Shown here in pieces: positions 1 to 64,000 of a stretch of 64,000 nt of DNA. This DNA comes from Octopus vulgaris. Lineage: Eukaryota. Both the position numbers and the translations under genes were made by a program. Where the stretch lies: NCBI GenBank assembly GCA_951406725.2, contig OX597828.1:4650001-4714000 (forward strand). The letters are read 5' to 3'. Position 1 is the stretch's first letter; each line of letters opens with the position of its first letter. Below the pieces are notes generated by a model that saw only the letters and a list, made by a program, of their open reading frames with translations, was not told the origin of the DNA and made no database searches.

Positions 1-1670
1 TTTTGAAAAATTATCCCTAGAAAATACACTGATGCAGAGATCATGCTAAAAGGATATGTATAGATGATGATAATTATGCTTCAAATTCTACATTTCTATT
101 CTTATATTTATGTTTGCACTATAAATATAGACAAAAAAATTAGGTTCCTGTCTCTGTATATTTGTCCTCTTCTGCAGAGAAGCGAGTTGCAGTCTGTACT
201 CTCGCACTGTGAGTCTAAAGCTACGCTACACGTATCTAAAATATTATACAAGCTCCTTTTTCATCGTGTGTTATGTATTTTTTTGTATGTTGCGCTACAT
301 TATATGAAATCATCTTTACTCTCAAATATATACTATAGTAGTGCACTGATCTACACATACTAGTATTAAAATGAAGAACACTTTTCATATACTAATTAAC
401 ACTTAGCAATATACAATTTACATCAGGGTTCCATTCTCGTCATTATAAACTTGTTTCGTAACAAAACAGATTGTGTCTTGTAAGAACTAATAATTATTAA
501 ATATATATTTCCCTCTCTTCATAATTTTGTTTATATTTTTAAAATTCAAGTAGCTATGTATTTGGTAGGAGATATTCTGTCCTCTCAAAATCGTGCGGAT
601 ATCAAATACTGGCATTATAAGAATTCCTTTTGTCTATTTTGAGATTCCTGAAATACCGCTAGTGTATAATTTGCATATATATTGGTATCGCTCTGCGCAA
701 AATATTTAATATATTGAGCAATAAATACACTATGCTATCCCTTCGTAGTCACTTATATATATAGATTATACTTTTGTTAGTAAAATATATTACTGGAATC
801 AACTGAAAGCAAACAGAGCTCCTTAATTTCCTGACTTGGTATTCAAAGTTAGGCGAATTTTAATTTGAATTCTGAAGACACTCTAAGATGAAATGAAATT
901 GCACTGTATTCCTGCTAACACTTCAGTTGGGGAAACATTACATTTGACAATTTCAAAAAAATATCATGTAACTTTTCGTTAGAATTCCTGAGTAAATGTT
1001 AAATGTAGAACGTTGCTATTTGCATGTAAAATAACAAGAAACAGCATGCATTTTCTAAGCTAGGTTCACTAACTTTTTGTGACAATGATACCAGACGTTA
1101 TAGCTAATGAGTAACACAATATTCTATTATTTCGCAATAGAAACGCCCTTTTTTTCCAGTCATTTTATACATCTAATAATGTCATTAGCTCTGGACATCT
1201 AAGTTAACAAGCCCAAATAAATAACAATACTATGTATTTCAAAGTTAGACTAACACATCAGATTAAACCTTATTTAACTATGAGAAAATTTATTTCCTTT
1301 ATTTTCTGTAGAATTAATTAATTATGATTTGAAGTTTGAGAAAATATAAAAAAAGGGTGGGTATTTTCTATTCACTTTTCCTATTTTGAAATTTGTGTGT
1401 TTGTCTGTAATGCAGTATCGAAAATAATTTTGTGTTACATAGTAATATAAGTAATATAAACAGCAATATAACATTGGCATAAATTTATTTCGAACTTAAA
1501 AGAGTACTCTGCTAGTCGCTAATATGATTGCTTTAATCAGTAACATCCTTCGATGATTATTGATCAAATCTTAGCGTCAATAAAGGATGAGAGAACTAAC
1601 GGAGTCTACTCAATATTCGCATAAAGTATTGTTGATCGGAGTGGAATATTAAAAAGAAAAAAAAATAGTA

Positions 1671-2637
1671 TTGAGTTATCAGATAAATTTTTTCGGTTAT
1701 TTCCTATGTTAAGTGAAGCGGTGTTCTTTCTCTACATGTATTCTTTTGCAGTGCCAAGTAGAAAAAATATGAGCATTTTCAAACATTTACATACTTCGTT
1801 CAGTTCTATATGGATAAATTGAATAGTTTCCTTTACAAGGATATGGACCAGTTCATTAAGGGTATTGATCCAATCGTTGGGATGTTCTTATGGCACCACC
1901 CACCGTCTCTTTCATTTGATGGGTAAGTTCCAAAAAAACGGATCATATGGGTGGGGGACACTCGTTCTGAACGAAACCGGTGAAGTCGATCGCTCTTTTA
2001 TTTCACCAGTTTCTTCCCTTGACACCAAGCTACAAATGAAGACAAAGAGTGATATCTTTACCGTATAGACAAAGGCGATGAAATATGTTGCTTTTATGTC
2101 AATATGAAGCAGAGGAAAAATGGCTGAGTATTGATAAGCAGGCAACATCTCAAGTCAAATTAGAGCTGCCTCAAATGAAGACAATGATCTGCGTTTTTTG
2201 TGGGATTGGGAAGTTTAATCAACTGCAAGCATACAAAGAAAAGGTTTGCGTTTATCAAATGCTCCGACTCAGCATATATGCTCCTTGAACGCAACGCTCA
2301 TCTGCAATTCAAAAATGATTTCCAAGAAATCGTTTGAAAATTTCTTTTGCATTCACCGTATTCTATAGAAAGAGCGATTTGAGACTGTTGTCATTTGCGG
2401 TCATTCTACAAAAGCCAACGAGGGGTTTCATTCAAAAACAATGTAGACCTGAAATCGCGTTTCGATAAATTCATTAAACCAAGGCCAGCTGATTTCTGCT
2501 ATCAAGACATTGATAAAGGTAGCGAACGAAAGCGCGCGACGTCATGAATAATGAGGGAGAATACATTATTAAGTGATTTATAAAAATTATGGCTCATATA
2601 AATGTTAAAAAAGGAAAGACTTTATCTGAGAAACCAA
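1671..2637 (+). mobile_element. Degenerate mariner (DD34D-type) transposon
   Basis: Imperfect TIRs ttgagttatcagataaa / tttatctgagaaaccaa with TA on both sides; decayed motifs GDE(KW) ~2075, KTMICVFWD ~2180 and HSPYS..A..DC.HL ~2350. Confidence 0.8.
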
Positions 2638-2843
2638 TATATAACAAGAGTTTAATATAACGAAATAGGCCCAGTTATATCTTAAGTCAGTACATATTGG
2701 AGCTAATCTGACTTTCGAGTTTTCTGGGGGTGTCCTCTACAACATTGAAATGGTAGGCATATGTTGATAGTTCACTTGTAAACTGGGGCGGTAATTGATA
2801 ACAATTTTAAATGTTTACCAAATTACAATATTTAAAACTATAA

Positions 2844-3053
2844 GGCGGTTAGCTAGCAGAATCGTCAGCACGCCGGGTAACATGCATAGCACCATTTCGT
2901 CTGTCCTTACGTTCTGAGTTCAAATTCCACCGAGGCCGACTTTATCTTTCATCGTTACGGAGTCAATAAAATAAGTACCAGGTGAGTACTTGGGTCAATA
3001 TAGTCGAATTACCTTTCCCCTGATCTCGCTGGCCTTGTGAAAAAATTGGAAAT
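2844..3053 (+). mobile_element. tRNA-derived SINE, family B (ggcggtgagctggcagaatcg...)
   Basis: A/B-box-like head (gagttcaaattcc); homologous to 20627 and 47108; 15-bp TSD caatatttaaaacta at 2826-2840 and 3054-3068. Confidence 0.85.
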
Positions 3054-4339
3054 CAATATTTAAAACTAATATGTGTATGTATGTGTGTGTGTTATCAGTC
3101 ACATATTTTTTTAATGAAAATTGTTATTAAACAGAACATGCAGCTATATTGTACTTTATTTGTAATGATCAGATTTTAAAGAAATAAAAGTCAAAGCTTA
3201 ACAATTATGCAAAAAATATCAACATAACTCAGTAAATCTAGAACGAAAAACAGTTTTGTTCTTCATATAAGCAGCATTATTATACATACACTGATTTAAA
3301 ATCAAAACTTTAATAATATACGAGAAATGCATTTGGTTTCCTTGTATTAACGAACAGCTGTGAGCATTGCTATTTTTGTGTAGCAGTCGTAATACTAAAG
3401 AAGAATGAAATTAAGCCAAAACCTTAATTGGATTTTTACATGAAAGCATATGTAACTCATAAAAATAACAGGAGGAAGACACAACAATCACAAAGATAGC
3501 AAAAAATAGTTAGTTTAGGATTGTGTGTGTTGTAATTCAAATAACATGTTAGGTGGGTGTAACAAATGGATGTTTTAACTCCTACTTTTAAATGCACCTG
3601 CGAAATGGGAGGAAATATTCTTTTCACTTCATTAATTCACATGATATTAAATTAGATAGAAAATTTATCCAAAACATTATAAAGGTTAAAACATAAGACA
3701 GAAAATAAAAAGAACACAGCCAGTTATATGCTCAATAAATCACGGAATACTGCAATTAAAATGAATAAAAAATACCATATATATTCTATGCTATTATTTT
3801 CAAACATAAAGCTTGTAAAGTTGCGATGTGACATTCCACATCTGCTCAGACATTCATTTACATCGAACCGAGTTACACTAGCATTTATGCACACGCGCAG
3901 ACGCACAGACAACTGCGCAAATGCATATTTAGAGATGTTTATATGTGTGTGTGCGAGTGGGTTTGTGGCTGTGTGTGTATATATGCGTGCGTAGTGTATG
4001 TATATGAGTGTCTGTGTGCATCAATTAATTCCATATTGAAGGCTCACCTGCATTTAATATGTTTCGTACACCGATATTTGATTATGCTATTTCATATTTG
4101 AATGGATAACGTTATTTACTTTTGTTGTTCTTTTTCATTTGCGTCTCCTCTCTCTTTCTCTTTTACTCTCTCTCTCTCTACGTCTATTTTTCTCTTTCTT
4201 TAACTCCCTCTGTCTGTGTGTGTATATATATATATATATTTTTATGTGTGTGTGTGCATGTATCTATATACACACACGCGCGCTTGCACTCACGCATACA
4301 CAAATATGCATACATAATATACATTTGCACTATTGTTGT

Positions 4340-4650
4340 TGAGGAGGTCGTTTTGCATCCACAAGGTCCTGAGCGTAATACAGCTATGTTCCATTGTAGA
4401 CAAGTGAGTGCCATTTTCTATAGCCTTGTGTGAACTCTTCTTATATGAGTGCAATTAAATGGAGCGCAACCTTGTAAAAGGATTGTTCCTGCAGTACAAA
4501 GGCCTAGCTTAATACTCCGTGTCACAGTGATTCCCTGTGAGAATACATAATTATATTAACGGTCCACATCACTTATAGGCTGTTTCAAAGAGACTTCATA
4601 TTCTGATGATCGAAGGATTGGAACCCGGTAGACAAAATCTGACCGAGATC
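4340..4650 (+). mobile_element. Old SINE related to 39110-39438
   Basis: Weak similarity (ggcctagc..actccgtgtcacagtg..gagaa..ggtccacat) to the 39110 copy. Confidence 0.35.
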
Positions 4651-4743
4651 TAAAGTGTAATAATATTAAAACACACAAACACACACGCACATACACACAC
4701 TAACACACACATACACACACTCCAACATGCCCATAAATACATA

Positions 4744-5000
4744 TTGGGTTGGTGTATAATTATTGCGGCTTTTTTTTTTTTTACCCAATTTTATTCAACA
4801 AAAACAATAACAACATGTAACAAAACACAGTTTAAAAGATTATTCCGGAGCGTATTCATCATCACCTTCACTAACTGCTTCCCATTTGCTTGGCAGACGG
4901 TCAGACCGTCATTTAAAGATATTTTTTATTAAATATTGTTATTGTTTTTGTTGAATAAAATTTACTGAAAAAAAGCCGCAATAATTATGCACCAACCCAA
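4744..5000. mobile_element. Mariner-derived MITE / internal deletion derivative
   Basis: ~78-bp inverted termini beginning ttgggttggtg(t/c)ataattattgcgg (Hsmar1-like); TA TSD; interior on the minus strand encodes a transposase C-terminus LPSKWEAVSEGDDEY. Confidence 0.85.
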
Positions 5001-5063
5001 TATATACGTAGATTTAGATGAAAATACACACACACACACTTACATACATACACACACACACAC

Positions 5064-5152
<89 letters not shown>

Positions 5153-5199
5153 TAAATGAAAGAATGGAGTCGAACGAAGATGTTAACAAAATTCCTTTA

Positions 5200-5281
5200 C
5201 TCTCGACACATGTTTCGAAGACAGCATATTTTCGTTCCAAAGGAATAAAGGGTGCATTATGCAATCTTCTCATCAGGAAAG
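5200..5281 (-). ncRNA. Type I hammerhead ribozyme in PLE 3' region
   Basis: ctttc-CTGATGA-gaaga...tcttc-GAAA-catgt-GTC-gagag; stems I, II and a short III all pair. Confidence 0.8.
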
Positions 5282-5744
5282 AAAGGGACCCTCTCTCGAC
5301 AACAAGACAAACAAAAATTTTGATGATTGCCTACATGGCAAACAAAGCGATAATGAGTGTTTTTTTTTAAAAATCCGTTAGAAGAAACGACGTCAAAAAT
5401 GGATAGTAGGAGGAAATAATAATAGTTAGGGAACAGTATGTTTGTTGTATGTATGGAAATGTGTGGGTGTGTGCTTGTGTTAATGAGTGCGAGTGTTTGT
5501 GTGTGTGTATTTGTGTGTGTATAACTGCATTTGTGTCTGTGTGTATGATTGTGTGAGTGAGAGAGAGAGACATACGTCAAAGATAGATATTAGGAAGGGA
5601 AGGTATAAGGAATAATAGGTAGGGAACAAGTGGAGAGGAAAGTGTACGTTGATTGAAAGAATGTTCGAAGGCTTAGGAAAGAATTTCTCTATAGCAGTGG
5701 GGTGGACGTGAAGCTAATTGTTCAAACCACAGTGACTATCGTTG

Positions 5745-7620
5745 TCATTTATATGAGTAGAAAGTGTGTTTCTGCCAGTGTTTACATTTGTACGTTTTTT
5801 CTATGAGTGTGTTTACTAGGGGAACCTTAGCGAAAAGAATATGGAAGTGTTCAGAGTTACAAATGTTACAAAATCTCCTGCCCTTATCAAAAGGAAAGGA
5901 TACAGACAATATGAACCAACCTAACTTGAAAATTATATTGTTGTCTTTAAGACGCCAAACTAATTTACTTAGCCCTGTACTATGTCGTTATTTCCTATCC
6001 CTGAATGTTGAATAGTGGTTTGAAATTCTCTTGGATAACTGGGAAGTGGAGGCTCCTATATAGAAGAAAACATCGGTACCGGAAGTAATTCTACACTGGT
6101 AAATGGAATTCTTAATCTTAGAATTACTAGACAAAAATTTAATTCTGTTGGGGTTGTCCTCCGAGATTGAGACGAAGTTTTTATTGTTATGATTGTTGTT
6201 ACTATTATTATTAGCGCTAACACCTACACTATTTCTATTATTATTAGTATTATTAATGGTATTACAACCGACAATAATACCGTTATTGTTGTTACCATTG
6301 TTATTAACACGACTAATACTATTATTAATAATATCATTGTTAACAATTTCGCTGCTACTAATGCTGCTACTATTAATACTATTCCTATTATTATGATTGT
6401 ATGATGGGTTGGAATTAGCAAGATTAGTGTTAGAACTCCCGGGTGAAGAATCTTTGTCTAGCAGCTTGGTATTGTGGGAAGATATAATTTGTGAAAGATT
6501 CCTAGTGTTAGAGAAAGCTATTCTGACCTTGTGTGAATTGATAATAGAATGATATCTAGAATTTATGGGAAAGTTCCTAGCAACGGCTTCACGGAACTGT
6601 AAGGGAAGGTTCGATTTAATTTGTTTTCGGAAAGGTATTACAAACCAGATATAGTTTTTTGTGGCCTTTGAAATATTCTTAGTGTTGTTTGTGATAGTAA
6701 GGGGGAAATTTCTGGGTTGGAAATTTGGGGTTGCATGGCGCTTACCTCCCCTAGTCCGTAAAGAATTTATTTTATGTACAGGGTTGCTGGCACTATTCGA
6801 ATTGAAATCATTATTCCTATTTCGAGTAACTTTATTATCTGGAGAAGCAGATGTTGGTTTAGAATGAGCTGGGTCGATGTATGACACTTTCTCTTTATAA
6901 CCGGCTCTTGACAAGGCGGCGTTATAGAAGTCTGGCTTTTGGTTAAATATGTCGACATTAGCAGATAATTTAGACAGTGTCAGAGCTATGTTATTAACTA
7001 AATTATCGGTAATTGGCTTGGCATGATTACTGAAAATGCTGATATACTTAAGATTAGTGGAAGGTTTATGATAAGAGAAGTATGAGTTATTCTGCAGATT
7101 GAATGTAATGTCCAAGAAGTTGGCATTAGTTAATTCATCGTCAAAAACTATGCGCAAGCCCATTCTACTAAAAAACCTAACTAATCTGTTCTTAACCTTC
7201 TGTATTTTTTTGGTTCGAAACGTTTTGGAGGTAAAGCAGACAATCGTCGCGATACAGACCTCCACAGATGTCCGGGAATTGGTCGGCCATTTCATAAAGA
7301 ATATAAATTCCGACCAAATCGGCTATCTGGGCGCTGTCTGTACTTCCCATTAGTACATCAAACGCATTAGAGGTATCTCTACGGACTCACAACTTGCTAT
7401 CGAACTGGAGGAAAGATTTCCTAGCAGTCAATATCACACTAATTTCCTCCCTGGAGAGGCCTGCCTTATTGTGTGCGTGCCATAGGGCCTTATTAAGTAT
7501 AATAGGGTTGATTGAAGGATAGAAACTAGATATATCGAATTGGATAAATTTAGTGTTGGCCTTATCAGTAATAGAAGAAAACCAATCTACGACTTGAACA
7601 GAATTGGACCATAAGCTAAG
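5745..7620 (-). pseudogene. PLE reverse transcriptase + GIY-YIG endonuclease, disrupted
   Basis: FIQFDISSFYPSI, FDVLMGSTDSAQIADLVG, GLYRDD, ANFLDITF, SIYQC...FYIG...KRISNH; after the TAA at 5988-5990 the frame continues STGLSKLVWRLK...CNICNSE...CKH to TGA at 5745; frameshift near 7240. Confidence 0.9.
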
Positions 7621-7885
7621 TTTTGATTTATTAATTTATTAATTAATTAATTAACATGTGTCGAGAGTAAAGGAATTTTGTTAACATCTTCGTTCGACTC
7701 CATTCTTTCATTTATTCATATACAACTCACAAATTTCTACACATGAACCCGGAGTTTCTACCCTGGACAGGTCGCTTCAACCGTGTTTTCTGACGTGAAT
7801 TTGCTACCCAGGTTTCGGTTAAACAAATTTTCCATGCTGACAATAAACATAGGATAATTCATTCACCTACATATATATATATATA

Positions 7886-8220
7886 AGTAACAATAAAGGG
7901 TGAAATTAATTAATTTGGAATAATTATCAATTACACCAAGTAGATTTCGGCATGTAAAAGCCTCATTCGAGGAAAATTTAAGTAATACTAAGCAATTAAG
8001 GGTTTAGTAACGAATTGCCTCACCAACACACCGAATTTAGAAATAGCAGTCAAAGAGATATAGCTATTCCTTCTACTAAAAGGGAGATCTCAGTAAAAAC
8101 ACAGCACTTGAGATCTCCCTTTTAGTAGAAGGAATAGCTATATCTCTTTGACTGCTATTTCTAAATTCGGTGTGTTGGTGAGGCAATTCGTTGCTAAACC
8201 CTTAATTGCTTAGTATTACT
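7886..8220. mobile_element. TA-embedded fold-back element, family A
   Basis: 112-bp arms 7981-8092 / 8109-8220 with about one mismatch; similar to 11739 and 52633. Confidence 0.8.
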
Positions 8221-8289
8221 ATATATATATATATATATATATTAACATATATACACAAACTCACGCATAAACTCTCACACGTATAAATG

Positions 8290-9176
8290 ATTTACTTTTT
8301 AAATGATGAGCTGGAAAATGTAGTGCAAGCGAACACATGGCAAACTACGCGGCATAAGTTCAAGGTTTGATGTTTCGATTCCAAATATGTTGGACTGACT
8401 GAAACAAATGAGCAAGGTAAAAAGTGCTTGAAAGGTGGATGCCACACGAACTGAACGAGCATCAAATGACACGTCGTCTTGAAATTTACTGTTCTTTGTT
8501 TTCCCAGCATAAAAATGAACAATTTTTACATCGTTTTGTTACATGTGATGAAAAATGGATTCATTTCCACAATAGGAAGCGTTCAACAATAGGAAGAGAG
8601 AAGTAGTAGTACTTAAACACAATCCAAAGTAGAATATTCACCAAAAAATGCTAATGCTGTCTGTTTGGTGGGTCACCACTGTTGTCATCAACTACGGCTT
8701 CTTGAGATCTGGTAAGCGGATGTAAACATCAACCATTTTGGTGAAATGATGAGGGAATTTGCAATTAAACGAACCGAGATTGGTCAACAGAGAGAGGCCA
8801 AATTACTTGCAAGACAATGCTCGACCACATGTTGCAGAAAGAACGCTACTCAAATTACAGGAACTGAAGTGGGAAGAACACTATCATCCCCCATACTGAC
8901 CAAACCTTGCACTAACTGACTATTACCTTTTCCAGGCATTAGAAAACATTTCGTTGGGGAATAAAACTGCAAATCTGAAGAAGATGCAAAAAAAGCCTTT
9001 CGTGACTTTATCACCTTTTGCCTCCAGTATTCTTCGGAGCTGGCATAAATAAGCTACCGATGAAATGGCAAAATAATTTTGGTGCATACTTTGAGTTACG
9101 GCATTGCTTTTTGTTGAGATAAAGTAAAATAAGCTTTCAGCTCAAAATTGGACATTTCATTCTTAATGAACTGATA
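8290..9176 (+). mobile_element. Mariner transposase relic, 5'-truncated
   Basis: WMPHEL, VTCDEKWI, LQDNARPH, HPPY*PNLALTDYYLF; TIR-like end at ~9150-9176. Confidence 0.85.
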
Positions 9177-11076
9177 CAAGTGTTAAGATGAGATGGCAGT
9201 ATTATTTTTATTTTTGCGTAATTTAGACAATATATTCATCCTACCCTGTATATATATATATATATATACAGGATGAGGTGAATATATATTCATAATATAT
9301 ATATACATAAATGTGTCTATATATCTGAAGAAACATATGTGCATCTATGTATATGTGCAAAATATAGAGACACATATACATATATATGTGTGTGCGATTG
9401 TGTGTGTAAGTGTGTGATTGTGTGTGGGTGTGTGAGTGCGTGCATAAAGATTATTATTTTCAGTAGGTAGTGGGGATACGCTGAGAAAATATTCAGTAAA
9501 CTTCCAGCATGTATTACCACCATAAATATACTATGTATAGGCATGACATCCATGGTGATAAACAATTAGGCTTTGCCCAGTCACGCGATGTTACACAATT
9601 ACGAAACAACCACTTCTGCCCCATCCTCCATCACTACCACAGTGGATCTAAAATTACTGCTTCAAATTTTATCTTTATTTGTAAAAATGATTCTATTTTG
9701 CATGTTTCTATTACTAAACTGTGTAAATGTTTGTGTTACAAATTTGAAGACTTTTAATCGAATAAATAAATAAACTTTCCTCATTATGTTTTTCATTATT
9801 ATGTTTTTCCTCATTATGTTTTTCATATCCCTATCATACTGGACAGAATCTTGGAACTGAAACCGAGGCTCTGTGATCAGAAAATAAACTTTTTGACAAT
9901 GATGTATGCTGCATTTAAAACTGTTTTGTGGATATTGCTGGCGAAATTTCCCCGAATAGAATATAACACTAGCACAATTTCTTCAATTGTATAATTTTAA
10001 GTTATGTTCGTGTGGCAATACTTCACAGTTGCAACATGTCTGTGAGAGACGTTACATTTTGGTAATGGTAACGTTATTAATGAGATCAGTTATAACATTA
10101 TAAATATCAATGTCAATTATAAACATGTTAATTAGCAGCAATACAATTTGAAACAATTAATACGAGTAAATATATTATCAACAATGACTAATTGAAAATA
10201 ATTTATAAAGAATTAAAAATTAAATTCTGCTGAATCCACAAAAACATTTTCTTTTAGAAATAATTAGATTAAAGAAAATACTTAAATTATTTCTAGAATG
10301 TTATCTATAGACATGAACTAATCAATAAATTCGAGTGAACTTGTTAACATACACAGAAAAATCCTCTCCGAAAATAAACAATTGCAAAGCTAGCCATGAC
10401 TTACGAAAGAGTTATGATGTGAAGAGTAGTTGAAGTGTGTTAGCGGATATATATATATATGTGTGTGTGTGTGTGTATGCGTATATGTGTGTGTGTGTGC
10501 ATGTGTGTGAGTATGTGCGTTTGTGTGGGTGTGTGTTTAATGTATGTTTATCTATATCTATATATATATTCATATATGTACATATATACATATACATACA
10601 TATATATATAGATAGATATACATACACTATATATGTATTCTATATATATATATATATATATAGTGTATGTATATCTATCTATATATATGTATATATAGAT
10701 AGATATACATACACTATATATATATATGCATGCATACGCACATATATTTATATACACGCATATATACAATTTACAATTCATATTACAGATACAAGTCTTA
10801 GCTGCATTTCTATATTTACCGCTTTTATATCATGTATTTAAAAAAGCTTCAGTTTCATTTCTTTGTTATTTTCTTTTTGTTTTTCTGTATTATATGATTA
10901 ACGCTGTCGCATTTATTGGTGATATGGTTAAATTTGTAATATTTCAGTATTTAAAAAGTTCAACGAGGATCCGGTGTTTTAAAGTTTATAGTTTGTATTA
11001 CGAATATGTATAGGGGTTTCATAATATATAATAGATAATATTTTAGTTAATAATGTTTACCACGCGTATACATACA

Positions 11077-11113
<37 letters not shown>

Positions 11114-11160
11114 GCTTGTGTGTGTGTGCGTGTGTATCCGTCAACATATACATACATACA

Positions 11161-11210
<50 letters not shown>

Positions 11211-11211
11211 A

Positions 11212-11492
11212 GCGCAGGAGTGGCTGTGTCGTAAGTAGCTTGCTTACCAACCAGATGGTTCCAGGTTCAATACCACTGTCTGGCACCCTAGGCACGTGTT
11301 TTACTGTAGCCTAGGGCCGACCAAAGCCTTGTAACTCGATTTGGTAGATAGAAAATGAAAGAAGCCCGTCGTATGTATATGTATGTGTGTGTGAGTTTTG
11401 TCCCCTACCATCGCTTGATGACCGATGTTGGTGTGTTTACGTCCCCTCAACTTAGCAGTTCGTCTAAAATATCGATAGAATAAGTACTAGGC
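11212..11492 (+). mobile_element. tRNA-derived SINE, family A (ggagtggctgtgtggtaagtagcttgct...)
   Basis: Pol III-like head, internal microsatellite, shared body with 21822 and 30380. Confidence 0.85.
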
Positions 11493-11561
11493 ATATACCG
11501 ATAGACATCATAGAAGAACAGAATGGAATAAGCGGAGCAAGAGCACATGCAAAAAATGTAA

Positions 11562-11607
11562 AGTTTCGCTGAAGAAGTCACAGATGTCTGACGAAATATT
11601 TCCTGAC
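11562..11607 (+). ncRNA. Degenerate hammerhead-like motif
   Basis: CTGAAGA-a-gtca...tgac-GAAA-tat-TTC; stem I poor. Confidence 0.35.
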
Positions 11608-11738
11608 AATGGACATGAGTTAGAATTATAGCTGTAACAAACGAGTGAAGAACGAATATATAATGCGTGTGTTTTATTTTTTACTAAAAAAAGTGCCCAT
11701 ACCGAAATACAACTATATATTTATATACATATATATAT

Positions 11739-12258
11739 TGTCAATAATAATAAGGGTAAAATTAATTAATTAATAATTAATTAATAATTAATGATTTTAC
11801 CAAGCAGTGTTCAGTATGTTAAAAATGACCATTTACGGTATATTTAAACATTACTTTATATAATTAAGCAAAAAAATACTTTACCACACACCCAACTTTT
11901 AGAAATAGCAGCCAATAATTTAGCTATTTCTCCTAGTATAAGAAGAGTTTCCCAGATAATGTATACTCAAAAACAATTCACGTAGGCATAGAGGGAAAAG
12001 GCCTTGCAACGAGAATTATCCTCGACACTTCTCTTTCAAAAGCGAAGAGTCCTGTCTGAGAGCCCTGTTCAACCTGGATGAGGTGATGTGGACTCCCTCC
12101 ACTCTCTAGTGAATTGCATAATGAATCTATTAACTGTAAAAAGCGGGACCTCAAGATTTTCTGCGATTTTAGGTTAAGTCCAACTTAACCCACAATATGG
12201 CCTCATTGAAATTCAAGCATTTCCAAGGTTTCTTTTATCCATAGCATGATTAACAAGT
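11739..12258 (-). mobile_element. TA-embedded element, family A (single arm)
   Basis: Homology to 7886 and 52633 (aagggtaaaattaattaatt...accaag; tagaaatagcagccaa; ttcacgtag). Confidence 0.7.
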
Positions 12259-12384
12259 CACACACACACACTCACATGCAAGCACACACACACACTCACA
12301 CGCAAGCACACACACACACACATACACGCACACACACACACGCACTATATTGTATTATATTTTATGTTATATGTGTGTAGCTAG

Positions 12385-12407
12385 ATAGGTAGATAGATAG
12401 AAAGACT

Positions 12408-12473
<66 letters not shown>

Positions 12474-12498
12474 CAGATAGACAGACTGATAAACAGAC

Positions 12499-12582
<84 letters not shown>

Positions 12583-12607
12583 TGATTGATTGATAGATAG
12601 ATAGATA
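12385..12607. repeat. (GATA)n microsatellite
   Basis: Direct reading. Confidence 0.95.
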
Positions 12608-12609
12608 AG

Positions 12610-12990
12610 TTTCCTTATTGGCCACACAGGGCTGCACACAGATGGGACAAGTTACAAGGTAGAGCTTTTCTTTTGGGGGATGAAAAAAACAAAAAAACAA
12701 AAGAAACAAAAAAAAGGAGTGGCGTAGGTTTTCGATCAAAAGGGATCGTAAAAGGGAAGAAAAGAACAAAAAATAAATAAATAAAAAAAGAAGGAAAGGA
12801 AAAGGAACAAAAGAAAAGAGAAATGAAAAAAAAGAAAAAAAAGGGAAAAAAAGGGGAAGAGGAAAAAACGATCAATAGTGATCGTGTATCACAGTGTTAT
12901 GATATATGGTGTAAAGGGGAAAGCAAGTAAGGTTTATCCGTGGGAAGAAAAGCTTACGAAAAAGACCACGGTAACCTTGGTCAATATTGT
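12610..12990 (-). mobile_element. Probable LINE (L1/Tx1-like) 3' UTR next to (GATA)n
   Basis: T-rich UTR on the minus strand ending aataaggaaa at the GATA tract; family assignment from recall. Confidence 0.4.
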
Positions 12991-13554
12991 TATGATAGAT
13001 AGATATTTACCCACACATACACATAAATTTTGCGCTATGAGAAAACTAATGCAGTTTCAGACTTCTGATAAAAGCAAATAATGAATGGAGGAATATATTT
13101 TGTTGCTATTTAAATCTAGCTGCAGAAGGTTTAAATCATTAATCAAATCCGTAGACTGATCTAAAACTTCTATCTAATTATCAATTAATCAAATTATGAA
13201 CGTTTGGAAACTTGAGTTATAATATATATGTACTAAGACTTCACAAATGACAGAAGGATAACTAAAACCTATTAACCATTAATTGGAATGGAAACGAAAC
13301 AAAAATATTGTCCGTGTTCCGTCTGTGTTGAACATTGCGATTTAGATGATAGATTGATTGATTTAGAAACTAATTCATGATTCAAGCAGTATTAATGAGA
13401 ACTTTCTTATTTTCCGTGAAAGAGAAATCCTGGAATATATTTAACGGAGTCATGTCAGATAATTAATATTATCAGTGTGCACTATTTTGTAATTCAGCAA
13501 TGCATAACCCTGATGTATGTATGTATGCATGCAATCATGCATGTGTGTATGTAC

Positions 13555-13611
<57 letters not shown>

Positions 13612-13667
13612 TATATATGTATTATGTACGTATGTATGAATGTATGTATGTATGTATGTAGATAATA

Positions 13668-14567
13668 CTGTTTATAATATCAGTGACATAGTATACATAA
13701 AAACACCTATAACGGTAAAACAAAATCAATTAATAATTAAGGGTACTAACAAACAGTGCCGGTATGCTAAATAGCAATCAAAATGACCAAACCACGCATT
13801 TTCACTTAAACGCAAAGCTGTAAGCGGGCAAATGTATAAACATTCACAAACCCTTTACCAATAACGAAAATATTCGAAGAATGAAAAAGGTAGACATAAG
13901 CGTCTCACCGTGATTTCGAACTTTGAGAAAAACCCTTCGTTCGTATTTAGCGAGACTTACTGACCCAGGGTTATAGAAATTATTCATCTCACCAATGTAT
14001 ACGATGACCGTTTTAAATGCCGCATCAAATTTTAAAAGGTGGTCGAAGAGAATAGAAATTATTTAAATATATATGTGGATGTTATTGTTTATAATACCAG
14101 TGGCTTAGCATGCGAACAAAAGCCATAACGGTAAAAAAATTATCAGTTAATAGTTAACGGTACTAACACGCAGTACTGGCATGCTAAATATAGCAGACAC
14201 TGATATTACAAACAATAATATGCTCTTATATATTTGAATGGTTTTTACTCACTTCGATCACATTTTAAAAATTTGGTGCGGCATTTAAAACGGTCATCGC
14301 ACATATTGGTCAGATGAATAATCTCTTTAACCCTGGGGTCAGTTAAACATGCTGAAGATAAACTTAGAGGTTTTCTCAAAGTTCGAAATCACTGTGAGAC
14401 GAGTGTGTCTGGCTTTTTTAATGTTCGATTACTTTCGTCATCGCTACGGGGTTTTAGAATTTTATAGATTTTGTCACACCTTTCTGTCTAACTGAAAATT
14501 TGTGGTTTTGTTATTTAACTGCGATATTTAGCATACCGTTACTGCTTTCTAGTACACTTAATTTTAT
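13668..14567. mobile_element. Old TA-flanked tandem-plus-inverted element (unit ~417 bp)
   Basis: Direct repeat 13669 vs 14086; inversion junction ~14197; hammerhead-like CTGAAGA...GAAA-tcactgtga at 14352-14397. Confidence 0.75.
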
Positions 14568-14629
14568 ATATATATATATATATATACATACAATCACAGG
14601 CCTAGCTGAGTAGTAAAAAGCTTGCTCCC

Positions 14630-15310
14630 TATTCTCACCGAAGCAACCAACGAACTCCTTGGATTACGACTCAGCTTACTCACCAGCTCTTCTCTAGCCA
14701 TCCTCGCCACCTTCACTCATCTTTCAGCATAATTTCTGTGGCGTAGTATATCTCTCTCGGTACTCAACTTTATGTTTAAAAGGAAGTTTGAAAAATCGAT
14801 GCAGGCTTGGGCAAATAGGAAAAGCTTTTGTCTTCAATCAGATCAGTCTCGTCCACCACACAATCTCTTTCGCAAGAACATCAGACATACGAAAACTGCT
14901 TATCCTTCCAGAAAGATGGAAGCTCTCGGACATCAGATGAATGATAGCCGGATCCGTCCTACAAGTGAAAGCAGCTGTTTCAACAAATCTGCACGCGTCA
15001 CCAGTGCTGAGCACTATACGAGTATATGCAGGACGGTTTTTTCGCTCTGCACGAACCTTGAGCAGATGCAGCAGATGTCATTATCATGCTTATAAATAAT
15101 ATCTCGAACCAGCAATGCTCACGTGGTAATAGTGTTTGGCTAATAATTTCTGGATATTATCTATAGTCACTCGTCCGAAAGGCCTCCAGAAAAGAACGGA
15201 CAGTTGTGTTTCTATCAAGACGTCGACGCTCTCGTCTGCGAGTAACCCGCTAGGGAACGCCGTGTAGGACTAGCCACCGAACGAGATGTCTGTCGCTGGA
15301 GGCATGCTTT
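14630..15310 (-). mobile_element. L1/Tx1-like LINE 3' relic
   Basis: Minus strand gives a CCHC-like zinc knuckle CSRF...ETVLHILV*C and KEIVWWTRL...VARMA. Confidence 0.6.
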
Positions 15311-16430
15311 AATAGACATGGTAGTTTTTGGAAATTGGTCAATGATAACTTGAATGATAAAGTGTAAATATGAACTGTGCATTTGAGTGTTTCTGTCCGA
15401 TTATTTACACTAAGTGTTGTTCAAGGTAACGTTGTAAGCTTGTTCACATGAAATTCTTAGTGGAAGGGTTCTGTAAAACATTTACAATAAAGAAATAATC
15501 ATAAAACGCGATAAAAATAATGATATTTGTTGCAACACTTCATAAACTTATATATTCATGGTAAGTTAGCGATTGTGAATAATATATGTTTAATGACAAT
15601 GCAGGTAACATATGTGTTGAAACCTAAGCATGGAAAACACTTTTGGAACTTGTTCAGTAAGTAGCCTTTTTGAAAGTCCAGGAAATTTGTCTTTGTGCTT
15701 ACCGAGGAATGCTATTATTCTAAAGTTTGCGGTATATGAAGATATGAGCCTATATTTTAGGAGAGATTGGGCGAGCTGATTCATCTAAGTAAAACTAAGA
15801 GGTAGAGAAAAGGAAGAGAATGGACGGATTGTTTAAGATTATGATGAAATAATTAATTATAAATAATACAAAATGTGTGAAATGGAAAGAATCTAAAGTA
15901 GAAACTACTTCTCCTCTTTGCTGCCTACAGCCAGAATATATTTCGAAGGTGTACTTAGCAGGCAAGGGATTTGGTGTACAACCGTATGTTGAAACTGAAA
16001 CGATTGCAGCGTGCAAGACACACTGCGGCCATTCAAAAATACACAAAGACTGTTAAGTTCATTTAAACATGTAGGATTTGGTGTTAAATGGGAAATTATC
16101 TTTTGTGTATTTTGTGTCTTTTTTTATATGTGCCTTCTACGCTACACAGGTTTCATCCAAAGCATAGGTTGGGGGAATAGACACATAAAAATAAAGGTGT
16201 ATAAGTTTTCTGTGAGATAAGGACAGCACGAATGGACACAATTTATATCTATAATATATGCAGAATTGTAATGAGAAATTTATGCCACAAAAGCGAGCGC
16301 TATTGATTATATAGTTATGTAATGAAATATCTAGTAAATAGAGATCAATATAATGTCACTCATTAAGAAGATACTTTTATATACACAGATTTTGTGTGTG
16401 CTTGTATATATATATATATATATATATATA

Positions 16431-17702
16431 CAGGCGTTGGACAAAATAATGGAAACCTCTAGCATCATACCAACATAATTTTGAAATATCTATAAAGAAG
16501 TCAAACACTTGTTTATTTAATGTTGTTTTGATTTATTATTAGTGTTGCTTAATACATTTTGCTAAAATTGCTGTTTCTTTTCAGATATCAGAGGAAAAAG
16601 GTAATTAAAATTAATTCAAATGACAGATCTATTGGACTTTCAAAGAGCTCAAATTGTTGGTGCTCATATGGCAGGTGCTAGCGTAATGAAAACAGCCGAA
16701 ATGTTTGGTGTATCAAGAAGTACTGCCGCGAATGTAATGACAGGTTTTGAGAAAGAGGGAAAACCTCCTCGCCGAAGCAAAACTCCGGAAGAAAACCAAA
16801 ACTTTCAGATAGAAACCGTCGGACTCTAACGCCAATTGTTAGAAAGGATCACTAAACTACAACTCCCAAAATTACTGCAGAGATTAATGACCACCTCGAG
16901 AACCCAGTTTCAACAAGAAATGTTCGCTGGGAGCTGCACAAAGCTGGATTTCACGGGAGGGCTACAATCAGAAAACTACTACTTTCAAAAACAAATGCCT
17001 GAAAGCGTTTAGAGTGGAGTAAAACCCCACTGAATTTGTACCTAGAGCAGTGGAAGAAAACTATTTTCTCGGACGAGTCATTCTTTACATTATTTCCGAC
17101 CACCGGCCGAGTATACGTGTGGAGACAGCCGAAAGACACGTTTAACCCAGGCCGTCTTCTTCCAACTTTTAGACACGGAAGAGGATCTGTGATGATCTGG
17201 GGGTGGGGCTATATCTTGGAAATCCGCCAGCCTAATGGCTTTCCCTCATGGGAGAATTAATACTCAAGATTATTTAAGGATTTTATCTGATCAAATTCAT
17301 CCTATGGTTGCGGAACTGTTTCTAGAGGGAAACGCAATCTTTCAAGATGATAATGCACCAATTCACAGTTACATTTGTTACTGAATGGCATAAGGAACAT
17401 TCTAGTGAAGGTGAAAATCTTATCTGGCCACCACAGTCCCCAGATCTCACTATTATTGACCATTTATGGTGCATTTTAGAAAAGTGTATCACTAGAAGAA
17501 CTGAAGAACCCATCACTAGAAGAACTGGGGACTGCTTTAGCTGAAGAATGGACAAACATTACTTTGGAAACCATTCAAACCTTGTACGATTCCATTCCTC
17601 GTATAATGCAAGCTGTAAGAACTACCAAAGGCAGTCTTACACCATATTAAAACATATTTGTTTGAAATTGTAAGGTGTTTCCATTATTTTGTTCAACTCC
17701 TG
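16431..17702 (+). mobile_element. Full-length Tc1-like transposon, transposase disrupted (ATG 16620 to ~17650)
   Basis: TIRs caggcgttggacaaaataatggaaac / gtttccattattttgttcaactcctg; TA TSD; HTH, IFSDES, FQDDNAPIH, WPPQSPDL motifs. Confidence 0.92.
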
Positions 17703-18067
17703 TATATATTATCCTATAAAATCTATTGTAAAACGATATTTCGTTTCGTTCCTTGATATGGGATGCATGTAATCGTGACTAGATTATATAGCATTCATAG
17801 GATCTCAATCATTAACCCACCTCTGAAATATACTTCGATTCTTAATAACATTAATGTTTACAATAATGTGGTTATATAAAACAGTTTTTGATTAAACATT
17901 TTGGTAACGATTAAGAAGTACAGTTAAATGTATTTATTGACTATGCGTGTGTTTGTGTATCTATACATACTTGTGTGTGCGTATGTATATATGTATGCAC
18001 GCGTGTGAGTGATATATGCGTGTTCGAGATCATTGACTTTTCTTCACTGGAAAAAGGGTATATATAT

Positions 18068-18311
18068 TTGCATCGGAAACCAGTTTTCATCGACAACCGG
18101 TGATTGTCATATGCTGATGACCCAGAAACTCGAGTGCTTGTATATCATGTCAGGTTGAAGATGGGAAGAATGGCTTCCCTTTGCAAATACTGATAGGGCA
18201 CAGAAAGTGTGTCAATAGGCAGCTGGAGGAGATGTTCTCCTGTGGTTACAAGCTACAGTAGCATCCACCCTTAAGGGTTAGCCACATTTAAGTGGCAAAT
18301 ATACTTCACGA
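18068..18311 (+). mobile_element. TA-flanked element, diverged relative of 38686, with degenerate hammerhead core
   Basis: Colinear weak similarity to the reverse complement of 38686-38934; CTGATGA-ccca-GAAA-ctcgagt at ~18114. Confidence 0.5.
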
Positions 18312-20494
18312 TATATATATATATATATATATTCCGTAATTTTCTTCCGAAGAAAATCACCGTTACTTCATAATACACAAGAAATCTCGCATGCAAGAAA
18401 TCTGAATGTGATGTACTTAGCTTCATGCAATAGTACATTAAACAATATCATTGCATTGACCACTTTCACTTTATTTACGTTACGAAATATAAGTTTATGC
18501 TTACTCCATAAAAATTGATATTTTTAAGAATATTTTCTTATTTTGCTGCATATTTTTCATTTATATAGTTTCGGTTTTGCCAATAATGCAAAACTATTTG
18601 TTTTTCTCATATCCAAGCATTCCGAAAGATAAATATAAATGAGAACTACCTTCTTTGCTGTTACTATTATGATTGGTATGTATTAGGTGACATGAAGTAT
18701 TTCTACCTACATAATTTGCACCATTTACTCTTCCATAATTTATCAGTTCTTGGTTGAACAAAATTGGTGAATATTATGTCCATAATGGAATTCAGTTTGA
18801 TCCACGATGCTAGATAATGTATAACTTTCATTCCCTTGGTCTATAAATAAAGAAAGCACAACAGATTAGATTGAAGACAATTTTGAGACAGGGAATATAT
18901 TTTCTACTGGAATCATGGAGTAAGAACCGAACCGAACCTACAAGCCAGTTGGGAAACTTGATACTTTCTAACTCCTTAATAACATCATGGACATCAAATC
19001 CCTTATTGCCCTACAACCGACATTAACGCTGGCATTTATGTATTGATGCACTTATCATAATTAAAATAACTGAAATGGATTCTATAATAGATAATATAGA
19101 ATACAAGCTAAAAATGAACAGAGCATTAATAATTTTATGTTACAGAATCAAATAAAACAGTAAAAATGCAACGCTAAAGTAGAAACGATTTTTTCGTTTT
19201 TAATGTTGCTGATTTTCACATTTACCTTAGATTTAGGAAATTAATATATTTTGTAATTGCCATAACATGTCAAATTATAGGATAACTTTTAAAAATATCA
19301 AGTCTACTATATTAGATGTTCAGTAATTAATTTTTAAATACAATGACATTTATGATATATAGTTTATGAAATCTTCAGCGAAGAGAAGAAATGAAAAAGA
19401 TAGCTCATCTTGCATTAATATTATCGATTCTGTTCCGTTATCTTAATATATTTTTTTTTTTCGGAAATATAATGTTAAAAAAGTATTTTCTATCACCAGT
19501 ATATTGCTTAAACTCTATCGTTTTATCTACATTTACAAAATCATATCTAATTCTCAATACCTCAATGCATTTGTATTTCTAAGCGCATACCTAGAAACAC
19601 ACATAAATGTTATGCATGCATATTTCAATTTTGTATTTAATCTGAATATGCAATACTTTATTTTTAATTTGAAGTTTGCTTTTATTACAAGAACTAGAGA
19701 GCTCTATGCCGATGAATGTGTTTGTGTACTTTAAGGTGGCCATAATGAAACTCTAAGGTAGAGTTACTGATGTATTATCTCCCTTGATGTAATAGAAGGA
19801 GTCTGAGTCCAACTGTACACTTAATAAAGTAACACAAAACGAAGAAATGTGAAATTTGTTTTCTACATGCAAAACAAAATGTGAAGCGTATTTGCATAAT
19901 ATTAAAATAAATGAGAAGGAAGCAACACCGTATTAATCTGATCATTTTCATGTCCACCATATTGCCGAGACCACCGATTGCTGATAACGTATAATACCCA
20001 CAGCCAAGTTCATCCGCAGATAATATTAACATTAGCGGACTTTTCAAACTTCAGTAATTGAATAATCTCTGACATGTATGTATCTCTCTAATCAGCACAA
20101 ATCTATTATTAACGACTTTGTTTAAAAAACATATCTATTAGAATATATAACCTTTCTGCTAACGAGAACATTCTCAGTCATAACGCAGACTGCTATAAGT
20201 AAGAATTCACTATAATGATAACACAAAGTACATACAAACACTAATTTGAAATGTTAACGCACTAGGGGCATTATTTTCAGTGACATCGTTAATGATATGA
20301 GCATAGGCGGAGATATTGGTAATGAAGTTCAGAGTGGTGACACGGTAAATAAGGAAAATCAGAATTTTGTACCTTTAGTAATTTTAATATTGCTAAAATC
20401 TAAACAATGCTTAGTAAGTAATGTCTACTGATGTTAGTTACTAAACATCTGGAATTTTGAAGGAACCTATAAACGGGGCACTGAAGAAGAAACC

Positions 20495-20866
20495 ATAAGC
20501 TTGCTTCCAAACCATATGGTTCCGGGTTCAGTCCCACTGTGAGACAGGTTGGGCAAATGTCTCTATTACAGCCTGGAGCATACCAAAACCTCGTGAGTGG
20601 ATTTGCTAGACAGAAAATGAAAGAAAGGCAGCGAGCTGGCAGAAACGTTAGCACGCTTAGCGGTATTTCGTCTGCCGTTACATTTTGAGTTCTAATTCCG
20701 CCGAGATCGACTTTGCCTTTGATCCTTTCGGGGTCGATAAATTAAGTACCAGTTACGCACTGGGGTCGATGTAATCGACTTAATCCCTTTGTCTGTCCTC
20801 GTTTGTCCCCTATATATTTAGCCCCTTGTGGACAATAAAGAAATAAGAAACTGAAAGAAACCCGTA
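20495..20866 (+). mobile_element. Family A SINE head interrupted by a family B SINE (20627-20845)
   Basis: 15-bp TSD agaaa(a/c)tgaaagaaa at 20612-20626 and 20846-20860. Confidence 0.85.
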
Positions 20867-20899
20867 TACGTATACACACACACACACACACATATATAT

Positions 20900-21665
20900 A
20901 AAGGGTGCGTAAGATATTTGAGGACAGATTTATGTTTATAAAAAAAAAACGATGTATAATAACAGATAATAAATGCTATGAGGATAAAAATAAAACGTCT
21001 TTTCTATAATGTTGTTGAATAAAGCAACCTTTAGCTTCTGTATGAGATCTAAGTCATGCACATGCTCAAATGAAGTAGTCCTGATTCATTTCGGACATTA
21101 ATCTGACTAATACAGCCTTAAAAGAATTTTTGGTGTTGTAGGCGTGTTCATTGATCCCTCACTCAAAACGCTCCACATGTAGTAGTCCAATGGATTGAGG
21201 TCTGAGGAATTAGGTCATGTGATCATGAAAATTTTCAACCATCCATTCCTGTGTTACTAGAGCCATGTGTGATAGTGCGTGGACTTACTGAAACACATAC
21301 GGCCTTCCATTGCATACATTGTCCATCCAGGGCGTAACACTTATTTCCAGGACCTCAATGTTTGCGGGAAAGTTAACGCTAAGGTCTTGTGGATAGAAGT
21401 AAGCAGGCATCACATATCCTTCACTGCTGACAACTCCTAAAACCAAGACAATTGCAGGAAATTTTGTATGCATAACACTTTGAACTACAGAAGGGTCTGC
21501 ATATAACAATCTGTCATTTCTTCTGTTAACTTCTTGATCTTGGTCAATGCTTTTTCACGTTTGAGAAAACCAAATCAAATCTTCTGCTGGAATTTTCAGT
21601 TTGTTTAAGAGCATGACATTTTTCCATCTTATAAAACTTATATCTGATGTCTTCGTGGACAACAT
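20900..21665 (-). mobile_element. maT/DD37D-like transposon relic
   Basis: KFPAIVLVLGVVSSEG, GRPYVFQ, NFHDH, PNSSDLNPLDYY motifs. Confidence 0.75.
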
Positions 21666-21702
21666 TTATTTGTACATATATGTATATATATGTATACATA
21701 CA

Positions 21703-22194
<492 letters not shown>

Positions 22195-22478
22195 ACATGT
22201 ATATATATATATATATATATAAGGCAAATAAGAAAATGGAGAGGATAATCAATCGACAAGCCTGTAAACATTCATCTATATCTATTTATTAATTGATTAC
22301 AATCATATGTATAAGTAATCGAATAAACAAATGAAAAAGCAAATAAACAAGTAAATAGATAAATAGAAATAAATAAATGAATAAGAATAAACGAGTGAAC
22401 AAATACTAAACACACCTTATTCTCTTACCCTCTCTCTCTCTCTCCACACACACACACACACATATATATATCTATTTG

Positions 22479-22521
<43 letters not shown>

Positions 22522-22553
22522 AGATAGAGAAGGAGAGATAATTAGATATATAT

Positions 22554-22633
<80 letters not shown>

Positions 22634-22904
22634 TCCACTAAGAATACCTTTGAATAACTTAAAAGCGTATTGCCACACTCCGCAACATATTTAACGCTTA
22701 TACACCTAAGCTTGCTTGATACACTACGCCTAAACTGGCTTTGCAGCTGTATTAGTCAGTATCTAATTGTATTCACCATAACTGAGTCACCCTCACTAGT
22801 TCATTTAATCATCACTTTAAGCACGTTAGTGCTTTGAAAATGAGTATTTTGAACAATTCTGTTGAACTCAAATTACGATAAAATATGTTACAAAATGGTT
22901 CATT

Positions 22905-23176
22905 AAGTTAAGTTAATTTTTTGGCTCAAAAAGCAAAAAACAAGGCCATGTAGGGGGACATGGAGTTATGTACAGGGTGGTGTTCATGCAAAGACTTCAA
23001 GCCATTTGTGGTCAAGGGAGACTTTGAACCGAGCGGTCGTCGGCATCTTCACTCTCTCGTCCGGCAGCTTATTCCACGGATCCGCGACCCGGACGGAGAA
23101 AGCCCCTCTCCTTCGATTGAGATGAAATCGTCGCAGATAGAGCTTTTCGGAGTGACCCCGCAGCCGAGATCCGAGT
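22905..23176 (-). mobile_element. CR1-like LINE 3' end
   Basis: RLRGHSEKL...FSVRVADPWNKLP...FKVSLD; short tandem (ttaac) tail. Confidence 0.8.
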
Positions 23177-23817
23177 GATATGCGATGAAATGTTCTTTTT
23201 ACGCTATATTTGTGTTTATTTAACTACAAACATGGATCTAAAAAAGTCTTTAGTTTTGGATACCGCGTCAAAGTAAACAAATTACATGGCAAAACACAGT
23301 AAAATTAGAAAGGTACGGTTTAAATGATACGGTCACTAACAACATGCAGTATTAAAACCGAGCGAAACAGGCTTTATTTACCAAGATGCGTCTTGTAAAC
23401 TCACCTGACGAGACGCCTCTACACCACGAGTTTCACTTCAACCAGTCGCACAGTATGACTCCTTCGATGGATCGATGCAAGGTGGGTCAAAACGATCGTT
23501 GTGAATAATAAAATTACTCATATACAATGTTTCGTCTCATTTGTTATATACTCAACGAACACTAAGGTATTTCTCAGATAGATCCAGCGACAATTATGCA
23601 AATACCATGGATGATGTCAGGTAGATATAGGCAGTGAATATACCGCACCGCTTAACTATTAGGTGCATACCCAATACTTTGATAATTATATATATATATA
23701 TATGTATGTATGTATGTATTTATATATATGTATATATATATATAAATACATAAACACACACACACACACACTTCTATATATATATATATAATATATTCAT
23801 TTATATAAAAAAAAAAA

Positions 23818-23947
23818 TTATTTACTTGTTTCAGTCATTTGACAGTGGCCATGCTGAAGCACCGACTTTAGTCGAGGAAATCGACCCTAGGACTTATTCT
23901 TTGTAAGCCTAGTACTTATTCTATCAATCTCTTTTGCCGAACCGCTA
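23818..23947 (-). mobile_element. Family A SINE 3' part
   Basis: Reverse complement of 22055-22190. Confidence 0.8.
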
Positions 23948-24099
23948 ATATATATAAACACTTTCTCACCTTCTCGAGCGTTAAACTAATAAACCTGTTT
24001 GTTATTTGTGATTTATACAAATAGTCTTTTGTGATATATATACACACACAAATGTATGTACATATATATTTGTGTGCGAGTCTTTGCGTTCACGCATGT

Positions 24100-24302
24100 T
24101 TGTATGTGTGTGTTTGTCGTCTATCACTTCATGACTGGTTTGTTTGCGTCCCCAAATCTTAGTGACCCGACAAAAGAGAGTGATATAGCGCCAGGCTTAA
24201 AACAATTTGTATTGGTGTTGAATCCTTCGGCTGAAATTCTTGAAGCCTGTGCCCCAGCATGGTAGCAGTCAGATGACTGAAACAATTCGGAGATAAAAGA
24301 GA
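24100..24302 (+). mobile_element. Old family A SINE 3' part
   Basis: cagcatgg..gcagtc..atgactgaaac tail. Confidence 0.65.
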
Positions 24303-24875
24303 AAATATGTGTTATTCAAAAATGTGTGTTATTATTAAATATAGCATAAGCACGTGAAGTACATTGTTTATGTGTTCAGTTATCTATCGTTATGGCAATA
24401 TATTTATATAAATAGATAGATATAGAAAGAATCAAAGCGACAGAGAAATGTATAGATAGTATATTGGTAAATTGATACAGATATACAATGGATCTCTCAC
24501 CTACATAACGTAACATCAAAGTCATTGGGAATAAATCGATAATGCTTCCATTGTATGTACTCTATATTACTAATGTTGTTTTTCTGTTTTCTTCATATAG
24601 TCCATTACCTCAGCGGAAAACGCACCGAGTAAATCAGTCTCTAGCGCATTTGCTTCGTGAAAATTGAATTGCACACTATGTGATTCGACACATGTTGCAT
24701 ATGTTTAAAGTTTTCATATATTCAATGCTTACGCATCCATGATGAACTTCGGAATGCATGGGAGAAGAATAAAAAAAATTAAATAGAAAGTAATTAATAG
24801 AAATGCGCTGAGAGGAACAGAGGAATAAACACAGGCATATATTACTGAATGGATTATAAGTAAAGAAAATTTATA

Positions 24876-24966
<91 letters not shown>

Positions 24967-25185
24967 AGGGAGAGGGAGAGGGAGAGGGAGAGGGAGATAG
25001 AGATAAGGAATATACATATATATATATATATACATATGTACTGTGTATATATATATATATATATCACAATCAAGGAACGGCCATAATAGGCCATTCACCC
25101 ACTAGAAATAACAGCCAAAGCTTCAACCGCAAAATAACATTAATTCCGCAAACCAGGAGAAAGTTAAAAAAGCATTTACCCTGTA

Positions 25186-25292
25186 ATTTCTTATACGATG
25201 CACCGTTTCATCTCTTGTTTAATGGTAAACTAACCTGATTAAATTAAATCAAGCCAATCTTCCATAGGCCCTTAGATTCGTCAGTAAGAAAT
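25186..25292 (-). ncRNA. Type I hammerhead ribozyme, copy 1
   Basis: Reverse complement of 26184-26290. Confidence 0.8.
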
Positions 25293-25674
25293 AGCCAGAT
25301 CGGAACAGATATTTTCACGAGGCACTTCTGTCCCTGCCTCGGCAATATCTGACCTAAAATTTTCAAATCATCGCACTCGCGCCAAATTTATCGGCAGCAA
25401 ATAAATATAAGCCGCCGATTCCATTACGGAATCAACCAGAAAATTCATAATTAATCAATATAGGGTGGCAAAAAAAATTTTGTAGAATTTTTTGCCACCA
25501 GCGGCCTAGTGGGAAAAAATTAAATAGTCATAGACCATTTATAAGTTCAACATCACAATCAAGGAACGGCCATAATAGGCCATTCACCCACTAGAAATAA
25601 CAGCCAAAGCTTCAACCGCAAAATAACATTAATTCCGCAAACCAGGAGAAAATTAAAAAAACATTTACCCTGTA

Positions 25675-25781
25675 ATTTCTTATACGATGCACCGTTTCAT
25701 CTCTTGTTTAATGGTAAACTAACCTGATTAAATTAAATCAAGCCAATCTTCCATAGGCCCTTAGATTCGTCAGTAAGAAAT
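25675..25781 (-). ncRNA. Type I hammerhead ribozyme, copy 2
   Basis: Reverse complement of 26184-26290. Confidence 0.8.
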
Positions 25782-26183
25782 AGCCAGATCGGAACAGATA
25801 TTTTCACGAGGCACTTCTGTTTAATTTTCTCCTGGTTTGCGGAATTAATGTTATTTTGCGGTTGAAGCTTTGGCTGTTATTTCTAGTGGGTGAATGGCCT
25901 ATTATGGCCGTTTCTTGATTGTGATGTTGAACTTATAAATGGTCTATGACTATTTAATTTTTTCCCACTAGGCCGCTGGTGGCAAAAAATTCTACAAAAT
26001 TTTTTTGCCACCCTATATTGATTAATTATGAATTTTCTGGTTGATTCCGTAATGGAATCGGCGGCTTATATTTATTTGCTGCCGATAAATTTGGCGCGAG
26101 TGCGATGATTTGAAAATTTTAGGTCAGATATTGCCGAGGCAGGGACAGAAGTGCCTCGTGAAAATATCTGTTCCGATCTAGCT

Positions 26184-26290
26184 ATTTCTTACTGACGAAT
26201 CTAAGGGCCTATGGAAGATTGGCTTGATTTAATTTAATCAGGTTAGTTTACCATTAAACAAGAGATGAAACGGTGCATCGTATAAGAAAT
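26184..26290 (+). ncRNA. Type I hammerhead ribozyme, copy 3, with long stem II insert
   Basis: atttctta-CTGACGA-atct...(~60 nt)...agat-GAAA-cggtgcatc-GTA-taagaaat; 8-bp stem I; predicted cleavage after 26282. Confidence 0.82.
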
Positions 26291-26505
26291 TACAGGGTAA
26301 ATGTTTTTTTAATTTTCTCCTGGTTTGCGGAATTAATGTTATTTTGCGGTTAGCTTTGGCTGTTATTTCTAGTGGGTGAATGGCCTATTATGGCCGTTCC
26401 TTGATTGTGATGTTGAACTTATAAATGGTCTATGACTATTTAATTTTTTCCCACTAGGCCGCTGGTGGCAAAAAATTCTACAAAATTTTTGCCACCCTAT
26501 ATTGA

Positions 26506-26586
<81 letters not shown>

Positions 26587-26722
26587 AGTGTGTGTGTAAA
26601 GGTTGCTTTTCAACGACATGGTAGTGGGTTTAGTCTCACTGATTTACACCTTGGGCTAGTTTCTGCAACGGTTGCTTCGGGAGACCAAAGCTTTGTGAGC
26701 GGATTTGGTAGACGAAAACTGT
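26587..26722 (+). mobile_element. Family A SINE head, diverged
   Basis: gaccaaagctttgtgagcggatttggtagacgaaaactg. Confidence 0.7.
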
Positions 26723-26814
26723 TTTCCATTTGTTTCTCTCGTTGTTTGCGTATTAAAGTCATTTGTTTTCGCATTTCATGTCGCTTATTGCTGATTAGAT
26801 CCTGTATCCATATA

Positions 26815-26999
<185 letters not shown>

Positions 27000-27900
27000 G
27001 TTAGTTTATTTTTCCTTTAGGGTAAGGTCAACAAAGCGTGCTCCATCATGTGAGAGATGAATATTATTTAATTTACACATAATACAGTTATAAGCCACTA
27101 AGAATTTCATGCAGATGAGATGTAACCTTGGCAAACTGTAATAACAAGCTATGTGTATCCAGGTTCTGCGTACATGGCCTATACAATTTACAAATCAGGA
27201 AGCTAGAATAAGGGAAATGAAGAGAAAGATGGTGGATCGAAAAGTAGATAGGTGAAAAAATGGAAAAAGAAAAGAAAATTAAAAATGTTTCCCATTTGAC
27301 CGTAAAGCCAAAAGAAAGCTAGTTGTTGTAGAATGAATAAACGGAGAGGGTTTCAAATTCTGCGATACATCAGCTCAAACCGGAGTGTGTGGTGTCACTC
27401 AATTAGCAAAAAGCAAATTGCTCATATCTGATCTGGAATTCAGTAATGCGGTGGATTTCTTAGACCTACCATGAAAATGTTACGGAATACGTTTCATTTC
27501 CTAGGTTCAATGTTTTCTCACTTTATTGTATGTACAGTTTAGTTGATTTTCAAACCACATATGCAGCTAGTGATTTCATGTTTGTGAGAGAAAAGCTAGG
27601 TGGTTTGCGCAGCGCCTTTTGTAATCGCCTTCGCATAAACCGAGGTAATTCTTATATTCGGTTAGGTTAACAAGTGGCGTTGCTGTGACGTCTTTCTAAT
27701 ATACGACGGAGTTTACCATGCACGCCTGGAGAAATCGGCAATCATCAGTGTCTTGATAGTTACAACGAGGAGTGGGCTCTTAGTAATGTTTACGGGTGTT
27801 GATGTTCTTAACATTGGGGCAGTAACTAGATGACAACTTAATTCAGCGTCTGTTAAATATCATCCTGGGAGATCAGTTTCTGGGAAATGCGTAACCAAAA
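27000..27900 (-). mobile_element. Possible highly decayed L1/Tx1-like LINE next to (GATA)n
   Basis: Minus strand SPLLVVTIKTL and Y*KDVT resemble RT motifs; weak. Confidence 0.3.
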
Positions 27901-29420
27901 GAAAAGAAAAGACAGACATTTCTTGCCAACTTTTTAACACTCGGGAGAAAGAGGATCAAACCAAATTAGATTCCTGTGCCTATTTATAGATTTAGTTATA
28001 TGATTTATATTTTTACTCTATGGGTTGTAATATACTTTGCCTTTAAAGTCACTTTTCAGCCACTGTTAGCTTGGACATTTTTATAGTAGAGAGCTGACTT
28101 ATTAATTTATTTAGAAGAGAGATCGAATATCCTTTTACTAACGATAGCTATGAGATTTTTAAAACAATTTTTAAAATTAGTAGTTTTAAAATTCGTCGCT
28201 ATTTCCACAAAAGTATAGCTGACAGTGTCTTTCAATTATTTCTTTGTATAAATCCATCTTAGACTCTACTTAAATGAGCCGAGGTAGCCTCCAATTTATG
28301 TTTGTTTTTAAGTATAATTTATTATAAGTATATACAATAAATGAAATAGTTACTCATATTTGCGGTATGTGCAAGTGGCCTGGTTACCTATATGTATGTG
28401 AAAAGTATTATCATACTTACCAGTCATTTTTAATTTACTACTACAGTAAATTAGTTTTCTGTTAAGTTCAAATTACTGAAATACTACATGGTTTTATCAA
28501 ACTTCTTGTTTCTGTTTGAGTTTTCTCTCTCTATAATTTTCTAAAATAGCGTTTATCTAGATCTTGTTTTGTAACTCGTGAAATGTATCAAAATAGAAAT
28601 ATATATGTATAGAGTGGTAAAATTACATATCTTCCAGTTTCACAAATGTCTTTACAGTGAACAAAAACAATCGTTATTTTATAATCCATAATAGTTTAAA
28701 ATTTATCACCTGATTTACGAGATTTGAAAAAACATGGAATGCTCTGGTTTCTGTCCTACTTGATTCTATAATTTTATTACTATCTCTTGGAGAAAGAATT
28801 ATTGTTTCTCTGAGGAAATTTAAATACCAAATTCAGAATATTCTCTAAAGACATGTAATCAGTAGATTAAGATATTGACGATGTATGAAATTCAATTTAA
28901 TTATCATGAAGAAGATTTGAAAACAGAGATAAGCAGCAGAAGAGATCATAAATGTGGATGGCTTTGTGAGTATTAAGAAATATTGGATTACATCTTAGCA
29001 AAGAGCGCATGTTTCACTTGCAGTCAATAGCATTAGGATTGTATAAGGTTTAAACTGATGGCTGGTTTAATGAATCTAATCTCAACTGAAATGGTTTTCC
29101 CATGCTATTTGTATTCATACGGAAAGTTACTATCGTTATTTGATATATCTTTAGAACATGTTTAAGTATAATTCTTTCTGTTATTCAAATTGTTTTCTGT
29201 TTCAAAACAACATTTTTACACGTGAATGAACACGTTTATACACACGGGAGCACACAACAGATGATAAAATAAAGCCAAACACATACAGTGTCACTTATAT
29301 GCGCATGCAGATGCTTAACTAAAAAAACGCCCACATACACAGATTTATAATTAGAGGTTTGTCTTACCAGACATCTCTCACTCATGATCTTCCTAATCTC
29401 TTGCTCTCACCCATTCTTTA

Positions 29421-29489
<69 letters not shown>

Positions 29490-29899
29490 TTGCATGTGTG
29501 TGTATCTACTACGTATGCGGAAAATTCTGTCTGTGGGTGTATGTGGAGTCGCTAGCTAACTTCTCCTACATCATTTTATAGATTTTCAAGAAACTTGACA
29601 AGTGCGTAGAACGCATGTCTGCAAACGTCATGGCATACTCAGATAGTTGAAAAAATTGATAATAGAGCCCTGAATGGATCCTTATATATATCTACTATAT
29701 TTCATTTTAACAGCCAAGAAAAATAACGCATTCGCCCAGATTTTAACAGGCAGAGGGAATAAACCATTTATTTTCCTAAATCATTTGCTATAAATAAAAT
29801 TGAGTATACTTATTTCTTAGTATTTGAAATATTAGAGTTATTTTCCCAATTTATCCAGTATAATCTTTAAGCAAGTAAATACTACGCCATATACCCGTG

Positions 29900-30330
29900 G
29901 GGAATTATGGAGTGAATTTTAGGGCTTATAAATCTAACATCTTCCTATCCTTTCTTTATACCGGTACCCATATGCTATTCATATCTACACTCAGTCTGCT
30001 TAGGAGGTTGTTGTGTCCTAGCATATGTGCTGCTTCTTTTAGTTTTCGTATTTTCCAGTGGTGTTCTCTATCTATTATTTTAACTTCATCCCATAGGGGG
30101 AGGTGGTCTCCATTTTTCCATACATGATCGGCTATACCCCATTTATCAATATCTCCTCGTGTCACAGCTTTGCAATGTTCGTCTACCCTTATTTTGAGGG
30201 GTAAGCATGTTTCGCCTTTGTACAACCTACCACAGCCGCATGGGATAGACTACACGCGGTTTTTGGTCATATTCTCTTTTATAGGTGGTTTTAACCGAAG
30301 GGGATATTTGCGAAACCACAACACCGCACC
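29900..30330 (-). mobile_element. Penelope/Poseidon-type GIY-YIG endonuclease fragment
   Basis: VVYSIPCGCGRLYKGET...RVDEH...IADH...W..VKII..E....RKLKEA. Confidence 0.85.
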
Positions 30331-30379
30331 AATGGTGTGGTGTGGCGGTTTGGGGATGTGGGGATGTGAGTTACTTGTA

Positions 30380-30545
30380 GGCGCAAAAGTGACTGTGTGG
30401 TAAGTAGCTTGCTTACCAACCACATGGTTCCGGTTTCAGTCTCATTGCGTGGCACCTTGGCCAAGTGTCTTCTACTCTAGCCTCGAACCTACCTAGGCTT
30501 TGTGAGTAGATTTTGGTAGGCGGAAACTGAAAGAAACCCGTCGTA
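30380..30545 (+). mobile_element. Family A SINE head
   Basis: Close match to 11212. Confidence 0.85.
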
Positions 30546-30547
30546 TA

Positions 30548-30584
<37 letters not shown>

Positions 30585-30611
30585 GGAAAGAAACCCGTCG
30601 TATATATATTT

Positions 30612-31510
30612 ATGTGGAGGAATTCTAGGTAGCTCAAGAAAATTAAGGGATGGGTAATGGACAGCTTGATTTTCATCAAGAACTGAATCAACTGATTTGC
30701 ATTTCTTAATGACTGTTGTAATCTTATTCATCAATTTATGGTTAATCCTTGCTACTGTCTCTCATTTTTGGAGTAAGTATTGCCCTTTCACACAACCATT
30801 TATGTGAATTATAATTATTACTTAAGTCTGGCAATATCCTGTTCAGCTGGGGAATTCCCCATGATAGCAATATGAGCCAAACTGATATCACCATTCCCAT
30901 CAAATGGTACTTTCCCATTTCCTAAGTGGAGAATTCAGGATGGAAACCGTTTTGCACATTGGTCGGCATGCAATGAAGCTCATACTTTTGTATTGACGGA
31001 AAATTTAAGTACTTTATTCCATAGGTGTGAAGAGTTAATGCATGCTTTTATTTCATCAGATCTTGTTCGTCTCAGAATGACTGGTCATCTCTGTCTGAAG
31101 TCTCCTGATATAGCTAATGTAACTCCTCTCATAAATTTATTGCTGCTTCTGATGTCCTTTAAGGTCTTACGAAGAGCTTCCATTGCACCTCTATGTGACA
31201 TGAATTTTCTTTTTACCGTACAAATCATCCCAAATGGTAAGGTGGTATTTGCACAACACTTCTGCCGAACCTGAATCTTTGCTTATGTTACAAACTGGAC
31301 TGTCACTTGTGACCATGTTTAGTGGTAACTCAAAATCAGAATAAGCTGCTTGTCCTCCTGGGAGATGGTGGCAGCAAAACTAGACAATGGTACAGCGACT
31401 AGAATTCTTTTTTGTTGCCTTACTTTCGAGAGAAGCAACGTTATAAATGTTTTACCTCTGCCACCAGGAGCATCAAGAAAGAAGATTCCTCTGCTTTTTT
31501 TCTGACTATT
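30612..31510 (-). mobile_element. Helitron Pif1-like helicase relic
   Basis: FFLDAPGGRGKTF, IWD..MSHRGAMEAL, SGDFRQ, SVDSVLDENQAVHYP, IPPH motifs. Confidence 0.85.
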
Positions 31511-31726
31511 GTGGAATACGCGCGTGCACACACACAGATACAAATATATACAGTATCAAACACCAGAAGAAATGGTTGTGTGTGTGTATATTTGTGTGTG
31601 AAAAAGAGAGCGAGTGACGGGGTGTGCTGTCAGTTATACGTACATACATAAATAGGCATACATATTTTTTGTATATATGTGGGAGTGGCTGTGTGTGAGA
31701 GAGAGATAGAGAGTGCCACTTAGATA

Positions 31727-31764
<38 letters not shown>

Positions 31765-32506
31765 ACATACAAAAAAGATGTATGCATATGTATTTATGTA
31801 TGTACATATAAATGACAACACTCCCCTTCACTCACTGTCACGCAGAGTCACACACATATACATAAATGTATACAAACGTAATGTGTGACTGACTACAAAT
31901 ACATAGAGCTGAAGACGGCGTGAAAAAGAAAATAAATAAAAACATTTTACCTAAATTAACGACGTGTGCGAGTTCCAGCAAAATAATACCCATATTTTTG
32001 GGACGCCCCATGTTGAATTGCAAAATTTTAACGTGATATTTGTGTAATGAAGTAATTAAACCTGGTGTGTGTGTGTGTATGTGTGTATGTGAGAGTGAGA
32101 GAGAGACAGACAGACAGACAGACAGAGCGATGGATAGATAAACAGATAGATTGATAAATATATATAGATAGATAGATAGACAGAGAGAGAGAGAGACCAT
32201 TGCAATTAAAAAATCGTATAAATAAAAACACGTTAAAGACTATCTTGTACTGAATATCTAAATTTGTGAACTTCGTAAATATTTGTTCCAGTAATTTATC
32301 GTAGTTGTTTACAAATAGCGAATTAAAACTTGAAATGAAAACATTAATATTAGACAGGGCCAGACTTCGTTTTGTTTTACGTCGGTACCGGAAGTTGACC
32401 CAGAGAAACCTTTTTAAAGAAATTAATCTAATCAAATAATATATTATGGAGCATTTAAAAATATTTTAATGAAAAAAATCATATATATATATATATATGT
32501 ATATAA

Positions 32507-32543
<37 letters not shown>

Positions 32544-32547
<4 letters not shown>

Positions 32548-32730
32548 TGTGTGTCTGTGTTTGTCATCCCACCATCTCTTGACAACCGATATTGGTGTGT
32601 TTACGTCCCCGTAACCTAGCGATAAAATAAGTACTAGGCTGACAAAGAATAAGTCATGTGGTCGATTTGTTCGACTAAATGCGGTGCAGCATCATGGCCG
32701 CAGTCAAATGACTGAAACAAATAAAAGAAT
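32544..32730 (+). mobile_element. Family A SINE 3' part
   Basis: Match to 22010-22190. Confidence 0.8.
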
Positions 32731-35700
32731 ATATATATATATGTGGGGGGAGGCGTGTGTGTGTGTATACGTACACTCATCTATATATAAATAAACATAT
32801 TTTGTGTATGTGTATATGCCGTGTCGTGTGGTGTGTGTGAGTTTGTGTCTGTATTTGTCTGCTTATGTGAAGTTGGGCCGAATTACAATACATGACTGTA
32901 ACAAGAAACATCCTCTCGGAACCTGGTACAATTAATTTTTCTTTTATTGCGGTATTTTAGCGTATTCTGGTCTGTGATATGTTACAATATGATTCTATAT
33001 ACAGCAATCATTAATTATATTCAAATATTATCAATTCTTGTGTGAAAAGGGATACCACATCCCCACTTTCAAAGTTCGTCATTATGCAAGTCGCAGAATT
33101 GTTTCTACGCCTTCTTTCTTGATGAACTTGAGATGTTAGGGTCATGAAATAGATTTGTATCTCTAACTTCATGCTATATTAATGTTGCTTTTGTTCATTA
33201 TTAGTCAAAGTCATCGTTACCTGATGGTCTAACATAATTAATATGGCTTCGTTTTCGCCAAAGGAAATTTCATACATTAACGTCACTTTTTCTGACGAAG
33301 AATACATTAATCTCTTTCTCCAGGTTCATGGATCTTGTCTTGGATAGTCTTATATGAATAATTCAAATCGTTTCTTTCTTTTGTTTCAATAAGCAATACA
33401 TTTTCATATCGATATATTTCCGTCATTTACAAGCAACTTCAAAACTTATCATCACTAAATGATCTTAATAACTAAAATTGTACTTGTTTCTTTACCTTTC
33501 CGTACCAGTGAATGTGCAGACGTGGATATAATTAGCTTCGTATCGAATTTTCCTTATCAATGTATACTTATATATCTGCAGGTGAACAACATTCAAATTC
33601 TTCTTTGAAACATGGAATTGACTGCTGATATGAATATGTAGCAAGTTCTTTAGAAACAGACGGAAGTGTGTTAATACATTTACTATAATGCTGAAGAGAA
33701 TTCTTTAAATAGCTAAGTGAAACATGCTTTTAGAGATTATGATGAAGACATTAAGAAGATATCACAGCAAATATGACTAAACGTAACTATATATAAATCT
33801 AAACATTTAACTATTAAAATATTTAAACTGAATTGCCATACACATATGCACACATATATTTAAACAACTTCATACGTCCACAGATATAAGCACATATATA
33901 CATACACGCACACACACATATGTATATATTAATATATATATATGTCTATACACATATATACATATATTTGTACATATACAAATATATGCATATAAACATG
34001 CATCCTTGTACGCTCATATATGTATGGAGAGTTAAATGTACACACACACACACATATATATATATACGTGTATGTATATATATGCATGTCTGTATGTATA
34101 TCATTATTCAGTTTAATTCAAAATTTCTTGGTAACTGAGAAGGAACCGGTTTGTAACCTCGATCCAAATCTACTTCATTGGAATTGCAATATCAACAACA
34201 GGATATTTTTCTATATATGCATGCATGTATTTTTGTGCGTGTGTGTCTGTGCGTGTGTGTGTCTGTGTGTATGTGTATTCACACATATTTGACTACGTGC
34301 TTAAATATGTTAAAGCGAAACATGAATTTTCTTTTTACCGTACAAATCATATGGAAGGCTTTATTTTGAAAGTGTAGTTACATTGATATACATGGGATAC
34401 TTGTAAATATTCATTGCAGATTATGCTGCGGTTTGAAAATAAATGAATATATTAATTTACAAATTTGAACATACAATTTTTTTGAAACCGTGGTGATGAG
34501 AGATACATAATTACAATTCCAAAAATCGGAAGCAATTACTTTTTTAAAAAATGTGAAAAATTATGTTTTCACACACAAAAACACATGAAAAATAAGTTGA
34601 CAAAAAGGAAATTATAACATTAAAAAATAATAAAAAGAAAACAATTTCCTTTCATGAGAATTTTTATTATTTATTTATGAATTTAATTCGATTTTGCATT
34701 TATATTAAATTTTTGTCTTTTCAATGAAACGTGTTTAAAAGAAAATAGTTTTTGGGTTAATTAACATTATTTCGATAAGCAGATGTTTTGACTTCAGTTT
34801 TATCAGCATTCTTCTGATATAGAAATATGTGATAGCTCCAAAAGCACTGCGTAGCATCCAGTTATATTCTACTTTTTCCCTTCACTTCACATTTTATTAA
34901 TCAGTTTTTTTCATGTTTCCTTTTAAGTTTTCAATTGCAAATGTGTTTCATTTTTCTATATTTACTCTGTAATTTTATTTTATGTTATAAATTTGCTTTC
35001 ATTTTTATGTTACAATTCTGCGTTACTGAGATTTTTCCTGAAAATCACATTTTTCTCATTTTTCACTGTTAATAAATGTATCAACGTAATCATAATTCTA
35101 AATCTTTCATTTTACTATATATGCACATACATACGTACATACATACATACATACATGCATGCATAATTACGTACATACATAGATACGTACACACAAACAC
35201 ACATACACACGCACACACATATATACGCACACACACATATGTCTTTGCTTCTACTGTTGTAAGAAATATGAATGATTAAGCGCCTGCCACAGTCTACAAC
35301 ACATTTCCTATCAATGATAGGAACTCGTGATGAATGACTATATTTTTATCATCATATGCATGTATGTAAGGGCTTTTTCCTGATATCACTTTTCTGTAAA
35401 GCATTTTAGTATGTTACACGATGGTGCATCTCTATTAAATAACGATTTCATTGACGTATCTTCAGAAAACTTCTCTGATGTTGACGGTTAAACATTAGGC
35501 TAATTATCAGGTAATAATATTGATGGTTTATGCAGAAGTGTACGAACGGAAAAGCAGAAACCAAGTCCTGATTGTAGTTAATATTTCTACAGTTGGTTGC
35601 AGCACACTCAATGGGAAATAATTAGAAAAATGAATAAGCAACTTAACTCTAGCATTAAATGTACCCTTTAGTAGGATTAAGTTCTTCACAAGAGAAAGTT

Positions 35701-36719
35701 TATAATGATAGTCAACGTAGAGGAAATCTTAATTTCCAATTTTTAATATGAAGGAGGGAAATTCGTTTTTATTAAAGCGCTTTCTTGTCATTCAGTGCAA
35801 AGATTATTTTTTGCTGCTGAAGAAGTTTAAAAAAGAAGGAAATGACGGTTCATTAGGTAGAGAAATATATTTAATCACCGACATCACATTAAACGTTTAT
35901 TATAGTTTATGAGTATGTGTATGCATGTGTATATCCCCTTAGGTTTGAATTTTCCTGACGGTGGAAATATTTTAAGGATGCGGTACGCAGTTTTAGTTTA
36001 AGCTCTTATTTTAAGTGAGAGATCTATCCATGCTGTGAGGACTGATTTACTGACAAAATTACTCAAAGATAAATTGCAATGTAACTTTCTATGCGACACA
36101 AGACAAGTTAATTGATTAACTTCTGGGAGCACAATATCAGGCATTCAATAAAAGTGCTGATCAGCTTAATGGTTTCAATATATATATTACTACACTGCAG
36201 TCGATTATATTTTCTCAAATCATAAATGTTTTTTATACAAAGAAAACTACATACGTGCAAGAAACATCGAAACGTATACATATGTAAACGTACGTACCAA
36301 CACATATTCCATTCAGCCGTTTCTGTCCACACCTGCACTGTGCTGCTAGTATATCGTTGACGGTTGTCGCTTACTGGTCGAAACTGACGAAGGGCAGAAC
36401 AAACGATGTGCTGCTCTCGTTACGTGATTAGGCATGACAAACGACACCTAGGTGAAAGTTGCATCCGAAAACAAAAGGTAGGAGTGGATAATGTAAAATT
36501 TCTTGTCAAAATTCTGTCTAATCTGACAACCGAATGAACCTGGAAACGTAATTTATATATCGGTTGCAAAAAGAATGAAAGCTAAGGTTACATATACATA
36601 CATACATACATACATACATACATACATGCATACATACATACATAAATGCATACATACACACACATATATGTATGTATATATGTATGTATATATAACCTTC
36701 AGTTAAAAGATAGATTTTA

Positions 36720-38500
36720 CGGATGCTCTAAGGGAATCGTCAGTGATATTTTTTGGTCTCAGCGAGTTGCGTATATTTCAGCAGATTCCCTCTCTCGTTT
36801 GACTCAGCTGGGGTTGGTCAAGTACTACCTTGCAGCTCAGTAGTAGCAGACCACATGTCGGCATTCTTTTTTGTCTAAGGCCACCTAGTGTCCTTCTCAG
36901 TATCTTCCTTTGATAGAACCTATAGCCCTCTTCTTTGATGTGGCAGCAAATACAAGCCCGATCAGATTTTTCAAGAATATTCGACCCACAAATTTCGACA
37001 GGTCGCTTCTATTGCCGCACATTGTGCTTGCCAGTCCTGATCTCTGCACTGCCTGGACAGCGTGTTATTGGTAGGATGCCAATGTGAAACTGTGTAAACA
37101 AGGCGTGATGGTCGTAGAAGTGTCAATGAATTGGATTTCTTTACGGGTCTGAGAAAATTGATGACTTCCTTCCTGGAGTGGTATTTATTAGGCTAAATAG
37201 CTGCTGATATCACGTATGCAACTACCCAAATAAGTGACCTTGAGTCCGGCGTTAGCAGCCCTCAGCTAAGTTATTAGGTCGGCTGCTGAGTAAATGTTGA
37301 AGGGATAAGACAGTGTTTCACTTCTGCCTGTAGGTGAACGTTCATTGACAGCTTAGATTAGAAATCTGATGCACTGGAAATCAGCCCTAACAGATGCAAC
37401 AACTTGATATTACGCTGCTGCACTTCGTCCCACCTATTCTAGTCTCCTTGTTGGCTAATACGCATAATTCGGCTATCCTTCAATTCGCACTCTTTTTAAT
37501 TATTTTTGTTTTTTCCTTTACACCAATCTGGTGGTTTGAAAAGTAGCCCAAAACTGATCGACCAATTACCTGAGTCGATATGAAAGGCGTCTGCTCAATC
37601 TTTCGTTGCCATCTGCATGAACTAAAATGCCAGCTACTGTTACTTCTGTGTCACTGCGATCTACGAACTGCATGGCCTGCCTTATTCTTGTCACTAGGAA
37701 CTCTTCTGAGAGGCCACTGAATTTTGCACATAAGGCGTTGGTAGACGATGATGTTGCTTAGGCACCTAAGTAGGTTAACACACCACCTCAATAGACGGCT
37801 GACACTCTTCTCCAAGGTTTCCATGTTTGACATACTGACGTCATATAATGACGGACCACAACATTCTGGGCAGGATCTCATGCTGGCATATCCAAGTTTT
37901 GAAGCGACCAGAAATCTAGATATGCCCAAATTAATAAACCATTTTCAAGGTTTTCATTGATTAAGCGGATGGAAAACATGTCCTTCAGTCTGATGTCAAA
38001 GCGTTTTATTAAACTTTTGATTAGTCGCTCTGTCAAGGCTGGAAGGTCCTCGACTTTGATGGGGTGAAGCTCATCCTCGCCCAAGAGATAAGCTACTCGA
38101 GTCTTTGAAAGATGCACTTGCCACTAGAAGCTGTTCACCTTGTTACAGTTAGGACTTCCATGAAGGCCCTTATTGGTGGCTATTACATGCTAGATTTCGT
38201 CTTGGAATCCTGAGACACCATCCCTAATTTCTTGATCATCAGTTTCTTTGTGATTACTAATAGAGTTAATGAGTTGATGCAGCGACTTAAGATAACCCAT
38301 TTCCAAACTCTGCCACTCGGATAATCTAGAATGAGTTCAGTGATCGTCTTAGGGACGTGATGGCTTGAAGCGCTTAAACTACGAAGATCTTCATTGTATA
38401 AAGGCCCAATTTATGACGCTTGCATCGGGCAGAGGTCTATCATAGTCGATTCCAATATTTCTCGAGTCACGTTTTAGATTAGAAAAGAGGAACACCGCTT
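36720..38500 (-). mobile_element. Decayed LINE RT region, probably RTE-like
   Basis: Higher GC; minus-strand fragments such as DAFHIDSG and LPALTERLIKSLIK resemble non-LTR RT; heavily disrupted. Confidence 0.45.
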
Positions 38501-38685
38501 ACATGATGGTGACTATAGTTTACAAATATCGTACCATGTGAAGACAGACACAAAAACACTCATTCGTTCACATATATGTAAAGACACATATGTACACACA
38601 CTCTGACTATATATTTATATATATCTCTATATACACCCATATATACATACATATATATGTATATATATATATAATAATAGAGCAG

Positions 38686-38934
38686 TTGTATACTGTCAAC
38701 GTAACGTGGCAGCCCCATAAAGAGAATCACCTCACTGCTATTTAGCCCCAGGAAGCATCTACGCTTCCTGTCGGCTTTGACACATTTCCCCTGTCCTTAT
38801 GTTTACAAGGGGCAGACAAGCACCTCCACCCAGCTAAGCCTGCATCCAGAGACATATTTCTGAGTCTTGCTCGTCATCAGTCTGGAGTAGCATGGCTTGC
38901 TAGTTGGAAATTCCTATCTCGCCCTTGTAAACAT
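38686..38934 (-). mobile_element. TA-flanked ~250-bp hammerhead-bearing element
   Basis: Internal 17-bp inverted repeat (tgtttacaaggggcaga / tctcgcccttgtaaaca) enclosing a hammerhead. Confidence 0.7.
38845..38886 (-). ncRNA. Minimal type I hammerhead ribozyme
   Basis: tccaga-CTGATGA-cgag-caaga-ctca-GAAA-tat-GTC-tctgga; 6-bp stem I; stem III nearly absent. Confidence 0.75.
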
Positions 38935-39024
38935 ATATAATTCCAGCGAAATTTTTTTGTATAATAATAAATAGATAGATATAGACATACTTACATATGT
39001 ATGTATATGTATACACACACGCAT

Positions 39025-39096
<72 letters not shown>

Positions 39097-39109
39097 CGTG
39101 TGTGTGTAT

Positions 39110-39437
39110 AGTGAAGGCTCGTGGCTTAATGGTTAATGCAATCGGCTCATGGTCATAAAGTCGTGATTTCAATGGCGGATGATGCGTTCTTTATTTCAGC
39201 AAGATACTCTATTTCATATTACCCCAGTCGACTCAGCTGGCAAGGATGAGTAGTACCTGTTGTCCAAACGGCCAGCCTTGTCACACTCTGTGTCACACTG
39301 CATATCCTTGAGAACTACGTCAAGGGTACACATGTCTGTAGAGTGCTCAGCCACTTCCACGTTAATTTCACGAGCAAGCTGCTGTTCCATTGATCGTATC
39401 AGATGGGATCCTCGTCGCCGTAGCAGACGGTGTGCTC

Positions 39438-39438
<1 letters not shown>
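39110..39438 (+). mobile_element. tRNA-derived SINE, family C
   Basis: Head gtggcttaatggttaa; central cagtcgactcagctg...atgagt; related to 47352. Confidence 0.7.
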
Positions 39439-39489
<51 letters not shown>

Positions 39490-39824
39490 TACCTTGCTTC
39501 AGTTCCTGTCTATCAAAAGTAATGGTTCTACCTAGGTATTAGATTATGTATGCATATATTTACGAACTATTTATTACGCAATTATTTACTATTAGCAGGC
39601 GGCTCTGCGGATCGAACAACTATGTACATATCGATACTGAGAACTATTTATATATTTTTTTGTAGTAAGACGAACAATTATACAAATATTATATACATAT
39701 GTGAAAGTGTTTATTTATGTATATATAATAGTATTTCATAAGCTGAGAGCTTATAGCGAACACCGCGCAATGACTGGAGAAAAATAGTCTAGTAATGGAA
39801 CATATAAGCCCTCGACAGTGTGTA

Positions 39825-39887
<63 letters not shown>

Positions 39888-39899
39888 GTGTGTGTGTGT

Positions 39900-40315
39900 G
39901 TCTTTTGATTTAATATTAGTGTTGCTTAATATATTTTGCTAAAATTGCGGGGTTTTTTTTCAAATATCATGAGAAAAAGGTAATTAAAATTCATTAAAAT
40001 GTTACATTTATCGACTCGTATGTAGGCGCTAGAGTAACGAAAACAGCCGAAATGTTTGGTGTATCAAGAAGTACTGTCTCGATAGTAATGTCAGCATTTG
40101 AGAAAGAAGGAAAAACCTCCTCATCGAAACAAAACTCCAGAAAAAAACCAAAACTTTCAGAGAGGGACTGTCGAACTCTTACGCGAATTGTTAGAGAGGA
40201 TCACAAAAATACAACTCCGGAAATTACTACAGAGCTTAATGACCACCTCGAGAAACCAGTCTCTACAAAAACTGTTCGCCGGGAGCTATACAAATTCAGA
40301 TTCACACGGGAGGGC
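39900..40315 (+). mobile_element. Tc1 5' fragment, same family as 16431
   Basis: Colinear with ~16525-16960. Confidence 0.85.
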
Positions 40316-40571
40316 TGGAAACCTTGGTGCTGACGGTGCAGAATTGCAGCTGGTGCCAAGGTGGTAGGTCCGGGTTGTATGTAAGTCACAGGCCTGAAAT
40401 TTGCCAGAAGGGCATACCTCTGGTGACAGCAATGCGGTGAATCATTAATCAATGAAATTCCAACGTTTTATTATTTGCAATTCTTACAATTTTGCAATAT
40501 TGAAATAAGCTAGTACTTTCTTGCATTACGCAGTCACAAAGTTTATGGAGTTACAGTCCTGTTCCACAATT

Positions 40572-41258
<687 letters not shown>

Positions 41259-43981
41259 TTATATACGCGTAAATTTTATTACTGGAAAAATGGCAATGAA
41301 AACACAGGGCAGATTTGTATGCCAAAATAAAATAATAACTTAGTGAAATTCTGTTTTATGTATGTTTCTTATCTTTTAACATAAATGTAAGGTAACTGTA
41401 GGACCTGAAATCGGGACGGTTCTCACGTTGTGTTGTGGTGAAAACAGGCAAAGTATTCGCTTTTTGAAAATGTTAAACATCTTTACAACACTTAAGTGTT
41501 ATCTTAATTGTTTCTCTCCTGTCAAATGAATACCTGATTATTGTTTCATACATACTCATTCATATGATTTCGCAGTTATATATTCTTTTTGATATTTTCT
41601 TGTTAGCCTACATCTGCAAGAATTTATATGTATGATTAAATTTATTTGCAGCAATGTGCGTTACATATATCACTCTACTATGAATAATGATTAATTCTAG
41701 GGTCGTATAAACTGGTAAGATTAATACCTATACCAAATGCAGTGATTTCGTACCGCTTTCCATTACTTAACTTAATATCTGAGATATCAAACTTGCGTAT
41801 TTCGTAAGTGATTTGATCTGGGAATATATGTTGAACCTGAGCCAATTATATGGTGCTAATGCACTTGTGACAATAATTATTCCAAATGTGTATGTACCGT
41901 TATATTTCCTGCGTTATTTTCTAATAGTATTATTTATCATTAAGTATCAAACTATTTCGTAGTACAATAACAATCACACTTTTTGTATAATAAAAATTAA
42001 TATTTTGTTTAATACTGCATATATTTGTTTGCAACGAATATTGATAACATCATGTTTTTCATAAAAGAAATGCATAAATCAAAATCAAAATGAATATATA
42101 CATAAACAAATGATGTAGAGAGCATCGTATTTTTCATATTGAATATGCGAAGTCAGTGGAAATATTTTATTTTTGTGTTTTCAAGAGCAACCGTAGCAGT
42201 TCTCTGAGAATTATAGTATAACTTATATTTTTCCATTACAGCACTTTTGAAGCTTCCTACCTCTGAAAGATTAAATATTCTTAATTAGACACGCCGTAGT
42301 GATTTTGTAGTTCTGTAAAAGGCAAGAGTAATCTGAAATTAATTCGCAAACGAAAAAACATAACATTGAAAATAATGCTTTTCCATTTTCATGAATAAAT
42401 ATCTATTGAAATGACTCACGCATATGATTACATCCGTATCATACATATAATGAATATAATATGGAAGATGTATGGATGTTTTGATGCTTGTACATATATA
42501 CATATGTGTGTGTATGTATGTTTGCGTGTATATATATATATATATTAGTAGGAAAGATGACGCAAATATGACATACATAGTGTCATGGTGCACAAATTTC
42601 AGAAGACCAGGAATTTTGCTTAGAGAACCATGAACTCGTAAACATATATGGATATTTGATTCTTATTTATGTAGTAGGGAAATGGTTATATGAAATAAGT
42701 GAGTTTGTATAAGACATACATCGAAACTAATGCATTGCTAAGAAGGAAATGGAAACTGAATGCAATAGTGAAGACAGCAAACAAAGCACCATCTGAATGC
42801 TATAAACTATTTAGAATATAGTCCCAAACTCCTATCAATATAAAACTAAATGAGAGGCTCTCGTCACGCCCCGTACTTGAAGCCAGCAACATTTGCAGCA
42901 AATACCGCGCTACTCTCTTTTAAAACGCTAGACACATGATATATTCCTAAAACCTTATATAAATGCGAGATGGATTCAAGTGTGATTGAATATCAACAAA
43001 GAAATATTCTGGTGTCTCAGCACGGTAACTTGCAACAATAATTTTTCCATGTTACATTACATGTACGATAATACACCTTGTGCTTAATAAACGTCATTCA
43101 AAGGGTAGCGTAAATTAATTGAATTTAGATGACCACTGATAAGCATATTGTAGTGTAATGTGAATTGAGATATGTATGCTTTTCATATTAATGGCATAAT
43201 CACTCGAAAGAACATTGAACCGGCTTATTTTTTGGTTCCTGTAAGCAAAAATTGTTTGCTATATAAATATAAACATTTAATGTCCTTGTGTAATCATATA
43301 TGACACTTTGCTTACAAATTGTGGCTCAATCTATATAATTTTTTCTGCCTACTTTTGCAGGTTATATGAATAAGTTCATAGTATCATTGAGAAAGACAGA
43401 AAGGCAGAAATTCAATTAGAAGGTAGCGGGGAGGAAAAAGACAAAGACCAAGAGAATATGAAGAAAAAGAAAAAAGAAAGAAAAGCGAGAACAAGCCCAA
43501 ACTGAAGAGAAAAGCAAAACAAAATGACATCAGATGCAGTATGTGTATGCTAGTTTTGGAAGACTAAGAGGAATCCTTTGAAGTATCGTTATAGAAGTGT
43601 TTCTCGTGCATTGATCAAAATTAATTTTCATCTTTTTAATTTCTTTTTTTTTTACAAATCACAAACGTTTTCAAATATATGGACATCTCATGGAAATGAA
43701 ATCAAAGACCTAATTAACATCATCCACGTTTTGAAATGAATATAAACATATACAGGCACAAATGCGCGCGCGCACACACACAGAATCACACACACACACA
43801 CTAATATACTTGGAGATGTGCATAATTGTTATGCATTATTTCATGTGCGCGTGTGCATAGACGTGCATGTTGACTCAAATATACATGGTTTTATAATAGT
43901 CTTTCTCTCTCTCACTATTTATGTGCTAGTGTATATATACATATATATATATATATACGTGTACACACGTTTCTGTTTCTT

Positions 43982-44038
<57 letters not shown>

Positions 44039-44109
44039 TCAGACAGATAGGCAGACATACAGCATACCTACACAAACATATATATGCATACATACGTTTA
44101 TACATATAT

Positions 44110-44280
44110 CGTAAAAGTTCTGGCTGGAAGTCTTTTTTACAGGGCTTAGAAAAAAACTGAAAGACTGCTACAATACGTGTGTGAATCTAAGAGGGAATTA
44201 CATTGAATAAAATCATAATTAACTGTTCCTCCAGCATTTTCTTTTACCCAAAGCCTAGAACATTTTAGCCCTCCATCGTA
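44110..44280 (+). mobile_element. Mariner 3' fragment, same family as 60090-60235
   Basis: Shared tacagggctta...taaaatcataatt...cgta end. Confidence 0.65.
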
Positions 44281-44403
44281 AATACATACAAACATACATG
44301 CATACACTTATATGTGTTTACACATAAACGCACAAAGGGTCATTATAGAGAACTTTGGCAATGTTTATGTGTAAATAAATTTCTAAAATTGTCTTTTTCT
44401 CAG

Positions 44404-44537
44404 GTCTGGTGGAAAGGGATGCGCGTATGGCTTTCAGATGTCTTGTGACGCGGGGTACCACGATGCTGTTAACCCACTAATCAGTGTTCCAAGCCAATGG
44501 TTACAAATGAATGTTGAAGGTGAAGGACTTCATAAGT
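44404..44537 (+). CDS. Candidate internal coding exon of an unknown gene (SGGKGCAYGFQMSCDAGYHDAVNPLISVPSQWLQMNVEGEGLHK)
   Basis: Acceptor gtctttttctcag|G, open frame, donor T|gtatgt; no family recognised. Confidence 0.3.
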
Positions 44538-44693
44538 GTATGTGACATATAGAAAATAAGCACCGCAGACATCCTTCGTAAAGGACTTTCAATACAGGAC
44601 CAAAGGAGCATCACAACACATCACAATATATACCCAAGGCACACAGTGCTACGCTCGGTAGTGGAATGAAAGTACGTGAAAAAAATAAGGCTA

Positions 44694-44696
<3 letters not shown>

Positions 44697-44758
<62 letters not shown>

Positions 44759-44768
44759 CAACAACAAC

Positions 44769-44833
<65 letters not shown>

Positions 44834-44843
44834 TAATAATAAT
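44697..44843. repeat. (AAT)n/(AAC)n microsatellite
   Basis: Direct reading. Confidence 0.95.
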
Positions 44844-46230
44844 AAATGTGCTTTTCCGGGCTCTCCATTCAAAAGCAAATCTAACATAATAACATCGGTG
44901 GAATGGGATAAAGGAACCCGTGGAAGACTTGAAGGAATCGGCCTTTTAACAAAAATAGTCATAAAAATAAAATTTTACTATCATACAAACTACAGTTTCT
45001 CCTATGCACGATGTCTCAGTGAGACGTTTGCGAAACACACACGCGAAATCAAGATCGGAAAGTTTACAAATGATAAAATATAAATGGAAAAAAGCAGTAA
45101 GTACATAAACTGTTTAATTACGCATACACTCGAATGTCTACACAATCATATTACATACCCATACATCCCAATGTTTACACACCAACGTGAAATTTACAGG
45201 GCACACATACACGCATATGAAAATACGTGTCACAAACGAACCAGGAATCAAAAAGAAAAAACAAAACAAAAGATTTTGTAGTTTTCGAACTAGCACAGAC
45301 AGTGAACAATTCATAAATCTAAAAACACCACAAAAATATATGACCGGAGATAAATCTATCAACAAAAAAAAACAATGCAGAAAGAATACAGATCTGTTAG
45401 CCTTAAGAGGCTACGTTACATGCAATGTTTTCATTCAGATGATTCGGTAGCGGTGTTGTCTCAAAAAAGTAATCCTAAACAGATAGATCCGTCCCCTAAT
45501 GTCAAGCTCCAAGCTCGTCATGCCTCAATGATAAAAAAGCAAAACACAGACCGAAAATTCCCTCTCCCGGATCTCCAAGGATCCCGTACTCGAATGCTGA
45601 ACCAAATTGGGTACGAAAAGTGAGCTACTGCTTCAAATATTCCCGAAATACAGGAACTGGAAGTAGCCTACAACCGGAATATTCCATTAGATGGCCATCC
45701 ATACTCATCATAAAATAACCAAAAGAAAAAGTTTGAAAAATCCTCTACGGAAGAAAATAAAGGAGTTCTTAATGCCTTCTATCATTCATGCCATGTATTT
45801 CTACACAATTAAATCTGATACCGCACAAACATACTTAAACTAGAGACAGAAACACCTTAAAGTAAGAACCTACATAAACAGTAACAGACTGCCAGCTTCA
45901 GAAGAAACATTATGAAAACGAAATTACTAACTGAATTAGAGATTGACCAAATTAAACAATCAGTACGGGATAAAAGAAACGAAGTTGCAGCTAAAGAAGA
46001 TAATACAGAGGGAATAATTATCTCTCAACGATTCTATATAGTGAAAAGAGTAGAAAACGCAACATTCACACAAAAAAAAAAACTTACTTAGCAAGAGCGT
46101 ATTCAACACCAAATTTAGCTACTTAGGTCTGACATAGAATATTTAAGAAACCTTCAGTGTGAGAAGACTATCGAACAACCGAAAATTTAGATTCCTCTAG
46201 GAAAAGAACATGTTAAAAAATACCCCAAAA
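44844..46230 (+). mobile_element. Dong/R4-like LINE 5' relic, same family as 62114
   Basis: 45340-46230 is colinear with 62130-63465 with deletions; follows an (AAT)n tract; inclusion of 44844-45340 as 5' UTR is inferred. Confidence 0.75.
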
Positions 46231-47100
46231 AAGTTTTCTTAAACATTCCCTAGAACAATGCAATATGCAAAACCAAATTTATGACACCTTAGCCATAACA
46301 ACAACTTGACTTTTTTACTTGTTGTCTCTTGATGTCTCTGGATTAGACTTAGAGTCAACTTGTACAAATAAAAAAGCAAAAGTGAAACATATAATAAAAG
46401 TAATAATATTGTTAATAATAATTAGTAATAGCAATAATAGTGAAAGTAATAAATGTAGTAAGAATTCAAAGATAAAATTCCATAATTGTAAACATAAATG
46501 TGGTGTTCGGAAGTTATTGCATGGATATGATAGATTGTGGTATAACCCACCATAGGTTCAACATTTTTCAATACCATTACCCTGCTTCTAGTGCATATGT
46601 CAGCATATCAAATAAGCACACCACTAGGTTCTCTGTTTGTACCACGCCTAATCTACACAAAAATTTTGTCGATATTAATCACTGTAGTAAGGATAAAAAT
46701 TCACCCAGCAATAGTAATAGCACGAACCCTAACAGTGTACTCCCTTACGTTCCGTCGATACTAAGCCGCAAGAATTATAATAGCAGTGTTAATAGCATTG
46801 ATGGCAACTATAATGACAGCAGTGGCGGGACTAATTGTAATCATCCTAGAAATAATAACAATAATTATAACGGTCTTAATAATGAGTGTAGAAATAATGG
46901 TAATCATAATTATACGGTTAATGCTGACAATTACGTTAATACTGACGTTAATTAATGGCAATGAAAAACGAATGACCATCATAAGTTTAACAATTCATAT
47001 ACTAATAATATCAATAACTAATTGTTCTGGTGTCAGTAGTTATAGTAAATTCTTTTGCAATAACTACAGCTGTACTAATAGTAATACTAATCCCTTCTAC
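46230..47100 (+). mobile_element. Second Naiad-like PLE fragment with Asn-rich linker
   Basis: HYPASSAYVSISNKHTTRFSVCTTPNL aligns with NFPINSRYHSIINSHKVRIAFSNTRNL of the 5988 ORF. Confidence 0.6.
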
Positions 47101-47107
47101 TATCGGC

Positions 47108-47272
47108 GCAATGCCTGAAATCGATCGCAGTGCTTGACTGACATCTATTTCATTGACCTCGAAAGGATGAAAGACAAAGTCGACCTCGGCGGAATTTGAA
47201 CTCACAATGTAAAGACGGACGAAATGCTGTTAAGCATTTTGCATCATCCAAACGATTCTGCCACCTCACCTT
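47108..47272 (-). mobile_element. Family B SINE
   Basis: Reverse complement of 20627-20770. Confidence 0.85.
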
Positions 47273-47351
47273 CTTATTAATAGTAATAGTAATCATATCG
47301 AGTATAATGTTTTGAGGGACAGTTGGTAGATTGAGCAGTGTTTGTAATAAC

Positions 47352-47600
47352 GGAGGTGAGATCAACAATGGTTAGAACGTCGGGTTCACAGTCATGAAGT
47401 AGTGAGTTCGATTCCCGGACCGATCTGTTTTGTGTTCTTGAGCTTATTTTACGTTGCTTTAGTTCACTCAGCTGTAGAAATGAATTGGATAAAATCTGTA
47501 ACATGGAAAGAAGAGGCTGCTATGCATAAACAACCTTGCTCTGAATTGTGTCTCGTGGGGTAACTTTCTAGCTGCAATCTCTTTCGTAACTGAAGGGTGT
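47352..47600 (+). mobile_element. tRNA-derived SINE, family C-like
   Basis: B box gagttcgattccc; agttcactcagctgtagaaatga core. Confidence 0.65.
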
Positions 47601-48689
47601 TTTACGCTTTTACCGACAGTAATATTGGTGTTTATAGAATGTCTAACACGTGACTTTACTGATTATGATTGTGTACCGCTTTATGTAGCCCACAATAATC
47701 TCAACACGATATTAACTGGTAATGAGATTAAACTCAGGTATCGTAGCGTATTTTAATACTAATTATAAATTTATTCGATCATATTTAAGCTACTTTTAGT
47801 TCTAATGAAACATACTCATGGCTGTACTTTTGTATAATTTATATTTTATAAAATTCAATTTAATAATAATTTGCTGTACCATTAGGTGATGATATCTTTA
47901 TATACACGCTTCATTTTGCTTAGTTTTGACCTTAAGAATTCTTAAAATTCTAGTAACATTTTCTTAATACTCTTCGTATTTTAACACCAATAAAGTAGTG
48001 ATATAACTTCTACTGAATCTACATGATTTCAATATTTCCACACTATTGACTGAGAGACACGTTATGATTAACGTTTTCCTTTCGTTTATTTTTTGCGGGG
48101 TATATTGTTTCTGTTTTTCCTTCTCTAGTCTTTCAATTTGTAACTTAATTACAGCTCACTAACTGAGCTCTCTAAATTTCGATATTACCCAACATAAATT
48201 TATAAATCTATATCATACTGACATTCATCATTGCCTAAATTAAATTCATTAGTCTAGTATAAATATTTTTATACCAATACTGTCTGCTCATGTATGTACA
48301 GACTTCTCCTTCTATTTGATTTATCTGATTCTGTCTCTATATAAGTATCTATAGTTTATGATTATAGGCCCCGTGACAATAGATATATCAACACATTCAT
48401 TGTTTCCGTTTCATTCCACTTCTTATAATTCTCTTCCTGTCTCTCCTCTGAAATTATGCAGTAACCCTCGTTACTCTACGTTTCTTTAAAGTTATGCTCC
48501 TTTGATAACTTACTGGATTTCCTTCAATTGAAAGTGATATTCTACTAGTTCTTCAATAATTATTCGGAGCACTTTAGTCAAGATAAAATAAAGAAAGAAA
48601 TAAGTAATTCTAGGATTTATCAAACATGTCACTCTTTAATATACTAAGCATATAACATAGAGAGTGTATGTACTTTTATTCATTTATAA

Positions 48690-48870
48690 TTTGGCTTGCT
48701 TTAGTCATTTGACAGCGGCCATGCAGGAGCACCATATTTGGTCGAGCAAATCAACCCTAAGATTTTATCTATGTATGCCTAGTATTTATTCTATCGGTGT
48801 CTTTTGCCGAACCGCTAAGTTACGTAAACACACCGGTATCGGTTGTCATGCGATGTTGAGAGAACAAGCA
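48690..48870 (-). mobile_element. Family A SINE 3' part
   Basis: agtcatttgacagcggccatgc...ttttgccgaaccgctaagttacg. Confidence 0.8.
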
Positions 48871-49047
48871 CAAACACACACTCACACACACACATATATG
48901 TACGCACGAAGACATTACATCGCTAAAAATTGAAGTCAAAGATACTTCTGTACCACAGAATGCCAATAATATCAAATTATTCAAATAGATGTAAAAGGTA
49001 CCTTCGACCTCTATTTTTAGTGATGTGGGTACTCATGCAGTGCATTC

Positions 49048-49088
<41 letters not shown>

Positions 49089-49091
<3 letters not shown>

Positions 49092-49287
49092 GAAATTTAT
49101 AGAAACACAGAAAACAAAGACAGGTGTAGAAACAACAAGCAAGTGTATTAGTCAGACGCTCAGTAAGACGACAAAGTCTTTTACATTCCGAGCCTACGCT
49201 CTTCATCAGGAAAGAACACGATGAAATAAACGGAGAGATAATAGGAAAAGAAAAACTTTTGAAGTTAGCAGTCAATCATAGCGACCT
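49089..49287 (-). mobile_element. TA-flanked PLE-type terminal fragment with decayed hammerhead (49177-49215)
   Basis: tcttt-c-CTGATGA-a-gagc-gtag-gctc-GGAA-t-GTA-aaaga. Confidence 0.6.
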
Positions 49288-49390
49288 ATATATATACATA
49301 CATCCACACAAACACACACACACACAGACACACACACACACACAGACACACACAGACAGACAGACACACACACACACACATATATATATA

Positions 49391-49590
49391 TATTAGAAGA
49401 AATGAGGTACTAAGTTTCATTTGAAGACCCTACTAGAATGGGAGAAAGCGCAAATGATCTAAGTGATATGATATATATAAAACATGTAATATACAAATAA
49501 GTATCTGTAAATATAAGCCATCCGATTTTCTGAGTACTTCATTTCTTCTAATATATAATACCTGTACATCATCTCCAAACCTTTCAATAT
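49391..49590. repeat. TA-flanked element with a 22-bp inverted end
   Basis: atattagaagaaatgaggtact / agtacttcatttcttctaatat. Confidence 0.55.
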
Positions 49591-49689
49591 ATATATATAT
49601 ATATATATAGAAGTACATATTTTGTATATATATATTATTATTATTATTTATTTGCCTATACGGCTGATAACTCGTTTGCCGCACGGTGT

Positions 49690-50180
49690 GTGACTGAAAA
49701 TTTGGTATTCCCTTCAGTTTGAGATTAACCTGACATGTGGTTCGAAGAGGGCGTCGTTACAGCACATACAGCAAGGACCATAATCCAACTGCTGAAGCAT
49801 ATTTTTAAGGGAAGAATAATTTCCCGTGGTTCTGACATACGCTCGTCATCACGTTCTCCAGACCTGACGGGTTTTGACAACATCCTATGGTGCAATCTCA
49901 AAGAAATAAATATGTTAATGAGCCTTAAGTGCTTCAACAACTTAAGAACAATATTCGGGCCGAAATTGGAGCACTAAAACCTGAAAAATTAAGAGCTGTC
50001 AGAAAATACTGTCGAAAGGGCTCAGTTGTGCGAAGCAGAAAATGGTCGTCACTTACGAGATATGATTTTACATATATAGTGTAAATTCATTTTCTATATG
50101 CACTGTATATGAGACAAGTGCATTATAAATTTGAGACAGAAACTTAAAGGAATCATTACATAATCAAAAACTTTTTGGAC
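49690..50180 (+). mobile_element. Tc1/mariner-superfamily (rosa/Tc3-like) transposase fragment
   Basis: MWF....TAHTA...LL...F.GRIISR......RSPDL...D..LW..LK. Confidence 0.7.
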
Positions 50181-52498
50181 TTTTGTGTGTGGGTGCGTGT
50201 GTTGTGTGTGTGTGTACGGATGTATGTATATATGTGAGCGCAGGCAGAGTGAGGATTTAGTACAACATAAAACTTTGGATGCTGTAAATAAAAACTGCTA
50301 CGTTCTCTCTCATATATAGCTGTTCTTTATATGCATAATTATCAATTTGTAAACAAAATATAATTAGAATTTATTGTACATTTCCTCCGGTAATATTTAA
50401 CGCTTATACTTGCATAATTTTTTTCCGGTTAGGAATCTTCCTGTAACAAATATGCCTGGATCATATTTTTTCACAACGCCATAAATACAATTTTTTTCTG
50501 TGTTACTACGTTTTTCAAAGCTTTATTTGCGTATGCAACATTTCATAAAATATTTTGTCATAAAATGTCTTGCTTTGGATATATGGTTTTGCATATTAAT
50601 TTTCTTTCTGTCTGTCCATTTGAGAGTGTGTGCTTTGTGTGCTTTGTATGTGTGTGTGCTTTGTGTATGTGCTTTGTGTGTGTGTGTATATGTATGTGTG
50701 TGTGTAAATACTCATATAATCAAATACACATTCTTGTAAATTCCGAATTCTATTTGTATACTGCTGTCTGTATAATATATCATCCGATATCACATTTCAA
50801 TTCGTTTAAGTTAAAATTCATATTTTTGCGCTGCATATTTCAATTCTGAAAACATATTTCCATGATGTTCTAAAATAAAAAAAAAGAAAATGCAAAATTC
50901 GTATTAAATAAATGAATAGTGATATTTACGAGGTCATCAATTTATTGTGATTTTGAAATATATTCGCCCTTTCAAATGCATTATATCTAAATCACAAACA
51001 GAAAGGAAATACATATTTAAAAAAAGCAAACAGTCTATATTCTATGGATGCTAGGGGATAGGTAAAACATGGAATTTGCAAAACATAGTTCAAATTCTCA
51101 TTGTTACTGGTCTCTTGTGGTGCTGTTTTAAATATTTCTCTGCAGTTAAGAAAACAAAATATCTCATCAGTCAGTAATAATTTACTTATTTCAACAAACT
51201 CAGGAGATTCTTCCGGGTGTGTCTGAGTCGTATTCAGCTACTTCAGCTATTTACTTGCTCATCTGTTACAGAAAATGACGGCAAGTAGGTGCACAGTACC
51301 GTATGCCATTAGAATTTTTAGAAAGTTCCATATTTAAGAAAAAAAAATGGACACATTTAATGTAATTAAATCAAAGAAGATAGCATGAAAAATGATACTT
51401 AAGTTGGTGCTGAAATATTTAAAGTCGTATCAAAAGCTAATTAATTATAATTATGCGATGAGGGAAAGACAACATTAGATAATTGATTGATACATTATTT
51501 TGGCTTGTATAGAAGAAAGCTTTTTGATGTTCACAACATTAAATATATTACCAATGATTTAACTCCGTTTTTGAGATTTTTCTCTCAGTGACTCATTTGA
51601 TTAACTATTCAATTTTTTCGCTAACTCACGAAAAATATGGAAAAAAAATAATGTCCCCTAGTACTTGCGCAAGTGCGGCAATTCAGTCTAATAAGACTGA
51701 AATATGGCCGAAGATATCCGCGACACATGTCGAAGTAATGGAAATTATATTCAATGAGATAATCTTATCTTTTCATCACTACACAATTACTTGTTAATGG
51801 CGTTTATATTATACAATGACACAAACACACGCACATTCACGCGTACACACACACGCACACACACACACACACATCCACGCACAAACAGAAAGATAGTAAC
51901 TTGCTTATTGTTTTCGATGCAGATGACGTTCGTAGATGATTTTCTGCCATGATTTCTCCATAGTAATTTTTTGATGGTCATAGCGACCTATATATATACA
52001 TACATACATGCACTTGGCAGTCTGAGGAATTTTTCACTTGGCAGTCTGAGGAAGGTGAATTGTCTACTTAATATTTCATTTTTCTTTTACTGTTGTTTCT
52101 GTTAACCCTCTTGTTTCATTGTCAACCCTCTCAACCCTCTTGTTTTATACGTATGGGCGAGATAACTGCTTTTATAATTCTTAGTTTATTTTGCATATTT
52201 CTTTTCCGTCTTTTCATTGGGTTGAACTAACTTATTAAAGCTTATCAATTTAATGTTTCAATGTTCAAAATAATCTGTAGTATGGCCTCCTAACATTTGG
52301 CTAATATTCCTCTGAAATTTTTTATTATTGTAGCATAGCCAAGTTTCTATTAATCCATGCATTCACTATTTCACTTAGAATTAAGTTTAATTTGTCTTTT
52401 ACTAAAATAATAATTGCGTTTATTTTGATTGCTTAGATGCTGGTCGAGCGGATGTTGACATTCTGTTTCAATATTTTATTGATTGCGGATTTGTATGC

Positions 52499-52559
<61 letters not shown>

Positions 52560-52596
52560 GAAATGGATGCGCGGCGTTCAATTAAATAATAATGTA

Positions 52597-53298
<702 letters not shown>

Positions 53299-53312
53299 CA
53301 TATGCATATATT

Positions 53313-53792
53313 GGTACAGGACGTCGCTTACCGTGTAAACAACATGAGGTACGAAAACGAACGAGTTAAATACACAAACAACGAGAGAAAAAGTGAAAAA
53401 TAGGACAATTAAACACAGAGAACGACCCTTCATCAGTTGTCGGCTGAATATATTTCTCTCAGCGTTCAATACTTTCCTCGCATTTTGGTCTAACGACTCT
53501 CCATGTTTGCTTTCTTTCGGTCTCTTTGTATGTCTCCACTGTCCTGTTTTTGTCCCCAACTTTGACCCTCCATAAATCCAAAATTTTATTTTGGAATTTG
53601 TGGGTGCAACTGTCTGTGAGACTCAAATTGTTGTTGAATGCTCGAAATGAGGAGTAGATAGACAGCCGAAATTGATGAAGGGTCGTTCTCTGTGTTTACT
53701 TGTCCTGTTTTCCATTTTCTCTCGATGTTTGCGTATTTAACTCGTCGTTTTCGTACTCCATGTTGTTTACACAGTTGGCGACGTCCTGTACC
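53313..53792. mobile_element. TA-flanked fold-back element
   Basis: ~150-bp imperfect inverted arms (ggtacaggacgtcgc... / ...gcgacgtcctgtacc), each with a (c/t)tgatga core. Confidence 0.75.
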
Positions 53793-53839
53793 CATATATG
53801 CATGTATGTATGTATTCATACACACATACATCAATCCAT

Positions 53840-53870
<31 letters not shown>

Positions 53871-53877
<7 letters not shown>

Positions 53878-54076
53878 TCAATATAGGGTGGCAAAAAAAT
53901 TCAGCAGAAATTATTTGCCACCAGCGGCCTAGTGGGAAAAAAGTAAATAGTCAGAGACAGGGTAAATGTTTTTTAAATTTTCTCCTGGTTTACGGAATTA
54001 ATATTGTTTGCGGTTGAAGCCTTGGCTGCTATTTCTAGTGGGTTTAACGGCCTATTATGGCCGTTCCTAAATTTTG

Positions 54077-54078
<2 letters not shown>
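53871..54078. mobile_element. Short, older, inverted copy of the 25063 family
   Basis: 53871-53952 matches 25449-25530; 53957-54075 matches 26292-26410; TA flanks. Confidence 0.85.
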
Positions 54079-54123
<45 letters not shown>

Positions 54124-54154
54124 AAAAAGGAATTTAAAAAATATTGCATCTGTT

Positions 54155-54194
<40 letters not shown>

Positions 54195-54201
<7 letters not shown>

Positions 54202-54760
54202 GAATGATGTGCTATTAAAACTTACCTCGAAGTAGTTATGTTTTAACATCATGTCCCATAAAATAGTCATAGTGTGTTCCTGCCACTTTTGTAAGCGAGT
54301 CGAGGACCCTCTGCGATTCGCTCTAAATGTCGCTCTAAATGCAGTGTTAAAACTGCAACCCTTCAGCTGCATTTTCATCTAGGGGAAGAGATGGAAGTTT
54401 GCCGGTGCTAAATATGGAGGATGCCGAACTGATACCATGTTGGATTTTGACGAGAAACTTGCGAGTGAGGAGAGCTCAGTCACGAGCTGCATTGTCGTCT
54501 TGAATAATGTAATTTTTCGTGCTCCACAAATATGGTCGTTTTCGCCGAATCTTCCCCAACAAGCACTCCAAAATACGCAATAGAACACTAGATTGACGGA
54601 CTGACTCCGGAGGACGAATTATTCTTTGAATCTGGAATAAATACATGGCAGTTCAGTTTGTTAGATGTGTAATAAAGATATAATGTAATGATAGTAATCT
54701 GGGACATTAATAAATGACACCTGTAAAAAATCTCACACCACCTGAAATGCACTTCGTGTA
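54195..54760 (-). mobile_element. Mariner relic, internally deleted
   Basis: HPPYLAPANFHLFP, MKMQLKG, KWQEH...YFE. Confidence 0.7.
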
Positions 54761-54767
54761 TGTTCAT

Positions 54768-54833
<66 letters not shown>

Positions 54834-57800
54834 CAGCACACACATATCTATGTGTGTGTGCATACATATAAACATCCTTTTACAAAGGTTCATGCATATA
54901 TGAATGCATATGCGTCTGTATCTGAGGGAGTACCTTCTCTTTCTATGGATCGTTTCAATAATTACATCACTTTTGCAGCGCGCCTGAAATAAACGAACAA
55001 GCTCACTTTAAAATTCATCGTTGGGCCCCCCCCCCACACCACCACCACCACACACACAGACAAACACGCACACAGACACACGCACACACACACTCACACA
55101 TACATTTTATAGTAGTTGAGCAATTACCTCAACGGTGTAGCTTTATACTTCATATCACTGTTGGTGTTTACAGCAATGTGGTAGTCGCCTACGACATTTC
55201 CCAGGTTTCACCCGAGAACTAGCAGTAATGAAATGGAAAACCCCCAGAAAATGCTTTAGACAATGACTTTCTAATATTCAACATTATTTCATTTTTATTT
55301 TGGCACCAGTAAATTTTATTAATTGCTCCTGGTTGTATTTTTAAGTAGACTGGGAATTATACATCCATGGAAGTTGTATGCAAGGCATCGTTCACATGAG
55401 ATGAAATGTATAACACTTTATGGATATGTGATTATTTTAGATCTATAGAAAATGCATAAAGTTATTCCCTGTCATTTCTATCTTAAATATCGTCACAAGA
55501 TATTGATATGAGCTGAAACTCTTACATACAACATAGTAGATGTTTATCAACATACGTTTCTGGGTGTTCATCTATATTGATTTCACGGCAGTCAATATTA
55601 TTAATCATCTACTGGAAACGCTTGTCACCACCACCTCAATCCTTCAAGTGTGACTACTTTTTAATTGCTTCTGATGTTTCTGTATGTCAATCCGTACGAG
55701 ATGAGCTGATGAGAAAAATATAGGCGATGTTTAAATATAAATGGATGTATTCGCCATGGAATATGAGATTTGGATGACTTGGCAGAGTAGAAGAAAATGA
55801 TAATATTTACAACAGAAATTTACTATTCAAAGACAACTGTCATTCGGTTATTTAAAGTGGAGCTTAGAGAATCAAAAACCATGTCTGTTGTCATTATAGC
55901 TCAGCTTTAGTTATTGAAGTAAAAATGATTTCGTGTGTTCCACGTCCCCAGCTAACTCCTTCGTGGCAACTCTTAACCAGAGGTCGGTTGGCATGAAGCC
56001 TTTCTTAGCTCCCTTGCACATTTAGGTCAACTGGATCATACCTTATTGAGTATTGGACCAAATTGTATCGTTTGCTTTATAAATACTTGCATAAAGGACA
56101 ATTGGTTGGATTCTTTGATAGATTTGAGTCCATTAGTTTTCGGTAAAATATATAGTTAAAACGAAGATGATGGAGCAAAATTATGAACTGATTTTACGTC
56201 TTCACTTGAGACTGTATGTGAAGTCGGTCCGTGAACCTTTTGATGCTTTGATTCGAGAATGCTACCAGGCAATTGTAGCTATCTTTTGAAAGCATATTTG
56301 CATCATATAGGGATTTCACGATTTGTGTGAACTATAATGGGCTAAGGTTACTCACTTATTACTGTATTACAGAGTTCAGTTACCGTTCGAGAATAAGTTC
56401 TGTAGACACAGATTCTTCAGTGTCAATTGTAGAACTATATTCCACGCAATTATTATCAATAAGTTACCCTGACGGCAAACGGAAAGTAAATTGAAATATT
56501 TTCTCTTGATGGAGAGATAATTCACAAAGAAAAAACAATTTTTTTGTCGAGCATTTGTTTGCTTGCAGTCAATTTAGAAACAAAATCTTATTTGAAAGTT
56601 TGTTATGCAGTGTATGTTTGAAATACCTATGAGTATGAGTCAATTTCCTTTCAGTTTCTCGTTTCTCCAGCCTTATATATATAGATTTAGGATAATATAA
56701 TGATGCGCTCAGAAGTGCTCCTACGATTACAAGGCACAGCAATCATACATGTGTCTTAAATGTATGAATGATACACTAAATAGTATAATAAATGATCCTC
56801 TATATCCCAAAGAAATATAGAAAATACTACGAGTTTACAAGATAAAAGTCGTGTGTTAAGCAAGTGAGGAGTTATGCATGTCGGTGTTTCTGTTTTCCTT
56901 TCTCTCCAAGTGTTGGGATACTATCGCCCATACTCTTGTCACAAAGCTTTGCAAGGCGGCGCTTTTCTCCGTTATAAAATTTATAGTTTGTAGCTTGAGA
57001 TACTTTTCTTTTATTTTAAATAAAACATTGCTCAATAGAGGTGGAGAAACTATCAAATTATATGTATATTCAAGCAGAGGAGAATCATGAACATATAAAT
57101 AGCATGAAATATACATGGAAAAATAAGAACATTACAAGTATATCGGGTCGCACAGCATTATACACGAAATATAGCTCTACTAGGTGCTGTCCACAATCTA
57201 CACAAGATAAATGTCTGTTCAATACGAAAACACAAGTGAACAATACATATTATGTTCAATGGGCACTTAACGGAAATAAAAAAAAAAATTATTGTCATAT
57301 CATATTCACGAAGGTAGCTCTACTAATGAATATAGCTAAAACTATTCGTCACTATTATCACCTAATCAAATAACACAGTACATACGCTTATAAAATTGAT
57401 GTTGAAAGCTCTAATAGCAACAACTCACACAGCCTCTACATATTTCTCATCAGTTGGTATAATGCAATCCCAACATCATGTACTTTACACAATCGTTACT
57501 TTACGATAAAACACTTAACACACATTAGACAGTACATTTGAATCACAAACATCACCCAGCAAAAGAAAACATCTTTTTGCAATAGGCACAACATTATAAA
57601 AAACAATCACTCCAAATCACACTTCAAAAACTGTTCTACAACACTTGCAGAATACTAAGGTGTACCTGGCTGTATCAGAGAAGCTCAAATTAAACTGTTT
57701 AAAACATAATGACTTCGATAATATAAACAAAATAATAATACGTTAACAAATATTTAAAACATAGCTTCTATTAATATGATGGGTATTTATTACATTAAAA

Positions 57801-60089
57801 AATTACGGTGGCGATAATTTGCTGATGGAAAGACGAATGATTGCAATAGGTTGCTTTTATAAATTTCTTTTTTGCAAATTTACAAGAAAACAAAACGTTA
57901 AAGAATGTTTTTCAAGCAACACTTCAGCAAAGGAAATCAAAGTTTGCTACTCACTGTAATTGGTCTATTTACTCCAATGTACAACATACTTTAAGTCTTC
58001 ATATATGCTTTTTAGAGTATCACTTTTTTACCTTCACTGTTTTATTTTTTTATAACAACAATTACCTTAGTTTAATGAGTGCCTATCCTATGTTGAATGA
58101 CTGTCCTCCTATAGAAACATTGTATGTGTCACTATTGAATTCTTTACGGTGTTGTATTATTTTTCTTTTATTATTTATTTGTAATTTTACAACACTGTTT
58201 TCATTTTATGTGCTATAAAAGAATGATTAGAAGCATTATAATTGCACTTGAAAATTGTCAAAGATGTTTCATTAAAAAAAAATGTTCAATTGAAAAGAGT
58301 GATAAAATTGATAAAAATAGACAAAACATCCGTGAATATGACGATATTTTAACAAATAAAAAGTATAGCTTGTAATATTATTTTAAAACTAACAGTAGAT
58401 TTGGTGGCACTTGCTGCAAACAAATGCCAATTAAAATCTAGGAAAAAAATGTTCACATTCCCACAACGATGGACAGAGAAATATACAAATAAAATAAAAT
58501 ATATAGTAATAACATATTAACATATGCACATCCAAAAGCACACGGTGTTGCAAAGAAAAGAATAAAACATTTCAATTGCAATTATGAAAACCAAAGTATC
58601 CCGAGGATAATGACGATGATTTCTGTGCAGAAATAGTTTTTCTTTAACAGAGCAACATGCAACCAAAAATATGTAGTGTGGGTGAATTTAAAGTTTAGAG
58701 GAATGTATAGACAGTTTGTGAACCGTCTTTGATATTTTTGACGTACGAAGTCACGCTATAGCGTTAGTGACGGGGATTAGAGCTGAACATGTATCGTAAA
58801 CGTTAAGGCTACTGTTAAACACAGATTAATTTATTGACCTGAATGTAGAAAATTCTCATTGAAACGAAACGATTTAAAATTCAGTTTCTCAATAGATGGA
58901 AATATTCATATACGAAAGTAGGCATAGATACACACGTGTTCTCAAGAAGCAATAAAGTGCTGTACACAACCATACACTTCTGTGTGTGTGTGTATGTGTG
59001 TGTGTTAAAACGTTACTAATTCGAATTAGATAACATAAGAGTTATCCGTTATTTAGAACTTTAGGTATATCTAACTTCCATTCAGTTATTGAACATAGCA
59101 TGTCCTTATATTTTCGTTTGGTTCTATATAAAATTCTATAAATTACAGAATGTAATTGTACATCCGAGAGTACAGTAAAAGTGGATATCCGGTTAAATTT
59201 TCTATTGTAATATAAATTGCATGAAATTTGAACGTGTTCACTAGCATATACTATGTGCCATGCGGTAATTGTTACGTTCTTGATAGCATAATCACCTTTG
59301 AACGTCGGATAATCAAAAGAAAAAATAATTCGATCCATTATCGATTACCAATGTCAAATTGTAGGCAGAGCAAACTGAGAACTGCGCTTATGTTCTGTAA
59401 CTTCGTTTGTATATAACCCTAAAACAAAGGAGTTTTCTTATTTTTATTAACAGAGAAATGAAGAGGGAAAGAGAAAGGGAGAGAGAGCGAGAATGAGAAA
59501 GACATTGCTTATAAACATAGTCAGGGTGCTTGAGGAAGTGCACTAATTCGACTGCTAAGGTTCAAGTAAGTACATGCATGATTATTAGCACGCTTATATG
59601 AAAGCTTACACACATGCATACACGTATACCAAATGTTATGCAAGTTGGAATACTGTTTCACATGTATGTACACACCGTCCATTTCAATCATACTAGTATC
59701 ACCCGTCTCAAGAAAGGAAAGAGGGAGAGAAAACAAAACGACAAAAAACGCTAATCAATTTCTTTAAAATATTAATGTATATCCTAGATCATATTTCGTA
59801 TATCGTATATCTGTTTAATTGTTTATATATCTATTGTATGTGCTTATGGATGTTGTTCAGCCCTAAAATGATCTGAAACGGTGCTTCCTTTAGAAAAACG
59901 ATTTTGGTTTTCGAATTCTGCGTCCCAAAGGAAAGGACGCCCATGAATAATAATAAAAATATATAATTTTCTACGAGAAATAACTTAACTTTTAGATAGA
60001 CAACTCTCCTATTCTCTATCATCGTCAATGTATCTCTCAATATATGCCTACCATACTTTTTGACACTCATTGTCTTTGTATATGTACGA

Positions 60090-60235
60090 GGATTTTTACA
60101 GGGCTTAAAAGCAATGAAGGGCCGCTGCAATAAGTGTTTGCCTGAGAGGTTAATACGTTGGATAAAATCATAATTTACTGATCCTCCTGGGTTTTCTTCT
60201 ACCCAACGTCTGGAACTTTTTCAGCAGCCCCTCGT
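60090..60235 (+). mobile_element. Mariner 3' end, same family as 44110
   Basis: TIR-like end ggaactttttcagcagcccctcgta. Confidence 0.65.
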
Positions 60236-60448
60236 AGTGCCTATTACGCACAAATCCTGTTTTCTGATTGGGTAAAAGTGATCAAGCTTTAAACTTCCGT
60301 AAAATTTTCTAAAATTTTTGTGGAATTAATGAATCACTAACTCGAATACAGCGTAAAAAATTAAATCATTAAAAAAATTTGAAACTTTTCACTTAATTTT
60401 AAAATTTCAAACTCTTTGACAGCAAATCAATAGATCTCTCTCTCTCTT

Positions 60449-60513
<65 letters not shown>

Positions 60514-60517
<4 letters not shown>

Positions 60518-61156
60518 CAGAGAAGAATACAGTGTACGTTCAAACACAAAAGAGATACCGAAGAATAGGATATCTGACACGCTAGAAAGAGCAGTTAAAA
60601 CTCCAAGCCACCAAACTAAGAATTTTCCGATTAATATTCTTGCTAAGATTTTAATTAATGATAAAATGTTTTTTGGCTACTTCTGGAAGGAAATCGGCAA
60701 TTTATTTATTTAGTGCTGGTTGAGTTTCCGCATCTGCGCGGTCAATTCGAAAAACTAGAACCTATAGACACGTGGCAGGTTATTTATCGCTCCGTGCCTA
60801 TGTGTTCAGTCCTGGCAACCTACTGAAGAAGTAGCGTCAGATATAGACTGAAATTATCTTATTTCAGTCTGTATTTAAGTCTGCAGAAACCTTGCAGGGT
60901 CTAGGATTAAGGTAAATTTTTTTATTTTTCAATCACTTTCGGAATTACAACAATTGGTGGCTTGGAGTTTTAACTGCTCTTTCTAGCGAGTCAGATATCC
61001 TATTCTTCAGGTATCTCTTTTGTGTTTGAACGTACACCGTACACTGTATTCTTTTTTGTATAATATATAGTCTATTGACTAATTTTTTTCTTTCTTGCTA
61101 GACCACTGGTAACTAAGAATTTTTCGATGAATATTCTTGCTACCCCAAGATTTTAA

Positions 61157-61160
<4 letters not shown>
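60514..61160. mobile_element. TA-embedded retrozyme-like element: inverted ~100-bp arm plus ~1.1 units of 497 bp
   Basis: Inverted repeat 60520-60613 / 60955-61052; direct repeat aactaagaatttt at 60614 and 61111. Confidence 0.8.
60817..60907 (+). ncRNA. Type I hammerhead ribozyme with extended stem II
   Basis: ccta-CTGAAGA-agtag...16-bp hairpin...ctgca-GAAA-ccttgcagg-GTC-tagg; first pair of stem II is mismatched. Confidence 0.75.
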
Positions 61161-61204
<44 letters not shown>

Positions 61205-61981
61205 CCTTTTTCGTTTTCTCGCGATAAAGTCCCATCCTCTGCACATTTGTACCACTCTCAAACTCATTCTCTATAAAAGTGTATCGCAAATGCTGTGTGT
61301 GTGTGTGTGTTTGTCAGTGTGTGTGTATGCGTGCATGTAAGGAATTTCATTAGGGTGACAGTGATTTAAAACAGCTATGCAAGTGATTATTTATTTTAGT
61401 AAAATATTTTTCTGTGGGTAAATATGTTTATTCGTACACACTCACACACACAGTCTCACTTGACGTGGGTCAGGCGATTAGAAATTTAAATTACGAATTT
61501 TTTGTTGCCGTTGCTTACATAGCATCAATACACCATGCTTCATAGTTCCAGAAATATGTTAATGGGGAGAAAAATATTGAAAATATCACTACATGTCAGA
61601 GTGACAAAGAAAAGAGCAAGATAGCAGGTGGTCACTGGGTAAGCGAGAAACAACAGCAAAATCTCCCTTAAATCACACAGCCTGAAAATTAATTTGAAAT
61701 TATAAATACTGTCCGTATTTTTAAAACTATGATTAAAGACAAAATATGCGAAACAGCCGAAATGTTAGGAGTTATGGACAGGTTGATTTTAAAAGTTTTC
61801 CCTTGTATTTTTGAATGAAATTTCATTCTGTGTTTCAAAATTAAAAGGAAACGTGTAGATTGTGATGTTGGTCACCATTTCCAAAAATTCATTTTTTATG
61901 CCCCCATCGTTTCTAAGTGTTTAGTGCACCAAATAAATAAATAACTTAATAAAATGGCCAAAATCGGTACTGGGTGGGGAA

Positions 61982-62054
61982 GGTGGACGGGCGTAGTGGT
62001 TAAGACCGTCGGCTACTAACCCCAAGATTCCGAGTTCGGTTCCAGGCAGTGACC

Positions 62055-62096
<42 letters not shown>

Positions 62097-62112
62097 TAAT
62101 AAAAATAATAAT
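61982..62112 (+). mobile_element. Short tRNA-derived SINE with (TAA)n tail
   Basis: A box tagtggttaag, B box gagttcggttcc, then (taa)n. Confidence 0.7.
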
Positions 62113-62113
62113 A

Positions 62114-64000
62114 AAAAAAAGGGAAAACTATGCCCGGAGATAAATCTATCAACAAAAAAATACAGACGAATACAGATCTGCTAACCTTAAGAAACTGCGC
62201 TACGAACAATGTTTACGTGCAGAGACTCCTAAACTGACAGATCCGTCTCTTAATGTAAGAGTCGAAGCTCGTCATGCTTCAATGTCAACAGAACAACCTA
62301 CAATCCGCGATGGTCGCCGAGCGAACTACAAAAGACCACGTACTCGAAAATTGAACCAAAGTCTGATTGAAAAATCAGCTGCTGGATCAAATCTTCCCGA
62401 CACACAGGAGCTGAACGTACCCCACAACTGGAATATTCCAACAGATGGCCATCCATGCTCGTCACCAAACACTCAAAAGAAAAAGAAGGAAAAATGGACT
62501 AGGAAGATAATAAAGAAGTTCTTGCGGCCTTCTACCATGCCATATATTTCCCCACAGATAAATCGAACACTATACAAACCTACATAAACTGGAGATAGAA
62601 ACACCATGAAGCAAGACCCTACATAGACAGTAACAAACTTGCCAACGTCAGAAGAAACATTATAAAAAATAAATTACTGACTGAAGTAGAGATAGATCAA
62701 ATTAGACAAGCAGTAACGGATAAAATGAACGAAGCTGCAGCTAAAGAAGATAATACAGAGGAAACAATTATAGACCAGCCCAGGGCTGATACAAACGAAG
62801 TAAGGATTGAAAGAGTTAGTATAAGTGATAGGCAAAGTGAAATACACCCTGAACCAATCATAAATACTAAGACAGATGAACATCAAATCGATGAAGAGAG
62901 TCACACAAATATTGACCCAACAGAACTACATGAGCTAAAAAGTCAAATCATGATTGAATGACTGAAAATTAAAGAAACCAGTATGAATGAACGTGATACA
63001 CTCCCTAAAATCCGCAACTCTGACCAAAACATGAAAATAATTGGTAAAACCCGGCTTGCACTTAAGGATATAATTTCAGCTAATGATGTTGATATCACAT
63101 ATCTCAACCACCTATACTATGCATCCGCGAAAATCTCAACGATCCTATGTGGTGAAAAGATTAGAAAACGGCAACATTTCCACAAAAAGCCTTCTTGGCA
63201 AGAGCGTATCCAACAACAAATTAAACTATTTAGTTCTGACATTGAATATTTGAAAAACCTTAAGGTTCATAAGACTACCAAACCTACAAAAACCCCAAAA
63301 CTAATGAAAAAATATAATATGAAAATTATACTTGATATTGATGCCACCATAGAAACCATCAAGCAAAAGGTACCTGCTAAAGCTGCCCGCATGGCGAGGT
63401 ATGAACAGCGTGCTAGATTCTTCAAGGACAACAACATGTTCAAAAATAACCCCAAAAAGTTTTACAGTAAGATAGGAAAAACACCACTTACTGTAAAGTC
63501 TGTACCATCAAAGAAGAAGTGCAGGCATTTTGGAATAAAATTCGGACAGAAGAAAAAACACACAGCGAAAAGCCCCCCTGGATTGATAGAGTATCTAAAG
63601 AACTGGACTCCTTAGAAGAGCAAAAGCGGGAGGGTGTCAAGGTAGAAGATATAAGATCTGCTCTCAGGAGTTCAAGCAAATGATAATACAGAGGAAAGGA
63701 TAAAATTCCTAACTTCTGGTTGAATGCCTTCCCAGAGAGCCATGAACTGCTAACAGAACTTTAGAATGATGTTTTGCAACACCCTAGTAGGATGCCTCCT
63801 TGGCTAGTTAATGGGTTAACATTCCTGCTTCCAAAAAGTGAAGAAGCAAATGAACCAAAAAACTATAGACCCATAACTTGCTTAACAACTATGTATAAAA
63901 CACTAACATCTGTCCTGACGGAATATACCTATAGTTTTTTGACAGACAGCAGCATACTCCCTAATGAACAGAAAGGATGTAAACGTGGATCCTACGGTTG
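62114..64000 (+). mobile_element. Dong/R4-clade non-LTR retrotransposon, disrupted ORF, runs off the window
   Basis: PSWQERI, FKNNPKKFY, DKIPNFW, NYRPITCLTTMYKTLT, LPNEQKGCKRGSYG; 5' end abuts (TAA)n. Confidence 0.85.

Follow-up and report, generated by a model that had tools for sequence, protein, structure and literature searches.

A young hammerhead retrozyme family of Octopus vulgaris with the probable footprint of Penelope-like elements on its own ends

We describe a family of 489-nt tandem units in Octopus vulgaris that, on sequence grounds, is a young non-LTR retrozyme family with predicted self-cleavage. Hundreds of its young copies bear the footprint of a Penelope-like element (PLE) reaction on their own ends. 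Retrozymes as a class are already known; the PLE footprint on the ends of this family is unusually clear. The analysis started from a window of 64,000 nt (assembly GCA_951406725.2, contig OX597828.1, positions 4,650,001 to 4,714,000), where one insertion, at 25063..26513, is probably a dispersed retrozyme copy placed in trans by the endonuclease and reverse transcriptase of a PLE.

This insertion consists of two hammerhead-sense arms on opposite strands, set head to head and meeting, as read from the assembly, at an inversion junction at 25820. Self-BLAST and a repeat search gave 758 nt for the left arm (25063..25820, minus strand) and 694 nt for the right arm (25820..26513, plus strand), i.e. 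1.55 and 1.42 units, in agreement with the counts of about 1.55 and 1.4 in an earlier note on this DNA; the unit length claimed there holds as well, copies being spaced 489/486 nt apart at 97-99% identity. Unit positions are counted here from the predicted cut site. The RNA 3' end of the left arm, at 25063, is a 'short' end, 131 nt past the cut site, and its inner, 5'-truncated end, on the side of 25820, falls at unit position 352. The right arm starts at unit position 26 and has its RNA 3' end, a 'long' end at position 236, at 26513. The stretch between the two kinds of end, which we call the tail, measures about 105 nt (102 nt in the window copy, 26412..26513, plus strand) and contains two hairpins. 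TA tracts adjoin both outer ends, as the earlier note had placed them: a TA-rich tract at 25010..25064 and (TA)35 at 26511..26580, which constitute the target and in which a target duplication is unreadable.

Three complete type I hammerheads are present, at 26184..26290 on the plus strand (stem I 26184-26191/26283-26290, core 26192-26198) and at 25675..25781 and 25186..25292 on the minus strand. They have the intact 8-bp stem I, CUGACGA, GAAA and GUA described before, and their predicted cuts follow 26282 (the position named earlier), 25683 and 25194, respectively. In the left arm only, two cut sites lie one unit (489 nt) apart, and the sole cut-to-cut monomer of the locus is 25194..25682 (minus strand, 489 nt). 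No noteworthy open reading frame of at least 40 aa was found, consistent with the claim that the locus is non-coding. The family is represented a second time in the window by an older and short inverted copy (53870..54076, 88-91% alike) between TA tracts, with one long end and the other end near the short site. The window also contains a SINE-like repeat (23825-23950), which recurs in many flanks of the loci examined, and a 217-aa open frame (62962-63612, plus strand) resembling, by eye, a fragment of a LINE-type retroelement.

Next, we examined how the family is spread over the genome assembly (2.8 Gb, 227 contigs). A 28-nt half of the hammerhead has 687 exact matches, and unit matches on many chromosome-size contigs indicate a dispersed family. 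Tandem arrays reach 14 units, the longest stop-free frame in such an array being 58 aa; the unit is non-coding and shows no evident LTR features. Its size lies outside the 170-400 given in PMC7229834 and inside the 51-972 bp of 10.64898/2026.07.22.740005 (these and the other papers cited are represented here by parts of their text). The retrozyme-type reading proposed earlier is thus supported by tandem type I hammerheads, conserved structure, absence of coding capacity and dispersal. A sister retrozyme family, older, of about 490 nt and 67% alike, yielded 2456 first-look candidates (L237:1190-1822 and L251-L280 were inspected) and displays the same two ends and inversions. For the 489-nt family, 100 loci were examined: 40 scored out of 1105 candidates, 39 picked by hammerhead only (drawn from C1 and a portion of C2) and a further 21, of which 20 were chosen by an end and one by a hammerhead variant. 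Counts exclude arms shorter than 45 nt, homopolymer columns and end columns; haplotype counts exclude L077, L087, L107, L116 and L123, and end-pair counts for the sister family and for PLEs exclude the duplicates L213, L137, L142 and L273. Variants called locus-private are private within the 100 sampled loci.

In each hammerhead of the window, stem II measures 68 nt and stem III is short and closed by a palindromic loop. Rfam returned no hammerhead at gathering score, nor among 31 rows up to E=10, and the long stem II probably explains the miss. Other hammerhead elements lie in the flanks of L168, L173, L058, L093, L113, L162, L220, L230 and L241; because many of these have a stem II of 40-70 nt, Rfam likely misses many hammerheads in the O. 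vulgaris genome. A survey of about 290-320 units showed hardly any variation at the core positions, whereas N7, which is free to vary, is C, G, T or A in 133, 80, 47 and 32 units, respectively; the cut triplet of these units reads GUA or GUC. Comparison with the sister family revealed that both partners are replaced in 6 of 13 pairs, with swaps in stems I, II and III, and that 95% of cells are paired versus 37-44% in slid controls; this set represents essentially two lineages with few independent events, and the structure was derived from the same sequences. Near-invariance of the core beside a free N7, together with the paired changes, argues for selection on the hammerhead. Searching for hammerhead variants with a pattern that allowed different stem III pairs gave 0 matches; the pattern was too tight, the sister family differing in stem I.

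The 489-nt monomer folds better than its shuffles (z -4.3 linear, -5.1 circular), and the antisense strand behaves similarly. Its unconstrained fold is devoid of the catalytic core, the catalytic fold being 2.1 kcal/mol less stable. Words which we take to be A-box-like and B-box-like occur at unit positions 298-311 and 376-385, the latter not being preserved in the sister family. ARAGORN found 0 tRNA in the unit and no tRNA-like head appeared among the Rfam rows, so identity as a tRNA-derived SINE was dropped, though decayed Pol III boxes might be present. The same was done with identity as an autonomous PLE, there being no ORF with reverse transcriptase plus GIY-YIG.

Outer RNA 3' ends of the arms fall at two sites, at position 131 (short) or about 236 (long), 105 nt apart. 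In the 39 hammerhead-only loci 61 of 69 arms end at one of them, each of the 61 being followed by TA, and TA likewise follows all 170 arms that end at the two sites in the 100 loci. Exact genome-wide matches number 434 for the short end joined to TA and 713 for the long end joined to TA, while controls gave 0. The earlier note had spoken of permuted copies. With the outer ends fixed in this way, start-point permutation was rejected; it is only the inner 5' ends that are scattered, spreading evenly over the unit. At 46 of 75 inversion junctions, overlaps of 1-9 nt were detected.

Nor is inversion incidental, as it had been treated. It is the commonest form of insertion and obeys strict pairing of a short with a long end. 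The hammerhead-only loci contain 26 inverted pairs and the 100 loci contain 75: 68 short/long, one short/short, no long/long and six with a non-standard end. Thus, where both ends lie at fixed sites, 68 of 69 inverted insertions have one of each. No tail-to-tail pair occurs among the 75. The sister family follows the same rule (10/10), and so do autonomous PLEs: short/long pairs make up 10 of 13 in a Hydra-type PLE, the other three having a non-standard short end, and 3 of 3 in a Neptune-like PLE, where a fourth was seen as well; the one inverted locus of another PLE family is paired by eye. What has been loosely described as a one-sided tail becomes a near-strict rule, valid in the retrozyme, its sister family and autonomous PLEs. 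Seven single arms (L047, L061, L068, L075, L096, L097, L102) have their 5' end at 222-239, near the long site, and their inserts amount to approximately a whole number of units, or to one unit minus the tail.

Divergence between the two arms of a locus is 0.55%, compared with 3.77% between loci and 0.57% within an arm. Of 61 insertions, 50 carry the same diagnostic haplotype on both arms, a match seen in 4.9% of arm pairs drawn at random, and in the other 11 the arms disagree at 1-3 diagnostic columns. Both arms are, as these haplotypes indicate, the product of one insertion event.

The circular or multimeric template suggested in the earlier note survives in part: haplotype uniformity favours a circle and some insertions come from multi-unit RNA, while the permuted copies once adduced for it have to be given up. 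Of 180 arms in our sample, in which loci with a hammerhead are over-represented, 156 read through a cut site, and not one of the 180 inner ends coincides with such a site; the template would therefore be a circle or an uncut multimer. Six arms start 5-10 nt past the cut site. Arrays are internally uniform, with 38 haplotypes among 75 loci; of 333 cases of an allele common to at least three loci, 275 show it fixed, and fixation throughout both arms was also found for 16 rare variants. Because haplotypes are uniform, shared alleles fixed and rare variants fixed in both arms, passage through a monomer bottleneck is suggested. Unit-specific variants common to the two arms were found in five insertions, where chance alone would give about 0.4. 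These five, of which L041 is possibly a fold-back, were therefore not copied from pure monomer circles, and L053 requires at least three different units in its template. In 12 of 25 instances a variant reappears two units away, against 6.4 in shuffles (P=0.012, from 16 events in 7 loci that are not mutually independent), a hint of dimer circles or of slippage by two units. Alternating (period-2) variant patterns are visible within the arrays L044, L047, L055, L123 and L033. All these patterns were read from an assembly of unstated polishing, and they might also be due to that polishing, to master arrays that are young or homogenised, or to jumping from one cut monomer to another as template.

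Judging from the variants, we lean slightly towards a circle as the usual template. Its most serious competitor, which we regard as rather unlikely, employs the same PLE machinery on a template that is always an uncut linear multimer from young or homogenised arrays, the hammerhead being a passenger and circles by-products. The cross-arm variants in L053, L095, L055 and L099 indeed need a multi-unit template, L053 does not fit even a dimer circle, and in the accessible text of PMC11167929 the PLE of Anolis does without hammerhead cleavage, uncut RNA being its main substrate in vitro. However, had the source arrays been of the same age as their daughters, some 24-40 unit-specific variants should be shared between arms (an estimate from a singleton rate of 0.22% per nt over 10.8-17.7 kb of matched arm sequence), and about five were seen. 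A linear multimer also cannot spread the mutation of one unit over a whole array, yet the 38 haplotypes are uniform.

As to how the two arms arise, we hold with good confidence that there were two priming events on RNA of one origin. A quite different route, proposed in PMC3846280 for inverted PLE ends from palindromes at their junctions, is fold-back, in which the first cDNA primes itself and is copied into the second arm. Near-perfect palindromic junctions at L041 and L100 speak for it, and it may hold for a few loci. As a general route it fails, because 21 of 68 insertions, including that in the window, are not nestable either way, the length of one arm does not predict that of the other (rho -0.02, n=68), and the inner ends agree in position about as often as chance predicts, with 2 insertions within 5 nt where 1.8 are expected and 6 within 12 nt where 3.5 are expected (P=0.14). 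Nor would it explain why the second arm ends at a fixed position. We consider fold-back very unlikely and exclude it as the general cause of inversions. In three of four readable cases, one of the three maybe a fold-back, the short site lies one unit upstream of the long site; this offset is only a lead.

Even less probable is the birth of a satellite, discussed in 10.64898/2026.07.22.740005, by which singly inserted monomers would expand through unequal crossing-over and be inverted by later rearrangement. In some arrays neighbouring units do have variants in common, at 6 of 25 carrier distances, but this lies below the shuffled expectation of 9.2, and both arms are multi-unit, have fixed short and long ends and are equally young within and between. 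That the structure in the window is a mis-assembly of a high-copy repeat is scarcely credible: PLE structures are known to trouble assemblies (PMC8557442) and the junction at 25820 is known from the assembly alone, but the same grammar is found at 68 loci with differing junctions and locus-specific haplotypes common to both arms, and again in four other families.

We propose that two priming events would come about as follows. Arrays may be transcribed on the hammerhead-sense strand, for which there is a weak hint. The hammerhead likely cuts this RNA to 489-nt monomers, often ligated to circles and sometimes dimers, with part of the RNA staying multimeric, as both the variant patterns and other retrozymes lead us to infer. 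A PLE protein, probably a dimer by analogy with the Anolis PLE, would bind the structured region at about positions 90-236 and nick both (TA)n strands. Each nicked strand would then prime reverse transcription, one at 131 and the other at about 236, almost never at the same site; the end pattern is observed and the priming deduced from it. Finally, the two cDNAs would run independently through cut sites, up to many units, stop at random and be joined head to head, often via the overlaps of 1-9 nt; here lengths and junctions are observed and the joining is deduced. The complete scheme, a PLE dimer on a ribozyme-made circle priming both (TA)n strands, one site per subunit, in two independent rolling reactions, is offered tentatively. 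If true, this single mechanism explains the tails, inversions and tandems of PLEs, and the insertions testify directly, at the level of the genome, that transposition of animal retrozymes is templated by circles, both monomers and some dimers.

Published work on PLEs bears on several of these steps. In the available text of PMC11167929, the PLE tail obtained in vitro equals the span between two internal start sites of reverse transcription, both target strands are cut and extended, and the protein is predicted to be a dimer. Either strand used either start site there, which counts against one site per strand.

A hint of the sense RNA comes from sequencing runs, 14 of 20 of which were guessed to be RNA. 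In contigs of four of them (X1, X3, X5, X14), plus-strand T>C versus A>G changes over 25063-26513 number 14/4, 16/4, 15/6 and 14/5 places, with depth mostly on the minus-sense arm. One loose end of X14, at 25694, shows, by eye, C in place of T at about 8 of 11 sites and reaches into the hammerhead core. Among 316 genomic units at most one such T>C change was found in the hammerhead core region. A motif from the loose end neighbouring that of X14 is absent from the genome assembly. These changes weakly hint at A-to-I hyper-editing of sense RNA; the species of the runs may differ from that of the assembly. The contigs are uninformative on strand, ends, level and circles, and a circle junction is non-diagnostic in the presence of tandem DNA.

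Mobilisation by Penelope-like elements, already suspected in the earlier note, is made likely by fixed paired ends in loci picked by their hammerhead and by matching ends in autonomous PLEs, and we have little doubt about PLE-type mobilisation as such. Candidate PLEs numbered 6136 from a GIY-YIG scan and 11820 from a Hydra-type protein search and comprise at least three families. The Neptune-like PLE (L161-L179) is young, with a frame of 781 aa for reverse transcriptase and GIY-YIG, copies about 98% alike in (TA)n, ends at about +72 and +110, a tail of roughly 40 nt and a minimal hammerhead; an apparent second ORF lies upstream. The Hydra-clade PLE (L189, L211-L230), also young, has an open frame of 981 aa with the motifs RWK, DKT, CxCX5C, CxxC and CxH, a tail of about 115 nt, paired ends and a hammerhead with long stem II. 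An asparagine-rich insert precedes its endonuclease, and its tail far exceeds the 30-40 nt given for PLEs in the published texts at hand.

Architecturally, the Hydra-clade PLE is the best match to the retrozyme. Its copies L189 and L211 share with it the (TA)n target, paired ends, a palindromic stem III and a stem II of about 60 nt; they differ in a short end about 38 nt past the cut, rather than 131, and in having no detectable sequence similarity to the unit. This clade as the partner is possible, and we name it with reserve. In the 120 loci selected for PLEs (L131-L250), a small part of the candidates, neither blastn nor local alignment against shuffles identified a PLE with sequence in common with the unit. 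Weak matches in L248 and L249 (E=0.005) lie in a separate hairpin element past a TA tract and were discarded, and the 67% relative in L237 was rejected as a pLTR, being an insertion of its own.

The case for PLE-driven movement of animal retrozymes, off circles, has so far been built on common hammerheads, co-occurrence and similarity to pLTRs, the mechanism being called open in the accessible parts of PMC7229834 and 10.64898/2026.07.22.740005. The full-text literature searched, with Repbase, Dfam, subscription papers and supplements outside its scope, held in its accessible parts no account of the 489-nt family, of retrozyme tails or of PLE twin priming; the family may be catalogued in Repbase or Dfam, or in supplements of PMC7229834, PMC8557442 or 10.64898/2026.07.22.740005. 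With a template of 489 nt, a pair of predicted start sites and a candidate enzyme that is intact, the family could serve as a test system for twin priming and rolling-circle copying.

Twin priming of L1 also produces head-to-head inversions, through two priming events on opposite target strands; its second site is variable and its arms do not overlap. In the retrozyme, by contrast, both sites are fixed, the arms overlap and their lengths are independent. Animal non-LTR retrozymes, as presented in the texts available (PMC7229834; 10.64898/2026.07.22.740005), are likewise dispersed non-coding tandems with one type I hammerhead per unit that co-exist with PLEs. RNA circles and cleavage have been shown for published retrozymes, whereas the O. 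vulgaris family is known from its sequence alone; in 10.64898/2026.07.22.740005, eight of nine Xenopus retrozymes failed to cleave in vitro. The 68-nt stem II sets the family apart, and its fixed paired ends, tail, TA targeting and head-to-head arms are undescribed in those parts of the published accounts. Chlamys elements such as MRC1 (PMC8557442) are similar in being non-autonomous parasites of PLEs with multicopy head-to-tail insertions, but their 3' end resembles that of the partner and most have no canonical hammerhead, according to the portion of that paper at hand.

The closest resemblance is to PLE insertions themselves. Those described in the accessible text of PMC3846280 and PMC8557442 have an inverted 5'-truncated copy, a tail of 30-40 bp on one end and (TA)n targets. 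Together with PMC11167929, these sources document the same head-to-head arms, 5' truncation, one-end tail, AT-rich or (TA)n targets and two fixed RNA start sites downstream of the hammerhead as we found in the retrozyme. Unlike PLEs, the retrozyme has no ORF, and its tail of 105 nt is about three times the reported length. Finally, the published PLE tail appears there as optional or often one-sided, whereas in the retrozyme the pairing of ends has been counted, at 68 of 69, and fold-back has been tested and fails.
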